From Spirochaetia bacterium (GTDB lineage Bacteria; Spirochaetota; Spirochaetia; SZUA-6; Bin103), in assembly GCA_965198005.1 (NCBI GenBank), contig CBDAOI010000003.1:1120001-1184000 (forward strand): 64,000 nucleotides of DNA, in the 5' to 3' direction. The position numbers and the translations under genes are program-made. How positions within the stretch are numbered: position 1 is the first letter of the stretch; every line of letters begins with the position of its first letter. Under the pieces are notes generated by a model, which was not told the origin of the DNA, searched no databases, and saw nothing but the letters and a program-made list of their open reading frames with translations. Positions 1 through 64,000 of the stretch are shown here, in pieces.

Positions 1-1163
1 GTCATCAGCAGCGTGATGGCGGCCGGGACCAGGAAGTAGCGCAGTTCCAGGTCGATGAAGAAGGGCACGGCGAGGTTGCTGCCGATCGGGACGAAGCTGA
101 TCTCCAGGGCGTTGATGACGGCGCCGGCAGCGAGCCCGAGGCCCAGCGCCGCCGCGGCGCCGAGCAGGTAGGTGGCCAGCGCCTCCACCAGCAACAGCAG
201 CAGCACCTGCGCGCGGGTGGTGCCGATGGCGCGCAGCGATCCCAGCTCGCGCAGGCGCTCCAGGAAGGCTACCGATACGATGGCGAAGATGGCGACCATG
301 GAGAGCAGGGTGATGACCGCGATCGCGAACGTGAACAGCAGATCGTAGAACGACTTGAGCTGGTCGTAGAAGTCCTGTACCTCCCGCCAGCTCGACACGG
401 CCACCGGCAGCCCGGCCTGCTTGAGCTGCCGGCGGAGGCGCTCCTGCACCGCGTCCAGGTCTCGTTCCCACCGTTCCGGGCGCAGGAACAGCAGCATCCG
501 GTGCGCGCCCGCGGTATCCAGCAGCCGGCGCGCGAACGGCAGCGGCACGTAGATCGCGTACGCGTCGTTGATGCTGCTGCCGGTGCGGACGATTCCCTTC
601 ATCTGCAGGTCCGCGGTCCTCTCCGCGCCGGCCACGCTATGCACGAACAGCGTCGCCCGGCGGTCCGGTGTGTCCGGCGTGACGGCCAGTTGCCGGGCCA
701 CGCCCTCGCCGAGGATGGCCGCGGCGGCGTCGCCGGAGGTCAGGTCGTGCCCTGCCACCAGCAGCCGCCGGCTCGCGGCGCCGCGGTTCAACCGATCGGT
801 CTGCACGCCTACTGCGGCCACGCCGGTGCTCCGTTCGCCGGCCTGCAGCAATCCCCCGAACAACAGCTCTCTGCTCGTGGTCCGCAGTTCGGGAAGCTCT
901 GCAACCAGGCGCTCGACCCGGGCCAGTACGTCGCCGGACATGAGGGGTTGGGCGCTCGGGCTGGCGTGCTGGTAGTCGGCGTGATGGAGCTGCAGGTCGC
1001 CGGCCTGGTTGCGGATTCCGAAGCTGAGGATGGAGTAGAGACCCTGCAGGTAGGCGTGACTCAGGAACAGCAGCCCGGTCCCGAGCGCAATGATCAGCAC
1101 CGCGGCCACGGTGCGGCGCAGGTTGTGCACCACGTTGAGCAGTGCGGAGATGACCAGCGCCAC
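1..1163 (-). CDS. ABC transporter permease, FtsX/MacB/LolC-E family (runs off window start)
   Basis: Manual translation: GTG at 1163 (VALVISALLNVVHNLRRTVAAVLII...), FLERLRELGSLRAIGTTRAQVLLLLLVEA permease motif; directly downstream of an ABC ATPase. Confidence 0.9.
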   Translation of the reverse strand, partial: MALVISALLNVVHNLRRTVAAVLIIALGTGLLFLSHAYLQGLYSILSFGIRNQAGDLQLHHADYQHASPSAQPLMSGDVLARVERLVAELPELRTTSRELLFGGLLQAGERSTGVAAVGVQTDRLNRGAASRRLLVAGHDLTSGDAAAAILGEGVARQLAVTPDTPDRRATLFVHSVAGAERTADLQMKGIVRTGSSINDAYAIYVPLPFARRLLDTAGAHRMLLFLRPERWERDLDAVQERLRRQLKQAGLPVAVSSWREVQDFYDQLKSFYDLLFTFAIAVITLLSMVAIFAIVSVAFLERLRELGSLRAIGTTRAQVLLLLLVEALATYLLGAAAALGLGLAAGAVINALEISFVPIGSNLAVPFFIDLELRYFLVPAAITLLM

Positions 1164-1165
1164 GC

Positions 1166-1870
1166 CTACGCGGTCCGTTCCCGCAGCAGGCCGTCGCGCA
1201 TCTGCAACAGCCGGTCGGTGGGTTCCACCAGCGAGCGGTCGTGGGTGACCATCACGAAGGTGCGTCCCTCGGCGCGCTGCTGTTCGCGCAGCAGGGCGTA
1301 GATGCGCCGCGACCAGTGCGCGTCCAGACTGCCGGTTATCTCGTCGCCCAGCACCACCTCCGGCTCCCCGACCAGGGCGCGGGCGATGGCGACCCGCTGC
1401 CGCTGCCCCGCGGACACGGCGCTGACCCGGCGCGCAAGCAGATCCCCGATCTCCAGGAGGTCGGCGATCCGCTGTACGCGGCGCCGGCGCTCGCGCCGGG
1501 GGATGCGCGCCAGCAGCAGCGGAAACTCGAGGTTGCGATAGCAGCTCATCAGCGGCACCAGTTCGAAGCTCTGCAGCACCACCGCCAGGGCGCGCCGCCG
1601 CAACCGGGTGCGCTGAGCGTCCGTGTAGCTGCGCAACTCCCGGCCCCGGTAAAGGATCCGGCCCTCGTCGACGGTTTCGAGGCCGCTCAGCACGTTGAGC
1701 AGGGTGCTCTTGCCGCTGCCGGACGGACCGAGCACGACCGCGAAGTCGCCGCGCCGCACGGTGAGGTCCACGCCGCGCAGCGCCGCCACCGCGCCGGTCT
1801 TGCTGCGGTAGCTTCTGGTGGCGCGCCGTGCCTCCAGCAGCGGTGGCGGCGCGTGGCTGCTCCCCGTCAC
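1166..1870 (-). CDS. ABC transporter ATP-binding protein (LolD/MacB-like)
   Basis: Walker A GPSGSGKS, signature VSAGQRQRV, Walker B VLGDE, VTHD. Confidence 0.95.
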   Translation of the reverse strand: MTGSSHAPPPLLEARRATRSYRSKTGAVAALRGVDLTVRRGDFAVVLGPSGSGKSTLLNVLSGLETVDEGRILYRGRELRSYTDAQRTRLRRRALAVVLQSFELVPLMSCYRNLEFPLLLARIPRRERRRRVQRIADLLEIGDLLARRVSAVSAGQRQRVAIARALVGEPEVVLGDEITGSLDAHWSRRIYALLREQQRAEGRTFVMVTHDRSLVEPTDRLLQMRDGLLRERTA

Positions 1871-2679
1871 TGCAATCGCTCCAGGTACGGCACCGGGTCG
1901 TCGCCGGCGGCCAGGGCGCGGGCTGTGGCCACGGCCGGTGGGAAGCCGGGAGCGAATTCCAGCACCTGCCCGATCACCTCCGCTGCCCGCTCCGGTTCGC
2001 CGAGCTGGTCGTAGGTCACGCTGAGCCAGACGCCCGCGACCGCCCGCAGCGCCGGTGCGCCGCCGGCGAACGCCGTGCGGAAGTGCTTGACCGCCAGCTT
2101 GCGGTCGCCGCCGAAGGCTTCGGGCGCGTTGGCGAAGGTGAAGCCGAGATTGAGGTGCGCCAACTGGTGGTCCGGATCGAGGCGCAGCGCAGTGGTGGTC
2201 GCCCGCTTGGCGGCGCGCGCGTGGAGCATGGCGCTGGCCGGGTGGGCGGCGATCTTCTGGCCCAGGATGGCGCCGTGCAGCGCGAAGCCGTCGGCGAACC
2301 GGACGTTCCGTTCCACGAACCGCTTGATCTGCTTCAGCGCGCGGTCCAGGTAGCCGGCGCGGGCGTCGCCGTCGGTGCCGGCCAGCCGATGGTAGGCGTC
2401 GTACTCGATGCGGGCGCGCATATAATGGTAGGCGGCGGGATCGCCGTGCAGCTCTTCGCTCCGTTCGCGCCAGCGCTGCACGTCATCCGTGACCTGCGCC
2501 GGATCGGGGGCGGGAGCGGCCGCCCGAGCGAACCCCTCCGCTTGCGCACGTTCATACTCGGCCAGCATCTGCGCCGCCGGCGGCGAGGGAGCGTACTCGT
2601 GCAGCTCCCCGGCGCCGCCCGCGAACCCGGCCGCCGCGCCGGCCAGCAGCAAAACCAGAACGGAGGTGTACATTTTCAT
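1867..2679 (-). CDS. Secreted TPR-like protein
   Basis: GAGGAG RBS before ATG 2679, signal-peptide-like N-terminus, helical TPR-like segments (ALRLDPDH, APEAFGGD). Confidence 0.75.
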   Translation of the reverse strand: MKMYTSVLVLLLAGAAAGFAGGAGELHEYAPSPPAAQMLAEYERAQAEGFARAAAPAPDPAQVTDDVQRWRERSEELHGDPAAYHYMRARIEYDAYHRLAGTDGDARAGYLDRALKQIKRFVERNVRFADGFALHGAILGQKIAAHPASAMLHARAAKRATTTALRLDPDHQLAHLNLGFTFANAPEAFGGDRKLAVKHFRTAFAGGAPALRAVAGVWLSVTYDQLGEPERAAEVIGQVLEFAPGFPPAVATARALAAGDDPVPYLERLQ

Positions 2680-2694
2680 CGTTCGTCTCCTCAT

Positions 2695-3021
2695 CTACCG
2701 CCCGCGTCCGATCAGGCGGGTCAGATTTTCGACGTGCCGTGCCAGATGCTGCTGGCCGGTGGCGGTCAGTTGATACCAGGTCACCGGGCGCCGGTCGCGG
2801 TAGGTCTTGTCGATCGCCAGGTATCCGGCATCCTCCAGCTTGCGCAGGTGGGTGCCCAGACTGCCGTCCTTCTCTTCCAGCACTTGCTTCAGGCGGCTGA
2901 ACGACATCGCGTCGTACTTGGACAGCAGCACGCAGATCGCCAGCCGGACCCGATGCTGGAGCAGGCCGTTCAGCGCCGCCAGCTCATCCAGGCTGGGAAC
3001 CTCGGGATCAGTGGGCGGCAT
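2695..3021 (-). CDS. Winged-helix transcriptional regulator (HTH_34/ArsR-MarR-like)
   Basis: LLQHRVRLAI...SFSRLKQVL..DGSLGTHLRKLEDAGY...RPVTWYQLTATG. Confidence 0.9.
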   Translation of the reverse strand: MPPTDPEVPSLDELAALNGLLQHRVRLAICVLLSKYDAMSFSRLKQVLEEKDGSLGTHLRKLEDAGYLAIDKTYRDRRPVTWYQLTATGQQHLARHVENLTRLIGRGR

Positions 3022-3577
3022 CGCGCGCCCGCGCTCCGAGGACCGCCTGCCAGACGAGTGCCACGGCCATGAGGACGCCGGCCAGGGTCCACTGGTACCC
3101 CGGTATGAACAAGGTCACCAGGTAGCACGCGCCGAGCACCCCGCCGATCGCCAGCATCCGGCGGTCCACGTACAGCCCCGCGTGAAAGTAGGACAGGGCC
3201 AGCAGCAGCACCACGAGCGAGCCGAACCCGGACCACGGCAGATGCCCGGCTGCAACCAGGGCAGCACCGAGCGCGCCGGCCACCATGAACGCCAGCCAGT
3301 GCAGGCCCCAGCGCACGCCGATCTGTCGGTTTCCCTGCCCGGCGTGGCGACTGGCGCGATAGCCGAGCCAGCCGGAGACGCAGAACCCGACCGGACCTGC
3401 CACCAGCCAGAATCGCCCGATCCACCGGGGATCGGCCACAAAGTCCGCCAGCGCGAAGCCGCACAGCCCGATCACTGCCCACAGCACGTAGATCGACGGG
3501 ATCGATCCGGCTCCCGCCCGTTCCGCCGCCGCCCGCACGTACGCGATGTCTTCCTTGAGGTTGTCGGTAGTAGTCAC
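3008..3577 (-). CDS. Integral membrane protein (about 6 TM) co-transcribed with the regulator
   Basis: AGGAGG RBS before GTG 3577; multiple hydrophobic segments; overlaps regulator start. Confidence 0.8.
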   Translation of the reverse strand: MTTTDNLKEDIAYVRAAAERAGAGSIPSIYVLWAVIGLCGFALADFVADPRWIGRFWLVAGPVGFCVSGWLGYRASRHAGQGNRQIGVRWGLHWLAFMVAGALGAALVAAGHLPWSGFGSLVVLLLALSYFHAGLYVDRRMLAIGGVLGACYLVTLFIPGYQWTLAGVLMAVALVWQAVLGARARDAAH

Positions 3578-3619
3578 TCTGTTCCTCCTGACTCTCGAAC
3601 CAAGATAGCTCTCCAAACA

Positions 3620-3660
3620 CGTGTACTCTATAAATTAGAGTAAACGCCTTGACCAGTCAA
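3620..3660 (-). promoter_or_regulatory. sigma70-like promoter (TTGACT-17-TAATTT) overlapped by palindromic operator TACTCTA-N5-TAGAGTA
   Basis: Inverted repeat 3624-3630/3636-3642, extendable to 11 bp with 1 mismatch; upstream of the regulator operon. Confidence 0.6.
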
Positions 3661-3980
3661 TCGGAAAATCAACCGCCGATCACCAGCATCCGGCCCGGTC
3701 GGACCAGTCGCGGGCGGTGCCGTCGAAGCAGGCGAGGGCGCGCCGGAACCCGTCCTTGCCGATGCGCGCGCCGATGCGGCGGCCGGGCCGATTCGTCCAT
3801 GCGCGGATGGCTGCCGCCGTAAAGGCGCGAGATGGTTGCTAACTGATTCACCAGCAATCAGTTACAAGAATTCCTGCTGGTTGGGCCGTGCGGTGCTTGC
3901 CCGCCACGGGAGGAGTCGTTACCATTGGGCCCGGCAATCATGGGCCAACATGTGGGCAAGTATGGTGGATGGCTCCGTAT

Positions 3981-4217
3981 GCGTCCGGATGGAGCAATTC
4001 CAAGGGGACCCAAGGCGTTGCTGGAGAAGTACGGCTGGAGCGACACGCTCGTCCTGCAAGAAGTGGACGAGGGCGTCGTGCTTCACGGCCGGGCGTCGGA
4101 CAGGCCATGGCGGCAGAGCGCGAAGTTTGGAACGATCTGGAGGTTACCGTCGCGGATGGTCTGGATTGATGGCGAAGTTCCCACGCCGATACGCCATCTA
4201 CCTTGCCGACCTCAATC
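3981..4217 (+). pseudogene. Decayed MazE(AbrB)-MazF toxin-antitoxin pair
   Basis: Fragments NSKG / PKALLEKYGWSDTLVLQEVDEGVVL / MAAEREVWNDLEVTVADGLD* across frames; TGATG coupling at 4167-4171 to MAKFPRRYAIYLADLN (MazF N-terminus), then abrupt break. Confidence 0.7.
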
Positions 4218-4257
4218 AGCCGCGATGCGATGACGGTAGTCGTGCCACGCGGTGGAC

Positions 4258-4537
4258 GTGATCGCGCAACGTCTGCGCCGGGCGCGCGGGGTGGCGGCCG
4301 GGCGCGCTACCACCGCCGAGGTGATGCGGCTCACGCGTGGGGATGACTGAGGTGGTGCTGGTCGATACCAACGTCCTGCTTGACTTGTTTACCAATGATC
4401 CGCAGTGGCGCAATTGGTCCGAACGCGCCCTGGCCGGCGCATTCATGACCGATGGCGTGGGCATCAACCAGATCGTGTACGCGGAAGTCTCGTTGGCCTT
4501 CGACGACGCGGAGAGTGCGGTAGACATAGTCAGTTAA
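4258..4537 (+). pseudogene. Decayed VapBC relic: antitoxin C-terminus plus N-terminal half of a PIN toxin
   Basis: ...RATTAEVMRLTRGDD* overlapping MTEVVLVDTNVLLDL...GINQIVYAEVS, truncated at about 64 aa. Confidence 0.75.
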
Positions 4538-4555
4538 CTGATCTGCTATAAGACT

Positions 4556-4804
4556 ATGAATCAGATCAATATCGCTGAGGCGAAGGCTCGTCTGTCGTAT
4601 TACCTCGACAGAGTAGGCAAGGGTGAAACGGTGCTCATCTGTCGTCGGAACGTCCCGATAGCCGAGCTGCGGCCGATTCCGGCCCCACTGCGTCAGCCGC
4701 GTCCCGTGGGGATCGATCGGGGCATGACGATCCCGGACAGCTTCTTCGACCCGTTGCCTGACGACCTGCTTGACGCCTTCGAGGGAAGGGGTGAATCAGG
4801 GTGA
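4556..4804 (+). CDS. Phd/YefM-family antitoxin
   Basis: INIAEAKARLSYYLDRV..GETVLICRRNVPIAEL; C-terminal FFDPLPDDLLDAFEG. Confidence 0.9.
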   Translation: MNQINIAEAKARLSYYLDRVGKGETVLICRRNVPIAELRPIPAPLRQPRPVGIDRGMTIPDSFFDPLPDDLLDAFEGRGESG

Positions 4805-5298
4805 GACTCTTGCTCGATACCTGCACGTTTCTCTGGCTGGCGGCTGACGACGCCCGGCTGACGCCGCGTGCCCGGAGCACATGCCGCAGTCCCGACAACG
4901 ACGTGTTTCTCAGCGCGCTCTGTGCGTGGGAGATCGCGATCAAGCATCGGCTTGGGCGCTTGCCACTGCCCGCGTCGCCCGTGCGTTACGTGGTGAGTCG
5001 GCGCGAGGCGCTCCGGATCGAGCCGCTGAGTTTCGACGAATCCAGCGCCGTCCACGAAGGGCTGCTGCCGCCGCATCACCGTGATCCTATGGTAGTGCAA
5101 CTCGGCGACCTGGAGTTCACAACTACCCCAACCGTGCTACCCTGGGCGAAGGCACGCAGGCACACCGGCAGCCATGGCACTTCCGCGACAGATTCGTCCG
5201 CCCCGGGCTGCAGTCGCCACTCGATCCCCCCTCGTTGGCCTCGAACTGGTGCTCGGCGCCCACTTGGCATCATCGATTATAGACCTTCGCCAGTGTAG
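4801..5298 (+). pseudogene. VapC/PIN toxin, C-terminally truncated after HHRDP and fused to unrelated sequence
   Basis: MRLLLDTCTFLW...SALCAWEIAIK...HHRDP; the expected FDRxxxAQ...D segment is absent after ~5088. Confidence 0.75.
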
Positions 5299-5311
5299 CA
5301 CGCGCAACAGG

Positions 5312-5327
5312 GCTATACTTGTATAGC
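5312..5327. promoter_or_regulatory. Palindromic operator GCTATAC-TT-GTATAGC
   Basis: Perfect 7-bp inverted repeat just upstream of the RBS of an RHH antitoxin. Confidence 0.6.
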
Positions 5328-5341
5328 GAGGAGGCGGACCG

Positions 5342-5554
5342 ATGCTGGCGCTCAGGTTGCCTGAGGATGTGGAATCTCGACTTGAGGAACTGGCCAGGCG
5401 CACTGGCCGGACGAAGTCATACTATGCACGGGAAGCGATCGTTGAGCATTTGGCCGACCTGGAAGAGTTATATCTGGCCGAGGCGGAATTGGAAGCGATC
5501 AGGAAAGGAGCGAAGACTTACCCGCTAAGCGACGTGGAGCGGGACCTTGGCTGA
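5342..5554 (+). CDS. Ribbon-helix-helix antitoxin (RelB/CopG-like), orphan
   Basis: MLALRLPEDVESRLEELARRTGRTKSYYAREAIVEHLADLEELYLAE; GAGGAGG RBS; no toxin follows. Confidence 0.85.
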   Translation: MLALRLPEDVESRLEELARRTGRTKSYYAREAIVEHLADLEELYLAEAELEAIRKGAKTYPLSDVERDLG

Positions 5555-5556
5555 GG

Positions 5557-5771
5557 ACATGGCGGTGCGGGCCGGCGGGCAGGTGTACCTGTTCGAGTTC
5601 AAGGTGGTGGAGATGGAGCCGGAGGGGAGTGCGCTGGCGCAGCTTCAGAGCCGGGACTACGCGGCCAAGTACCGCCACCTGGGCGAGCCCATCCACCTGG
5701 TGGGGGTGGAGTTCAGCCGCGCCACGCGCAACGTGACCGCGTTCGCGGTGTTCGCGGTGGCGCCGGGCTGA
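5557..5771 (+). pseudogene. C-terminal fragment of a PD-(D/E)XK nuclease domain (AAA-ATPase-associated type)
   Basis: DMAV...VYLFEFKVVE...ALAQLQSRDYAAKY...IHLVGVEFS; no N-terminus. Confidence 0.75.
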
Positions 5772-5907
5772 CTAGCAGCCCGTGGCCTTATAGCACATCG
5801 TAGAATAGGCCTTGGTACAGGAACGCAGGTCGGATCGCTTCACAGTCGCGCTCGCTCACTCCGGCGCGCCGCATCTCGGAATGCCATCCTGCGCGCATCG
5901 GCCCGAT

Positions 5908-6544
5908 TCAGACGATCGGCCGCCTGCCGCTGATCGGTCTCAAGATCTTCACATTCGTGCTTAGGCACAGCCGGCTTCGTTCACGAAGCGCCGCATACCC
6001 GTCGGCCCAAATTTTTTTCAGTTCAGGATCGGAGGGTTCGGAGGAAACATCTCGCGTTTGCTCCCAATGGGCCATGTCATCGTACCGCGTCATCAGATAG
6101 ATGCGTCTTTCAGGCGCGATGATCGATATCCACTCTCCCAGCGGCATCTGCCTTAAGCCCTTTTCAGCCCAGTGCCACCAGCGCTCTTCAGACAGGTACA
6201 CCAGCCGGTCAACGTCGTTGTCACGGACCTCGAACGTCCTTACCGTGTAGATCCCCGGGTCATCTGACGTATCAGACCTCGTCGGATACCGCCGCGTTAG
6301 AAGCCGCAAAGCGATCACGTCCGTATCTTTGACCAGCGCGGCGCGTCCCGAGGAAGCGTCTGAAAGGCTTTCCCAGTTGCGTGTTTCCTGCCACTTGGCG
6401 AGGCTGTCGTAGCTGGTCATCGCCAAGATTGTTTCCGGACCGCCCATAACGACCGACCAGAGCCCAAGGGGTCTCCTCGCTAATGTTGACAAACTCGGCG
6501 TAATCCTTCCGCTCGACATGAAAGGTTTGCAGGGTAAAGATCAT
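5908..6544 (-). pseudogene. Tandem NIPSNAP-like (dimeric alpha/beta barrel) protein with internal deletion/frameshift
   Basis: AGGAG RBS plus MIFTLQTFHV...ISEE in one frame, continuing RPLGLW...YDSLAKWQETR in another; second repeat IYTVRTFEV...PLGEW...YDDMAHWEQTR. Confidence 0.6.
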
Positions 6545-6821
6545 GTTTGCGCTCCTCTTTCTTTTCAATTTCTGTCGCTCCCATTCAAGTGAGCGTGACC
6601 GGAAGTCGCGCTTGGCGCTACATCCCCCAGACCGTGACCGGCACGCCAGCTCCCGACGGCTCGCGGCTGATCGGGTAGACTCGGGTTGATCAACACTCGT
6701 CCGGTGGTACAACCTAAACGACCAGCGCGACCAGCGGGATCGGGGTCGTCTCGAGAGTTGGGCTGGGGTACTGCCTGCCGATTCACCATGGGTGGCCACG
6801 TTGGGACGCTGAGGTGCAACG

Positions 6822-8330
6822 ATGAAGGATAGTAAGAAGGATAGACCAAATCCATACTGCGACGCGCTCGGGGTCGGGATTCCGAAGCTTGAGGTGGCCA
6901 AGGACAACCGGGGGACCCATTATTACAGGCTACTGATCGTGGTACTCCTGGAGCGAGGCGAACCCGTCACCCTGCAGGAAGCCGCGCAGCGCTTCGAGGA
7001 GGCTGGGGTGGCGCCTGCCGCGCATGCCCTGGCTTCGCTGAAGCGGTGCAAGCCGGGGCGTGCACCGATCTACCGTGATGGCGACCGGTACGCGCTCGAT
7101 CCCTACGACGCCGAGGCCGATCTGTGGGTCTATCGCCTTGGCTTGCGCCCATGGAAGGCTGCGTCGCCCGTGGATCGCCCCGCGCCGGAACCACTTCCCA
7201 CCGTTGATGCTCCGTTGACGGCGGCGTATCTCGACGAGGCATGGCGAGACGGCGTCCCAAGCAGTTGGTCGGCTCAGCGCGTGGTTCTCTGCGTCCTGGA
7301 TGCGCACGGCAGGGCTATGGATCCGGAGGACGTGATCTCGTTCGTGTCGGCGCGCAGCCAGTGGTATCCCGTCCCAGCCAGGTCGGCCAACTATTGGCGG
7401 CGTGGATCTGCGATTCGAGCAAGAGAGGACGGCTGCTGGGAACTCGACCCCAACCACGATGCGCTTCGCTCTGCACGGCAAGCTGTCATCGACCGGATCG
7501 AGACTCGCAGGCGTTGGGCAAACGAGCCACCTGATCCGGCTGTGGTTGCCGCCAATCGAATACGCTTGGAACACGAGCGCGAGGCCCGCGCCAAGGAACT
7601 CGGCCGCATGCGGCGAGTGCTGATCCACCCGTTCCCCGCCAGGAAGCCTGAGGCGCTGGTGCTGGTCGACGTCGCCGAGCGGGATCTCCACACTTTCGTG
7701 CGAGACGAGATCGCAAGCGCCGTGGAGAAGCTCGCTGCCTATGACATCATTGCAGCCATCGACGTGCGCACGCTGCTGCGGACGTTAGGCTTCGAGCCCG
7801 GGGCCCGTCGCCTTGGTGAGTTGGGACCTCCGCAGAAGACAAGAACGATCAATAGGAGCGGGCGGACCCTCAAGATCACGGTGAGTTTGCTGGTACAGGG
7901 CTCGTGCGGCATCAGCCGCCCGTTCGGCGACGCCAAGAAAATGCGTGAGTACCTCGCCGGCGGCGAGCTGACGAAGCTGCGTCGCCGGCTCGAAGCCGAC
8001 GCCAAGTCGCTCTACGCCATCTATCAATATGGGCGCCTGCACGGCACCGTGCGGCTACGCTGGGGATTTCTGGACGAACTCCTCCCCGCTCCATGGGTGC
8101 AGCGCGACGAGGTAAAGCTCTACCACCTCAAGGATCAGTCTTACCAGCGCGGCGTGCCGCTCGAGATCGTGGTTGGCAGTGCACCCGGCTGGGCGGACCC
8201 ATGGTCACGGCGACAGTTGGCCCACGTCGAAAAGGAGCAGGACGGCTGGCGGTCGTGGCTGGTCGACGACTACGGCCACGTGATCCACGAGCATGAGATC
8301 CAGCTCGCTCGGCTGTCGGGCTCCGGGTAG
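6822..8330 (+). CDS. Hypothetical protein, 502 aa (putative wHTH x2 plus degenerate DEDD exonuclease-like domain)
   Basis: GAGG RBS, long ORF with protein-like composition; domain calls are by eye. Confidence 0.75.
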   Translation: MKDSKKDRPNPYCDALGVGIPKLEVAKDNRGTHYYRLLIVVLLERGEPVTLQEAAQRFEEAGVAPAAHALASLKRCKPGRAPIYRDGDRYALDPYDAEADLWVYRLGLRPWKAASPVDRPAPEPLPTVDAPLTAAYLDEAWRDGVPSSWSAQRVVLCVLDAHGRAMDPEDVISFVSARSQWYPVPARSANYWRRGSAIRAREDGCWELDPNHDALRSARQAVIDRIETRRRWANEPPDPAVVAANRIRLEHEREARAKELGRMRRVLIHPFPARKPEALVLVDVAERDLHTFVRDEIASAVEKLAAYDIIAAIDVRTLLRTLGFEPGARRLGELGPPQKTRTINRSGRTLKITVSLLVQGSCGISRPFGDAKKMREYLAGGELTKLRRRLEADAKSLYAIYQYGRLHGTVRLRWGFLDELLPAPWVQRDEVKLYHLKDQSYQRGVPLEIVVGSAPGWADPWSRRQLAHVEKEQDGWRSWLVDDYGHVIHEHEIQLARLSGSG

Positions 8331-8468
8331 TGCTGTGCTTGAGGATGGCTTCGCGCCATAGGTGCCGGGAATGCCCCGGGACCTGGGTCGGGCGATCAAA
8401 TGCCGGTCACCGGTCCACCGTAAGCGGCATTCAAGCGGCATGCAGCTACCCGCACAAGATACCTATCA

Positions 8469-8672
8469 GCCGATCGGGACGAAGGTGATTTCCAGGGCTT
8501 CCAGGGCATTGATGATGGCGCTGGCGACCAAGCCGAGCCCCAGCGCCGCCGCGGCGCCGAGCAGGTAGGTGGCCAGCGCCTCCACCAGCAACAGCAGCAG
8601 CAACTGCGCGCGGGTCGTGCCGATGGCGCGTAGCGATCCCAGCTCGCGCAGGCGTTCCAGGAAGGAGACCGA
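8469..8672 (-). repeat. About 200-bp diverged direct repeat of the ABC permease segment at 81-275 (gene fragment)
   Basis: Long identical stretch cccagcgccgccgcggcgccgagcaggtaggtggccagcgcctccaccagcaacagcagcagca shared with 142-205. Confidence 0.9.
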
Positions 8673-8696
8673 GATGATCGCAGGTCAGCAGCCAGA

Positions 8697-9614
8697 TCAG
8701 CAGGGGAGTGTTAGGTCTTCATCGTCTTCCTCGTTCGCCTCGTACCTGAATGACTTGAGTTCCACGCCCCATACGAAGCCGGCATCGGCGTGGTTGTAGC
8801 CGGCCTCGACCGCCAGCGAGACGCGCAGCCAGTCGATTCCCAGAGCGCCGCCGACGGTGAAGTCGCCCGCCGGGGCGGCTCCCCGCGTCTCGTCCCAGAA
8901 CAGGCCGCCGTCCGCAAACGTGCCCACGTAGATCCCGTCCAGGATCGGCACGCCGCCGGTTTGCAGAAAGTGGAGCCGGGCCTCCAGGTCGAGCACCAGC
9001 GCGGTCGTGCCGCCGGTATCGCTGCGTATCCCTTCCAGCAGCCCCAACAGGCGCCCGACGCTGAAGTCGCCGAACCGGTAACCGATCAGGTCGCGTGCCA
9101 GCTCCGGAGTCCGGCGGGTCAGGCCGCCGTGCAGCAGGCGCGGCTCGACGATGAAGGTGCGGTCGAGGAACCGCATCGGAGCGGCCAGTCCGACGCCGTA
9201 CGCGGCGGCCGCCCGGCGCAGGAGCTGGAGGGTGCTGAGGTCCGCTACCAGCGAGACGCGGCTGCGGTAGTCGGCCAGCAGCAGTAGCCCGCCCCGGTGG
9301 TCGCTCGCGTCCAGGTAGGGCAGGCGTCCCGGCGAGTGCTGCCGGTAGAGGCCGACCGCCTGCAGCGCGTCGTTGCCGTAGCCGGCGCCGAGATTGAAGC
9401 CGAGCGGGTCGAATCCCAGCACCGATCCGTAGCCCAGCACCCGGTGCGGCCCGAAGCCGACCCCCAGCCCCAGCAGGTATTCGCCACCCCATCGGGAGGC
9501 CTCCCCGACCAGCTCGGGCGCCGGGCCGGGCCGGTCGGACTGCGCGAACGCGGCGACCGCCGCCAGCAGGAGCACACAGCAAGGTGTCAACCCCCGGGCG
9601 CTGGAAGCGATCAA
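8697..9614 (-). CDS. Putative outer-membrane beta-barrel protein (Omp85/BamA-C-terminal-like); start uncertain
   Basis: Signal-like LLLAAVAAFAQ, alternating aromatic/Gly strands, GIYVGTFADGG...VGGALGID...EAGY. Confidence 0.55.
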   Translation of the reverse strand: MIASSARGLTPCCVLLLAAVAAFAQSDRPGPAPELVGEASRWGGEYLLGLGVGFGPHRVLGYGSVLGFDPLGFNLGAGYGNDALQAVGLYRQHSPGRLPYLDASDHRGGLLLLADYRSRVSLVADLSTLQLLRRAAAAYGVGLAAPMRFLDRTFIVEPRLLHGGLTRRTPELARDLIGYRFGDFSVGRLLGLLEGIRSDTGGTTALVLDLEARLHFLQTGGVPILDGIYVGTFADGGLFWDETRGAAPAGDFTVGGALGIDWLRVSLAVEAGYNHADAGFVWGVELKSFRYEANEEDDEDLTLPC

Positions 9615-9639
9615 CCAGGAAGGTCAGAATCGCCCGTTC

Positions 9640-10335
9640 CTACGCTACGGAACGCCTGCCACGAAGATCCTGCTCGAAGTGGATCGCGTCTCGGACCCGT
9701 TCGAGGGGCATATCGTAATCTCCAGCGAGCAGAACCATAGCATCCCCCCCCCGGTGGCGTTGATACAACATTTCCGTCGGTATACCCGTCCCGGCGAGAC
9801 ATGGCCTGCCGAACTGAACCGAAGGATTGATCTCGATTGTCCGTGGCTCCGCCGACTCTACTTCGGCTGTGGGGAACGGGAAGAGCTTACAGGCGTCCCC
9901 GCCGGGGTGTCTTTCGATTCTTTGCAGGGCAGCCCTGAGCACCTTGTCGAGAAGGATCTGCTTGTCGTGGTCGCTGACGTTGGTCAACAACCCGGACACG
10001 TGCGCAAACAGCTCGTACCCATCGGTAAGAATGTCTTGCTCCGCCAAGGGATGCTCTGAGTTCCACACGTCGGACAGGATTGCTATGGCTGTTCTGACGC
10101 GGTATAGTGTCACCCGGTGCCGCTTCCGTATCGAATTGAGGACGTGCAACTCAACCAGATTGCGAAACGACAACATCCGGTGCCGGGAGTCGTCCAACTG
10201 AAGCACAGGCTGGAACGTTCCCCATCCGGTCTTCGTGCCAACAAACCAAGCTCGAACGGTGGCTACCGGGGCCCTGACGTAGCGTGAGGCATCGGCGAAC
10301 GTGTATGCGCCGAGCGTCGATACGTCATAGCCCAC
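9640..10335 (-). CDS. DUF433-domain antitoxin (VapB45-like, N-terminal HTH)
   Basis: YTFADASRYV..P..TVRAW, LSFRNLVEL, HPLA, IEINPSVQFGRPCLAGTGIPT...DAIHFE; start approximate. Confidence 0.85.
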   Translation of the reverse strand: MGYDVSTLGAYTFADASRYVRAPVATVRAWFVGTKTGWGTFQPVLQLDDSRHRMLSFRNLVELHVLNSIRKRHRVTLYRVRTAIAILSDVWNSEHPLAEQDILTDGYELFAHVSGLLTNVSDHDKQILLDKVLRAALQRIERHPGGDACKLFPFPTAEVESAEPRTIEINPSVQFGRPCLAGTGIPTEMLYQRHRGGDAMVLLAGDYDMPLERVRDAIHFEQDLRGRRSVA

Positions 10336-10651
10336 AGGCGGAGCCCTTGGCCAAGGGGTGGGGGAACGCCGCGCCGCTGGTCGGGCATGGCGATCCTCCC
10401 GCTGGCACCTGTTCCGTGGCAGTGATGCTTCCACCCATCTTGCAGAACCGTACTGCTGGCAGCCCGGTGCGTCAATTACGTGGAGCGTCGTGATCGATGT
10501 CCGCGTCGACATCCGCGCTGTCCGCGCTGGACCCTGGGCTCGACGTGTGCGAAGGAGTGGCGCGCCCTGGCTCGCCGTGTGGCCGTTGTGGCCGCCCGCC
10601 CGCTTGACACCCCGGCTGCACGCCGGTCAGATGGAAAGGCGAGGCTTGGTC

Positions 10652-11215
10652 ATGAGCACCCTGGTCGAACAACGCCGGCTTGTCGTCGATGAGTACCACG
10701 CGATGGCCGAGACCGGCATTCTGAGGGCGGACGAGCGCGTCGAACTGCTGGAGGGGGTGATCGTTCCCATGTCCCCGATCGGTGAGCGACACGCGGGGTG
10801 CGTCATGGCGCTGGCCCAGTTTCTGTATGAAGGCGCGCGGCGCCGGGCCAACGTCAGTGTGCAGGGGCCGCTCCGCATCGATGAGCGCACCGAGTTGCAG
10901 CCCGATCTGATGCTGCTCAGGTGGCGCGACGACTTCTACCGCTCGCGCCACCCTGTTCCCGCAGACGTGCTGCTGCTGATCGAGGTGTCCGACACCACCC
11001 TCTCCTTCGACCGTACGGAGAAGTCCCCCCTCTACGCCCGTGCCGGGATCTCCGAGGTATGGCTGGTGAATCTCCCGGAGCAATGCATCGAGGTGCACAC
11101 CGAGCCACGCGGCTCGCGCTACGGCACGGTACGAGTGGCGCGCAGCGGTATCGACCTCGTGCCGTCCGCGTTGGCAGACATCTCGCTGCCCGTAACTCAG
11201 GTGCTGGCCGGCTAG
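10652..11215 (+). CDS. Uma2-family PD-(D/E)XK endonuclease
   Basis: DEYHAMAETGIL..DERVELLEGVI..MSPIG..H, QPDLMLL, LLIEVSDTT...K..LYARAGISEVWLVNL. Confidence 0.92.
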   Translation: MSTLVEQRRLVVDEYHAMAETGILRADERVELLEGVIVPMSPIGERHAGCVMALAQFLYEGARRRANVSVQGPLRIDERTELQPDLMLLRWRDDFYRSRHPVPADVLLLIEVSDTTLSFDRTEKSPLYARAGISEVWLVNLPEQCIEVHTEPRGSRYGTVRVARSGIDLVPSALADISLPVTQVLAG

Positions 11216-11511
11216 CCCAGTACCCGATAGGCGCGGTCCCGAGAAGCGCGATGACACCTGTCTGGCCGGGCGGCGGTCGTTCGAGGTGGCCGGCGGCGAC
11301 GACCAACCGCTACTGGGCCTCCGTACCTACGTGTTCTCGCGCACGTAAACATTCGGTTCACTGGTATCCCCGAGGGTAGTGAGCGCGCTGAACGGTAACC
11401 ACTAACACTCAAGTTTCGAAGTTTCGACTGGACACTCCCGAATTCGGGTGTTAGATTCTTGTAGGCGAGAGCTGGATGAGGGGAACTGCTCGGCACACTG
11501 ATGGGGAACGG

Positions 11512-12058
11512 TGAGGTGGTCCCGGTTGGTTGGACAGCCCGGGGGGTAGGTTAAGGTGTATTCCGTTGGTTGTCAACCCACCCCTCCCTGTCAAAAACAG
11601 GTGGCGGTAACAGGGGGTGGGGGTCCGGGGGAGGGGGAGCTCGATCCTGTGCATATTGTGGATAACTCCTCGCACCGGATCGCACACCCGCTCGCCTTCT
11701 GACCTCGGAACCCGCAATTGCCACCTGCTCCCCATGTCCGTTTACGCCACCTCCCGTCCGGGCGCCGCGACGCCGCGGTAGGCCTCGGACGGCGTCCGGC
11801 CACCGAGTGCCGAGTGCGGTCGCACGTCGTTGTAGAACTCGATCCACTCGTCGATCACCCGCTGCGCCACGAAGCCGTCCGCCAACTCGTGCAGGTACAC
11901 CGCTTCGTACTTCAGGGACCGCCACAGCCGCTCGATGAACACATTGTCCAGGCAACGCCCGCGCCCATCCATCGAGCACCGTATCCCCGCCGCCACCAGC
12001 AGCTCCGTGAACGCGATGCTGGTGAACTGGCTCCCCTGATCGGTGTTGAAGATCCGCA
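11512..12058 (-). mobile_element. IS3-family insertion sequence, 3' remnant (integrase core plus right terminal repeat)
   Basis: IFNTDQGSQFTS...SMDGRGRCLDNVFIERLWRSLKYE...YNDVRPHSALGGRTP; terminus ctgtccaaccaaccgggaccacctca ends in CA at 11512; OrfA and 5' end missing. Confidence 0.88.
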
Positions 12059-12233
12059 TCATGGACGATAAGATTGTAGCGCTTAGAGGGATCGATATCG
12101 TCGCAGAATTCGATTCGCTTCCTTCGGAGACAGCTAATGCCATCATTGAGTCCCATTGCGAGGCCTACGGAAAGGTCCAAGCTGTATACGAAATGGCTGA
12201 TACGGCAGAGATTACGATAGAATAATAGCTTCG

Positions 12234-12578
12234 ATGGAGAGCACGATGTCCTCAGCACACGATACGAACGATCTTTATCGGATTCCTCAGTGGAATGATG
12301 GAAGAACTTATACCCCATCTCTTGGTTGTCATGGATGCCCAGATCGTGACGTCTGTGGCGGTTTAAGCGGGTTTAAGCGTCCGTCGGTCGTTGTAAACCT
12401 CACGCGTCTTGCCGCAGAAGTGCCGCGTCGGTTACATCTCATAACGCGGGCGGCGCCGCGGAGCGTGCTGCGGACCTTCGCCACCGCGTTTGCAGAAGTG
12501 ACGGCGCTTGATGCAAATGCATTTATGAAGACGATTCTGCGGCAGTGCGCTGTACGAGCATCATGCGGAGAGAAGTGA
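12234..12578 (+). pseudogene. Lower-GC gene relic with CxxC-x4-CGGL motif, probably internally deleted
   Basis: LGCHGCPDRDVCGGL followed at once by a 10-bp tandem duplication and unrelated-looking sequence. Confidence 0.4.
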
Positions 12579-12750
12579 TGGCGAGAGGAGCGGAAGAACG
12601 CTGACCCGGCGCCAGCGCGGCTGCAAGGCGGCGTTCGAGGTCGCGCGCAAGATCGCCGCCCGCTGGCAGTGAGGTCAGCGCCCAGGCGAACAAAGTAAGC
12701 CCGCAGACCCGTTTGGCTTCACTCGTCGTTACTGGATGCGTTTCGGGCAC

Positions 12751-13089
12751 CTATCCCTGACCTGCGGCGAGCTCCAATACCTCTTCGGCCCACTGATTCA
12801 GGCTCTTGCCCGATATTTCTGCCGCCATGGCAGCCTTGCGGTGCGTTTCCGGGCTGACACGGAACATCACCCGGCCGGAGTAGGCCTTCTGGGGCTCCTT
12901 GCCGACCTTGGCGCAGGTCTCGAGGTAATCCTCGACTGCCTCGTGGAAGGCGAGTCTCAGGCCGTCCACCGATTCGGCGTGAAAGCCCACGCCATCCCGA
13001 ATCCCCGCGATCCGTCCCGTGAAGATTCGGTCGTCGTCGTCATATTCGATCCGGGCCGCGTAGCCCTTGTAGATCATGGTGTTTCTCAT
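12751..13089 (-). CDS. hicB: HicB-family antitoxin
   Basis: MIYKGYAARIEYD...VGFHAESVDGLRLAFHEAVEDYLETC...PQKAYSGRVMFRVSPETH...GKSLNQW. Confidence 0.93.
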   Translation of the reverse strand: MRNTMIYKGYAARIEYDDDDRIFTGRIAGIRDGVGFHAESVDGLRLAFHEAVEDYLETCAKVGKEPQKAYSGRVMFRVSPETHRKAAMAAEISGKSLNQWAEEVLELAAGQG

Positions 13090-13340
13090 GGGGTTACTCC
13101 GATCCGTTGCAGGAACGCACGGGCCGCGCGGACCTGGTAGCGTTTGGCCTCTTTTGTAGGATGCGGTCGGTGGAACGTCTCGATCTCGCCATCCTTCTCG
13201 AACCGCACCCGTGATCCTCGGCCCTCGATCAGCCGCGCACCGGCAGCGACAAGAAGGCTCTCGATCGCCGCCCACTCGATGGTGCCCGACAGCGGGTCCG
13301 TGAAGATGGCGGCAAGGGTCTTTCGTTGCTTGCTGTTCAA
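13086..13340 (-). CDS. hicA: HicA-family toxin
   Basis: KQRKTLAAIFTDP...IEWAAIESLL...EGRGSRVRF...FHRPHP.KEAKRYQV; ATGA overlap with hicB. Confidence 0.92.
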   Translation of the reverse strand: MNSKQRKTLAAIFTDPLSGTIEWAAIESLLVAAGARLIEGRGSRVRFEKDGEIETFHRPHPTKEAKRYQVRAARAFLQRIGVTP

Positions 13341-13355
13341 CAGGCATAGGTTACA

Positions 13356-13384
13356 CACAAGCTTGCACAATATGCAAGCTTGTG
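13356..13384. promoter_or_regulatory. hicAB operator: perfect 12-bp inverted repeat CACAAGCTTGCA-N5-TGCAAGCTTGTG
   Basis: Seen 15 bp upstream of the hicA start. Confidence 0.7.
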
Positions 13385-13557
13385 AATCGTCCGTGACTGC
13401 TACGGGACGAGCCGGGCCTGAGCCTCCGTGGCCGCAAGCAGCACCTCCACGGTCACGCGAGCGCCAATTCCGTAAGCGCCTCGCGCCAGTGCACGCACAG
13501 GACGCGTCCGATCTGCATGCGCGCCGGGTCGCGACTGATGCACAGGGCCACCGGGGA

Positions 13558-13716
13558 GGCGTGGAGGTCGGGGACGACGTGGTGCCGGCGCTCTCCCACC
13601 ACCCGTTCCCCGGCAACGTGCGGGAATTGCGGTCCCTGATCTTCGACGCCGTGTACCGCATGCGGGGCAGCCTGCTCACCGCCGGTGACCTGCAGTCGCT
13701 GCCCGGGGCTGCGTGA
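13558..13716 (+). pseudogene. Fragment of a sigma54 activator (AAA+ lid)
   Basis: ALSHHPFPGNVRELRSLI motif without the rest of the ATPase. Confidence 0.65.
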
Positions 13717-13849
13717 GGATCCCGCCGCAGGTAGCGGTCGCCGCCCATCGGTGTGAGCACGGGTTCGTCCCGGCGTCGCCGAACATGTTATGTTGAAACT
13801 GTAGACGGCTCAGCGTACCGTGACCGAAGCTGACCAAGGGATTTGGAAT

Positions 13850-14770
13850 ATGATGGATGAACCGGATGAACCGGTAATTCAGACCGACGGTCTGACCAAG
13901 CGTTTCGGAGCGATCACGGCGGTGGATGACCTCTCGATGGAGGTCCGGCGTGGCCATATCTACGGATTGCTGGGACCGAACGGGTCCGGTAAGACTACGA
14001 CGATGGGGATGCTGCTCGGCGTGCTGAGGCCGACGTCGGGCAGCTTTCGGCTGTTTGGCTCGACCGCGCGACACCGGGAGGCGCTGCGCCGCGTCGGGGC
14101 CGTCATCGAGAGCCCGGCCTTCTATCCGAACATGTCGGGGCGGGAGAATCTCGAGTACTTCCGTCTCATCTCGGGACGCGGTTCGTCGGCCGACGTCGAC
14201 GACGTGCTCCAAAAGGTGGGACTGGCGGGCCGGGGCGACGACCGCTTTCACACCTACTCGCAAGGGATGAAGCAGCGGCTGGGGATAGGCTACGCCCTGC
14301 TGGGTGACCCGGAACTGGTGTGCCTGGACGAGCCCACCAACGGCCTGGACCCCGAGGGCATGATCCAGGTGCGCGAGTTGATAAGGAGCCTCGGCGACGG
14401 CAGCAGGACGGTGCTGCTGTCGAGCCACCTGCTGCACGAGATCGAACAGGTCTGCGACCGCGTCACCATCATCTCGAAGGGAAAGCTGGTAGTCCAGGGC
14501 GAGGTCGCCGAACTGGTCCGTGCGGACAGGGACGAACTGGTCCGCGTGAAGACCACCGACGACGGGAAGGCGCGCGCGATACTGTCGGCGCTGGACTGGG
14601 TCGGGGAGGTGGGAACGACGGAGGATGGCGCACTTTCCGTGGCGGCGCCTATCGAGAGGTCGGGCGAGTTGACGGCGGCCATGAGCCGCTCCGAGGTCTA
14701 CGTCACCGAGATGGCGCCCGTCGGGAGGTCCCTCGAACAGTATTTCCTGGAAGTAACCGGCAGCGACTGA
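13850..14770 (+). CDS. ABC-2 type exporter ATP-binding protein (BcrA-like)
   Basis: GPNGSGKTT, YSQGMKQRL, LDEPTNGLDP, SSH. Confidence 0.95.
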   Translation: MMDEPDEPVIQTDGLTKRFGAITAVDDLSMEVRRGHIYGLLGPNGSGKTTTMGMLLGVLRPTSGSFRLFGSTARHREALRRVGAVIESPAFYPNMSGRENLEYFRLISGRGSSADVDDVLQKVGLAGRGDDRFHTYSQGMKQRLGIGYALLGDPELVCLDEPTNGLDPEGMIQVRELIRSLGDGSRTVLLSSHLLHEIEQVCDRVTIISKGKLVVQGEVAELVRADRDELVRVKTTDDGKARAILSALDWVGEVGTTEDGALSVAAPIERSGELTAAMSRSEVYVTEMAPVGRSLEQYFLEVTGSD

Positions 14771-14783
14771 TGGAGAGGACACC

Positions 14784-15683
14784 ATGATAACCCACGTTCT
14801 GAGACTGACGAGAGGAGAGTGGTACAAGCTGCGCCGACGGCGGATACCCTGGATGCTGCTGGGCATCATCGCCGCCATTACGCAGGGCGTCTTCTGGTTG
14901 GGCTATGTCAGCTACCACCTTGGCGCCGATTCCGTAGCGGCAGCGGGGACCGCCGCGGCTCCTGAGAGCGGCGAAGGAGTCTCGGTAAGCGTCGGTCTGG
15001 TCGCAGACGGCGCAGGCGCGGACGGGTTCATCCTGCCGTTCAGCATCAATCGCAGGACCGAGCAACTCCCCATGATCTTCGTCATCCCCATCATGATCCT
15101 TACGGCTACGGTCATCGGGGTGGAGTACGGTCTGGGCACGCTGAGGGCGACGTTGACCCGAGGGGCCGGACGCTGGCAGCTGCTCAGCGCGAAGTTCGTC
15201 ATGCTCATGGTTGCGGGTAGCGCCGGGATCATCGTCATAGCCGCGCTCGTCGGCATTGCCAGCATCGTCGCGGCAATCTTACCGCCCTCCGGGGAGGGGC
15301 CGCTCGTGGCTGGCAACGCGGCGGCATGGAAGGCCGTGGCAACAGCGCTGGGCAAGGCGGTGTACGCCCTGGCGCCGTACGTCGCGTTGGCCGTGTTCCT
15401 GACGGTGGCGACCCGTTCCAACGCACAGGGCTTGGCGCTGTCGATGGGCTACTTCCTCTTCGAGCTGTTGATCGCTCCCGCGCTCGCCGGGATAGCCGTA
15501 TGGTTGGGGAACGTCCTGGACGTAACTCTCTTGGGCTCCAACGTTTCCGAATGGATGAGCGCGGCGTTCCCAACGGACAGCGCCCGGGCGTTCTTCGTCA
15601 TACTGGCATACACGGCGGTCTTGCTTGGCGCAGCGCTCTGGATCTTCCAGCGCAGGGACGTGCCCGGCGCAAAGGGGGAGTGA
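14784..15683 (+). CDS. ABC-2 type exporter permease
   Basis: EWYKLRRR, EYGLGTLRATL...LSAKF, C-terminal FQRRDV; hydrophobic helices. Confidence 0.92.
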   Translation: MITHVLRLTRGEWYKLRRRRIPWMLLGIIAAITQGVFWLGYVSYHLGADSVAAAGTAAAPESGEGVSVSVGLVADGAGADGFILPFSINRRTEQLPMIFVIPIMILTATVIGVEYGLGTLRATLTRGAGRWQLLSAKFVMLMVAGSAGIIVIAALVGIASIVAAILPPSGEGPLVAGNAAAWKAVATALGKAVYALAPYVALAVFLTVATRSNAQGLALSMGYFLFELLIAPALAGIAVWLGNVLDVTLLGSNVSEWMSAAFPTDSARAFFVILAYTAVLLGAALWIFQRRDVPGAKGE

Positions 15684-15879
15684 ACAGGAAGTGACAGGAA
15701 CGGTAGTCGTGCGCTGTGCGGCAACCGCGTCGAACCCACCGCGGCCGGCGGCACGCGGCGCGTTCACGGCACCTTGAACACAACCATCGGAGCGCTCTGC
15801 TTGCCCGGAAGAATGAAGTCAATCACCGGAGATGGTCCCGAAGGAATGCCCGTGTCTTCACGAAATGGAGTGACATAGT

Positions 15880-16150
15880 TGTTGCGCGATTCGCCACCGA
15901 GGTAGAGCGGTGCACCACCCTGGAGCTGCGCGGCGGATGGGAACTGGACCTCACTCATGCTTCCGAGTACAGTGCGGTGCTGCTCGGTGACCGGGAACTG
16001 GTCGATGGCGCCGAGGTGTCGACCGCCGGCGATCGACTCAGCATCCACCTGCAAGGGGACGTCGATGAGGACCGGACCGTGCGGATCCTGATCACTGCGC
16101 CGACAATCGAGGCGCTGAATGGGATCGATGGGATCCGAGCGGTTGACGGG
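15880..16150 (+). pseudogene. Fragment of a GIN/DUF2807-like beta-solenoid protein
   Basis: TTLELRGGWELDL...VSTAGDRLSIHL...VRILITAPTIEAL; no clear start or end. Confidence 0.5.
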
Positions 16151-16441
16151 TTGCGGGATTGTTGGTTCACGGCCCGCGCGATGATTTTCGGGAGGAACTG
16201 TCGATGCAAAGCGTACCCTAGGGACGCAAGCTCCGACTCGCGGCCCCGCTGGCGATCTGGTAGTTGGCGCGGCTGTCCGGTTACCACGGCGTGAAGCGCT
16301 TTAGATGGCTTTAGATGTGCATATTCCCGAATGCAAGCAAACCCACAAGGAAGGTATCAGACATCAGATTTACAATCGGATAACGACGTTCGTCCACTTT
16401 GGCACAGCGGCGGGCATGGCGCCGCGCGGCCTTGCTTGCTA

Positions 16442-16590
16442 GTAGCTGCGTCTTCGCGGCACAGCCCGTAGACGTGGCAGTAGAGAGCGTCGAGGCGGGT
16501 GCGGAGGTGGCCGCGGCTCGGGGTTCCAGATGAACGGCGGGCCGTCGTAGCTGAAGTCCGCGCGAAGGGCGCCATGTCGCGGGCGGTGTA
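16442..16590 (-). pseudogene. Third (most decayed) copy of the RM enzyme C-terminal segment
   Basis: YTARDMAPFAR / YDGPPFIWNPE / HLRTRLDALYCHVYGLCREDAA with frameshifts. Confidence 0.85.
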
Positions 16591-16911
16591 TCGCCCTGAC
16601 TCTTGGCCAACCGGCCCCAGCGTGGCAGCAACTCCCGGCAGTACGGCAAGCGCACCGACACGTGCCCGGTGAGACGGTGAGACGCCGTGCGCTCCAGCGT
16701 GCGCCCCATTGCTGGGTTTATGCGTTTGTGTCGTGGGCGATCAGCGTATCGAGCGTTATCTGTGGATGGGGATGTAGACAGCGATGCCAAGGGACATCTC
16801 CATCGGCGACGTGCCGCCCTACCTCGCTTCGCGACGCCTGTCCGCCCACCGGACTCGTTCCGAAAATACGGAGCGGAGTGGACTTCTTCCGCTGCCTAAT
16901 ACGATGCTGAA

Positions 16912-17049
16912 TGGTAACTTATTCAGCCCGTTGAGAGAATCTTGAGGATAAGTTGTTCAAGGGGATAGACTTGCTTACGCAGGATGTTTGCCGGCCGCCC
17001 GATCCTTCCCCCTTGTCTCACTCCCCCCACCCCGGCTGAATAGTTACCA
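16912..17049. mobile_element. 138-bp MITE-like element with terminal inverted repeats
   Basis: Left tggtaacttattcagcc, right ggctgaatagttacca (reverse complement tggtaac-tattcagcc); GAA flanks both ends; non-coding. Confidence 0.6.
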
Positions 17050-17135
17050 GAACGGATGGATATACGTCAAGTATATCCTGCGGTCCTGCTGTTTGTTTTT
17101 CTGCTCACGGCCCATCTGAAAGCGGACAACGGCGA

Positions 17136-17620
17136 CTAGTGCCACAACCGTCTCCGTGTCGCCAGCGGCGAGGGCGTTCATGTAGCCGAGGCTGAGGTTG
17201 CGTGTGCGGTAGTGGCCGAACTCGGCTTCATCCTGACGGCGGATGATGGGAAGGTGTCTAGAACGTAGGCGGCGTCCTCGCGGGACAGCCCGTAAAGGTG
17301 GAAGTAAAGGGCGTCGAGACGGGCGCGGAGGTGGCGGCGCTGCTCGGCGTTCCAGATGAACGGCTGCCCGTCGTATCCGAGATCGCGGGCGAAGGATGCC
17401 ATGTCGTAGGCGCTGTAGGTGAGGCGCAGGACGTGATCGCGGATCAGATCCCGGGCGTTCCGGTCGCCGAAGCGCCGGTCGTAGTTCCCTGGTGAGATGA
17501 CGGGAAGCTGCTCGACGATGAAAAGATTGAGGGTCTGGCCGTGAACCTTCTGCCGGGCGATGAAGTCGAAAGCGAAAGTGTTTAGATTGGCGACCAACAG
17601 CGGTGCGGAAGTGTTGCCCG
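17136..17620 (-). pseudogene. Second copy of the RM enzyme distal TRD/C-terminal segment (complete tail, one frameshift)
   Basis: ANLNTFAFDFIARQKVHGQTLNLFIVEQLPV...HLRARLDALYFHLYGL..YVLDTFP | IIRRQDEAEFGHYRTR...NALAAGDTE; shift at ~17250. Confidence 0.88.
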
Positions 17621-17930
17621 CCAGGTGAGATTTCCGGGATGTAGACGAACCCGCCAGGTGCCGTAGGATAGGTTCGCCCGGGCGCCCGGGAAGGGCTCTG
17701 GAGATCACGAAAAAGAGATAGGGGCCACCGCCAGTACTTACTCCGGGTACAACGGTGACCCCCACCTAAAAGCTGGATCATCCTAAACTAGACGGCTTCG
17801 ACTTTCAAGCCTACCGCCAATCCCTGATCAGAGAAGGCGGCAAGCGTCCCTGCGTGCTGTGCGGGGAGAGCCATGCGGTGGTGATTCATTGCTACTGCAA
17901 ACGCCTGGTGCGGTGCACCGACGGCAGTAA

Positions 17931-20900
17931 TCACCAACACCTGATCGTGGTGCGGCCACCGCCCGTGCTGGTGCGGATGAACTCGCCGCCGAGCCGCGTC
18001 CGGGCGTCGTGGCCGAGGGCGCGGGCGAACGGCGCCATATCGTGGGCTGTGTAGGTCAGGCGCAGGACGTGATGGCGGACCATCTCGCGGGCGGTCGTGT
18101 CGCCGAAACGCCGATCGTAGTCGTTGGGTGCGATTACGGGCAGTTGCTCGACTATGTACCAGTTCAGATTTGTGCCCTGAACTTTCTGTCTCGCCACGAA
18201 GTCTACCGGGATGGCGCTCAGATTCGCCCCGAGACAGGCGGCGGCGAGACCGTCACCTCCCACGAGAAGAGGGACCTTGTTGCCATAACCCGCCCACGGG
18301 ACGACCGCCGTTACGACCGTTCGTACGTCGGTCGGCCTGGCGATATCGCGGAAGCCCAAGGCCCATCCTCGCGCGCGAGGAATCCTTGACTCCACGTCCT
18401 TCGCTGGAACCCAGTACTGCGTCCGCGGAAGGAAGCCGGGATCTGCATGCTGGGCGTCGCTCACGGCTTCACTCACATACGGATTGTGCGTGTTCTGTGG
18501 GTTGATACGTACCGAGTTGGCGCGGTGATCGAAATGCGAAATCATCCGACCCTGGTATAGGGGCAGATACCACTCATCCGCTTTCTTATAGCGGTTGCCC
18601 TCGACCAGGTAGAAGCCCGCGGTTTCGAGCTCGGCAGCGGTGCGGAACAAGGCGGAGTCGTTGGTCATGTCGAACATTCGGTAGTAGCGCACCGGCCAGA
18701 CGCGCCGTTCCTCGGAGCCCGAGCGATCGACGAGCACCGGGTGTCGTTCGTAGATGCGACGCGTGATGTCGGCGTCGCGGCGGGTGCGGAACACGGGGGC
18801 GGTGCCGGTGTTGGGGTTCACCCGGGCGAAGTCGTCCGGCGTCAGCGGGAAGCAACGCTGCGGGTCGTCGACGGTGCCGGTGTCGTGCAGGAAGAAGGCG
18901 CACTTGGTCTGCGCGAAGCGGCGCTCGTCGCCGCCGAAGATGAGCGCGCAGAACTTGAACCGCGAATCGACGTCCGGGAAGAATGGTGGCAGCTCGGTGC
19001 CAAGACGGCGGTTCTCGAAGTCGAACAGGCCGCCGATTCTGCCGGTGGTGGAGAGGCTCTTGAAGAAGCGGGCGGCGGTCTTGTCGGCGTAGATGCCGGA
19101 TGGCGTGAGCAGGCCTACCAGTCCGTCGGGCGTCACCAAGCTCATGGCGCGTTCGACGAACAGCGAGTAGAGGTTGATGTCGCCGCCGCCGAGCAGCGGG
19201 TAGCTGCCGGACATGCGCACCATGCGGCCGAGTTGGTCGGCACGCCCCTTGGCGGCGTCGAAGTCCGCCGCCAGCGGCTCACTCCGGTCCCGCAGTCGCC
19301 GGATCGCGGCGCGCCGGGCGGCCGCGGTCGGGGCAAGGGCGATCTCCCGAGCACGGGTCGCGAACCACTCCACCTCCTGCAGCTTGATCCGGTCCCAGGG
19401 CGGATTGCCGATCACGGCGTCGAAGCCGCCTTCGGGCCGGCGGTTCTGCCAGTGCCGCCATACGCCGGGAAAGGCCGCCTGCCAATGCAGGAATGCCTCC
19501 CGCCGCGCAATGGCTCTGGCTTCCTGCCAGCGCTCGCGCAGCGTTGCCCAGTGTTCCTGGTCGACGTCGTCGGCGCCGTCACCCCCGGAATCCGGCCCAC
19601 GCGCCAGAATCCGGTACGCATCGGTGGGTTTTCGGCTGAGCGTTGCCGCCAGCGGCGTCTCGAATTGGGAGCGCGCCGTGGTTTTCATGCCGGCGCTCAT
19701 CCACTGCAGTCCGCAGAGAAAATCGAGCAACCCACGCAGGTCGGCCGTGGTCTCCTCTACACCGCGAAACGCCGACGCCGACTCGTGCACCTCCACCACG
19801 TCGGCATCCGACATCTCCTCGATCCGCGCCATCCCCTCCGCGGCGACCTCCGCGCCGGCCATCGCCGAACCGGCAAACAACCCGCCGAGCCGATCCAGCT
19901 CGCGAATCGCGTCCCGCACCCGGATCCCGATCAGCGAGTCGCCGCACCGCAGGTGATGGTCGAGGAACGACAGCGGCGCACCTGCGGTGAAGCTGTGCAA
20001 CCACAGCGAGACCTTCGCCAGTTCCACGGTCAGGCGGTTCTTGTCCACCCCGTAGATGCAGCGCTTGAGCACCATGCGCCGGATGATGGCCTGGTCCGTG
20101 AGCTGGGCGACGTCGATGATCCAGTTGCCTGCCTGCGCCCGGTGCAGAATCCCCCGCCGAATCTCGGCGATCCGGCCTACCAGGGGCGATTCATAGGCGC
20201 CGTCGGACCACTCCGGCACGCCCGGCACGTATTCGATCAACTCGGCGATGTAGTCGGACAGGAAGTCGACAGCGCTTACCAGAAAGTGGCCGCTGCCCAT
20301 GGCCGGATCGAGCACCTTGAGCCGCAGCACCGCTTCCGCCGGATCCAGCCGTGCCAGCGTCGCCATCCGAACGGCCTTGGGGCGGCGATCGGTCGCAAGC
20401 TCGTGCGCCCTGGCCTCGAACGCACGCAACCGCTCCTCCGCCAGCGGTTTGAGTGTCTGGTCCACGATCAGGTCGACCAGTTCCTGCGGCGTGTAGAAAC
20501 TGCCGCTGTCCTTGCGGGCGTAGGAGTCGAGCCGGATCTCCACGCCGCCGTCTGCCGTGCGCGTGGGTTCGCGTTCGAGGAGGCGTTCGTAGATGGAACC
20601 GAGTTGCTGCACCGACATGTCGCGGTAGTTGACGAAACGGCGGGCACCATTGTCCTGCTGGCCCGCCGCCGTGTGGCTGAGGTCGTAAATGACGTCCGCC
20701 ACCACCGTGTCCGGGACCCGGACTTGCTGCAGGATCGGCGCGGCCTCGGGCGCGAACAGGCCGCCGTTGTAGGGCGGCAGGCCGATCGACTCATCGCCCT
20801 GGTCGATCTGTCGGAACAGCTCGGTCAGGCGGTTGTAGTAGTGACCGGCGGTGGAGGAAAAGGTGTCGCCCTCGGCCATGCGGCGCGCAACATCCTCGCG

Positions 20901-21815
20901 CACGCGCTTCCGCAAGCCGTAGTCATCGTAGCGCGCGTCGTTGACCGGCAGCAGACCTCGGTCCTCGGCGTAGAGCACGAACAGCAGCCGGTAGAGGAAG
21001 ATCAGCGCCGCTGAGCGGACATCCGACAGGCTGTCGGAACCGGCGGCATCGGCGATCGCCGCTACCAGTCGCGGGAACACGCGTTCGAACACCACGCTGG
21101 ACAGGTCCTGTGCCACCGATTCCTCGTAGCGGCGTCCTTCCGCGATGGCGGCCTCGAGGAAGGTGGTCGTGGCCGTGCCCTGCAACGTAAAGGAGGCGCG
21201 ACCGAACAACAGGTGGAAGATCCGCAGGCCATCCTCGTTGCCGAGCTGGAGCACTTCCGCGAGGTCGGTCTCGAAGAAACCGCCCGCGCGCGGCCGGGCG
21301 CGCCGGTCATACAGGCGCCACACGCTGCCGTTGGTCAGGATCCCGAACCGGATGCGTCCTTCCGAAGCGACGTCGGCGGTCGTCAGATAGCGCAGCATCT
21401 GCCCGTGCGGGGTGCCGCCCCGGGGCCCGTCGGTGCGGTCGCGCTGATCAAGCGCAAGCCCGAAGCGCTTGCTCTCCTGCACGACCAGGGCGTCCTGAAA
21501 GCGGTCGTCGGAATTGCCGCGAGCAGTCGCGCGCGCCTTGGCTGCCGCGTCGGCGAACAGTAGATGGTCGGGAACGTCCTCATGGCCGGCTGCTGCCTGC
21601 TGCGGCAGGTAGGTCCAGCCCAACAGCTCCAGCACCGGGCGAATGAGGTCCTGCTCGGTCACCGCCTCGTTGGGCTGGTGCAGCGAGCTGAACCGTTCGT
21701 ACGCCTGCCCGAGGTCGCGGCGGAAGTCGGCAAGCTTCGTTACCGCCGCCTCCCATTCAGGAGTCGTGCGGATGCCGTCGGTAAGAAAGTACTGAGTAAA
21801 CAACTGGCCCTTCAT
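17931..21815 (-). CDS. Type IIG/Eco57I-like fused restriction endonuclease-N6-adenine methyltransferase (C-terminus truncated)
   Basis: N-terminal PD...ESK nuclease motif, YNGGLF, GSFYTP, motif I VLDPAMGSGHFL, IYGVD, motif IV IGNPPW, TRD region. Confidence 0.93.
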   Translation of the reverse strand: MKGQLFTQYFLTDGIRTTPEWEAAVTKLADFRRDLGQAYERFSSLHQPNEAVTEQDLIRPVLELLGWTYLPQQAAAGHEDVPDHLLFADAAAKARATARGNSDDRFQDALVVQESKRFGLALDQRDRTDGPRGGTPHGQMLRYLTTADVASEGRIRFGILTNGSVWRLYDRRARPRAGGFFETDLAEVLQLGNEDGLRIFHLLFGRASFTLQGTATTTFLEAAIAEGRRYEESVAQDLSSVVFERVFPRLVAAIADAAGSDSLSDVRSAALIFLYRLLFVLYAEDRGLLPVNDARYDDYGLRKRVREDVARRMAEGDTFSSTAGHYYNRLTELFRQIDQGDESIGLPPYNGGLFAPEAAPILQQVRVPDTVVADVIYDLSHTAAGQQDNGARRFVNYRDMSVQQLGSIYERLLEREPTRTADGGVEIRLDSYARKDSGSFYTPQELVDLIVDQTLKPLAEERLRAFEARAHELATDRRPKAVRMATLARLDPAEAVLRLKVLDPAMGSGHFLVSAVDFLSDYIAELIEYVPGVPEWSDGAYESPLVGRIAEIRRGILHRAQAGNWIIDVAQLTDQAIIRRMVLKRCIYGVDKNRLTVELAKVSLWLHSFTAGAPLSFLDHHLRCGDSLIGIRVRDAIRELDRLGGLFAGSAMAGAEVAAEGMARIEEMSDADVVEVHESASAFRGVEETTADLRGLLDFLCGLQWMSAGMKTTARSQFETPLAATLSRKPTDAYRILARGPDSGGDGADDVDQEHWATLRERWQEARAIARREAFLHWQAAFPGVWRHWQNRRPEGGFDAVIGNPPWDRIKLQEVEWFATRAREIALAPTAAARRAAIRRLRDRSEPLAADFDAAKGRADQLGRMVRMSGSYPLLGGGDINLYSLFVERAMSLVTPDGLVGLLTPSGIYADKTAARFFKSLSTTGRIGGLFDFENRRLGTELPPFFPDVDSRFKFCALIFGGDERRFAQTKCAFFLHDTGTVDDPQRCFPLTPDDFARVNPNTGTAPVFRTRRDADITRRIYERHPVLVDRSGSEERRVWPVRYYRMFDMTNDSALFRTAAELETAGFYLVEGNRYKKADEWYLPLYQGRMISHFDHRANSVRINPQNTHNPYVSEAVSDAQHADPGFLPRTQYWVPAKDVESRIPRARGWALGFRDIARPTDVRTVVTAVVPWAGYGNKVPLLVGGDGLAAACLGANLSAIPVDFVARQKVQGTNLNWYIVEQLPVIAPNDYDRRFGDTTAREMVRHHVLRLTYTAHDMAPFARALGHDARTRLGGEFIRTSTGGGRTTIRCW

Positions 21816-22010
21816 GATCGGGTGTAAGACCGGAGCCCGGCTCGACTCTGGCCATCATAGCAGACAGATGCAGATGTCGTCGTACTGCATCGTCGAGTGA
21901 CTCGAACAGGGTGTCACGGTAGGATGCCCCCGGGGTCCGTGGCTACCGAGGGTGTAGACCTCGCGTGTTCCGGATTACGATAGTCCCCACGGCATAGATT
22001 GATGTTGGCA

Positions 22011-22262
22011 TTACCCACTACGTGCAGTATGGACGCTGGCTGGGAATGGCATGGTATCGTTCTCATCGATTATACACTCAATGCCTGACACATAGCAGAT
22101 TAGGGAGCGTTTGGTGCGTTCCTGAATCTGATTGATTAGCGTTTGCCGTTGGTAGCGACTTGCGTGATTTGCCTCGAATAACGGCGTCTTGCTGGCTGGT
22201 CGCGAACCATCCTTGGCCGACGAAGGATCGCCGCTACTCTCTTGTGTCGACTCGTCGGTCAT
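22011..22262 (-). pseudogene. N-terminal fragment of a probable SDH/ClpP-class serine protease
   Basis: GAGGAG RBS; KTPLFEA..ASRYQRQTLINQIQERTKRSLICYV...I...DT.PF then breaks before any catalytic motif. Confidence 0.55.
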
Positions 22263-22266
22263 GGGG

Positions 22267-22617
22267 TTACTCCTCGTTCGTACAAATTGCCCATCGGATC
22301 CTACCATCGCGGATGGTGAAGTGGCAGCGGCGTTGAGCAGTGATGTCGTCGATGCTAGGACGGATCGACAGCGGTTTTCGAGACTCGATCCTCCAGAATG
22401 GGTATCGGGTGATGTCCAGATTCACCATGAGTCGATGCCGCGTTCGGCAGGGGCAGTCGAAAACAGCCCAGGTCGCGCGATCTCGTGTCACGACAAGAAC
22501 TACGCCTCGGTAGGGTAGGCGCTCAGCTACGTCGTCACCCGCCTCGACGTGTCCGACAACCCGCCAGGAGCGCCAGGGGAGCGGTAGCGATTGCCACCAA
22601 GGAAACAACCCTTTCAT
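22267..22617 (-). CDS. DUF6527-like small Cys/His (putative Zn-binding) protein
   Basis: WAVFDCPC...MVNL...PFW...SIRPSI...CHFTIRDGRIRW; ATGA overlap with E1 stop. Confidence 0.8.
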   Translation of the reverse strand: MKGLFPWWQSLPLPWRSWRVVGHVEAGDDVAERLPYRGVVLVVTRDRATWAVFDCPCRTRHRLMVNLDITRYPFWRIESRKPLSIRPSIDDITAQRRCHFTIRDGRIRWAICTNEE

Positions 22618-23995
22618 CCCTGCCATGTCTGCTCCAGGAACGGTTCGGTGACGCCAAGTCCGAGTTTCTGAGCCTGTGGATGGCAATAGTGACGTTCGCG
22701 AGGTTCCTGGTCGTTCGTGGACACCTCACGCTCATGCGAGCGGAGCAGTATTTCCGTGGGGGCAGGGTCAGGCCCATAGTGAATGAGTCGCTCGAGCAGT
22801 TCGCTTACGGCCGCTGAGGCAACCTGCGTCGTAAACGCCACGACCGCGGGCTCGGGGTCTGCCAGCGCGGGCGCGTAGCCTTCTTCGGCGAGTCGACGGT
22901 ACTCAGATGGGTTGAGCATTTCAGCGGCTGCACGCTGTAAGTCAACGCGGTTGCGACAGACCAGGCACCCAGCGCCCGGGGCGAGGACTGTCACGCGGCC
23001 GTCGATTCCAACAAGTTGCCCTCCGGAGCCACTGCTCAGCAGCACACCGCAATCGATGACGGGAGTCAACAGGTACGACGCGATGCGCGACAGCACGAGC
23101 CGACCAGCGTTGTCATCGGTGCAGCCGAACACGACATCAGCGTCAAGCAGCAGTCTGGCCGTGGATTCGATCGTAATCTTGGTCTGTGCGGTCGTCACTT
23201 CGGCATCGGGCGCGATTCGGCTCACGTGGGCGGCACTCAGGCTTACTTTCGGCTGGCCGACGCAATGGAGGTAGGATCCGTATACGCGCGTGACGTTCCC
23301 GGCAGTCAACGTATCGGGATCAAACAACTGCAGATGACGTACGCCGAGACGGACGAGTTGCTCGATAACTGCCGACCCGGTGCCACCGCAGCCGACGACA
23401 GCGATGCGAAGATTGCCGAGAACCTGTTGTATTTTGCCGCCGAAGGCTCTGATGTTCCGGTCGAATTGCTCAGAAGGTGGCGTTGTGCCGTGGAGCCAAT
23501 TCTGCATGAGCGCGAAACGCCGGCCGGTCACCCACAGGCGATCGATCTCGGTTCGCCGGTTTTCGGATTCGACGTGGCCCGTGAAACACAGTTGGCCCCG
23601 GGGCCGCGCCATGACATCGCTCCGTACAGGGGACTCGCTGCGCGGAGTCGGAAGAGGTCAGAAAGCTGTCGGTCGACGAGTTCGTCGTGCTTGCTCGGCT
23701 TGGGCGATGAGTCGATGCCGGGATGGGTATGCAACCAGATCGGGACGGACCGGTCGGCCTCCGCAGCAGCGAGGGCGGGGACGTAGCCATTGGAGGCAAC
23801 GCTGAGCCCGGTTGCATCGCGCCGACGGTAGGCGTCATCCGGCACCCAATGCAACGCACGGGCGAGCAAGCGGACATTGTCGCCGGGAGTGTCCACTTGC
23901 CGCGCCAGCAGAACGCAGGCGGACTCCGTTTCAGCCGCTGCCGCGTCAAAGAGCTCGGCTGCGAGTTGGTCCGGCAGTACCAGCGTGACGGCCAT
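22614..23995 (-). pseudogene. JAB/MPN metallopeptidase - ThiF/E1 adenylyltransferase fusion, split by a 1-nt frameshift at ~23616
   Basis: JAB: ESACV...WLHTHPG..SPKPSKHD; E1: FDRNIRAFG, VVGCGGTGS, FDPD..NVTR, GCTDD...R, CLVC...HYC. Confidence 0.85.
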
Positions 23996-24384
23996 CAAGC
24001 CACCTTCGGCACGCTGTGTTCCAGGTCCTGCCGGATCAGGGAGAGGAAGCTCGCAAGGCCATCGACTCCGGATTGCCACTGTCCGTTGTTGAAGTGTCTC
24101 GACCAGCGTTGCCACTGGCGACCCAGGTACACCTCGACGACGCTGGTGGCAGGCAGAGCCACGCCGTTGGCCAAGTGCACTGCCGGATAGAACCACCACA
24201 TGTCGGGGGGGACATCGGGATAGCCGGGACTGAGCCGAACCAGGAGATCCGATGCATTGCGATCCAGCCCTTTCGGGAGCGGCCACTGCGGTATCACGAC
24301 ACATATCATGCCGGACTCGGTCGCGACCTCATGAACGACACCTCGTTCGTTCAGGTACGTGATGTCCGCTTGGGGAAGAGTCAT
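23995..24384 (-). CDS. Prokaryotic E2/UBC-like protein (family E)
   Basis: WPLPKGL...LLVRLSPGYPDVPPDMWWFYP...WQRWSRH...W.SGVDGL; TGATG coupling to JAB-E1. Confidence 0.88.
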   Translation of the reverse strand: MTLPQADITYLNERGVVHEVATESGMICVVIPQWPLPKGLDRNASDLLVRLSPGYPDVPPDMWWFYPAVHLANGVALPATSVVEVYLGRQWQRWSRHFNNGQWQSGVDGLASFLSLIRQDLEHSVPKVA

Positions 24385-24466
24385 GGCGATTGCTACGCCC
24401 TCACGCGGAAAGCGTGGTTGGTGCCAGGGTTGATCGTCCACATTCTCCGATAGCACAATGTGCAGC

Positions 24467-24679
24467 ATGAGACCCGTCAAAGCGATGACGATTCGCCTGT
24501 CTGCCGACCAGTCAGAGCAGTTGAGCACGATCGCGGCCGTCGACGGTCAGCCAGTATCGCATGTGATCCGCTCGGCAATCGCCGAGCACATCAAGGGGCG
24601 CAGACGTGACGCCGAGTTTCAGGACATGCTCCGTCAGCGCATCGAGCGCGAGCAACGGATGCTGCCAAATGACGAATAG
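24467..24679 (+). CDS. Ribbon-helix-helix (CopG-like) protein, probable orphan antitoxin
   Basis: AMTIRLSADQSEQL..IAAVDGQPVSHVIRSAIAEHI; palindrome GCACA-A-TGTGC just upstream. Confidence 0.75.
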   Translation: MRPVKAMTIRLSADQSEQLSTIAAVDGQPVSHVIRSAIAEHIKGRRRDAEFQDMLRQRIEREQRMLPNDE

Positions 24680-25197
24680 CGTGAGCGGGCGGCGCTACGA
24701 GCGACGCGCCCGACAACCACGCTACCGCTTCAGGCGAGCCGCGTTCAATCTCCGCTGCAACCTCTCCATGCTCGCGCACCACCACCGGGTGAGCAGCAGT
24801 GGGCACGCACTGGGAGCGCCGCGCCGCGTTGGCGTCCTGCTGCACCAGCTCCACGAACTCATGGTCACCGATCATGACGCGCCGGAGGTTACCGATCCAT
24901 ATTCCATATAGCGATAGCGGTTCGTTGCGGCGCTCACCGCGGGCGCCGTTCATCAGACGAGCTTCAGCAGCCCAGAGGCGATCTCTCATCGGACACCTGT
25001 CGGCATGCCATTGGCTCGGTGCAGGTCAATGCTTTGCCGTCGCGGTGGCGGTGCACCGGCGCCAGACTCTGTGATCGTTGACTGCCACGCCACGATTCAT
25101 GCACGCCGCGCTATCCTGCATTTTTCCACGGGTCCCTTCGCACATCGACCTCCTTGGGGCACCCAGTAACTTCCTCGGTGTCGACCAGGCGCTGCGC

Positions 25198-26304
25198 TCA
25201 GATGAACATGGTGTTGGTGTCGTAGTTCTTGAGGACTTGCTCGCGGGTGGCCTCGTTCCAGCGGTGGTCGTCCAGCTCGTTCGCCAGCGGCTGGTAGAGG
25301 TAGCTGCGCTCGTGCGGAAACCGCTGCCGGCGCGCATCGATCGCCAGCGCGATGATGCGCGAGCGCTGGTGGATGCGCGCGGCGTCGTAGGTCACGGGAG
25401 GGTCTCCGCGCACCACGCCGAGCAGCGAGCAGCGGCGGTGAAAGCCGAACACCAGCGTGACCCGCATGCCCTCGGACTCGTTGGCGAACGCGCCGTGCAC
25501 GACCTGGCGGTTGTTGATCGCCACGTCGCCGGGATTGCCAAGCATCGGCACCGCGCCGGGCAGGCGGTCCGAGCCGCCGTTGGCAGCCACCTGCGCCGCG
25601 ATGTCGAACCGGCTGCGGTGGGTGCCGGGCACCACCCAGAGCGCGTTGGCGGGGGTGGTCGCGTAGAGCTGGGTCATCAGGTTGAAGCCGTGGGTGCCGG
25701 CGTCCAGCTCGTCGCTGTTCCAGTGCGTGGTGCCGTCCTGATGCCATGCCGTGGACGGCCCCAGTCCCGGTTGCTTGACGAAGATTCCCTCGTTCCACGG
25801 CACGAAGTCGGGTCCGTTGATCTGCTCGGCCACCGCCAGCAGCTCCGGATGGCCGTACAGCCGCAGATAGGCGTCCATGAGCTGCAACGCGCCCCCGCCG
25901 ATGAAATTCACCACCTGCTCCGGCGCGCCGGCCGCCGCCTCGGGTTCGGCCATCTTCACCGGGTGGCGGCCGTCGCTGGCCGCGGTGCCCCCGGACGGGT
26001 CGCTCAGCGGCTTGGCGAATTGAAATTGCGGGCGCTCCAGATCCGCGCCGAGCGCCGGCCGGCCCTGGGCATCGGTGGCAGCCCCGCTCGAGTGCGGCGC
26101 GCGCTCCAGCACGCGCGCGAAGTCGGTCTTCAGCTCGTTCAGCTCCGCCGCGCCCACCACGCCCTCGAACACGTAGAAGCCGGTGCGCCAGTAGGCATCG
26201 ACAATCTCCTGCCGCAGATTGCCGTTGCCGTCGAGCCGGAGCGGCCCGCGGTTGCCGAGCTCGTAGGCGCGTCGTTCGCCTTCGATCAGGTACGCGTCAG
26301 TCAT
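25198..26304 (-). CDS. Phytanoyl-CoA dioxygenase (PhyH) family Fe(II)/2OG enzyme
   Basis: WHQD, LWVVPGTH, PGDV...HG..N.S..R. Confidence 0.9.
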   Translation of the reverse strand: MTDAYLIEGERRAYELGNRGPLRLDGNGNLRQEIVDAYWRTGFYVFEGVVGAAELNELKTDFARVLERAPHSSGAATDAQGRPALGADLERPQFQFAKPLSDPSGGTAASDGRHPVKMAEPEAAAGAPEQVVNFIGGGALQLMDAYLRLYGHPELLAVAEQINGPDFVPWNEGIFVKQPGLGPSTAWHQDGTTHWNSDELDAGTHGFNLMTQLYATTPANALWVVPGTHRSRFDIAAQVAANGGSDRLPGAVPMLGNPGDVAINNRQVVHGAFANESEGMRVTLVFGFHRRCSLLGVVRGDPPVTYDAARIHQRSRIIALAIDARRQRFPHERSYLYQPLANELDDHRWNEATREQVLKNYDTNTMFI

Positions 26305-26402
26305 CCCATCACTCCATCGCCACGCCCCATTATATCCAGTACCCCGCAGCTTGACGCAAACCAGGAGGTAAGATTGGCAACGCCCGGGCAAGCGGTGCTA
26401 CC

Positions 26403-27704
26403 ATGCCGGTTCTCATGCCGCCTGTAGCACGGGTCAAGGGAACGCAGGACTTCTATCCGGACGCCTGGGCGCAGCAGATCGCCCTGCGCGAAATCATGCT
26501 GGCCGCCGGCCGCGGGTACGGATATCGGGAGTATGAGGGCCCCGCCATCGAGTACCTCGATCTCTACCTGGGCAAGAGCAGCGAAGAGATCGTTAGCCAG
26601 CAGACGTTCCGCATTCAGGACCGTGACGGCAAGGCGCTGCTGTTGCGGCCCGAGCTGACGCCCACGCTGGCACGGATGATCGCCGCCCGCGAACGCGAGC
26701 TCACGATGCCGGCGCGCTGGCAGTCGTTCGGCCAGTTCTTTCGCTACGAACGCCCGCAACGCGGCCGCGGACGCTCCTTTTTTCAGTGGAACGTCGACCT
26801 GCTCGGCAGCGAGAGCGCGGTCGCCGACGCCGAGGTGATCCAGGTCGCGTGCGCACTGTTCCATGCCCTCGGGCTCGGGCCCGACGAGGTGCAGATCAGA
26901 ATCAACGACCGCGCCGCCCTGGAGCACGACCTCACCGGCGCTCTGGGCGTGGCCGACTCTCAGGTGCGCGGTGTCCTGCAGGTGATCGACCGGCTGGACA
27001 AGGTGGGTGCGGATCGGGCCCGCGGCCAACTGGTGGAACTTGGGCTGGGCGCGGGTCAGGCCGGCGAGCTGGTGGAGTTGGTCGGCGCTCCCGTTACCGA
27101 ACCTTCGCCGCGGCTGGCGACCATCGTCGAGCAACTCGGTATCGCCGGCCAGGCGGGATACGTACGCCTCGACCGCGCCATCGTGCGCGGCTTCGACTAC
27201 TACACCAGCACGGTGTTCGAGGCGTGGGCCGCCGGCGATCTTCGGCGCGCGATCTTCGGCGGCGGACGGTACGACGACCTGACCCGGCAGGTGGGCGGCA
27301 AGCAGCGCATCCCCGGCGTCGGCATGGCGGTGGGTGATCTGGCGCTGCTTGAATTGCTGCGGGCGGTGGGGCGCGTTCCGGCGCCGGCGGAATGCGGGCC
27401 GGCGGCGGTCGTGACCGTGTTTGACGCCGAGTTGCAGCCGGTCTCGGCGCGCACTGCCGAGGCGCTGCGCCGGCACGGCGTCGCGGTCGAATTGTGCCTC
27501 GACGCCGGTCAGCGCCTCGACCGCCAGTTGAAACACGCAGACCGGGTAGGGGCTCGCTACGCGCTGATAATCGGCCCTGACGAGGCGGCCGCCGGTACGG
27601 TAATGGTCAAGGACTTGCGGCGCCGAACCCAGGAGCGGTATCCGGCGGCGGCTCCCGATGCGCTCACCCGGGTGGCGGCGCGCCTGCGAGAGGACGCGCC
27701 GTAG
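26403..27704 (+). CDS. hisS: Histidine--tRNA ligase
   Basis: KGTQDF, LRPELTP, FRYERPQRGR, RGFDYYT, GGGRYD, anticodon-binding C-terminus. Confidence 0.97.
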   Translation: MPVLMPPVARVKGTQDFYPDAWAQQIALREIMLAAGRGYGYREYEGPAIEYLDLYLGKSSEEIVSQQTFRIQDRDGKALLLRPELTPTLARMIAARERELTMPARWQSFGQFFRYERPQRGRGRSFFQWNVDLLGSESAVADAEVIQVACALFHALGLGPDEVQIRINDRAALEHDLTGALGVADSQVRGVLQVIDRLDKVGADRARGQLVELGLGAGQAGELVELVGAPVTEPSPRLATIVEQLGIAGQAGYVRLDRAIVRGFDYYTSTVFEAWAAGDLRRAIFGGGRYDDLTRQVGGKQRIPGVGMAVGDLALLELLRAVGRVPAPAECGPAAVVTVFDAELQPVSARTAEALRRHGVAVELCLDAGQRLDRQLKHADRVGARYALIIGPDEAAAGTVMVKDLRRRTQERYPAAAPDALTRVAARLREDAP

Positions 27705-27841
27705 CGTGACGACCTCGAGCTGTGCGCGCCGTGCGCGCGCCCGGTTGTCAAGGTTCGCGGTCTCGCCTACCATACGCTGAAATACGGTCGGAACACGGCA
27801 GATGAACGGCCGGCTGCGATGCTGGCTTTCCCTACGAACCA

Positions 27842-28900
27842 TTGCTCAAGCGCTATCGCAAATCCGAGGGCGGCGTTACCCGCGCCACCGCCCTCGTCTA
27901 TCTCCCCGCCGAGCACGGCATCCGCAGTGAGGCAATCGACCCTGCGGCGGTCGCGATCTGCCAGCGTCTGGCGCGCGGCGGCCATGAGGCGTACATCGTC
28001 GGCGGGGCTCTGCGCGACCTGCTCGCCGGCCGCACCCCCAAGGACTTCGACATTGCCACCAGCGCGCGGCCCCGCCAGGTGGGCACCCTGTTCCGCCGCG
28101 CACGCGTGATCGGCCGCCGGTTCAAGCTGGCGCACGTGGCGTCCGGCCCTCGGGTGTACGAGGTGGCGACCTTTCGCTGCGCGGACCGCCTCACCTCCAA
28201 TCGCTACGGAACGCTGGATCAGGACGCGTTCCGGCGTGACTTCAGCTGCAACGCGCTCTACTACGCGCCGCGCTCGGAACGGCTGATCGACTACGTGGGT
28301 GGAGTCGAGGACATCCGCGGTCGCATCCTGCGCACGCTGGGCGCGCCCGAGGGGTCGTTCGTCGAAGATCCGGTGCGGATGATCCGCGCGGTGAAGTACG
28401 CGCAGCTCACCGGCTTCGTGCTCGCCGGCGAGTACCGCATGCTGATCGGCCGCCACGGCGACCGCCTGCGCGAATGCTCGGCGGAGCGGTTGACCGAGGA
28501 GTTGCTCAAGATCCTGGGGTCCGGCCAGGCGTGCGGGATTCTCGAGCTGGCGCACAAGGTCGGGCTGTTGGCCGCGTTGCTGCCGCAGCTTGCGCGCTCC
28601 ATCGGGCCGCGCGTGACGGACACCGAGCTTGGCCGGCGCCTGGCGCATCTGGACCAGGAAGTGGGCGATGGCCGGTTGGCCGGCCGCGCGCTGCGCACGC
28701 TCATGTTCTGGGGCATACTGGCCGACGCCGCGGCGGCCGACACCCGCTGGCAGCACGCGGAGCAGCCCACGACCGCGCTGGCGCAGCAGCTCCGGCAGGC
28801 GCTGGAGCCGCTGGTCCTGCCCCAGCTCGATGCGCTGCGGGTGGCGGAACGGATCGTCCGAGGCGCCGTTTCCGCACCGGCCGCGCGGGATTCCGACTGA
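27842..28900 (+). CDS. pcnB: Poly(A) polymerase / polynucleotide adenylyltransferase
   Basis: VGGALRDLL...KDFDIAT, IGRRFKLAHV signature, RRDFS.NAL, EDPVRMIRA. Confidence 0.92.
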   Translation: MLKRYRKSEGGVTRATALVYLPAEHGIRSEAIDPAAVAICQRLARGGHEAYIVGGALRDLLAGRTPKDFDIATSARPRQVGTLFRRARVIGRRFKLAHVASGPRVYEVATFRCADRLTSNRYGTLDQDAFRRDFSCNALYYAPRSERLIDYVGGVEDIRGRILRTLGAPEGSFVEDPVRMIRAVKYAQLTGFVLAGEYRMLIGRHGDRLRECSAERLTEELLKILGSGQACGILELAHKVGLLAALLPQLARSIGPRVTDTELGRRLAHLDQEVGDGRLAGRALRTLMFWGILADAAAADTRWQHAEQPTTALAQQLRQALEPLVLPQLDALRVAERIVRGAVSAPAARDSD

Positions 28901-28922
28901 CGCGCGCCGCGCCGGCCGCCGC

Positions 28923-29945
28923 CTACCGGTCGTGGTCCCCGGGGGTGCGGCGGCGGCGCCCCGGACGGGCTCGATGCCAAAGCGCGCGCAGCCGGCGCTG
29001 GGCAATCTCGGGCGCGGTCGCCGCGGTCGCCGCCGCCGGCTCGGGCCGGTCGGCCCCGGCGGAGTCGGGCGCGCCGGGGCGCGGTCCGACGTCTCCCACC
29101 GTGATCGACACCGTGGTGACCATCAGGCCCGAGAACCGTTCGACGCTGGAGATGATGTAGTCGCGCAGTTGGTGCAGGCGCCCTGCCACGGGCGTGTTGA
29201 ACGGCACCCGCAGCACCACCTCGAGCGCCGGCTGGCGCATGTTGCCCACCACCAGCAGCCGCTCGACGTGCAGCGCCGGATCGAATTCCTCGACGCAGTG
29301 GAACACCATCTGCGTCAGCGCCCCCTCGGTCACGGTCACCTGGCCACGCTGCTCGAAGTCGGGACTGACCACGGTCTTTTCGAATACGCGGCCGCGCTGG
29401 CGCAGAATGTTGCGCCGCAGGAAGATCTTGATCGAGTCGATCACGATGTTCGGATAGTCCCGCTTCACCTCGATCGGCGGCACCGGAATAATGTGCCGCC
29501 CCAGCATCCGGCGCGATTGCAGCGCTGCCTCGATCTCCTCGCGGGTCGCTACCTCCTCGATATTGATCACCCGCCCCGGCGCCGGCAGGATGAGGCGTTC
29601 GGCGATCCGCAGCGCCATCCGTTCCGAGGTCGCCAGGATCAGGATGCGCCGCGAGCGGGTGCGGTCGAGCACGCGCCGGACTTCACGCGCATGGGTGGTA
29701 TCGTGGAACACGGCCTTCTTGACCGCTTCCATTCTCCCGGTTTCGCGTTTGGCGGAGCGTCCGGCCAGGATCTTCTGCCCCTGAATCAACAGGCCGTCGT
29801 CGATGATCGCTTCGATCTCGTACTTTTCGGCGATCAGTTGGGCGCGAAAGCTCTTGCCGGTGCCGCTCTTGCCCACCAAGGCCATTACTTGGACTCCGCG
29901 CACCATCCACAGCATCGTGTACAGCATGCGGCGCGGTCTGATCAC
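28923..29945 (-). CDS. P-loop protein with C-terminal Asp23/Gls24-like domain
   Basis: ALVGKSGTGKSFRA, IIDDGLLI..ILAG.SAK, G.HIIPVP..EVK, VE.FSGL.V..V.ITV. Confidence 0.75.
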   Translation of the reverse strand: MIRPRRMLYTMLWMVRGVQVMALVGKSGTGKSFRAQLIAEKYEIEAIIDDGLLIQGQKILAGRSAKRETGRMEAVKKAVFHDTTHAREVRRVLDRTRSRRILILATSERMALRIAERLILPAPGRVINIEEVATREEIEAALQSRRMLGRHIIPVPPIEVKRDYPNIVIDSIKIFLRRNILRQRGRVFEKTVVSPDFEQRGQVTVTEGALTQMVFHCVEEFDPALHVERLLVVGNMRQPALEVVLRVPFNTPVAGRLHQLRDYIISSVERFSGLMVTTVSITVGDVGPRPGAPDSAGADRPEPAAATAATAPEIAQRRLRALWHRARPGRRRRTPGDHDR

Positions 29946-30997
29946 GGCGCGGACCTCCCGGCGGCCGGCGTACGGTCCGGCGTATCCAGCCGGGCGCGGA
30001 CGGCGGCTTCAGCCCGGCGCGCGCTGCCGGGTCCGAAGCGCGCGTCGATGACGCGCCGCGCCGCGGGCGGCAATGGGGCGACCACCGCCGCCGGTGCCGG
30101 CAGCCGGTCGTTGCGGATCGCCGCGGCGTGCAGCAGCGGCAGCGCAGGACCGGCCGGCCCGGTGCGACTGCCGTAGCGCCGGTCGCCGAGCAGCGGGTGG
30201 CCGCGCAGGGCGGCCTGCGCGCGAATCTGATGCCGCCGGCCGGTGAACAACTGCACCAGCAGCAGGCTGACCGGGCCGTCGGACGGACCGGCAGCGGGCG
30301 CGACCGCCAGGGTCCAGGTGCTGGCGTACGCCGGCTTGGGGCCCGCGCCGGTGGCGCCAGGGCGGCCGGCGGGGGCCCGAATGGCACGCGCACGGCGCCG
30401 GTCGTACTCCAGGGTATCGACCCACGGCGCACCGTCCGCTGATCCGCCGGCGTCGCCCTCGACCAGGGCGAGGTACAGTTTCACGACCTGCCCGCCCCGG
30501 AGGGCGGCCGACCACCGGCGGGCGCCGTCCAGGGTTTCCGCGATCACCAGCGCGCCGGTGGTAATCCGGTCGAGTTGATGTACCGGACCCGGCGTGAAGC
30601 TCAGGGAGCGGCCGGCCGGGGCCCGGGTGGGGAGCAGCCGCGCCAGCACCGAATCCGGGCCGCCATGGACCGGCAACCCGGCCGGCTTGTCGATCACCAT
30701 CACTCCGTCGCCTCGGAACAGAATCGCGGGGAGGTCCCCGGCCGCAGGGCGGTCGTCCGTTTCCCGTATGGCCCGCGCCAACGCTGCGCAGACCCAGATC
30801 AGGTCGGCCTCGCGGGTGCGGGTAGCCGGCGCCACGCGCGCGCCGTTTACCCGGATGTCGCCCGCGCGCAGCGCCCGGTAGAGACGGGCCAGCGGAACCT
30901 GGGGCAGCAGCCTCCGCACCACCCGGTCCACCCGTCGATCAATATCGTCGCCGCGTATGCGAAACGACGCGGAGGCGGGATGCGGTAAACCGGGCAC
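29942..30997 (-). CDS. RluA/RluC-family pseudouridine synthase with S4 domain
   Basis: RVDRVVR...GDIRVNG, DKPAGLPVH, HQLDRITTG, TGRRHQIR, GHPLLGDRRYG, LHA. Confidence 0.93.
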   Translation of the reverse strand: MPGLPHPASASFRIRGDDIDRRVDRVVRRLLPQVPLARLYRALRAGDIRVNGARVAPATRTREADLIWVCAALARAIRETDDRPAAGDLPAILFRGDGVMVIDKPAGLPVHGGPDSVLARLLPTRAPAGRSLSFTPGPVHQLDRITTGALVIAETLDGARRWSAALRGGQVVKLYLALVEGDAGGSADGAPWVDTLEYDRRRARAIRAPAGRPGATGAGPKPAYASTWTLAVAPAAGPSDGPVSLLLVQLFTGRRHQIRAQAALRGHPLLGDRRYGSRTGPAGPALPLLHAAAIRNDRLPAPAAVVAPLPPAARRVIDARFGPGSARRAEAAVRARLDTPDRTPAAGRSAP

Positions 30998-31157
30998 GAC
31001 GCAACGGTAACCCCGTCGGTTTTTCGCTGTCAACGGCGCCGGGGCCGGCCGGCCGGGTGCTGGCCGGCTGCATCGCTTCCCAAACGAGCGCTTATCGTTC
31101 ACCAATAGTAACTACTCAAGCGCTAGCGGGTTCGGGTATGCGTCCCGGGGAGGTCAC

Positions 31158-32774
31158 ATGCGGCACCTGGCCGCGGCAGCGCTCGCCGCGGTAGCGGTTG
31201 CGGCCGCCGGCCACTGGCTGGCCGGCCGCGGCGAACTTGCCGCTGCCGTGCAACACTGGCCGGGCTACTACACCGTCATCATCGAGTCCGGCGGTTCGAC
31301 CGCCGGCGACATTCAGATCCGCGGGAGTCGGACCGCCGGCAGCCGTGACCGTATCCTGGCGGCCAATCTCGGGCCCGTGGTGGCGGCCCATACCAGCCGG
31401 GTGCGCGTGACCACGTTCGGCGGCCTCGAATGGGTGGCGGTCCCCGATCTGGCGTCGCGGCTGGACCAGCTCGACCCGCGCTTCGACCCCTACCTGCGGG
31501 AGTTGCCGGCGTGGTTCGCCGCGCGTTCGGCCGGCGGGGCTGCGCAGGAACTGGTCTATGTACGCAGCGCGCTGCCCCCGGCGCTGTTCGGCGCGCGGTT
31601 GGCCGCGGCGCTGCACCCGGTGCGGTGGCGTCCGCCGTTCGCTACCGCGGGCAATTCCGGCGCGGCGGCGGAACCGGCGGCGGCGGAACCGGCGGCGGCC
31701 GAACCGGCGCCGCGCGAGCACGGTGAACGGGTCTATCTGGCGGAGCTGGACGGGGCACGCGTGCTGGCGGCGCTGCTGCTGTTCGGCGTGGGCGCGGTCA
31801 CGGCTACGCAGCCGCGCCGGTCGCGGCTGCCGCGCTGGTGGCGGCTGCCGCAGGCGGTGCCGTGGGCGTTCCTGATTCTGAATGGCGGCCTGCCGGCGGC
31901 GCTGGTCGGACTGCCGGTGTACGCCGGTGGCGTCTGGCTGGCCGAGCGCCACCGCGGCGCCGGCCTGCTGGCGGACCTGACCACCGCGGTCGCGGTACTG
32001 GCCGGCGCGGTGCTGACGGTGTTCGTTTCCGGGTATGGCGCGGGCGCGGCGACGGTGACGCGGGTGGGACTCGCTGTGGGATTCGGCGCCGCCGTGCAGG
32101 CGCTGGTGGCGGCCATCGCGCTGCTGCTTTCGTGGCCGCCGCGGCGGTGGCAGCGGACGCGGCGGCGCACCGGCGGTGACGGTCGCCGTGCGGCCTCCGC
32201 CGGGCTCGCGCTGGTGGCGGCGGGCGGTCTGCTCGGTGCGGCCGTCCTGTTCGTCGACCACCCCGGCCACCGGGTGCCCCGGCCGCGACCCACGGCCGCG
32301 ACCGCCGCGGCCGCAGGGATCACCTTCGATTCTCTGCGGGCTGTGGGCCTTGCCGCGGCGGGAGAACTGCCGGTGCTGAGCGACTATGTCGCGCACGTGG
32401 CGTATCAGGAGACGCTCCAGTTCGGCCGCGGCTACGCGCTGCCGGCGCCGGCTGAGCGGGTGACCGTGACCGTCTACGCGCGCGCGGCCGACGGCAGCGG
32501 GCGCGTGCTGCAGCGCGAGGAGGAGGTGCACCGCTTCACGGAGCAGTGGCTGGAGGCCGTGGCGGCGGCGGCGCCCGGCAACAGTGTGCCCGCGCTGCTG
32601 CTCGCCTACGGACAGGCCGTAGCGGCGCACGCGGAGGCGCCGCCGGCGCGGCGCCCCGGCGCCGGCTGGGTGCTGTTGGGGACCGTGGCGGTGGGCGGCG
32701 CGCTGGTGCTGGCGGTATCCGCCGGCGCGGCGCGCCCGGCGCGCGGGCGGCGGCGGGCGCGGCGCGGCGCTTGA
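31158..32774 (+). CDS. Hypothetical multi-pass membrane protein
   Basis: GGAGG RBS, hydrophobic segments, RLDQLDPRFDPY and YVAHVAYQE soluble motifs, (AAAEP)3 linker. Confidence 0.7.
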   Translation: MRHLAAAALAAVAVAAAGHWLAGRGELAAAVQHWPGYYTVIIESGGSTAGDIQIRGSRTAGSRDRILAANLGPVVAAHTSRVRVTTFGGLEWVAVPDLASRLDQLDPRFDPYLRELPAWFAARSAGGAAQELVYVRSALPPALFGARLAAALHPVRWRPPFATAGNSGAAAEPAAAEPAAAEPAPREHGERVYLAELDGARVLAALLLFGVGAVTATQPRRSRLPRWWRLPQAVPWAFLILNGGLPAALVGLPVYAGGVWLAERHRGAGLLADLTTAVAVLAGAVLTVFVSGYGAGAATVTRVGLAVGFGAAVQALVAAIALLLSWPPRRWQRTRRRTGGDGRRAASAGLALVAAGGLLGAAVLFVDHPGHRVPRPRPTAATAAAAGITFDSLRAVGLAAAGELPVLSDYVAHVAYQETLQFGRGYALPAPAERVTVTVYARAADGSGRVLQREEEVHRFTEQWLEAVAAAAPGNSVPALLLAYGQAVAAHAEAPPARRPGAGWVLLGTVAVGGALVLAVSAGAARPARGRRRARRGA

Positions 32775-32807
32775 AGCGGGACGCCGGGAACGGCATGCTA
32801 CGTCCGC

Positions 32808-33900
32808 ATGCTGGAAGAAATCGAGCAACGGATTACCGATCTCAGAGCCGCGGTCGATGAGTCCTGGAGGTACCTTTGAACGGGACCGAGTGGAAGACCG
32901 CCTGCGCGAACTGGAACGAGCGACCGAAAACCCCAACCTGTGGCAGGATCGCGAGCGTGCGGAAGACGTCCTGACGCGGCTCAAGGCGCTGAAGCGGCGC
33001 TACGAGCCGTGGAGGAAGCTGCGCGCCGAGGTTGCCGATCTGGCGCAGCTCTACGAGCTGGCCGTGGCCGAGGCCGCGGACGACCTGGAATCGGAGTTGC
33101 GCTCCGGCGCCGCGCAACTGGCGCGCACGTGCGCCGACCTGCAGATGCTGGAGTGGATGGACGGCCCGCATGACACTGCCGGCTGCTTTCTCACCGTCCA
33201 CGCCGGGGCCGGCGGCACCGAAGCGTGCGACTGGGTGGCGATGCTGTTGCGCATGTATACGCGCTGGGCCGAGCGCCATCGCTTCACGGTGGAGATCATC
33301 GACCTCATGGAAGCAGAGGGCGGGGTCAAGTCGGTCACCGCGGAGGTGTCCGGCGACTACGCGTTCGGCTTTCTGCGGGCCGAGAACGGCATCCACCGCC
33401 TGGTACGCATATCGCCGTTCGACGCCGGCAAACGACGGCACACCACGTTCGCGTCAGTCGCGTCCTCGCCGGTCATCGACGACTCGATCGAGGTCGAGAT
33501 CCGGCCGGAGGATCTGCGGGTCGACACCTATCGCTCCAGCGGAGCCGGCGGACAGCACGTCAACAAGACCGACAGCGCGGTGCGGCTGACCCATCTTCCG
33601 ACCGGGATCGTGGTGCAGTGCCAGAACGAACGCAGCCAGCACAAGAATCGCGCGACGGCGATCAAGGTGCTGCGCTCGCGCCTGTACGATCACTTCGAGG
33701 AGCAGCGGCGCAGGGAGCGCAGGGATCTGGAGGGGGACAAGCGGGACATCTCGTGGGGGAACCAGATTCGTTCGTACGTGTTCCAACCCTATACCATGGT
33801 CAAGGACCATCGGACGCGGTTCGAAGTGGGCAACGTGCAGGCGGTGATAGACGGTGATCTCGACGGGTTCATCACTGAATACCTGAAGAGTTCCCGGTGA
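32808..33900 (+). CDS. prfB: Peptide chain release factor 2, expressed via +1 programmed frameshift (about 363 aa)
   Basis: ATG 32808, 23 codons to CTT-TGA (32874-32879) with GGAGG 3 nt upstream; SPF and GGQ motifs in the +1 frame. Confidence 0.97.
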
Positions 33901-35399
33901 GGGCCTACCCGGTAAGGGCGTGCCCTCTGGGCGGGGCCGGACGGCGGCGGGCGCGCGGGCGGACGGAGGCGGTGGTGGGAGCCACGCTGGCGGTGCTGCT
34001 CGCGGCGGTCTCGGGCGGTGCCCAGCAAGCGGCGTCCGCGGCCGCGGTGCGGGAGCTGCCGGCCGACCCGCGTCCGGCGTGGCGGGTCGCGTTCGCGGAG
34101 TGGTACGGCGTGGGGCTGGCGCCGGAGAACACGTACCTCGGCAGCAGCATTCCGCGCCTGCTGATCGAGCGCTTGTCTCCGATCCGCAAGCACACCCTGA
34201 GCCGCACCGAGCGCCATGACCACGCCCGGCGGATCGTCAACGACGCGCTGCGAGCCGCGCTCCGGCAGCTCGGTGAGCTGCGGGAACGACGCAGCGAGCT
34301 CCTGTTGCAGGGCGCTGACGCGGATGCGCTGAACGCGCGCATTGCGGAGGTGGAGCGCCGGGTCGAGCGGCTGCGCCGCCTGCGGTCGGAGCCGGCCGCC
34401 GTAGCCGTGGCACCCGCCAAGCCGTTGCGACTGGTCGGTCCCGAAGCCACCGAGCGCCTGCTGCCGGCGCCCCCGTTTTCCGCGCTCGGCGCGGCGGAGG
34501 CAGCCGATCTGGACCTCATCGTCACGGGAGAGCTCGAGGAGTTCGACAGTTTCTTCTACGTCGAGGCGCATGCGCTGGACACCGCCGCCGGTCGCACCGT
34601 GCTCACCGTGCGCGACGTATTGCCCCGGGGCGGAGTGATGGAGGCCCTCGGTCCGCTGACCGATGAGCTGGCCCGGCTCCTGATCGGGCAGCCCTGGAGC
34701 GTACTCACGATCGACCCGTCGCCCGCAGAAGCCGCCGTGTACGTCGACGGTGCGTACGCGGGCACCGGCTTCACCGAGCTGTCCTACCAGCCGCTGGGAC
34801 CGCACCGCGTCCGGGCGGCTGCCCCGGGCCACCGTCCCGTGGAACGCACGGTAATGCTGACGGCGTCCGGTCTGCGCTGGGCGCCGCGGCTGGATCCGGC
34901 GGAGCTGCGCTCGCTGACGGTCACCACCGACCCTCCCGGCGCCGCCCTGTATCTCGATTCCCGGTACGCCGGCAGCACGCCGCGGACCGTGGACGCGAGC
35001 GGTGACCCGGTGTGGGCGCTGGTACGGCTGCCCGACCATCACGCCGCCGGCCGGCTGCTGCCCCCGGCAGCCGGCGACACGGTTCAGTTCACGCTGGCGC
35101 CGGCGCAGTATGACCGCGCGCAATGGCAACGCGAGCGGCGCGACCGGTTCTACCGGCGGTTCGGGGCCGCTGCGCTGTCGTTGGCCGGCCCGCTGATTCT
35201 GTTCGGTGCGGCCGGCGACGCCGGCGAACGCGCCGCCGCCGCGGCCGCCGACCCGGCCGACCTCGACGGCCTGCTTCAGTCCCGCGACCTGCTGGTCTTC
35301 GGCGGGGCCGCCGCGCTGGCCGTGAGCAGTGTGCTGATTGTGCGCATGGCGTTCGCCCTGGGCGACTATCTCGCCGCGACCGACCGGGTGGGACGGTGA
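33897..35399 (+). CDS. PEGA-domain protein
   Basis: Two PEGA repeats (PAEAAVYVDG..G, TDPPGAALYLD..YAGSTP); start uncertain. Confidence 0.8.
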   Translation: MRAYPVRACPLGGAGRRRARGRTEAVVGATLAVLLAAVSGGAQQAASAAAVRELPADPRPAWRVAFAEWYGVGLAPENTYLGSSIPRLLIERLSPIRKHTLSRTERHDHARRIVNDALRAALRQLGELRERRSELLLQGADADALNARIAEVERRVERLRRLRSEPAAVAVAPAKPLRLVGPEATERLLPAPPFSALGAAEAADLDLIVTGELEEFDSFFYVEAHALDTAAGRTVLTVRDVLPRGGVMEALGPLTDELARLLIGQPWSVLTIDPSPAEAAVYVDGAYAGTGFTELSYQPLGPHRVRAAAPGHRPVERTVMLTASGLRWAPRLDPAELRSLTVTTDPPGAALYLDSRYAGSTPRTVDASGDPVWALVRLPDHHAAGRLLPPAAGDTVQFTLAPAQYDRAQWQRERRDRFYRRFGAAALSLAGPLILFGAAGDAGERAAAAAADPADLDGLLQSRDLLVFGGAAALAVSSVLIVRMAFALGDYLAATDRVGR

Positions 35400-36256
35400 T
35401 GGCACACCAGGGACGCGCCGGCCCCGCGTTCGGGGCGCGCCTGCGCGCCTGGTTCGCGCGCTCGCAGGCGGACTTCGATGCCTTGGAGGACATGCTCCTG
35501 GAGAGCGACTTCGGGCCGCGCCTGGCGACCGAGCTGGTGGAGGAGGTGCGGGCGGCGCGGCCGCGCGATTGGCCGGCGCTGCAGCAGGCGCTGCGGCAGG
35601 TGTTGGCCCGGCGGATAACCGCCGCCACGCTGGCGCCACGCCGGCGCGAGCTCTCCGTGGTGCTGATGCTGGGCGTGAACGGCGTCGGCAAGACCACGGC
35701 CTTGGCCAAGCTCGCCCATCGGTTCCTGCGCTCGCGTTCGGTCATGCTGGCCGCCGCGGACACCTTCCGCGCCGCCGCGATCGAGCAGCTCGTGCGGCAC
35801 GGAGAACGGCTTGGCGTGCCGGTGGTACGGCAAGCGCGCGGCGCGGACGCCGCCGCGGTGGTGTACGACGCCATCACCAGCGCGCGCGCCCGCAGGGTCG
35901 AGCTGTTGCTGGTGGACACCGCCGGGCGCATGCACAACCGCGCCGACCTGGTGGCGGAGTTGAGCAAGCTGGCGCGCGTCACGGAGCAGCGCGCCGGCGG
36001 TGCCGTGCACCACCTGCTGGCCGTGGACGCCACCACCGGCCAGAACGCCGCGGAGCAGGCGCGCGTATTCAATACGGCGTTGCGGGTGGACTCCCTGATG
36101 TTGACCAAGTTCGACTCCACGGCCCGCGGCGGCACCGCGTTCGCGGTAAGCCGTCAACTGCGGCTGCCGTTTTCGTTCGTCGGCACCGGCGAGGGGCTGG
36201 GCGATCTGGAACCGTTCGACGCCGCACGGTTCGCTGCCGCGGTCGTCGGGTCGTGA
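35399..36256 (+). CDS. ftsY: Signal recognition particle receptor FtsY (no acidic domain)
   Basis: GVNGVGKTT, DTFRAAA, DTAGR, TKFD..ARGG, GTGE..DL.PFD. Confidence 0.96.
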   Translation: MAHQGRAGPAFGARLRAWFARSQADFDALEDMLLESDFGPRLATELVEEVRAARPRDWPALQQALRQVLARRITAATLAPRRRELSVVLMLGVNGVGKTTALAKLAHRFLRSRSVMLAAADTFRAAAIEQLVRHGERLGVPVVRQARGADAAAVVYDAITSARARRVELLLVDTAGRMHNRADLVAELSKLARVTEQRAGGAVHHLLAVDATTGQNAAEQARVFNTALRVDSLMLTKFDSTARGGTAFAVSRQLRLPFSFVGTGEGLGDLEPFDAARFAAAVVGS

Positions 36257-37371
36257 GGTTGACCGGCGCCCGGCGCGGGACGCGGAGCGGGCGGCGACTG
36301 CCGTTCGCAGCCTGCTTGGCGGCGGCGGCGGTGGCGGGCTGGACGGTCGACTACTTCGAGGCGGACCGGCACGGAACGGCGTTGGCGCCGCTGGCAGCGG
36401 AGCGGGCGGAACGGCCCGGCTGGGTGCTGGCGGTGGATTCGCGGGCCGAGGCCGCCGCCGCCGGTCGGCTGGCGCGCCGCCGTCTGCTCCACGGAGGGAG
36501 CGTGCTGCAGGAGTGGCGCACCGAGACGGTCGCGCAGGGAACCGTCGAACGTGAGTTCCGGCACGGGCGGGTCGTAGCCGAGCGGCTCCAGGGTCCGGAC
36601 GGATTGCTGCTCGAGGAGCGTCGTTTTACCCCGGCCGGCGAGCTGCAGCAGCGTAACCGGTGGAGCTACTCCGACGGCGGGCTGCGGCACGTGCAAAGTT
36701 TCGACGGCGCCGGCGAGATGATTGCCGCGGCCACGTACGCGCTGAGCACCGCCGGGCGCCTGCGCCACTTCACCCACGCCGCCGGCGGCGTGACGCCGCC
36801 GCCCACGGCTGCCGGGCCCGGCCGAGACCCGGACGTCTACGAGTTGAGCCTGGTATTCGCCGCCGGCAACCTGATAGAGCAGCGTCTGGCGTACGGCGGC
36901 GCGGAACTCGTGAGGCGGTACCCCGCCGCCGGCCGGCCCGAGGGTGGCCCGGCGCCGGCGGAAGCTGCGTCGACTGCGCCCGAAATCGCAACCGGTACCG
37001 AGGTCAGCTACGACGCAGCCGGCCGGGTTGCACGCGTACGGGTATACGCTCGCGGCGCCGACTCTGAGCCCGAGCTGCGGGAAGAACGGATCCACCACTA
37101 CAACTCGGAGGGCATGCTGCGCCTGCTGGAGGTGGTGGACGCGCGCGTCGACGGCGCCGGGCGCGAGACCTGGGAGTACGCCTACGGCGCGTCGGGGCGG
37201 CTGCTTCGGGAGGAGTACCGGCGGCGCGGCGCACTGGTGCGCGTGTCCACGTTTCCGACCGAGGAGCAGCGCGTGGACCTGTTCTACCGCCGCGGCCACG
37301 CGTTCCTGCGGCAGGTCTGGCGCGGCGGCGTCAAGCTGAGTGAGGAATTGCTCCCGGAGGCAGCCGGGTGA
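36253..37371 (+). CDS. Hypothetical exported protein with YD/RHS-like beta-hairpin repeats
   Basis: Coupled to ftsY and lolC/E by 4-nt overlaps; SYDAAGRV, HYNSEGML, YAYGASGRLLREE. Confidence 0.6.
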   Translation: MRLTGARRGTRSGRRLPFAACLAAAAVAGWTVDYFEADRHGTALAPLAAERAERPGWVLAVDSRAEAAAAGRLARRRLLHGGSVLQEWRTETVAQGTVEREFRHGRVVAERLQGPDGLLLEERRFTPAGELQQRNRWSYSDGGLRHVQSFDGAGEMIAAATYALSTAGRLRHFTHAAGGVTPPPTAAGPGRDPDVYELSLVFAAGNLIEQRLAYGGAELVRRYPAAGRPEGGPAPAEAASTAPEIATGTEVSYDAAGRVARVRVYARGADSEPELREERIHHYNSEGMLRLLEVVDARVDGAGRETWEYAYGASGRLLREEYRRRGALVRVSTFPTEEQRVDLFYRRGHAFLRQVWRGGVKLSEELLPEAAG

Positions 37372-38720
37372 ATCGGTGGACCCGGTCCCACCTGCGCCTG
37401 ATCGTGCAGGTCGGCGCGCGCCATCTCGGGCTGACCCGCGGGGGCCTGCAGGTGGCGCCGCTGCTCGCCGTGGCGGGCGTCGCCATCGGTACGGCGACGC
37501 TGCTGGTGGTGCTGGCGGTCATGAACGGCTTTCAGCTTGGCTCCATCGAAGCGATCCTCGAGGTCGGTTCCTACCACGTCCGCGTTACCACGGAGCCCGC
37601 AGCCGCCGCCGATCCGGAGCTGCGCGCCCGCTTGGCTGCCGTGGACGGCGTCACGTCGGTGGTGCCGTTCAGCGAGTTCCCGGCCCTGGCGCGCGGCGCC
37701 CAACGGATGGCCGGACAACGCCCGGCACGCGGACTTCTGGTGCGGGTGCTGCCGCCGGACGTGCTCGACCTCGATCCCGAGTTCGCACGCCGGGTCGCGC
37801 TGGTCGCCGGCACCTTCGAGCTCGATTCCCCCGGGGCGATCGTCATCGGCGCGGAACTGGCGGCCCGCCTCGGCGTGCTGCCCGGAGATCCGGTGGAGGT
37901 CGTCACGCTCGGCGACGACGCACTGCGCGTCGGACCGGGCGCCACCCTCCAGCCGCGCCGGGCGGAATGGCGCGTGCGCGGCGTATTCCGCAGCGGTCAC
38001 TACGATTACGACCTCAGGCGGGCGTTCATCGGTCCGTTCACCGCGCGCACGCTGGTCGACGACCTGCCGGTGACGCTGGGGATCAAGCTGGACAACCGGT
38101 TTCACGACCGGACCGCGGCCGCGGCGTTGGCTGCGGCGCTCCGGGGCCGCGCTCCGGGCTCCGAGGTGGAGTCGTGGCGCAGCTTCAACCGCGCGCTGTT
38201 CGGGGCGTTGCGCGTAGAGAAGCTGCTGCTGAGCACCATTCTGGGTCTGATTTTCGTGGTGGTGGCCTACAACGTTCTGCAGGGATTGCGCCGGCGGGTG
38301 GTGGAACGAAGCGCCGAGATCGGCCTGCTGCGCGCCCTGGGGGCGCCACCCTGGGTGGTGCGCGGCGTATTCCTCTGGGAAGGGACGGTGCTCGGCCTCG
38401 GCGGGGCAGTCGTGGGCACCACGCTCGGATTGCTGCTGGCGCAGAATATCGGCGTGTTGTTCACGGTGCTCGAAACGGTGGCCAACGCCGCGTTGGCATT
38501 GGCGGCGGCGGTCGGCGGCGCGCCCGGCGGCGCGCGCACGGTCTCGATCTTCTCGCCCGTGACGTTCTACATCACCGACGTGCCGACTCGCCTGATCCTG
38601 GTCGAGGTGCTGCTGGTGGCGGCGTTCGCGGTGGCGGCGCCGGCGTTGTCCGGCGCGCTGGCGGCAGTGCGCGCGGCGCGCGTGGCGGCGGTCCAGGTGC
38701 TGCGGTCGGGGGCCGAATGA
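37368..38720 (+). CDS. Lipoprotein-releasing ABC permease (LolC/E family)
   Basis: GVAIG...VLAVMNGFQ, SW...N..LFGALRVEK, EIGLLRALG. Confidence 0.92.
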   Translation: MNRWTRSHLRLIVQVGARHLGLTRGGLQVAPLLAVAGVAIGTATLLVVLAVMNGFQLGSIEAILEVGSYHVRVTTEPAAAADPELRARLAAVDGVTSVVPFSEFPALARGAQRMAGQRPARGLLVRVLPPDVLDLDPEFARRVALVAGTFELDSPGAIVIGAELAARLGVLPGDPVEVVTLGDDALRVGPGATLQPRRAEWRVRGVFRSGHYDYDLRRAFIGPFTARTLVDDLPVTLGIKLDNRFHDRTAAAALAAALRGRAPGSEVESWRSFNRALFGALRVEKLLLSTILGLIFVVVAYNVLQGLRRRVVERSAEIGLLRALGAPPWVVRGVFLWEGTVLGLGGAVVGTTLGLLLAQNIGVLFTVLETVANAALALAAAVGGAPGGARTVSIFSPVTFYITDVPTRLILVEVLLVAAFAVAAPALSGALAAVRAARVAAVQVLRSGAE

Positions 38721-39406
38721 TCGGGACTGAAGTGGCGGTGGGGATCGACGTAGCGGCGCTCTGGAAGCGCTACCGCAGCGCTGCCGGCGCACTCACCGTG
38801 CTGCGCGGGCTCGATCTCAGCCTTGAGCCCGGACGGACGGTGGCGATCACCGGCGAGAGCGGATCGGGCAAGAGCACGCTGTTGAACATAGTGGCCGGTC
38901 TGGATCACTTCGGACCGGGAACGGTACGGGTCGGCGACGATGAGCTGGGAACACTCGACGAACGGGGACTGGCGCGCTATCGCCGTTCCCTCGGGCTGAT
39001 ATTTCAGTTCCACCATCTGCTCCAGGACTTCGACGCCACCGAAAACGTGCTCCTGCCCGGAGTAATGGGCGGCATGGCGCGCGCCGCCGCGCGCCGCCGC
39101 GCGCGTGACCTCCTGGATGCGGTCGGGCTGCGCGACCGCGCGCACCACTATCCGGCGGAGCTTTCGGGCGGCGAGCGCCAGCGGGTCGCGGTGGCGCGGG
39201 CGGTGGCAGGAGATCCCGCCCTGGTGTTGGCCGATGAACCGACCGGGAACCTGGATGAGCGCAATTCGCGGGTCGTGGCGGACCTCCTGTTCGAGCTGGT
39301 CCGGAGTCACGGCACTACGCTGGTGCTGGTGACCCATGACCCGGCGCTGGTGGCGCGGGCCGACCGCGCCTACCGGCTCACCGGCGGCATCCTGGTGCCC
39401 GCATGA
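38717..39406 (+). CDS. lolD: Lipoprotein-releasing ABC ATPase
   Basis: GESGSGKS, FQFHHLL.DF, LSGGERQRVA, ADEPTGNLD; between two LolC/E genes. Confidence 0.9.
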   Translation: MIGTEVAVGIDVAALWKRYRSAAGALTVLRGLDLSLEPGRTVAITGESGSGKSTLLNIVAGLDHFGPGTVRVGDDELGTLDERGLARYRRSLGLIFQFHHLLQDFDATENVLLPGVMGGMARAAARRRARDLLDAVGLRDRAHHYPAELSGGERQRVAVARAVAGDPALVLADEPTGNLDERNSRVVADLLFELVRSHGTTLVLVTHDPALVARADRAYRLTGGILVPA

Positions 39407-40803
39407 CCCGGCACGCGCTGGCGGCGCGGTGGGGGAGCTGGCGGTTGCTGCCGCGTCTCGCATGGCGCTACCTGGTGCCGAGCCGCACGGCTGGAGGCAC
39501 CGGTGCCTATCTGGTCGGATCCGTGTTCGGCATCGGCCTCAGTCTGGTGCCGCTGATCATGGTGATGGAAGTGTCCGACGGCCTGATCGAGGGAATTACC
39601 CGTCGCTATCTGGAAGTCGGCACCTACCACCTGCAGGTCGGGTTGCCGTTCGGAGCCGGATCGGACCCGGCGGCCCGCGCGCGCGTGCTGGACGACCTCG
39701 CGCGGCGGCTGGAGCAGACCCTCGGCCCGGGCACGATCGCGGTGCGGGAGCGGCAGGGGATAGCGCTGGCTGCCGCCGGCCCGAAGCGGGCCGTGGTCAC
39801 GGTGCGTGCCGTGCCGCCGGACCAGTACCGGCGCGATCCGGGACTGCGCCGTTATCTGGAATTGACCGCCGGTGTGTTCGACGTGGCGGACAGGGGGGTC
39901 ATCCTCGGCCGGGCGGTAGCGCACGAGCTTGGCGCTGCGGTGGGTGACCGGCTCGTCATCGTGACCGCGCTCGACCGGGGCGGGGCCGCTCTGGTGCCGA
40001 AGCCCACCCGGCTGGAGGTGCGGGGAATCGTGGGTTCCGGGTACCAGGAGCTGGACCAGGTGTGGGTCTACGTCGGCCACGAGACCGGTGACGGGATGTT
40101 GCCGCCCGGATCCAGCCGCGACTTCATCGGACTCAAGATCGACGATCCGTTTGCGGACCTGACGGAGGTGACGGCCCGGGTGCAGGCCGTCGCCGGCGCC
40201 GGATATCCGGTCTACTCCTGGCAGCAACTGGAGCGTGCGACCTATGACTCGTTCGCCACCAGCCGGGCATTGCTAATGCTGATCATGTCGTTGATCGTCG
40301 CCGTGGCGGCCATCAACGTCGCTTCCGCCACGGTGACGGTAGCGCTTGCGCGGCGCCGGGAAGTGGCGTTTCTCAAGAGCCAGGGACTGCCCCCCGGCGT
40401 AGTGTTCTGGTCGCTGACGCTGACCGGGATGTTGGCGGGGGCGCTGGGGGCCGTGGTGGGCATCGCCGGCGGTCTGGTGGCGGCTCTCAACGTCAACGAG
40501 ATCGTCACGGGGGCGGAGGCGGTCGCCACGCTGGTGCGCGATTCGCTGGTTCCGGCAGCAGCTTCGTCGGCGGGCGCGGGCGGCCGGGGGGCGGCCGGAA
40601 GGGTGGTGCTGATCGACCGCGAGTTCTATCTGGAACACATCCCGATCGACGTCGAGGCGGCCAAACTGTGGCTGGTGGCGGCGGCCACGGTCGCTTTGGC
40701 GGGGTTGGCGGCCTCGGTGCCCGCGGCCCGCGCGGCCCGGCGCCGGCCGGTCGAAGTGCTGCGCCGGTCGCTGCTGGCGGGCCTTGAACGCGCCGATGCC
40801 TGA
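39403..40803 (+). CDS. Lipoprotein-releasing ABC permease (LolC/E family)
   Basis: GIGLSLVPLI...V.DG, EVAFLKSQG, FYL..IP. Confidence 0.9.
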   Translation: MTRHALAARWGSWRLLPRLAWRYLVPSRTAGGTGAYLVGSVFGIGLSLVPLIMVMEVSDGLIEGITRRYLEVGTYHLQVGLPFGAGSDPAARARVLDDLARRLEQTLGPGTIAVRERQGIALAAAGPKRAVVTVRAVPPDQYRRDPGLRRYLELTAGVFDVADRGVILGRAVAHELGAAVGDRLVIVTALDRGGAALVPKPTRLEVRGIVGSGYQELDQVWVYVGHETGDGMLPPGSSRDFIGLKIDDPFADLTEVTARVQAVAGAGYPVYSWQQLERATYDSFATSRALLMLIMSLIVAVAAINVASATVTVALARRREVAFLKSQGLPPGVVFWSLTLTGMLAGALGAVVGIAGGLVAALNVNEIVTGAEAVATLVRDSLVPAAASSAGAGGRGAAGRVVLIDREFYLEHIPIDVEAAKLWLVAAATVALAGLAASVPAARAARRRPVEVLRRSLLAGLERADA

Positions 40804-41130
40804 CCGGCGCCGGCCGGCTGACCGGTTTGCCGGCCACCGGGAATTTGGGGATACTAATGGATGAGCGGTGACACGATCATCCCACCGGTGCCGGCTGCCG
40901 ATATACGGGAAACAGGAGCGGTGCCGTGGCGCGCAGCAGGCCCGTGTCGGGCGCCGCAGGGGTTTCCTGTCCGCGGCCTCCGCGGATACACTGGGCCGCG
41001 GGAGGCGGCTGCTTGACGCGGCTGCCTGCTGTTGATTCTCTGTTCGTGTACGTGAAGGAGCTGTTCAAGGTGGCAACACAAAGTAATCGGTCGGAACAGT
41101 GCCCGACTACGGTACGAGCGGTGTCGGACG

Positions 41131-43677
41131 ATGTTTAAGGGTCTGACACAGCGGGCGCAGAAGGTGCTCGGCATTCTCGCTCAGGAAGAGGTCAAGCGGT
41201 TCCACTCGGAGCAGCTGCTGCCGGAGCATCTCATTCTGGCGCTGCTCAAGGACGGCGAGGGCGTGGCGGTCAAGGCGCTGCAGCGCGTCAAGATCAACGT
41301 GGCCGAGATGCGCAGCGAGATCGAGCGTGTCCTTCCCCGCGGCAAGGGCGGGCTCATTCTCGGCGACGTGCCGCTGTCCAAGCGGGCCAAGCACGTGCTG
41401 GATGGCTCCGCCGACGAGGCCCAGAGCATGGGCCACGAGTACGTCGGCACCGAGCACTTCCTGCTCGCCGCGGCGCGTGAAAACAATGCGGTCGTGGTCC
41501 GCCACCTGGAGAATTGCAACGTAACGCCCAACATGCTGCGCGAGGCGATTATCCGGATCAACGGAATCGGCGCCGTGCGGCAGTCCGGCGGCAGCGGCAG
41601 TGGCCAGCGCCGCCGGCAGTCGTCGACCCGGAAGCCCACGCCCACGCTGGACGAATTCAGTCGTGACCTTACCAGCTTGGCGCGGGAGGGGAAGCTCGAT
41701 CCGGTCATCGGCCGGGCGCAGGAGATCCAGCGCGTGATCCAGATCCTGGCGCGGCGCACCAAGAACAATCCCGTGCTGATCGGCGAGCCGGGCGTGGGCA
41801 AGACCGCGATCGTGGAGGGGCTGGCGCAGAAGGTGGTGAACGGCACCGCCCCCGACGTCCTGCATGCGCGCCGGGTGCTGACCCTGGACCTCGCGTCGCT
41901 GGTGGCGGGGACCAAGTATCGCGGCGAGTTCGAGGAACGCCTCAAGCGGGTGATGAGGGAGATCATCGGAGCCGGCAACGTGGTGCTGTTCATCGACGAG
42001 TTGCACACCATCATCGGAGCGGGCGGCGCCGAGGGTGCGATAGACGCGTCCAACATGCTCAAGCCGGCCCTCTCGCGCGGTGAGCTGCAGTGCATCGGCG
42101 CTACCACCCTCAACGAGTTCCGCAAGTACATCGAGCGGGACGCAGCTCTCGAGCGCCGCTTTCAGGCCGTGTTCGTGGACGAACCCGAGGTGGAGGACAC
42201 CATCGAAATCCTCAAGGGGATCAAGGACCGCTACGCCGAGCATCATCAGGTGGTGTACACCTACGAGTCGCTGGAATCGGCGGCCCAGCTCTCGCAGCGG
42301 TACATCGCCGACCGTCACCTGCCGGACAAGGCTATCGACCTGCTGGATGAGGCAGGCGCCCGCAAGCGAATCGACAACAGCGTGCGCCCCAAGGAGCTGA
42401 CCGATCTCGACGAGCAGATCGAGCGTCTCACCATCGAAAAGACCAATCTGGTAAACGGCCAGAACTACGAGCGGGCTGCCGCGGTGCGCGACCAGGTGCG
42501 TCAGCTCAAGGGCGAGCTGGACAAGCGCAAGAAGGAGTGGGAGAAGACGATGAAGTCCGAGCAGCGTCTGGTGGATGTCGAGGACATCCAGCAGGTGATC
42601 TCGGGCATGACGGGGATCCCGCTGGCGCGCATCGTGCAAACCGAGTCCGAACGGCTGCTTAATATCGAGGAGGAGTTGCACAAACGGGTGGTTGCACAGA
42701 ACGAGGCGATCGCGGTGATCGCGGCGGCGATCCGCCGGTCGCGCACCGGCCTGTCGTCGCCGCGCCGGCCGCTCGGGTCGTTCGTGTTCCTCGGCCCGAC
42801 CGGGGTGGGGAAGACGCTGGTCGCCAAGACCCTCGCCGAGTTCCTGTTCGGCAACGAGGACGCACTGGTGCGCATCGACATGTCCGACTTCATGGAGAAG
42901 CACAACCTGTCGCGGCTGGTCGGAGCGCCGCCGGGGTACGTCGGCTACGAGGAGGGCGGCATGCTCACCGAGCGCATCCGACGCCGGCCGTACAGCGTCA
43001 TTCTGCTCGACGAGATCGAGAAGGCCCACCCGGACGTGTTCAATCTGCTGCTGCAGGTGCTCGAGGAAGGTCAACTCCAGGACCAGCTCGGTCACACCGT
43101 GTCGTTCCGCAACACGGTGCTGATCATGACGTCGAATGCCGGTGCGCGCGAAATCAGTACCGATACCTCGCTCGGCTTCCAGACCGGCTCCGGCGGCAAG
43201 GAATTCAAGGAGATTCGCGCCTACGTGCTGGCAGAGATGAAGCGGCTGTTCAGTCCCGAGTTTCTCAATCGCATCGACGAATCGGTCGTCTTCCATTCGT
43301 TGAGCAAGCCGGAACTGGAGCGCATCCTCGAACTGGAGTTGAACGACGTGCGCGGGCGCTTGGCGGATCAGGAGATCAGTCTGGAGATGCGCAAGGACGC
43401 CTGTGAGTATCTGATGGAGAAGGGCTACGATCCCAAGTACGGCGCGCGGCCGTTGCGTCGGGTGTTGCAGAAGGATATCGAAGATCCGTTGTCGCTGGAC
43501 ATTCTCAAGGGCCGGTTCCTGCCGGGCAGCACCGTGGTCGGCCATATGCGGGACGGCAAGCTCAACTTCCGCCGCAAACGGAGCAGTCCAGGCCGGAACA
43601 ACAGCAGCGGCTCGGGCGGAGAACGCAGCCGGAGCGGCAAGTCCGCCGAGTTGGTAGCCTCCAGCGCCCGGTCTTAG
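41131..43677 (+). CDS. clpC: ATP-dependent Clp protease ATPase subunit ClpC
   Basis: Clp_N repeats, [11 protein letters not shown]-type M domain (YERAAAVRD), [11 protein letters not shown] ClpP-docking loop. Confidence 0.96.
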
Positions 43678-43708
43678 CGCCCCAAAGCCGCCGCCGGGGG
43701 CGACGCTC

Positions 43709-46700
43709 GTGGCCCATCCCGTCCGCGCGGACAACGGTCGGCCGGTGACGGCGCGCGGGCGGGCGGGCGCGCGCGGATCCGTGAGCCTGATCCTGGCGCT
43801 GGCCGGCTCGGTGATGCTCGGCGCTCAGGTGCGGGCGCTGCTGGACGCGGGCACCTCCGCGTTCGAAACCGGGCGGTACGAGGCTGCTGCACGGAGCTTC
43901 GCCGAGGTTCCGGCGCGCGCGCCCGATGGGCGCGAAGCGGTGACCGCTTCGTTCCTGGAGGCGCTGAGCCTGTTCTATGCCGGCGATGCCACCGCCGCCC
44001 GGCAGCGGCTGGAAGCGCACCGGCGGCGCTTCAGCGATTCCCCCTACGACGATCAGATCTGGTACTGGATCGGTGCCGCGGCGCTGGCGGACGGCGATGC
44101 GGCAGCCTCCCTGGCCGCGTTGGAGCGGCACTTGCACCAGCCCGCCGGTTCCGCTCGCGCGACTCCGCCACCGTTCGCGGTGCAGGCGTGGGACACGCGC
44201 GCGCGGGCGCTGGAGCGGCTCGGGCGGACACGGGAGGCGCTCGACCTGTACGAGCGACTGCTGGCCGGGGAGGTGGCCGCGGCCGGCGCTACGGCGGTAG
44301 ACGGCGCTGCCCGCGCGCGCTGGCTCGCGCGGGCAGGAGCGCTGCTGCTCGAAGCCGAGCGTTACACCGCGGCGGCGGAGCGCTACCGCCGCATCGTTAC
44401 GGAGTTTCCTTCCACGCCGGCGGCGCCGGAGGCGTTGTTTTTCCTGGCCGAGGCCGAGTACTTCGCGGGCGACGCGGCGGCCGCCGCGGTCCGGTACGAG
44501 CGCTACCTCGAGTACTATCCAGGCGCCGCGCATCGGGTAGCGGCCGGCTACCGGCTGACCCGAATCGCGCTCGAAACGGGCGATCCGGCCGGCGCGCACG
44601 GCGCGTGGCGGCGGCTTGCGGCGGAACCCGCGGCCGCGGCCTACGATCCGGTGGCGCTGGCCGCCCTGGCCGGCGACGTGCACGCCGCCGGCGGCGACTG
44701 GACGGGAGCGGCAGCCGCGTATCGCGCAGGGCTGGCCGCCGATCCGACTTCCAGGCAGCAGCAGGTACTGGCGTTGAACCTGGCGGTGGCGCTGGTCGGG
44801 AACGGCTCCCCGGCGCAGGCGGCAGCGGTATTCAGGCGGGCCGCCGAAGGACCCGATCCGGCGCTGGCCGAGACCGCGTCGTACCGGCACGCGCTGCTGC
44901 TCGTGCGGCAGGGTCGGCTGGAGGAGGGCGCCGCGGTGCTGGCTCGGTTCCTCGACCGCTACCCCGGAAGCGTCCGCGCCGGGGAAGCGGAGGGGCTCCT
45001 GATCGAGGTGCGCCAGCGGACAGGCGACCACCAGGCGTTGCTGCAAACGCTGGATCGGCTGGCGCGGCGGCGCCGGCTGACCCCGGCCGAAGAGCAGCGG
45101 CGGGGACTCGCACTGCTGCGCGTGGGTGACGCCAGCGCGGCCCTGGCGGCGCTGGCGAGCAGCGCGTCCGCTTTGCCGGCGCCGGCCCAGGCGGAGAGTC
45201 GGTACGCGATCGGCGCGGTGTATGGCCGGCGTGGCGAGCACGCGCGCGCGGCGCCCTACTTTGCCGCCGTCCATGCCGACCCCGCGGCCGCGCTCGAACT
45301 GCGGCAGCGCGCCGCGTATGCGCTGGCGATCACCCACTTCAACGTAGGAGAATACGACGCCGCCCTGGAGGTACTGGGTGAGCTCACCGGCGATGCCGCG
45401 GCTGCGGGAGCCGGAGCGGCCGGCCGATGGCGGGGTGCGGCGGAGTTCGCCACGGCCGCCGCATTCTACCGCCTGGGCCGGGTGGAGGAGGCAGCGCGCC
45501 ACTTCGACCGCGCCGCGGCGGCCGCCGGCGGTGAGGCTGCCCCCGTAGCCGGGTCCGAGCTGGGGTTGGCCGCTGCCGCCCGGAGTTGGGGAGCGCTGGC
45601 CCTGTTGCAGAGCGGTGCCCTGGAGCCGGCGCGCGCGTTGCTGCGGGAACTGGCGTCTGCGTCTTCGTCCGCGTTGCACTGGTATCGCGCCGGTCTGGCA
45701 TCGGGGCTGCTGGAAGACTACGCCGCCGCCGAACGGGAGTTCGCGGCCGCGCTGGCTGCCACCGAGGCCACCGATCCCTTGCGCGCGGAGATTCTCTACG
45801 AGGTAGCGCGGCTCCATCTGGCGCGCGGCGACCCGGCTGCTGCGGAAGACGCGCTCGGGCGGCTGGAGCGTGCCGCTTCCGGCCAGCGGCTGGCGGCGGC
45901 GGGCCGCCTGCTGCAGGCCGACACCCTGCGCGACCGGGGCCTGCTGCGCGCGGCGGCGGCCGCATATCAGGCCCTGGCGGAACGCATGAGCCGGCCGGAT
46001 GCGCGCGGCGACCTTGAACTGGCGGAGTTGGCCCGGTTCTTGGCAATCGAGGCGCTGGCGGACGCCGATGGACCGGTCGCGGCACTGGACCACGCCTGGG
46101 AATACCTGACGCGTGATCCGGGCGCGGTCCGCACCGCGCGGGTCGCGGCGTTGTTGCGGGCGGGGCTGGTGGCGGCGCCGCCCGCTACCGCCCGCAAGTT
46201 CTACAGTCGGGTACGCGCCGCTCGCACCGGAGCGGCGCAGCCGCTGCCGCCCGTCCTGATCGAAACCGTGCACTTGGCCTACGCCGAGGTATGGTTGGCG
46301 CAGGAGCCGGCCCGAAGTGAGCGGCTGTTGCGCGCTCTGCTGACGGGACCGCACAGCGCCGGCACCCGGCTGGAGGCGTCCCTTCTGCTTGGGCGCGCCT
46401 ACGAGGGGATGCGGCGCTGGCAGCAGGCGGCCGATCTGTACGCCGGCCTGGCGTCAAGCGAGGAGACCGCGGTGGCGGCGCGCGGCGCGCTCGGCGTGGC
46501 CCGGGTACTGGCGCTGGCCGGGGACCCGGCCGCCGCGGCGCAGGAGTACGAGGCGGTCGCGATTCGGTTCGAGGAGCTGCCCGAGGTGGCCGGGGAAGCG
46601 TGGTTTCGCGGCGCGGCCGCGCACCGCGCGGCCGGCAACCTGGAGGCGGCGGCGCGGTTCACCGCACAGTTGCGGGCGCGCCTCCCCGACTCGGGCTGGG

Positions 46701-46744
46701 CCCGGCGCGCGCGGGGGGAGGTCGAGGTCGGCCCCGACCCGTGA
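43709..46744 (+). CDS. Large TPR-repeat exported protein
   Basis: Many helical repeats (YWIG, ALFFLAEAEY, YP.S); signal-like segment; start uncertain. Confidence 0.8.
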   Translation: MAHPVRADNGRPVTARGRAGARGSVSLILALAGSVMLGAQVRALLDAGTSAFETGRYEAAARSFAEVPARAPDGREAVTASFLEALSLFYAGDATAARQRLEAHRRRFSDSPYDDQIWYWIGAAALADGDAAASLAALERHLHQPAGSARATPPPFAVQAWDTRARALERLGRTREALDLYERLLAGEVAAAGATAVDGAARARWLARAGALLLEAERYTAAAERYRRIVTEFPSTPAAPEALFFLAEAEYFAGDAAAAAVRYERYLEYYPGAAHRVAAGYRLTRIALETGDPAGAHGAWRRLAAEPAAAAYDPVALAALAGDVHAAGGDWTGAAAAYRAGLAADPTSRQQQVLALNLAVALVGNGSPAQAAAVFRRAAEGPDPALAETASYRHALLLVRQGRLEEGAAVLARFLDRYPGSVRAGEAEGLLIEVRQRTGDHQALLQTLDRLARRRRLTPAEEQRRGLALLRVGDASAALAALASSASALPAPAQAESRYAIGAVYGRRGEHARAAPYFAAVHADPAAALELRQRAAYALAITHFNVGEYDAALEVLGELTGDAAAAGAGAAGRWRGAAEFATAAAFYRLGRVEEAARHFDRAAAAAGGEAAPVAGSELGLAAAARSWGALALLQSGALEPARALLRELASASSSALHWYRAGLASGLLEDYAAAEREFAAALAATEATDPLRAEILYEVARLHLARGDPAAAEDALGRLERAASGQRLAAAGRLLQADTLRDRGLLRAAAAAYQALAERMSRPDARGDLELAELARFLAIEALADADGPVAALDHAWEYLTRDPGAVRTARVAALLRAGLVAAPPATARKFYSRVRAARTGAAQPLPPVLIETVHLAYAEVWLAQEPARSERLLRALLTGPHSAGTRLEASLLLGRAYEGMRRWQQAADLYAGLASSEETAVAARGALGVARVLALAGDPAAAAQEYEAVAIRFEELPEVAGEAWFRGAAAHRAAGNLEAAARFTAQLRARLPDSGWARRARGEVEVGPDP

Positions 46745-46750
46745 GTGCGG

Positions 46751-48013
46751 TCAGGCGGCCCCGGTCGGCCGCAGCACCGCCGCCCGCAGCGCCCGCCGCC
46801 GCGCTTCCCGTACCAGCGCCAATGGTTTGCAGTGCACCAGAAGCGGCGCGATCAGCGGGGCTGATCCGGCCAGCACGGCCGCGCCCTCCGGATCCAGCAG
46901 AGCTGCTGCCGAGGACAGCAGGGTGCGCCGGCTGTGGCCGCCGAGGTCGTCGTCGGGACGCAGCAGCGCGAGCTGGTGGCGGTCGGGCGCGGCTCCGTTG
47001 CCCCCCAGACCGACCTGGTGCCGGACGGTGAGCGCGTGCGCGGGAATCCCGACCCGGCGGAGATTGGCCGCGGTGGCGAGCAGTTGCAGGGCGTCGCGCC
47101 CCACCAGGGTCAAGCGGGGGCCGGCGCCGGCCGGCGCGCCGGACGTACACGCCAGCCACACCGGCAGGTGGCCCTGGCCCGGATTCCAGACCAGCATCGA
47201 CCGCACGACGGGGAGCGCGGCGCTGGCGCGCTGGATCACGGCCGCCGTGACCCGCGCCAAGTGGCTGGGGGTATCGAAGTCGCTCAGGCCATATACCGTC
47301 ACCAGGGGGTACGTCCGGCCGGCCAGCGTGAACTCCCCCTGGTGGCGGCGATAGGCGGCGAGCGGCGCTCGAGGCGTTCCGGCGGGCTGGCCGGTCGCGC
47401 GCGGCCGGGCCTGCAGCACCGCGTGGCCGCGGCTCCGGGTTTCATGCGTCAGGTCCGCCACCGCGGCCAGTTGGCGCCGCGTCTGGGCGGCCAGCGGCGA
47501 GACCACCACGACCGCGATCCGGCCACCGGCGGCGGTCACCGCCGCAGCCCGCGCCAGGAGGTGCGCCAGCACCGGGGTGCCGGCCTTCGCCGGCAGGTTG
47601 GCGACCACCAGATCGTAGCCGCCGGAATCACGCGTGCCGTCGAGATTGGCGACGTCCACCCCCCCGGCGGTGGTGCAGGAGACACCGTTGAGCGTGGCGT
47701 TGTGAGCGGTAACGGCCAACGCCAACGCATCCCGGTCACGGGCGGTCAGCGCCGCGCCGTAGCGGCGCGCCAGCGCCACTCCCAGTACGCCCGTCCCGCA
47801 GCCCAGATCCAGAATCGAGCGCAGGCGGCGCTGTTCCTCCGGCTGCCCGGCAAGTTGCTGCGCCAAGCTCTTGAGCAGCAGCCGCGAGCCGGTGTCCACC
47901 TCGTGGCTGCTGAACAGCGATTGCGACAGCCCGAATTGCAGGGTACGGCCGTCGAACTGAAACGCTACGGTCTTGTGGATGAGGGCAGCGACGTCATGAG
48001 GCGCGCTCGACAT
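46751..48013 (-). CDS. Class I SAM methyltransferase (RsmC/MTS-like)
   Basis: LFSSHEVDTGSRLLL, ILDLGCGTGVLG, YDLVVANLP. Confidence 0.85.
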   Translation of the reverse strand: MSSAPHDVAALIHKTVAFQFDGRTLQFGLSQSLFSSHEVDTGSRLLLKSLAQQLAGQPEEQRRLRSILDLGCGTGVLGVALARRYGAALTARDRDALALAVTAHNATLNGVSCTTAGGVDVANLDGTRDSGGYDLVVANLPAKAGTPVLAHLLARAAAVTAAGGRIAVVVVSPLAAQTRRQLAAVADLTHETRSRGHAVLQARPRATGQPAGTPRAPLAAYRRHQGEFTLAGRTYPLVTVYGLSDFDTPSHLARVTAAVIQRASAALPVVRSMLVWNPGQGHLPVWLACTSGAPAGAGPRLTLVGRDALQLLATAANLRRVGIPAHALTVRHQVGLGGNGAAPDRHQLALLRPDDDLGGHSRRTLLSSAAALLDPEGAAVLAGSAPLIAPLLVHCKPLALVREARRRALRAAVLRPTGAA

Positions 48014-48554
48014 ACTCGCCGGTTTCGGTGTTGACCACGATGCGGTCGCCGTCCTTGATGAACAGCGGCACCTTTACCTTGAGACCGGTCGCCGTGGTGG
48101 CGAGCTTGGTGGCGCCGGTTACGGAGTCGCCGCGTTCGGCGTGGGGCGCGTCGGTCAGCTCCAGCACCATCTTGATCGGAAGCCTGATGTCGAGCGGTTT
48201 CTCGTCCCACACCATCACCTGGTAGGTCTCGCCGTCCAACAGATAGCACCGCCGTTCGGCCAGCCCGGCCGCCGGCACCGTGAACTGTTCATAGGACTCG
48301 GTGTCCATGAATACGAAGTTCTCGCCATCGTCATACAGGTACTGCGCGGCAACGGTGTCGATCTCGACCTCTTCCACCAGTTCCTGGCTCTTGTTCACCT
48401 GCCGCACCACGAGGCCGGTCACCACGTGCTTGAGCTTGAGCCGCACGAATGCCGAACCCTTGCCGGGATTCACGAATTCCCGCTCCGTCACCAGATGCGG
48501 CGCGCCTTTCACCAGCAGGTGCATCCCCTTGTCCACTGCGCCAGCCTTGATCAT
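47994..48554 (-). CDS. efp: Elongation factor P
   Basis: NPGKGSAFVR, QYLY, FMDTESYEQ, VPLFI..GD. Confidence 0.97.
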   Translation of the reverse strand: MIKAGAVDKGMHLLVKGAPHLVTEREFVNPGKGSAFVRLKLKHVVTGLVVRQVNKSQELVEEVEIDTVAAQYLYDDGENFVFMDTESYEQFTVPAAGLAERRCYLLDGETYQVMVWDEKPLDIRLPIKMVLELTDAPHAERGDSVTGATKLATTATGLKVKVPLFIKDGDRIVVNTETGEYVERAS

Positions 48555-48595
48555 CGCCGCGCTTACCATAGCAAAAAGCGAGCAAAAAGCGGAGG

Positions 48596-49573
48596 TCAGA
48601 ATAAATCGGCGCAGGCCATCAGCGGCACGATGGACGGCAGCCCCAGCAGCGCCGCGTACAGGCGGTCTACGCCGACTGCCACGCCGGCGCACGCGTTTAC
48701 CCGACCGAACCGGTCAGCCAGATCCGGGTCGGTGCGGGGCATGACCGCGGCCGCCGCCTGGCGCCGCGCCTCGGCCGCGAACAGCGTCCGCAGCGTCGCC
48801 GCGCAGGTCTCCTCCTGGAAACAGTTCGCCACCTCCACTCCGCCGAGATACAGCTCCCAGCGCCGGGCGTGAACTCCGTCCGCGGCGGTGGCGGCCAGGG
48901 TCGGGATGCGGGCCGGGTAGTGCAGGATCGCGGTCGGCGAGTCCGCCCCGATGGACGGCTCGACGCGCGCCAGGAAGATGCGATGAAACAGCTCCTCCCA
49001 GGTGTCCTCCACCGCGGCGGGGATCTGCAGCCGCCGCGCCACGGTCCGCAGTTGCGCGGCCGAGGCCCCCGCAGGGTCGAGACCGACCGCGTCGCGCCAG
49101 AGCGCCCCCATCTCCCGCCGCCGCACCGGCGGACGGGTAGCGGCGGCCGGCGGCCTCCATTGCGCCAGCTCCGTGCGCAGCGCCGCCAGCAGCTCTGCCG
49201 TGCGCCCGAGTGCGTCGAGGTAACTCTCGTCCGTGGCGTACCACTCGAGCATGGTGAACTCGTGGCGGTGAAGCGGCCCCACCTCCTCGACGTTGCGAAA
49301 GCAGCGTGCGAGCTGGTATACGCGCCCCATCCCCGCCGCCACCAGCCGCTTCATCCACAGTTCGGGCGACGGCGTCAGGTACAGGGGGCGGCAACGGCCG
49401 CTTTGCCACCGCTGGTCGGTGGCGAATACCCCGATCGAGGGCTCCGGGATCAGCCACGGGGCCAGCAGCGGCGTTTCCACCTCCACGAACCCGGCGGCGT
49501 CGAAGAAGCTGCGCAGGCGCCGGTTGAGCCGCGCGCGCAGGCGCAACAACTCGCCCGCCGCCGCCGGCGTCAC
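48596..49573 (-). CDS. epmA: EF-P beta-lysyl ligase (GenX/PoxA)
   Basis: EVETPLL, YLTPSPELWMKRL, FRN.E, EFTMLEWY, RWELY..GVEVAN; adjacent to efp. Confidence 0.92.
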   Translation of the reverse strand: MTPAAAGELLRLRARLNRRLRSFFDAAGFVEVETPLLAPWLIPEPSIGVFATDQRWQSGRCRPLYLTPSPELWMKRLVAAGMGRVYQLARCFRNVEEVGPLHRHEFTMLEWYATDESYLDALGRTAELLAALRTELAQWRPPAAATRPPVRRREMGALWRDAVGLDPAGASAAQLRTVARRLQIPAAVEDTWEELFHRIFLARVEPSIGADSPTAILHYPARIPTLAATAADGVHARRWELYLGGVEVANCFQEETCAATLRTLFAAEARRQAAAAVMPRTDPDLADRFGRVNACAGVAVGVDRLYAALLGLPSIVPLMACADLF

Positions 49574-49595
49574 GGACCCTGACTCCTAGGCGCCC

Positions 49596-50426
49596 CTAAT
49601 GCATGAAAGCGCCGCCGGCCACGGGCACCGCCAGCCCGGTGAGATAGGCGCCTTCGGAGGCGACCAGATGGGCGGTGGTCCGCGCCACGTCTTCCGGCTC
49701 GACCACCCGTCCCAGGGGCGTTTGCCGGGCGACCCCCTCCAGCATGCGCGCCAAGTGGTCGTCCACCGACACCTCCGGCGGATGCACGGCGGCGGCGATG
49801 TCCCGGACCCGCTCCGTGTTGGTCAATCCCGGGCACACCGCGTTCACGGTGATGCCGTGCTCCCCCAGCTCGTGCGCCAGCGCCTGCGTGAAGCCGATCA
49901 GTCCCCACTTGGAGGCGCCGTAGGCGGCGAACCGGGCCGGCGTGCGCAACCCGGCGACCGAGGAGATGTTGACGATGCTGCCACCCGCGCCGCGCTCGAT
50001 CATCGCCCGCGCCACGGCCCGGCTCACCAGGAAGGTGCCGGTCAGGTTGATCTTGAGAATGTGGTCGAACGCCGCCTGTTCGAGGTCCACTACGGGGGTC
50101 CGGTCGTTCCCCGGCAGGGCCGCCGCATTGTTGATCAGGATGTCGATTCCGCCGAACTGCTCGAGGGTGCGGTCGACCATGTCCTGCACCTGGTCCGGGT
50201 CCGAGATGTCGGCGACCACCGCCAGCGCTCTGCGGCCCAGCGCCTCGATCTCCCTGACCACCGCGGGCAGGCCGTCGTAGCCCGTCGTTCCCGCGCGCTG
50301 CAGGCCGACGTCGTTGACCGCCACGTCGGCGCCGTCCTGTGCCAGCCGCAGCGCGGTCGCGCGCCCGATACCCCGTTCCCCACTTGCGCCCGTAACCAGC
50401 GCAACTTTTCCACTGAAGTCGTACAT
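49596..50426 (-). CDS. SDR-family oxidoreductase
   Basis: VTGAS..RGIG, NNA, YGASK, NAVCPG. Confidence 0.95.
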   Translation of the reverse strand: MYDFSGKVALVTGASGERGIGRATALRLAQDGADVAVNDVGLQRAGTTGYDGLPAVVREIEALGRRALAVVADISDPDQVQDMVDRTLEQFGGIDILINNAAALPGNDRTPVVDLEQAAFDHILKINLTGTFLVSRAVARAMIERGAGGSIVNISSVAGLRTPARFAAYGASKWGLIGFTQALAHELGEHGITVNAVCPGLTNTERVRDIAAAVHPPEVSVDDHLARMLEGVARQTPLGRVVEPEDVARTTAHLVASEGAYLTGLAVPVAGGAFMH

Positions 50427-50587
50427 GTGGGCCAACGATAACCCGGATCTGCCGAAACTTGAAAGGGGCGCCGTCTGCGGGGCCTGCGGGCGTTGCGGGG
50501 GCGCGCCTGCTATACTCTGCACCGAACGCAATCGGAACGCACAATCGGAACGCAATCGCACCAGGCGGCGCAGGAGGGTAATTCGAC

Positions 50588-51067
50588 ATGGGATTCGCAC
50601 TATCGGACATGCAGCTTACGAGTTCGGCGTTCGCGACCGGGGGCGCCATCCCGGCCCGGCACACCGGTGAGGGCGAGGACGTCTCGCCGGCCCTGGCCTG
50701 GAGCGGCGCGCCGGCGGCCGCGCGCTCGTTCGCCGTCATCTGTCACGACCCGGACGCGCCGCTGGTGACGCCGGGCCGGTACGGATTCGTGCATTGGGTG
50801 CTGTACGACATTCCCGGCACGGTGCGCGAGCTGGCGGAGGGCACCGGCGAGCACACCGCGGGCACCAACGACTTCGGCGCGGCGGGCTACGGCGGCCCGA
50901 TGCCGCCGCCCGGACATGGCACCCATCACTATTTCTTCTGGGTGCTGGCGCTCGATCGGGAGTTGGATCCGGCACCGGGTTTCAGTCTGTGGGAGCTGCT
51001 GGAGCGGGTGGAGCCGCACGTGATCGCCATGAACCGTCTGGTCGGCCGCTACCGTCGCGCGGCCTGA
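50588..51067 (+). CDS. YbhB/YbcL (PEBP) family protein
   Basis: DVSPALAW, HDPDAP, VHWVLY, GYGGP.PP.GHG.HHY.F. Confidence 0.93.
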   Translation: MGFALSDMQLTSSAFATGGAIPARHTGEGEDVSPALAWSGAPAAARSFAVICHDPDAPLVTPGRYGFVHWVLYDIPGTVRELAEGTGEHTAGTNDFGAAGYGGPMPPPGHGTHHYFFWVLALDRELDPAPGFSLWELLERVEPHVIAMNRLVGRYRRAA

Positions 51068-51175
51068 CTGATCCGGGCGCAGAGCCGGCCGTGGGGGGTA
51101 GGCACACCGCCGGCGGGTATACTATGATGCGCGGCACATGCTTACACGCAACGGAAAACAGGAGTCCAATACCCT

Positions 51176-52855
51176 ATGCCGACCATGACGGGCGCCCGCA
51201 TGATGGCGGAACTGGCCCACGGGCACGGGATTACCCACGTGTTCTTCGTTCCCTACTTCGCACCGCGCGGCTTGATGGAGATGGAGTCGCTCGGGATCAA
51301 GCGGATTCAGACCCACGGCGAGAAGGCCGCCGCCTACATGGCGGACGGGTATGCACGGGTCGCGCAGCATCCCGGTCTGTGCATGGCCCAGGCGGTGGGT
51401 GCGGCGAACCTGGCCGCGGGGCTGCAGGATGCCTACCTGGCCTGCTCGCCGGTGGTGGCGTTGACCGGACGGGAAGCGCAGCGCCACCAGCAACGGCACG
51501 CGTATCAGGAAGTGGACCACGTAAAGCCGTTCTCGGCGGTCACCAAGAACACCGCCTACGTCAACACTCCGGAGCTCCTGCCCACCTACCTGCGGCAGGC
51601 GTTCCGCATGGCGGTTTCGGGCACGCCGGGCCCCACCCACCTCGAATTCGAAGGTATCGACGGGGGGTCGGTGGCGAACCGGGAAGCCGACGTCGAGTTG
51701 GGCATCGAGCCGACCTTCGCGCAGGTGCCGCCGTTCCGGCCCGAGGCGGATGAGGAATCGATCGCGCGCGCGCTCGCGCGTCTCGCCCAGGCCGAACGGC
51801 CGGTCATTGTTGCCGGCGGCGGCGTTACCGCCTCCGGGGCGCGCGCCGAGCTGGTGGCGCTGGCGGAGAAACTCTCCATTCCCGTGGCCACGTCGCTCAA
51901 CGCCAAGGCGATGTTCCCGTCCGACCATCCGCTGGCGGTCGGGGTTCCCGGCGCCTACTCGCGCGCCTGCTCGAGTAGGATCGTGCACGAGGCCGATCTG
52001 GTGTTCTTCATCGGCAGCCACGCCGGGGGGCAGGTCACCTTGTACTACAACATCCCCGCGCAGGGCACTCCGGTCATCCAACTGGATATCAATCCGCACG
52101 AGGTGGGCCGCAACTACGCGATCGAGGTGGGGCTGCAAGGCGACGTCCGAAGTTCGTTGCGGCGCATGCTGGCCCATCCGGCCGCGGCCGGATGGGCGTC
52201 GCGCGCCGGTTGGATCGGCCGCGTGCAGCAGCTCGTCGCCGACTGGAAGGAAAGCGTGCGGCCGGAGGCGGAATCGGACATCGTGCCGATGCGGCCGGAA
52301 CGTTTGTGTTGGGAGTTGACGAACTGCCTGCCTTCTGATTCGATACTGGTGTCCGACACGGGTCATTCCGGGGTGTGGACCGGGACGATGATCGATCTCA
52401 AGCACCCCGACCAGTCGTACGTCCGGTGCGCCGGATCGCTGGGATGGGGCGTGCCGGGTGCCATGGGCGCCAAGTGCGCGGCTCCGGATCGGCCGGTGGT
52501 GCTGTTTACCGGCGACGGCGGAATCTGGTATCATTTGGCGGAGTTCGACACGGCGGTGAAGAACGGGATAAATACGGTTACCGTGGTCAACAACAACCAT
52601 TCGCTGAACCAGGAGAGGGGGGGCGTGGAGAGCATCTACGGCGGTCAGACTCCGGGCTCGGACGAGTTGTGGCTGTTCCCTGACGCGGATTTTGTTAAGA
52701 TAGCCGAGTCGATGGGTTGTTTCGGGATCACCGTGCACGAGCCGAGTGAGTTTTCCGGCGCCCTCGACCAGGCGCTCACTGCCGGCAGGCCGGCAGTGGT
52801 AGACGTAAAGACCCACCTCGACGGCATTGCGCCGCGAGCGTGGACGCCTGCGTGA
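51176..52855 (+). CDS. Thiamine-diphosphate enzyme (acetolactate synthase large-subunit-like)
   Basis: E..AAYMADGYAR, GSLGWGVP, GDGG...NN TPP motif. Confidence 0.93.
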   Translation: MPTMTGARMMAELAHGHGITHVFFVPYFAPRGLMEMESLGIKRIQTHGEKAAAYMADGYARVAQHPGLCMAQAVGAANLAAGLQDAYLACSPVVALTGREAQRHQQRHAYQEVDHVKPFSAVTKNTAYVNTPELLPTYLRQAFRMAVSGTPGPTHLEFEGIDGGSVANREADVELGIEPTFAQVPPFRPEADEESIARALARLAQAERPVIVAGGGVTASGARAELVALAEKLSIPVATSLNAKAMFPSDHPLAVGVPGAYSRACSSRIVHEADLVFFIGSHAGGQVTLYYNIPAQGTPVIQLDINPHEVGRNYAIEVGLQGDVRSSLRRMLAHPAAAGWASRAGWIGRVQQLVADWKESVRPEAESDIVPMRPERLCWELTNCLPSDSILVSDTGHSGVWTGTMIDLKHPDQSYVRCAGSLGWGVPGAMGAKCAAPDRPVVLFTGDGGIWYHLAEFDTAVKNGINTVTVVNNNHSLNQERGGVESIYGGQTPGSDELWLFPDADFVKIAESMGCFGITVHEPSEFSGALDQALTAGRPAVVDVKTHLDGIAPRAWTPA

Positions 52856-52900
52856 CCCCGCGGCAAGGCGCGCGAGGCAGCACGCGACAGGAGGCCGATA

Positions 52901-53923
52901 GTGAGTACGAATGAAGGCGAGATCGTCCTTGACGTAAAGGGGCTCAAGACCCACTTCTTCACCGACGAGGGTGTGGTCAAGGCGGTGGACGGACTGTCGT
53001 ACAACGTCAAGAAGGGCGAGTTCGTCGGATTGGTGGGCGAGAGCGGCTGCGGCAAGAGCGTCAGCGCCATGTCGATCCTGCGGCTCATCCCCTATCCGCC
53101 TGGGATCATCGTCGACGGCGAGATCAAATTCAAAGGCGAGGATCTGCTCCAAGCCACGGAAGCGCGGATGCGCGAAATCCGCGGCAACCGGATCGCGATG
53201 GTGTTCCAGGAGCCCACTACCTCGCTCAACCCGGTGCTGACCGTGGGCCGGCAGATTTCCGAGTCGCTGGAGTTGCACCGCGAAATGGCCAAGAAGGCGG
53301 CGCTGGCGGAAAGCGTCAAGCTGCTGGAGTTGGTCGGCATCCCCGACCCGGACCGGCGGATCAAGGACTACCCGTATCAGTTCAGCGGCGGCATGCAGCA
53401 GCGGATCATGATCGCGATCGCGCTGAGCTGCGACCCCGAGGTGCTGATCGCGGACGAGCCGACCACGTCGCTCGACGTAACCGTGCAGGCACAGCTCCTG
53501 GAGATCATCGCCAACCTGCAGCAACAGCTCGAAATGGCGGTCGTCATCATCACCCACAACCTGGGTCTGGTGGCGCGCTACGTGGACCGGGTAAACGTGA
53601 TGTACGCCGGCAAGCTGGTGGAGGCGGGAACCACCGAGATGATCTTCGGCGAGCCGAAACATCCCTACACGATCGGTCTGCTGGCGTCGGTCCCGCGCCT
53701 GGACAGCCCGCGCCGGGTGGTGCCGCGGGTCATCGAAGGGCTGCCGCCGAACTTGGCGCATCTGCCCAAGGGATGCTCGTTCGCCCCACGTTGCAACTAC
53801 GCGATGGATCAGTGCCGGGAAGAGGAACCGCAACTGGAAACCGTGGTGACCGGCCACTACCGTTCCTGTTTCTACGACGCGAACGAGCTCAAACGCCCGC
53901 AACTGATAGCGGAGGAGGCGTAA
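52901..53923 (+). CDS. Oligopeptide/dipeptide ABC ATPase (OppD-like)
   Basis: GESGCGKS, FSGGMQQR, HPYT, C.F.PRC. Confidence 0.95.
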   Translation: MSTNEGEIVLDVKGLKTHFFTDEGVVKAVDGLSYNVKKGEFVGLVGESGCGKSVSAMSILRLIPYPPGIIVDGEIKFKGEDLLQATEARMREIRGNRIAMVFQEPTTSLNPVLTVGRQISESLELHREMAKKAALAESVKLLELVGIPDPDRRIKDYPYQFSGGMQQRIMIAIALSCDPEVLIADEPTTSLDVTVQAQLLEIIANLQQQLEMAVVIITHNLGLVARYVDRVNVMYAGKLVEAGTTEMIFGEPKHPYTIGLLASVPRLDSPRRVVPRVIEGLPPNLAHLPKGCSFAPRCNYAMDQCREEEPQLETVVTGHYRSCFYDANELKRPQLIAEEA

Positions 53924-53924
53924 G

Positions 53925-54917
53925 ATGGAAAACGGCCACTTGGTCGATGTTGAAGGACTGGTCAAGTACTACCCGGTAACCGCCGGGGTACTGCGCAAGA
54001 AGGTCGGCGACGTCAAGGCCGTCGACGGCGTCAGTTTCCACATCCGGCGCGGCGAGACGCTGGGACTGGTCGGTGAGAGCGGCTGTGGCAAGACCACCAC
54101 CGGGCGCTGCATCCTGCAGCTCCAGGACGTAACCGCCGGCAAGGTGATGTTCGACGGCAAGGATCTGGTGCAGACCAAGGGCGAAGAGCTGCGCCGCATG
54201 CGGCGGCATATGCAGCTCATCTTCCAGGATCCGTTCGCCTCGCTGGACCCGCGCATGACCGCGGGCAACATCGTGGGCGAGCCGCTGCTGGTGCACAAGA
54301 TCGCCCGCGGCAAGGAATATCGCCGCATGATCAGCGACCTGCTGCGGATGGTGGAACTGGAGCCGACGGTGGGCAATCGCTACCCGCACGAGTTCAGCGG
54401 CGGCCAGCGCCAGCGGCTCGGCATCGCGCGCGCACTGGCGGTGCGGCCGGCGTTCATCGTCTGTGACGAGCCGGTGTCCGCCCTCGACGTGTCGATTCAG
54501 GCGCAGATCATCACCCTGCTGATGCGGTTGCGCGAGGAGCTGAACCTGACCTACCTGTTCATCGCCCACGATCTCGCGGTGGTGCGGAACATCAGCGACC
54601 GGGTGGCGGTGATGTATCTGGGCAAGGTCATGGAGGTGACGACCAGCGATCAGCTCTACGACAACCCGCTGCATCCCTACACGATCTCACTGCTGTCGGC
54701 GGTGCCGATTCCGGACCCCGTGATCGACCGCACGCGCGAACGCATCATCCTGAAGGGTGACGTGCCGAGCCCGATGAATCCGCCGAGCGGCTGCCCGTTC
54801 CACACCCGTTGCCCACAGGCGGAGGCGATCTGCAAGGTGGAAACGCCGCAGCTCAAGCTGGTCGGCAACAATCACTGGGCGGCATGTCACTTGGTGGAGG
54901 CCGCAGAGTCTGCCTAG
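53925..54917 (+). CDS. Oligopeptide/dipeptide ABC ATPase (OppF-like)
   Basis: GESGCGKT, FSGGQRQR, PSGCPFHTRC. Confidence 0.95.
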   Translation: MENGHLVDVEGLVKYYPVTAGVLRKKVGDVKAVDGVSFHIRRGETLGLVGESGCGKTTTGRCILQLQDVTAGKVMFDGKDLVQTKGEELRRMRRHMQLIFQDPFASLDPRMTAGNIVGEPLLVHKIARGKEYRRMISDLLRMVELEPTVGNRYPHEFSGGQRQRLGIARALAVRPAFIVCDEPVSALDVSIQAQIITLLMRLREELNLTYLFIAHDLAVVRNISDRVAVMYLGKVMEVTTSDQLYDNPLHPYTISLLSAVPIPDPVIDRTRERIILKGDVPSPMNPPSGCPFHTRCPQAEAICKVETPQLKLVGNNHWAACHLVEAAESA

Positions 54918-54955
54918 CAGGTATCGAATCAGCCAGGGACAATAGCGAAAGTACA

Positions 54956-56131
54956 GTGAGCGACTCGGACAACAAAGGTAAGGCGCCCGCGGCGGGCGCC
55001 GGGCAGAAGCCCAGGAAGCAGGGTACGGCGGTGCGCCGGGCGGGAGCCGGCAGCAGCGCGGGGGGCGGCAAGCGGCCCGCCGGCGGCCGGAGACCGGCCG
55101 GACGCAAGGGAGCGCGGCAACCGCCCCCATCGACCACCGCCACCGTCGTGCGTGCGCTCAGCGTCGTGCTGACCGTGCTGGTGGTGGTAGGCGGCGTGGC
55201 CGGGATCGCGATCTACCAGAACAACGTGGCGCCGTTTCAGACGGCGGTGCTCAAGGTGGACGACGCCGAGCTCAAGATGGGCTATTTCCTCAAGCGGGTG
55301 CGGCTGTCGGGGCAGGAGCCGCTGACCGTGCTGCAGGAGCTCACGCGCGAGATGATCATCGACTTGGTAGCGCCCAACCCGCCGTACGACATCGTCCTCA
55401 CGGACGAGGACGTGGACCAGTTCGCGCGCGAGCTGGCGAGCGCCGGCGGGGCGCCGATCAACGATCTCGAGTTCAGGGAGTGGTACCGCCAGCAGGTCAA
55501 CGACAGCGGCCTCGACGACGACGAGTTCAGGGACCTGCTGCGGCGCAATCTTCTGAGCTTGCGGATGGGGGAGTACCTGGGCGACCGGATGCCCACGGTG
55601 GTCGAGCAGGTCCATCTTCACATGATCGCGTTCGGCTCCTACGAGGACGCCCTCGAGATCAAGGAGCGGCTCGACGCCGGTGAGGACTTCCACGAGCTGG
55701 CGCGCGAGCACAACCAAGTCCCGGACCTCAAGCAGTCCGGCGGCGATCTCGGCTGGCTGCCGCGCGCCGCGCTGCTGCCCAACATCGCCGGCGTCGCGTT
55801 CGACCAGTTGGCGGTGGGCGAGGCGAGCCAGCCGCTGGCTCTGAGCCAGGCTTCGAGCCAGAATCAGGCGTTCGCGGTGATCCTGGTGTCGGAGCGGGCG
55901 GATGCGCGCCAAGTCGAGGGTGACGCGCTGGCGGCGGTACGGGCGAGCGCGCTGCCGCAGTGGTTCAGCCAGGAGTACCAGTACCACACGGTGGAGTTCC
56001 ACGGCTTCAACAACGGCTACGACTCCGAGACCGACGCATGGGTGCGCTGGCAGCTTGCACGCATGTCCCGCCACGACCAGCCGCGCGAACCCCAGGGCCA
56101 AGGCCAAGGCGCTCAGGCCGCCGGTCCGTAG
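54956..56131 (+). CDS. Membrane-anchored parvulin-type peptidyl-prolyl isomerase (SurA/PrsA-like)
   Basis: One TM helix, GEDFHELARE, GGDLGW. Confidence 0.85.
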   Translation: MSDSDNKGKAPAAGAGQKPRKQGTAVRRAGAGSSAGGGKRPAGGRRPAGRKGARQPPPSTTATVVRALSVVLTVLVVVGGVAGIAIYQNNVAPFQTAVLKVDDAELKMGYFLKRVRLSGQEPLTVLQELTREMIIDLVAPNPPYDIVLTDEDVDQFARELASAGGAPINDLEFREWYRQQVNDSGLDDDEFRDLLRRNLLSLRMGEYLGDRMPTVVEQVHLHMIAFGSYEDALEIKERLDAGEDFHELAREHNQVPDLKQSGGDLGWLPRAALLPNIAGVAFDQLAVGEASQPLALSQASSQNQAFAVILVSERADARQVEGDALAAVRASALPQWFSQEYQYHTVEFHGFNNGYDSETDAWVRWQLARMSRHDQPREPQGQGQGAQAAGP

Positions 56132-56150
56132 CTCCATAGCCGAGGCGCTA

Positions 56151-56666
56151 TCAGATCTGGCTGCCTTCCTCTTCTTCTTCCTCGAGGCCGTCGTCGAAGG
56201 GGATGTTGCAGAAGTCGGCGAGGCGGGTGCCCGAGGCTCTGATTTCCTTGATCGACGACCCCTTGACCATGTCCAGGCCGTGCACGGTGCCGTTGCCGTC
56301 GACCACCGACAGGATCGCGGTTCTGCGCGAAATCGCCTTCATCATCTTGGGGCGGTCGCTGTAGCTGAGCCCCGCCTCGCGCAGCAAAACCTTGTCCAGG
56401 TTGTCGAGCGGCTGGCGCTTGCGGGTATAGAGCACCAGGATTCCGACGTTCTTTTCGAACACGTTCTTGTTCTTGTCGAACACCCAGCGCTCGAGGAACA
56501 GCGCGCCGAACAGGCACGCGCCGATGATGATGATGATGATCACGCTGGGCTGGCGCACCGCCGCCGCCAGAAACACCGCGATCACCGCGAACACGATGCG
56601 AAAGCTGACCGAGGTCGAGTAGACCAGACGGTCCGCGCTCACTTCCTTCAGAACCGGATTGAACAC
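56151..56666 (-). CDS. Hypothetical membrane protein
   Basis: GAGGA RBS, GTG 56666, two TM helices plus soluble C-terminus. Confidence 0.7.
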   Translation of the reverse strand: MFNPVLKEVSADRLVYSTSVSFRIVFAVIAVFLAAAVRQPSVIIIIIIGACLFGALFLERWVFDKNKNVFEKNVGILVLYTRKRQPLDNLDKVLLREAGLSYSDRPKMMKAISRRTAILSVVDGNGTVHGLDMVKGSSIKEIRASGTRLADFCNIPFDDGLEEEEEEGSQI

Positions 56667-56671
56667 GCCGG

Positions 56672-57277
56672 TTATTCCTCCTTGGTCTCGTCGGGGGGGT
56701 AGGGGGGATCCAGCACCAGGCGGGCTATGACCCCGAACCAAGTATAGTCGACCGTGTACACGTCGACCGACTCCAACAGCTTGATATAGTATGCCTGACG
56801 GTCCGGCGTGGCGTCGCCGAGGATGATGTTGATCAGCTCGCCGGTGTCGAGCGTCAACTCGATCTCCACCCTGGGATCGGTCAACCCGAAGATCTCGAGC
56901 TGCTCGTCGGTGGCGTCCTCGGCGATCAGCCGGTTGGCGCCGGGGCCGCTCAGCAGCAGGGGGATGCCGCCGCCCCACCGTTCCATGTTCACCTTGGGGC
57001 CGTCGGGCTGGTCGAAGTACCAGTACCGGTCCTCGTGCTTGACCCAGGCCTCTTCCATCTCGAGCGGCGGCAGCCGGATCTCCATCCGCGCCAGTTCGTC
57101 CATCTCCACGTACCACACGAACGGCCGCGGCTCCTCGCGCGGCGGCGGTTCCGGCTTGCTTACCTCGCGGTAGATCGGATACAGCACCGCCACCAGCACG
57201 ACCAGGATCAGCATGGCGCGGAGTTTGGCGTCGGTCACCAGTTTCAGTGGCAGGGCCAGCAGCTTGCGCAGTTCCAT
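56672..57277 (-). CDS. DUF4340-like accessory protein of the Gld-type transporter
   Basis: N-terminal TM, L..FGL.DP, ILGD.TPD...YY, VYTV. Confidence 0.75.
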   Translation of the reverse strand: MELRKLLALPLKLVTDAKLRAMLILVVLVAVLYPIYREVSKPEPPPREEPRPFVWYVEMDELARMEIRLPPLEMEEAWVKHEDRYWYFDQPDGPKVNMERWGGGIPLLLSGPGANRLIAEDATDEQLEIFGLTDPRVEIELTLDTGELINIILGDATPDRQAYYIKLLESVDVYTVDYTWFGVIARLVLDPPYPPDETKEE

Positions 57278-57288
57278 CGTCCCGTCCC

Positions 57289-58830
57289 TCAGCGCCGCCG
57301 CCACCACAGGTACGCCGCGGCTACCACCAACAGCAGCGGCAGCAGTCCAATGCTGGAGACGTGCAGGAACCGCGCCTGCTCGGGCGACATGACCAGCCGG
57401 CGGAGGGGCAGCACCTTGCGGTCGACCGAGATGATCTGCTCACCCGCCGCCAGAAAGTTGACGGAGGTCAGCAGCAGATCGCTGTTGTTGCCGTTGCGGA
57501 AGTGCTGATTGGTGGCGAAGTCGGAATCGCCGAACACCACCAGTCGGGTGGTGTCCGAGAACTCGGCCGGGTCGGCGCCTTCCGGGAGCTGTTCCGCGAT
57601 ATCCACCCCGAGCGCCAGCGGCCCGCGCTGGTCCACCTCCTGGTCGAACTGAGCGCTGCCGTCGTCGGCAGCCTCGCCGCCGCGTTCGAGCCAGCTCTCG
57701 GGGCTGGTGAACACCAGTGGCCGAATCGCGAACTGCTCGAACTCGAACTCCGGAACCGGCAGCAGCGCGGTGGCGCCGGGGAAATAGGTTTCCTGCAGGC
57801 CGTACTGGTTGCGGGTGCGCGGTACCAGCGGCACGTCCGGATTGGGCGCGACGTTGGAGGCGGGATCCAGCACCAGGCCGTCGCTGATCTCGATCCCCCA
57901 CTCGCGCAGCAGCTCGCGCAGCTCGTCACCCGGATTGGGGTCGATCAGAATCAGCAGCCGGCCCGCGTCCTTGAGGTAGGCGCGCAGGATCTCCAGCTCG
58001 CTGCCGGCCAGTCGTTGGCGCGGCCCGGCCAGCACCAGCACGGCCGCGTCTTCGGGGATGCTCGGCGTGCGCAGCAGATCGAGCTCGCCCACGTAGAACA
58101 GGTTGTCGCGCAGGCCGCTGCGCAGGCTGTCGTATTCGTCGCGGATGCTGTGCTCGCCATGGCCGGTCAGAAAATAGACCTTGCGCTGCTTGATGCCGGT
58201 CACCTCGAGGATGGCGCTGGTGAATGCGTGCTCCGCCTCCTGCGCTATCTGGAAGCCGTAGACCGCCCGCTGCCCCTCGTCGCTGCGGAACACCACCATC
58301 CCGTACTGGGCGCCGAGCCGGTTGACGCCGTACTGGCGCGCCTCGTCCGGGCGCAGTTCCGGGTCGACCTCGCGCAGCGAGATCTGTTCGGTCAAGGTCC
58401 GGTACTCCGTGAGCAGGTTCAGGCCGTAGCTACTCACGGCCGGCGGGACGGTGGGGGTGAAGAAGGTCACGATCTCGACCTCCTTCTCCAGCCCCTCCAG
58501 CACGTCCTTGGTCTGGGAGGTGAGCGTGAACTGCGACAGACCGGTGAAGTCGAAGCGGTGCGAGTTGTTCGCGCTGATGCCGTTGGCCAGCAGGATGATG
58601 CCCGCGAACAACGACACGCTGACCGAAGCGCCGATGCCGAAGCGGCCGCGCCGGCTGGCGATGGCGCCGCCGACGCTGCGGAAGTCGAGCACCACGGCGA
58701 CCGCGATCAACGCCGCCCCCAGCGCGAAGATCGCCCACAGGTAGTCGCGGATGCCGGGCGAAATGAACCCGATGACCCATCCGATGAACAGCGATGCGAG
58801 TCCGAGGACTGCCAGCAGCTTGGTGTACAT
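57289..58830 (-). CDS. GldG-family ABC transporter auxiliary component
   Basis: RFDFT...FTL..QT, KVYFLTGHGE, RLVVFGDSDF, C-terminal WWRRR. Confidence 0.9.
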   Translation of the reverse strand: MYTKLLAVLGLASLFIGWVIGFISPGIRDYLWAIFALGAALIAVAVVLDFRSVGGAIASRRGRFGIGASVSVSLFAGIILLANGISANNSHRFDFTGLSQFTLTSQTKDVLEGLEKEVEIVTFFTPTVPPAVSSYGLNLLTEYRTLTEQISLREVDPELRPDEARQYGVNRLGAQYGMVVFRSDEGQRAVYGFQIAQEAEHAFTSAILEVTGIKQRKVYFLTGHGEHSIRDEYDSLRSGLRDNLFYVGELDLLRTPSIPEDAAVLVLAGPRQRLAGSELEILRAYLKDAGRLLILIDPNPGDELRELLREWGIEISDGLVLDPASNVAPNPDVPLVPRTRNQYGLQETYFPGATALLPVPEFEFEQFAIRPLVFTSPESWLERGGEAADDGSAQFDQEVDQRGPLALGVDIAEQLPEGADPAEFSDTTRLVVFGDSDFATNQHFRNGNNSDLLLTSVNFLAAGEQIISVDRKVLPLRRLVMSPEQARFLHVSSIGLLPLLLVVAAAYLWWRRR

Positions 58831-58836
58831 GACCCG

Positions 58837-59553
58837 TTACTTCCACCTCGTGGCTTCGATGGTTCTGGTCGCCATATAGAGAAACAGCGCGGTAACCGAG
58901 ACGTAGTAGACCAGCGACCTGGTGTCCACGACGCCGCGTGTAAAATCGGGAAAGTAGTGCCCGAGCGAGAGCTGCGCCACCAACTCGCCGGCCGGCCCCG
59001 GCAGCAGGCTGGCGCCCGACCCCAGAAACCAGAGGCCGAACAGGATGCCGCCGCTCAGCACCGCCGACACGATCTGGTTGTTGGTCACGGACGACGCGAA
59101 GATGCCGGCCCCCAGACAGGCGCTCCCCAGCAGCAGCAGCCCCAGGTAGCTGGTGGCGATCGGCCCCAGGTCGGGATCGCCGAACACCATCAGGAGGCCC
59201 GGGTAGTACAGGGTCAGCACCAGCATGCCCGCCACCACCACCAGGCTGCCCAGGAACTTGCCGACGATCAGCTCCCCGTCGCGCAACGGCGCGGTCAGCA
59301 GCAGCTCCCAGGTGCCGGTCTTCTTCTCCTCCGCCACCAGGCGCATGGTGAGCAGCGCCGCGAACAGCAGAATCAGGAACTGGGCGGCGTTGAGGAAGCC
59401 GCGGATGCTGGTATCGACGTAGCCGACACTCGCCAGGTAAGTGGCGAAGAAGGTGCCGGAGAGGGCCAGGAACACCGCCGTAATCACGTATGCCATCGGC
59501 GACGTGAGGTAGGTTGCCAGCTCCTTGCGGGCAATGATCAGGATGTTTCTCAA
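58837..59553 (-). CDS. GldF-like ABC permease
   Basis: KEL..YL.SP.AY, TMRL.AEEK..GT.ELLLTAP, GKFL, T.NQIV. Confidence 0.92.
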   Translation of the reverse strand: MRNILIIARKELATYLTSPMAYVITAVFLALSGTFFATYLASVGYVDTSIRGFLNAAQFLILLFAALLTMRLVAEEKKTGTWELLLTAPLRDGELIVGKFLGSLVVVAGMLVLTLYYPGLLMVFGDPDLGPIATSYLGLLLLGSACLGAGIFASSVTNNQIVSAVLSGGILFGLWFLGSGASLLPGPAGELVAQLSLGHYFPDFTRGVVDTRSLVYYVSVTALFLYMATRTIEATRWK

Positions 59554-60692
59554 CTCGTGCCGTCCTCCTGCGTTTCTTCTACATGTTCGGCATTTCTTGG
59601 TGACTGGCCGGGCGCCGCGCCGTTGGTCGTTCCGAGCCCAAGCCAGCCGTGCACGCCGGGAGCGAGTCGCCGATAGTGGCTGCTGATCCGCTCAGCCTCC
59701 GCCACGGTCATCTCCTTGAGCATGCCGTAGGCGTAGGGTAGGGCATGCTCCACGCGGTGAGTCAAGGCCCGGTCCCACATCGTGCTCCAGACGAACGGAT
59801 TGGTCAGCTCGGTGGGCGGGGCACTGCGGCTGCGTGCCACGAAACCCGGCAGAAACGGCCGTCCACTCTCCTCACCGACCGGAAGATAACGAAAATTCAG
59901 CGCCCAGCGAAGGTCGTCGGCGCTGGTATTCCGGGTCGCACCGTGCAGGACCTTGTTGTCCAGGAACAGAACGTCCCCGGGACTCATCGGAATGCGCTGC
60001 GCGCGCCCTTGGGTCTGCTCGTCGAACGGTCCCCAGCGTATGCCGTGCCGGTGGCTGCCGGGCACCACCTGCATGCACCCGTTCTCGGGCGTGGCCTCGG
60101 TCAGCGGCACCCAGGCATTGGCGATGCGGCTGGCGTGCGAGTTCGGCAGGCCGGAGGTGGCGTCCATGTGCAGGTCGGTCTTGCCGACCTGGAAGTTGTA
60201 GAACCCCTCCAATGCCGGATTGTCGCGGCCGGCGACCTTGGCCACCCGCTCCACTTCCGCCAGGTGCCGCTGCGCCAGCTTGAGGTTGACGTGGTAGATC
60301 GGCGAGGCGAGGATCTCGGGGCCGATCAGTGACTCGAGCACGTCGAGGATCCGGGAATTGCGGATCGTAGCGAACAGTTCCGGCAACTGGCCGGTCGGCA
60401 GGTCACGCCGCCACTGGAAGCTGTCGAGATAGATGTTGAGCAGCGGGTCGAGGTGGTGCAGCAGGCCGCCGCCGCTGGCTCCCACCGCCACGGCGAACCG
60501 TTGCGGGAAGGGCAGCGGGTCGTAGCCGGCGAGCGCTTCCGGGCAGTTCTCGCCCAGGTACACGTAGGCCAGCGCGTCGATCAGCCTGGTGTAGGCTTGC
60601 CGAACCGGCCCGAGGTCACGGTCCGGGTCGAGCAGACCGCGGACCAGCAGGTACCCGTCCGCTGCATATCTCTTGGCATTCGTATCAGACAT
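59550..60692 (-). CDS. Phytanoyl-CoA dioxygenase (PhyH) family protein
   Basis: AGGAG RBS; LHMD, WVPL..AT.ENGC..VVPGSH, LHG...N.S...R. Confidence 0.88.
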   Translation of the reverse strand: MSDTNAKRYAADGYLLVRGLLDPDRDLGPVRQAYTRLIDALAYVYLGENCPEALAGYDPLPFPQRFAVAVGASGGGLLHHLDPLLNIYLDSFQWRRDLPTGQLPELFATIRNSRILDVLESLIGPEILASPIYHVNLKLAQRHLAEVERVAKVAGRDNPALEGFYNFQVGKTDLHMDATSGLPNSHASRIANAWVPLTEATPENGCMQVVPGSHRHGIRWGPFDEQTQGRAQRIPMSPGDVLFLDNKVLHGATRNTSADDLRWALNFRYLPVGEESGRPFLPGFVARSRSAPPTELTNPFVWSTMWDRALTHRVEHALPYAYGMLKEMTVAEAERISSHYRRLAPGVHGWLGLGTTNGAAPGQSPRNAEHVEETQEDGTS

Positions 60693-60875
60693 TGTTCTCC
60701 TGTGGTTCACACCCGAGGCAGACGCTCTCTCGGGCGCGCGCCGGCCGGACCGCCCACGTGGCTCGGGACCTCAGGGCTGGCCGTCCACTTCAGTCTACCG
60801 CTCGCACCTCGCTCCGTCTACCCGGACGCTGGACAAACTGGACAAAAACGCGCGGAGGCGGTATATCCGCAGTCC

Positions 60876-61454
60876 GTGGACAATCTGTTGAAGAAACTGT
60901 TCGTCAAGGTGCGGGAGTCGGACGCCGAGTACCTGCAGATGGACGTGCGGCCGGTGCTGCCGGTGCTGGGCGTCGTGGTCGGGATCGTCGTGGGGCTGGT
61001 GGTCGCCATCAGCGGTCTGCAACCGTACCTGGGAGTGATGCTGATCGTGGCCGGCCCGCTGGCCGTCAGCTACGCCCCGAAGAAGACGGTGGTGCTGGAC
61101 CGCAAGGCCGACGGGCTCGCGGTGTACAAGCGCGGCCGGCTCGCCGCCGCCACCGGTCCGGCGGAAGCGAGCTGCAAGCTCAGCGAAGTCACCGCGGTCG
61201 AGGTGGTCTCCAGCAAGTCGGACCAGCGCAAGGTGCGTACCGAGCTGGTGCTGGCGGACGACAAGCGGCTGGCGATCGAGCGGCCGTTCTCGGTGTTTGC
61301 CGCCAAGCATCAGGTGATCGCCGCCACGCTCCGCAGCTTCCTGTTCGAGACCCCCGCCCCAGCCGAAGGCGCGACCGGCGGCGCGGAGGACACCCCCGAC
61401 GAGACCACCGACGAGACCATGAGCGAGCCCCCCGCCGGCCAGCCCGAGGAGTGA
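60876..61454 (+). CDS. Hypothetical membrane protein
   Basis: Two TM helices plus beta-rich soluble domain and acidic tail; start approximate. Confidence 0.7.
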   Translation: MDNLLKKLFVKVRESDAEYLQMDVRPVLPVLGVVVGIVVGLVVAISGLQPYLGVMLIVAGPLAVSYAPKKTVVLDRKADGLAVYKRGRLAAATGPAEASCKLSEVTAVEVVSSKSDQRKVRTELVLADDKRLAIERPFSVFAAKHQVIAATLRSFLFETPAPAEGATGGAEDTPDETTDETMSEPPAGQPEE

Positions 61455-61479
61455 ACGAAGGCCACTTTGCCTAGTGAAT

Positions 61480-61896
61480 TCACTTGGATGGGATATCCTT
61501 GAGTGAATGGTGTCCGAACTCATCGTCACGGTCAAGGTGCCGCACCGCTTCTTGCGGTAGCCGCGGTAACGTCTCCAGGCTTCGTTCGCCTCGCCCGCGC
61601 TCGTAGATCAGGATCCCCCAGCCGTCGATATGGGTCTTCAGCGGGGCATAGTCGATTCGCTCGTACGCCCGAACACCGCATTCCTGGGGAATCGCCAGTT
61701 CGTCGAGGTCGAGGGAAAGGCGGCCGAGCCGGTGTCGATCTACGATCCCGCGCGTAGCCAGGTCGATGTCCGACCGTTCGGTGGCTCGGCCGGTGGCCCG
61801 CGAGCCGAACAGAATCACCTGCTCCAGGTCAGGGTATCGTCTGAACACGGTGGCGAGCTTGCGTAGCAATGCGGCGGGAAGATTGACGTCGCTCAT
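61480..61896 (-). CDS. Minimal nucleotidyltransferase (MNT) antitoxin
   Basis: LFGSRATG...SDIDL. Confidence 0.88.
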   Translation of the reverse strand: MSDVNLPAALLRKLATVFRRYPDLEQVILFGSRATGRATERSDIDLATRGIVDRHRLGRLSLDLDELAIPQECGVRAYERIDYAPLKTHIDGWGILIYERGRGERSLETLPRLPQEAVRHLDRDDEFGHHSLKDIPSK

Positions 61897-61899
61897 GAC

Positions 61900-62358
61900 T
61901 CACTCATCTTCTTGTTCGGCCATCTCCCGGCTCAGCCGGAGATGCAACTCATTCAATCGTTCAAGATATTGTTCTTCGATGTCCTTGATTATCGCTTCGA
62001 ACGTGTCGCTGTCGTACGTGTGAGACATGCGGTTGCGGTCGGTCAGCATATCGATCCACAGCTCGCACTGGGAGATCAGCTTCGCCTGGCAGGCTTTCCG
62101 GATGACGGCGCGCGGGGTTACCGAGCTCAGCACGACACCATCGTGTTCCAGGCGGTCCTTGAGCGTATTCCAGGCGAGTTCGAAGGTGTACTCGAAACGC
62201 TGAATCATGCCTTCCTGCTCAAGCTCGTTCAGGGACTCAGCTCCCTCTTCCAGCGCGTTTTGCAACCGTCGAAATGCCCGGGAGAAGTTACTGAAGCGGT
62301 AGTGCCAGCGAATCTCCTCCTTGGGTATGTCGGGGGGTATGTCGGGTATGTCCGTCAT
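61900..62358 (-). CDS. HEPN / HI0074-family nucleotidyltransferase substrate-binding protein (toxin)
   Basis: G.IQRFEYTFELAW..LK, PR.VIR.A, DRNRMSHTYD (R-x4-H). Confidence 0.92.
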   Translation of the reverse strand: MTDIPDIPPDIPKEEIRWHYRFSNFSRAFRRLQNALEEGAESLNELEQEGMIQRFEYTFELAWNTLKDRLEHDGVVLSSVTPRAVIRKACQAKLISQCELWIDMLTDRNRMSHTYDSDTFEAIIKDIEEQYLERLNELHLRLSREMAEQEDE

Positions 62359-62407
62359 ATTCACCTCTCGTCTCCATTCTCGGTTGCCTTTCGAGAATGT
62401 GCCGGCG

Positions 62408-62650
62408 TCAGATCCTGCGCAGGAAGGCGCGCGCGGTGCTGTCCCACTCGTGGCTGACCACGTCGACGTCGCGCCGGTTGCCGTCGGCGGTGACGGTCAC
62501 GGTGACGTGGCCGCTGGCGCCCTGCAGGGTGATGCCGTCCGCGATCCGCCGCGTGACGGTGAGGCCGGCGCCTTGTGGTCCGAAGTGACGCTCGGCCGCA
62601 TCCAGCACCGCGGCCGCGGTCTTGCGGCTCTGCTTGCCCAGACGCACCAT
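62408..62650 (-). CDS. Small hypothetical protein
   Basis: 80-aa ORF, GC3-biased, protein-like. Confidence 0.65.
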   Translation of the reverse strand: MVRLGKQSRKTAAAVLDAAERHFGPQGAGLTVTRRIADGITLQGASGHVTVTVTADGNRRDVDVVSHEWDSTARAFLRRI

Positions 62651-62731
62651 GGGCTGGCAAGGTACCCCGCAGCCGGCGCCGGCACAAGGGCCGGCGGCTA
62701 GCTAGCTAGCTAGGAGGGAGGTAGCCACGCC

Positions 62732-64000
62732 ATGAGTTCCGACCAAGTGACGCCCACGCCTTCGCCGTTGCAGCCGGTCTATTCCCCCTACGGGCTGAAT
62801 GCGCTCGTTCCGTCTCCGGTCAACCGGATGATGGCCGGCGTCGCCGACGACTTCCGGCCCGGCTTCGACGTCAACCTCGGCGTCGGCTACGTCAACGAGG
62901 ACACCATCCCGCACGCGGCGATCGCGGCGGCGATGCGGGCCGTGCTGGATGATCCCGAGCACCACCGGCTGGCGCTCAACTACGGCGGCGCGCGCGGCTC
63001 GCCCAACCTGGTCGCGGCGTTGCGCCGGTACCTGGCGGAACGCGACGTCGGCTATGACGCGGCCTGCCTGGCGCGGCGCGAGATCATTGTCGGGCCCAAC
63101 GGCGCCACCAGCCTGCTGGAGGGAATAGCCGCCGTCACCGAGCCGGGGGTGGTGGTGACCAGCGACCCGATGTACTACATCTACACCAACCTGCTGCAGC
63201 GCATGGGATTTCGCGTGCTGGCGGTGCCCGAGGGAGCGGACGGCGTGGCGGCGGCGGCGGTGGCGGCCGCGCTGGAGCGGCTGGGGGCGGCGCGGCGGCA
63301 GGTGCGGTTTCTGTACTTCGTCACCGTCGGCAATCCCACCTCCACCGTCACCGGCGCGGCGCGCCGCCGCGAGTTGCTGGAGCTGGCGCGGCGCCTGTCG
63401 CGCGAGCTGGGCCATGCCGTGCCGTTGATCCTGGACCTGGCGTACGAGGAATTGCTCCACGACCCGGCGGTGGAGCGGGCGCCCTCCCTCGCCGCCGAGG
63501 ATGAGGAGGGTCTGCTGTACGAGGTCGGCACCCTGTCGAAGATCGTGGCGCCGGGCCTGCGCATCGGTTACCTGGTGGGGCCGCCGGGCGGGCTGATCGA
63601 CGCCCTGGTGCAACGCACCAGCGACATCGGCTTCTCCGCGCCGCTGATCAACCAGGAGATCGCCGCGCGGCTGCTGGACCGGCTGGTGGTGGAGCAGGTG
63701 CAGCGGGTCAACACCGGCTACCGCGCCAAGGCACAGGCCACGGCCGCCGCCATCGACCGGCTGCTGGGGGGCGAGATTGAGCACCGCCGCGGCGGCCGCG
63801 GCGGCTTCTACTTCTACCTGACCCTGCGCCGGACCGCCACCGGCGAGGCGTCGCCCTTCTTCCGCTACCTCACCGCCACCACCGGCGACCCGCGGGTGGA
63901 CGGCCGCCCGGGAGAGCGGCCGCGCGTGCTCTACGTGCCCGGCGAGCACTGCGTCCATCCCGCCGGCGAACTGGTCGCGGCCGGCGCCCGCCAACTGCGC
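62732..64000 (+). CDS. PLP-dependent aminotransferase class I/II (LysN/ARO8-like), runs off window end
   Basis: GGAGG RBS, ATG 62732; manual translation gives [40 protein letters not shown]. Confidence 0.92.

Follow-up and report, generated by a model that had tools for sequence, protein, structure and literature searches.

A probably non-functional remnant of a Type I Bub operon, and the ClpP-like protease gene that accompanies its intact relatives

Results

A decayed six-gene cassette

The genes described here, in a 64,000-nucleotide stretch of DNA from a Spirochaetia bacterium (the window), are very probably the decayed and non-functional remnant of a six-gene cassette, made of a Type I Bub (6E.1) operon and one extra gene. 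The complete cassette contains a divergent RHH gene, bubA (Multi_ubiq), bubB (E2), bubCD (JAB-E1), bubE (DUF6527) and the gene of an SDH-type serine protease with a ClpP fold. The window retains the prokaryotic E2 (BubB), the JAB-E1 (BubCD), the DUF6527 protein (BubE) and approximately the first 73 codons of the protease. The combination of E2, JAB-E1 and DUF6527 is already known, as it defines the Type I Bub (6E.1) operon, which was biochemically characterised in PMC11601596 and also corresponds to row 6e in PMC1779556; the statement of an earlier, sequence-only reading that no characterised system has this combination had to be abandoned on the available text of these two sources. The novelty lies in the extra ClpP-like protease gene consistently present in the intact relatives and not in the combination of the other Bub genes. 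The features of the locus are the following.

17178-17765, minus strand: C-terminal remnant of a second, paralogous type IIG gene (similarity to the RM protein)
17931-21815, minus strand: type IIG RM gene (Eco57I/MmeI-like), outside the Bub operon and directly downstream of it (Pfam Eco57I 4.5e-19, N6_Mtase)
22018-22048, no strand: 31-nt breakpoint repeat (40 matches in the genome including itself, 87-100% identical)
22044-22262, minus strand: what remains of the SDH-type protease gene (ClpP fold), its first 73 or so of roughly 310 codons (tblastn, DNA homology)
22267-22626, minus strand: bubE, DUF6527 zinc-binding Ser-His peptidase, intact ORF (Pfam DUF6527, PF20137, 1.9e-16, 60.2 bits against a cut-off of 23.6)
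22614-23614, minus strand: bubCD, E1 part, ThiF-type adenylation domain, intact (Pfam ThiF 1.3e-36; GCGGTG, Arg, Tyr)
23615-23616, no strand: 1-nt deletion splitting the JAB and E1 frames (alignment to homologues; polymorphic in nature)
23615-23995, minus strand: bubCD, JAB/JAMM peptidase part (HTH-x9-S-x2-D), ending at the frameshift (tblastn to intact BubCD)
23995-24384, minus strand: bubB, Prok-E2_E E2-like protein with a QRWSRH Ser-x-His motif (intact ORF; Pfam 5.9e-36)
24393-24437, minus strand: 3' remnant of bubA, last 14 codons and stop (TINPG, then a tail), aligned to the bubA ends of relatives
24438-24452, no strand: deletion junction (DNA homology to relatives breaks off, then resumes)
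24458-24679, plus strand: divergent RHH gene (RHH/DUF6290, RelB-like; Pfam DUF6290 4.8e-05, RHH_1 0.0011)

The remaining genes are those of a Type I Bub operon

The four co-oriented minus-strand genes and their translational coupling were found as first described: the bubB stop overlaps the bubCD start (TGATG, 23993-23997), the E1 stop overlaps an ATG of bubE (ATGA, 22614-22617), and the bubE stop (TAA, 22267-22269) is separated from the protease ATG (22260-22262) by the four nucleotides CCCC. For bubE, two starts are candidates, 22626, with the 13-nt overlap that is commonest in relatives (median BubCD-BubE spacing of -13), and 22617. The motifs HxH-x9-S-x2-D, GxGxxG, CxxC and CPC...CHF are all readable in the translations, and the Pfam profiles Prok-E2_E, ThiF and DUF6527 are matched at the E-values listed above.

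In order to compare the window with its relatives, 43 related genome loci were collected with the window E1 as query and their genes were scored by tblastn. In one of them (L002), all six cassette genes are clean ORFs with the expected Pfam domains, and this locus is used below as the intact reference. The window BubB is 81% identical to that of L002 over 130 aa, and the nearest solved relative of the latter is the Citrobacter BubB (9eae_C, 4.4e-09), in which QRWSRH is identical; the extended motif WQRWSRH occurs in 42 of the 42 listed relatives. The window protein thus has the type of E2 expected of Type I Bub, with the conserved Ser and His and without a catalytic Cys.

The E1 part is 55-85% identical to those of the 43 loci and its nearest solved relative is the Citrobacter BubCD (9ea4_A, 1e-24), as a Ubl-conjugation operon of the E1/E2/JAB kind would have it. 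In this alignment, NVTR faces NLNR (the adenylation Arg) and EEGY faces ERGY (the crossover-loop Tyr), so both residues are present in the window. In the Citrobacter protein they are R227 and Y370 (PMC11601596), to which chain residues 229 and 372 would correspond through a 2-residue offset. Residues 24-408 of the L002 BubCD, covering JAB and E1, align with residues 30-406 of the Citrobacter BubCD (4e-25); ThiF and MoeB reached only about 1e-12 in the same search. A relationship with cofactor-biosynthesis ThiF/MoeB enzymes, named beforehand as the result that would undo the assignment, was not found: the NCBIfam ThiF/MoeB scores are far below their cut-offs (best match TIGR02356, 84.1 bits against 275) and the window E1 belongs to none of these equivalogs. 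PADLOC, which holds no models for BubA, BubB, BubE or the SDH-type protease, matched the E1 with its 'E1-E2' models over the adenylation domain only.

The JAB stretch taken alone stays below threshold (Prok-JAB E-value 0.0051, 17.1 bits against a cut-off of 25), and its identity was established by homology to intact BubCD proteins, residues 1-127 matching their N-terminal part. In the window, the JAB domain is directly followed by the E1 adenylation domain. The proposed JAB and ThiF/E1 fusion therefore stands as regards the presence and adjacency of its parts but not as a single protein, since each has its own ORF and the two ORFs differ in frame (JAB 23528-23995, E1 22614-23612).

BubE is the only DUF6527 match of the genome. 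The motifs FDCPC, PS(I/V)D and CH(F/Y) recur in the listed relatives, and the conserved CPC, PSID and CH would represent the Zn-binding Cys cluster and the Ser/His dyad. An adaptor or E3-like role had been suggested for this protein; according to the available text of PMC11601596, BubE is a Ser-His peptidase (S92 and H102 in Citrobacter) that removes BubA conjugates.

The closest described system is the Type I Bub operon of Citrobacter sp. RHBSTW-00271, BubAB-BubCD-BubE (PMC11601596; PDB 9ea4, 9ea5, 9eae, 9eav), with the same families in the same order: a Multi_ubiq Ubl, a Prok-E2_E protein with Ser-x-His and without catalytic Cys, a JAB-E1 fusion with the crossover-loop Tyr and a DUF6527 peptidase. 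Unlike the Citrobacter BubAB, BubA and BubB of the related clade are mostly encoded by ORFs that are separate and in different frames, an in-frame fusion being seen only in L018. The clade also carries the divergent RHH gene where described Bub operons have CapW, CapH and CapP, or CapK and CapS, and an SDH-type protease as fifth gene after bubE; the window copy further differs by its missing bubA and its frameshift. Operon class 6e of Iyer, Burroughs and Aravind 2006 (PMC1779556) shares the polyUbl, the inactive-looking E2/RWD-like protein, the JAB fused to E1, the small metal-binding protein and a high mobility between phyla; in its available text, the terms ClpP and peptidase led to no associated protease.

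A protease gene follows bubE in most relatives

Among the 43 loci, BubCD was found in 43, BubB and BubE in 42 each, BubA in 40, the SDH-type protease in 36 and RHH in 35, where it is upstream and divergent. Relatives thus keep a conserved gene order which includes the protease, as the proposed neighbourhood analysis had anticipated. The protease gene lies mostly directly after bubE: the spacing falls between -10 and +30 nt in 24 of 35 loci, and 14 loci show an overlap of 4 nt (starts chosen by rule). Four loci depart from this arrangement: in L008, L009 and L021 the gene lies 1.4-4.3 kb downstream of bubE, and in L016 it precedes the operon. RHH and protease are jointly present or jointly absent in most loci, and the protease stays attached even though the E1 tree departs from the host phyla.

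The reciprocal set consisted of 80 metagenome loci found with an alignment of the protease. When at least 450 nt of upstream sequence was available, bubE was directly upstream in 63 of 70 loci; with at least 2000 nt, BubCD and BubE were present in 42 of 45; with at least 3000 nt (n=39), BubA and BubB were each found in 36 and RHH in 35. Within 400 other genomes of the phylum, two other DUF6527 loci were detected, neither with an SDH match within 1.5 kb, and this small number makes the frequency of the variant in the phylum inestimable. A link between an SDH/ClpP-type protease and Bub was not found in the literature searched, including the available text of PMC11601596, PMC11601603, PMC1779556 and PMC13373217, whose supplementary operon tables may list such neighbours.

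The intact protease of L002 matches Pfam PF01972 (62.5 bits against a cut-off of 31.3, 4.4e-17) and reaches 69.6 with the NCBIfam equivalog NF047768, far below its cut-off of 250, which makes the Bub-linked proteases a distant SDH subfamily. A structure model of the protease (pLDDT 88.3) retrieved ClpP/ClpP2, the 1510-N protease and SppA as top PDB folds with Foldseek, suggesting the ClpP/crotonase fold common to the SDH, ClpP, SppA and 1510-N (NfeD) families. The motifs LHTxGG, AKSAGT and ELGPIDPQ are conserved across the aligned Bub-linked proteases. Unlike the SDH family PF01972/NF047768, these proteins are tightly tied to Bub operons and are predicted to have a disordered N-terminus and an additional helical region at the C-terminal end. 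In PHROGs, the protease matched only phrog_11747 (1.2e-48), a family without a name, and, weakly, a head-maturation protease. An N-terminal 'KTP' motif was considered as a conjugation lysine and discarded, its Lys being replaced by Arg or Asn in several relatives. A complex prediction of protease residues 26-311 with BubA, run without controls, scored 0.00, a value which weighs neither for nor against binding.

In four loci (L022, L026, L031 and L040), the fifth-gene slot is occupied by an ORF of 523-545 aa starting at the bubE stop. Family profiles were scanned on that of L022, which matches PADLOC dCTPase (6e-136) and the NCBIfam anti-phage dCTP deaminase (NF041025, 402 bits for a cut-off of 400); this family is absent from the window. 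In the E1 tree the four loci are nested among protease-linked ones, and such a replacement of the protease by a deaminase in sister loci suggests that the fifth gene is an exchangeable effector gene.

If intact copies work like their Citrobacter homologues, their JAB domain would trim the BubA tail and expose the glycine of INPG, the E1 would adenylate BubA and carry it on a tyrosine, BubB would hold it on a serine and pass it to target lysines, and BubE would take it off again. The fifth gene would then encode the output enzyme of the operon, controlled by Bub conjugation: a protease in most of the clade and an anti-phage dCTP deaminase in the nested sub-clade. That the protease is a Bub-controlled effector is plausible on the basis of gene order, translational coupling and the deaminase swap.

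Two other roles were weighed. The more serious one, to which we give a modest but real chance, is that the protease, like the deaminase, is an independent defence or housekeeping gene which merely travels with the Bub cassette. The anti-phage dCTP deaminase acts alone and has its own PADLOC and NCBIfam defence models. Furthermore, defence genes lie in clusters and may be co-transcribed, BubE is absent upstream of the protease in 7 of the 70 metagenome loci, and the displaced genes of L008, L009, L016 and L021 would be in keeping with independence. Against this stand a linkage of about 90% in both directions over many phyla, the stop-start overlaps with bubE, the joint presence or absence of RHH and protease, and the attachment of the protease in spite of the discordant E1 tree.

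It is less probable still, and rather unlikely, that the protease is a third BubA-specific peptidase or a degrader of BubA-tagged proteins instead of an effector acting on untagged proteins. The predicted ClpP fold would be compatible with such a role, and all listed BubA proteins but that of L017 carry, after INPG, a tail which needs trimming. In addition, a Ubl system beside a self-compartmentalising-type protease recalls the ubiquitin-proteasome and Pup-proteasome pairings. However, both jobs are already filled, by JAB for the precursor and by BubE for the conjugates (available text of PMC11601596), and a processing role leaves the deaminase in the same slot unexplained.

Both ends of the window copy are truncated

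The suspicion that this copy is damaged at both ends was borne out, bubA and presumably the promoter being gone at 24437 to 24450-24453 and the protease homology ending at 22044. At the upstream end, DNA homology to L001, L002, L003 and L018 extends on one flank to 24437 and on the other from 24445-24453. Compared with these relatives, about 320-550 nt are missing (the matching interval is 547 nt in L002 and 318 nt in L003), which correspond to the RHH-bubA intergenic region and nearly all of bubA. The promoter region was presumably lost with it, judging from the missing intergenic DNA. The RHH protein itself is 80% identical to that of L002; its gene, likely the operon regulator, has lost most of its upstream region through the deletion.

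The short bubA remnant aligns with the bubA ends of L001, L003 and L018. In relatives, INPG is invariant at the BubA C-terminus (27 of 27 aligned) and is followed by a tail in every listed BubA except that of L017; the L002 protein matches Multi_ubiq at 5.1e-27. The beta-grasp BubA with its C-terminal Gly, present in 40 of the 43 loci, is thus absent from the window. Neither a protein query nor the Pfam model retrieved a BubA/Multi_ubiq match elsewhere in the genome (90.4% complete), although the Pfam search shows little by itself as it was silent in all 14 control genomes too. As the genome yielded no Ubl gene, the enzymes still encoded by intact ORFs (BubB, the E1 part, BubE) appear to be left without anything to conjugate.

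At the downstream end, the 98-aa protease ORF leaves the homologous region and continues in unrelated sequence to the stop at 22011-22013. It is 55% identical to residues 1-87 of the L002 protease (tblastn), and the DNA homology to the protease genes of L003, L005 and L029 stops at 22044. In the protein alignment, DTMPF is the last stretch of the window sequence, which stops short of the LHTxGG and AKSAGT motifs, so that the remnant is without any catalytic region. The ORF had no Pfam or NCBIfam match, even at permissive thresholds, and the fragment falls outside PF01972 and NF047768 with their catalytic serine region; another SDH match was not found in the genome. The SDH/ClpP reading of this ORF is consequently upheld by its resemblance to the N-termini of proteins of about 300 aa, present in 36 of the 43 loci and in one case matching PF01972 at 4.4e-17, and not by a profile match of its own.

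The breakpoint lies in a 31-nt repeat with at least 39 other copies in the genome, in similar coding-looking contexts. The repeat explains a spike of sequencing depth in the bin 21994-22090. This spike had suggested the end of a mobile element at 22044, an idea which was dropped because the repeat belongs to the inside of a multi-copy, coding-looking family. No tRNA gene was detected within positions 1-30000 of the window. The adjacent type IIG RM gene matches DrmMI (2.2e-90) and REase_MTase_IIG (4.5e-65) in PADLOC, and the second type IIG remnant resembles this 1294-aa RM protein over 82 aa (residues 1191-1272, 62% identity).

A frameshift in bubCD is shared by part of the population

In relatives, bubCD was matched in a single frame in 41 of the 43 loci (tblastn); in the window it is not one unbroken frame, and one extra base is present at about 23615 in six of six aligned homologues. 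Contigs of three public runs (X1, X2 and X5) span 23615 without a gap and share the deletion, and a contig of a fourth run (X6) has the extra base behind 23615. The two junctions, at 22044 and 24437-24453, are bridged by contigs of all four runs, which come from three studies, with 0-1 differences. The junction lesions are therefore not assembly artefacts.

The following course of events is proposed for the window copy. The promoter region and bubA would have been lost, the protease gene would have been cut at about codon 73, beside the incoming type IIG RM gene, and a 1-nt deletion would later have arisen in bubCD in part of the population. As the intact bubB, E1 and bubE keep their catalytic residues and an unbroken bubCD allele exists, the decay is recent and a residual activity is possible.

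We consider it improbable, on the other hand, that the trimmed operon still works on a Ubl encoded elsewhere or has been put to another use. In that case BubB and BubE would act along with JAB and E1, these two being translated separately or from the unbroken allele. The bubB, E1 and bubE ORFs are indeed intact, with their Ser-x-His, Arg/Tyr and DUF6527 motifs; the E1 ORF possesses an ATG of its own (23612), bubCD is unbroken in X6, and a Ubl gene may lie on the missing sequence of the incomplete genome. But the genome gave no BubA/Multi_ubiq match, with the reservation made above for the Pfam search, the entire RHH-bubA intergenic region is gone, and three independent lesions in one operon of 2.5 kb fit drift and not selection. 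That the lesions are assembly or sequencing errors in an intact operon is hardly credible: a single missing base is common in long reads and X6 has the extra base, but the bridging contigs argue otherwise (one run may be the window's own source), the 1-nt deletion is common to three of the four runs, and the deleted base is outside any long homopolymer.

Discussion

The remnant reading of the window leaves the question of what the intact cassettes do. Type II CBASS, in which an E1/E2 and JAB pair (Cap2/Cap3) regulates a neighbouring effector-pathway enzyme by conjugation, serves as the working analogy for a possible control of the fifth gene by Bub. Unlike Type II CBASS, Bub has a separate Ubl, neither a CD-NTase nor a Cap2-type E1-E2 fusion, and an oxyester instead of a thioester chemistry (available text of PMC11601596); no cyclase was found among the operon genes, which sets the window apart from that class. 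Following this analogy, we tentatively propose, as one possibility among several, that a widespread and horizontally mobile Type I Bub clade is hard-wired to an exchangeable fifth enzyme, Bub being the Ubl control module as Cap2/Cap3 are for CBASS.

According to the available text of PMC13373217, phage protection by Bub operons has not yet been demonstrated. A Bub sub-family translationally coupled to a protease, or else to a recognised anti-phage deaminase, gives an indication of what Bub conjugation might control, and, if the proposal is true, the so far phenotype-less Bub pathway gains a testable output. Cultured carriers of intact-type loci are Bradyrhizobium sp. LMG 9283 (L037) and Frondihabitans sp. 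PhB188 (L041). The window copy, for its part, is a record, from a natural population, of a cassette of this kind decaying step by step. If the proposal of an exchangeable fifth enzyme is true, the protease form would couple Ubl tagging to proteolysis and would be a bacterial counterpart of tag-and-degrade systems.

The core genes are those of a Bub operon

Four co-oriented reading frames were located on the minus strand of the window, between 24384 and 22011.

Bub genes of the window
23995-24384, minus strand: bubB, encoding a Prok-E2_E (E2) protein (Pfam, 5.9e-36)
ATG within TGATG at 23993-23997, minus strand: JAB frame (part of bubCD), with a JAMM-type HTH-x9-S-x2-D motif
22614-23612, minus strand: ThiF-type E1 frame (part of bubCD; ThiF, 1.3e-36)
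ATG within ATGA at 22614-22617, minus strand: bubE, a DUF6527 gene (PF20137, 1.9e-16)
from 4 bases past the bubE stop to 22011, minus strand: protease-remnant ORF of 98 aa, matching the N-terminus of the protease of the intact reference cassette L002

The bubB TGA overlaps the ATG of the JAB frame, and the E1 stop overlaps one ATG of the DUF6527 gene, which is the sole DUF6527 match in the genome. The JAB frame reached Prok-JAB at a sub-threshold level only (Pfam, E 0.0051). The four genes, their overlaps and their motifs had been read correctly from the sequence, but the "JAB/E1 fusion" of that reading is not one open frame in the window, the two parts lying in different reading frames. No Pfam or NCBIfam model matched the 98-aa ORF; it nevertheless resembles the first ~73-87 residues of the L002 protease, and the SDH/ClpP-type protease that had been guessed there was thus borne out, though invisible to profiles.

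When solved structures were searched by sequence, the top relative of the window E1 was the Citrobacter BubCD (9ea4_A, 1e-24), with the adenylation Arg and the crossover Tyr aligned. The intact BubCD of L002 aligned to the same protein across JAB plus E1 (4e-25), with ThiF and MoeB at ~1e-12 in that search. In addition, L002 BubB matched Citrobacter BubB (4.4e-09) with an identical QRWSRH motif, which is also found in the window BubB. The NCBIfam ThiF and MoeB scores of the window E1 were far below the cut-offs. Together with the Citrobacter relatives, these low scores decide for a conjugation system and against cofactor biosynthesis, the alternative by which the sequence-only reading had proposed to refute itself.

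The core genes belong to a family that is already known and whose biochemistry has been characterised. According to two 2024 preprints from one laboratory (PMC11601596, PMC11601603), the same gene set forms "Bub" operons, formerly "6E" or "DUF6527" operons, in which oxyester intermediates are formed on a tyrosine of E1 and a serine of E2, and in which conjugates of BubA are stripped off by BubE, a Ser-His peptidase that has a zinc site. The set also appears as row 6e of a 2006 survey (PMC1779556). The earlier statement that no characterised system has this combination does not hold in view of this description (PMC11601596), nor does the E3-like role suggested for DUF6527, as BubE is reported to remove BubA conjugates (PMC11601596).

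The complete cassette in related genomes

Scanning the window E1 against one genome per species yielded 43 loci, 55-85% identical, in Acidobacteriota, Chloroflexota, Actinomycetota, several Pseudomonadota classes and other hosts. Their gene content was determined by tblastn with six proteins of L002.

Genes of L002 and their occurrence in the 43 loci (tblastn)
4400-4639, minus strand: divergent RHH gene; 35/43
4666-5241: BubA, ubiquitin-like, two Multi_ubiq domains (5.1e-27); 40/43
5225-5620: BubB; 42/43
5617-6999: BubCD, a single 460-aa frame; 43/43
6987-7346: BubE; 42/43
7351-8283: SDH-type protease, 310 aa (PF01972 "ClpP-like SDH-type serine proteinase", 4.4e-17); 36/43

Among the misses, L015 and L027 run off the ends of their contigs, a frameshift also affects L043, whose bubCD is spread over three frames, and L021 carries ~2.5 kb inserted inside bubCD, its protease gene being interrupted too. 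L018 (4880-5617 and 7065-7988) is the sole locus of the 43 without bubE, the protease gene directly following bubCD, and the sole one with an in-frame BubA-BubB fusion; this fusion is like the published Type I definition, whereas most other loci of the clade encode BubA and BubB in separate frames. Among the aligned relatives, BubA has 0-20 further residues after an invariant INPG near its C-terminus.

Two cassette copies, ~80% identical to the window E1, occupy two contigs of one Dehalococcoidia MAG (L007 and L029). The intergenic DNA between the RHH gene and bubA holds a conserved inverted repeat, GCCACC...GGTGGC, beside a TTGTCA box (L001 ~4660-4700; L003 and L018; columns 40-80 of the intergenic alignment A2), which we regard as a candidate RHH operator and promoter.

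A protease as the fifth gene, and a deaminase in its place

Linkage was also examined from the protease side, by searching metagenome contigs with alignment A3, built from the window fragment and 31 protease sequences. Among the best 80 loci (37-68% identical), BubE lay upstream of the protease in 63 of the 70 with at least 450 nt of upstream sequence, and both BubCD and BubE in 42 of the 45 with at least 2000 nt. With at least 3000 nt, BubA and BubB were each present in 36/39 and RHH in 35/39; the exceptions came for the most part from the remotest protease matches. Across the genome loci, with start codons picked by rule, the bubE-protease gap was -10 to +30 nt in 24 of 35, including a 4-nt overlap in 14. 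A separation of 1.4-1.7 kb was seen in L008 and L009 (between 7300 and 9200), L008 bubE containing stops.

The AlphaFold model of the L002 protease was confident (pLDDT 88.3, pTM 0.85), and its top PDB matches were ClpP2, the 1510-N stomatin-specific protease and SppA (E ~1e-4). Since the protein scored only 69.6 on the NCBIfam SDH equivalog (cut-off 250), the cassette protease is a distant subfamily of the SDH/ClpP fold.

In four of the seven protease-less loci (L022, L026, L031 and L040), an ORF of 523-545 aa begins at the bubE stop, its start overlapping that stop. The L022 product matched the PADLOC dCTPase model (6e-136) and scored 402 on the NCBIfam "anti-phage dCTP deaminase" (cut-off 400). 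In L022 (7316-9790) it is followed by an HTH gene and an M78 (IrrE-like) peptidase gene, a CapH/CapP-like pair. By tblastn, the RHH gene was absent from all four loci.

A maximum-likelihood tree was built from the E1 part (41 rows; L021, L027 and L043 left out). In it, these four loci formed one small group with one SDH-linked row, nested among SDH-linked rows. The fifth-gene label needs two changes on this tree, and the starred branches force only one. Phyla were mixed throughout, which indicates that the cassette transfers horizontally with its fifth gene attached. This distribution of protease and deaminase is the one expected of an exchangeable effector position, for which it is indirect evidence.

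Three lesions in the window copy

First, bubA and the promoter region are deleted: all of bubA but its last 14 codons is gone, as is the whole RHH-bubA intergenic region, which in relatives holds the inverted repeat and TTGTCA box. Between 22044 or 22082 and 24437 the DNA is homologous to that of relatives, and the homology picks up again at 24445-24453 on the RHH side; the matching interval is 547 nt long in L002 and 318 nt long in L003. Neither L002 BubA nor the Multi_ubiq model found a match in the genome (4.89 Mb, 4 contigs, 90.4% complete), although the model search shows little alone, having matched none of its control genomes. Second, at ~23615 bubCD is one base short of all six aligned homologues, which places JAB and E1 in different frames. 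Third, the protease gene is truncated, homology stopping at 22044 after ...DTMPF, and its remainder was found neither in the window nor in the genome. The copy is thus damaged at both ends, as had been noticed from the sequence.

Seven public sequencing runs from three studies each contained at least 83% of the sampled words of the stretch; since the window itself may derive from one of these runs, the independent samples number at most three studies. Contigs of four runs (X1, X2, X5 and X6) span both junctions with 0-1 differences. The 1-nt deletion is common to X1, X2 and X5, and the contig of X6 carries an additional base behind 23615 that restores a single frame. The frameshift is therefore no artefact, and it is polymorphic and presumably younger than the other two lesions, which are present in all four runs.

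At the protease-gene breakpoint, a 31-nt stretch (22018-22048) recurs at 39 or more other genomic places, 87-100% identical and on both strands; this multiplicity accounts for a 10-20-fold depth spike in that bin. The seven copies that were read are each embedded in a longer conserved stretch, which in translation seems to resemble peptide-ABC-transporter permeases in their N-terminal part. The 31 nt may have been taken up as filler DNA during formation of the junction.

The window copy is very probably a non-functional remnant, a pseudogenised member of the Bub family. Its surviving ORFs retain catalytic residues, which points to recent decay.

Neighbouring genes

Genes beside the Bub remnant
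17931-21815, minus strand: type IIG RM gene (1294 aa), following the remnant in the same orientation
17178-17765: C-terminal type IIG remnant (195-aa ORF), 165 nt downstream of the RM gene
9640-10512 and 12751-13347: DUF433- and HicB-domain genes (toxin-antitoxin-type families), left of the RM genes

Residues 1191-1272 of the RM product are 62% identical to the 195-aa ORF over 82 aa. The similarity ends 22 residues short of the RM stop, and the ORF extends into a longer C-terminus. The 195-aa ORF appears to be what is left of a second type IIG gene that was displaced, which suggests that one RM gene displaced another; the 1294-aa gene may lack its native C-terminus. An ABC-2 permease gene also lies further left, and no tRNA gene was found in window positions 1-30000. 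"Defence island", the earlier label, is fair but loose.

Proposed function of the cassette

By homology with the Citrobacter system, the JAB domain of intact relatives would trim BubA, E1 would form a tyrosine ester with it and BubB a serine ester, BubA would pass to a target lysine, and BubE would undo the conjugation. The RHH protein would repress the divergent promoter. We tentatively propose that the fifth enzyme could be the output of the operon, controlled by conjugation. That the fifth gene is an independent passenger seems somewhat less likely to us, and that its protease is a BubA-directed peptidase or degradation enzyme less likely still.

The available text of the preprints never mentions ClpP, SDH or effector (PMC11601596, PMC11601603), nor S49 or accessory (PMC11601596). 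Within such text and the further literature searched, neither the SDH-type protease as regular fifth gene, nor the dCTP deaminase alternative, nor the RHH regulator was found in print, and the papers' supplementary operon tables may show these neighbours. What may be new at the level of the family is a Bub variant with an added fifth gene, the core itself being known.
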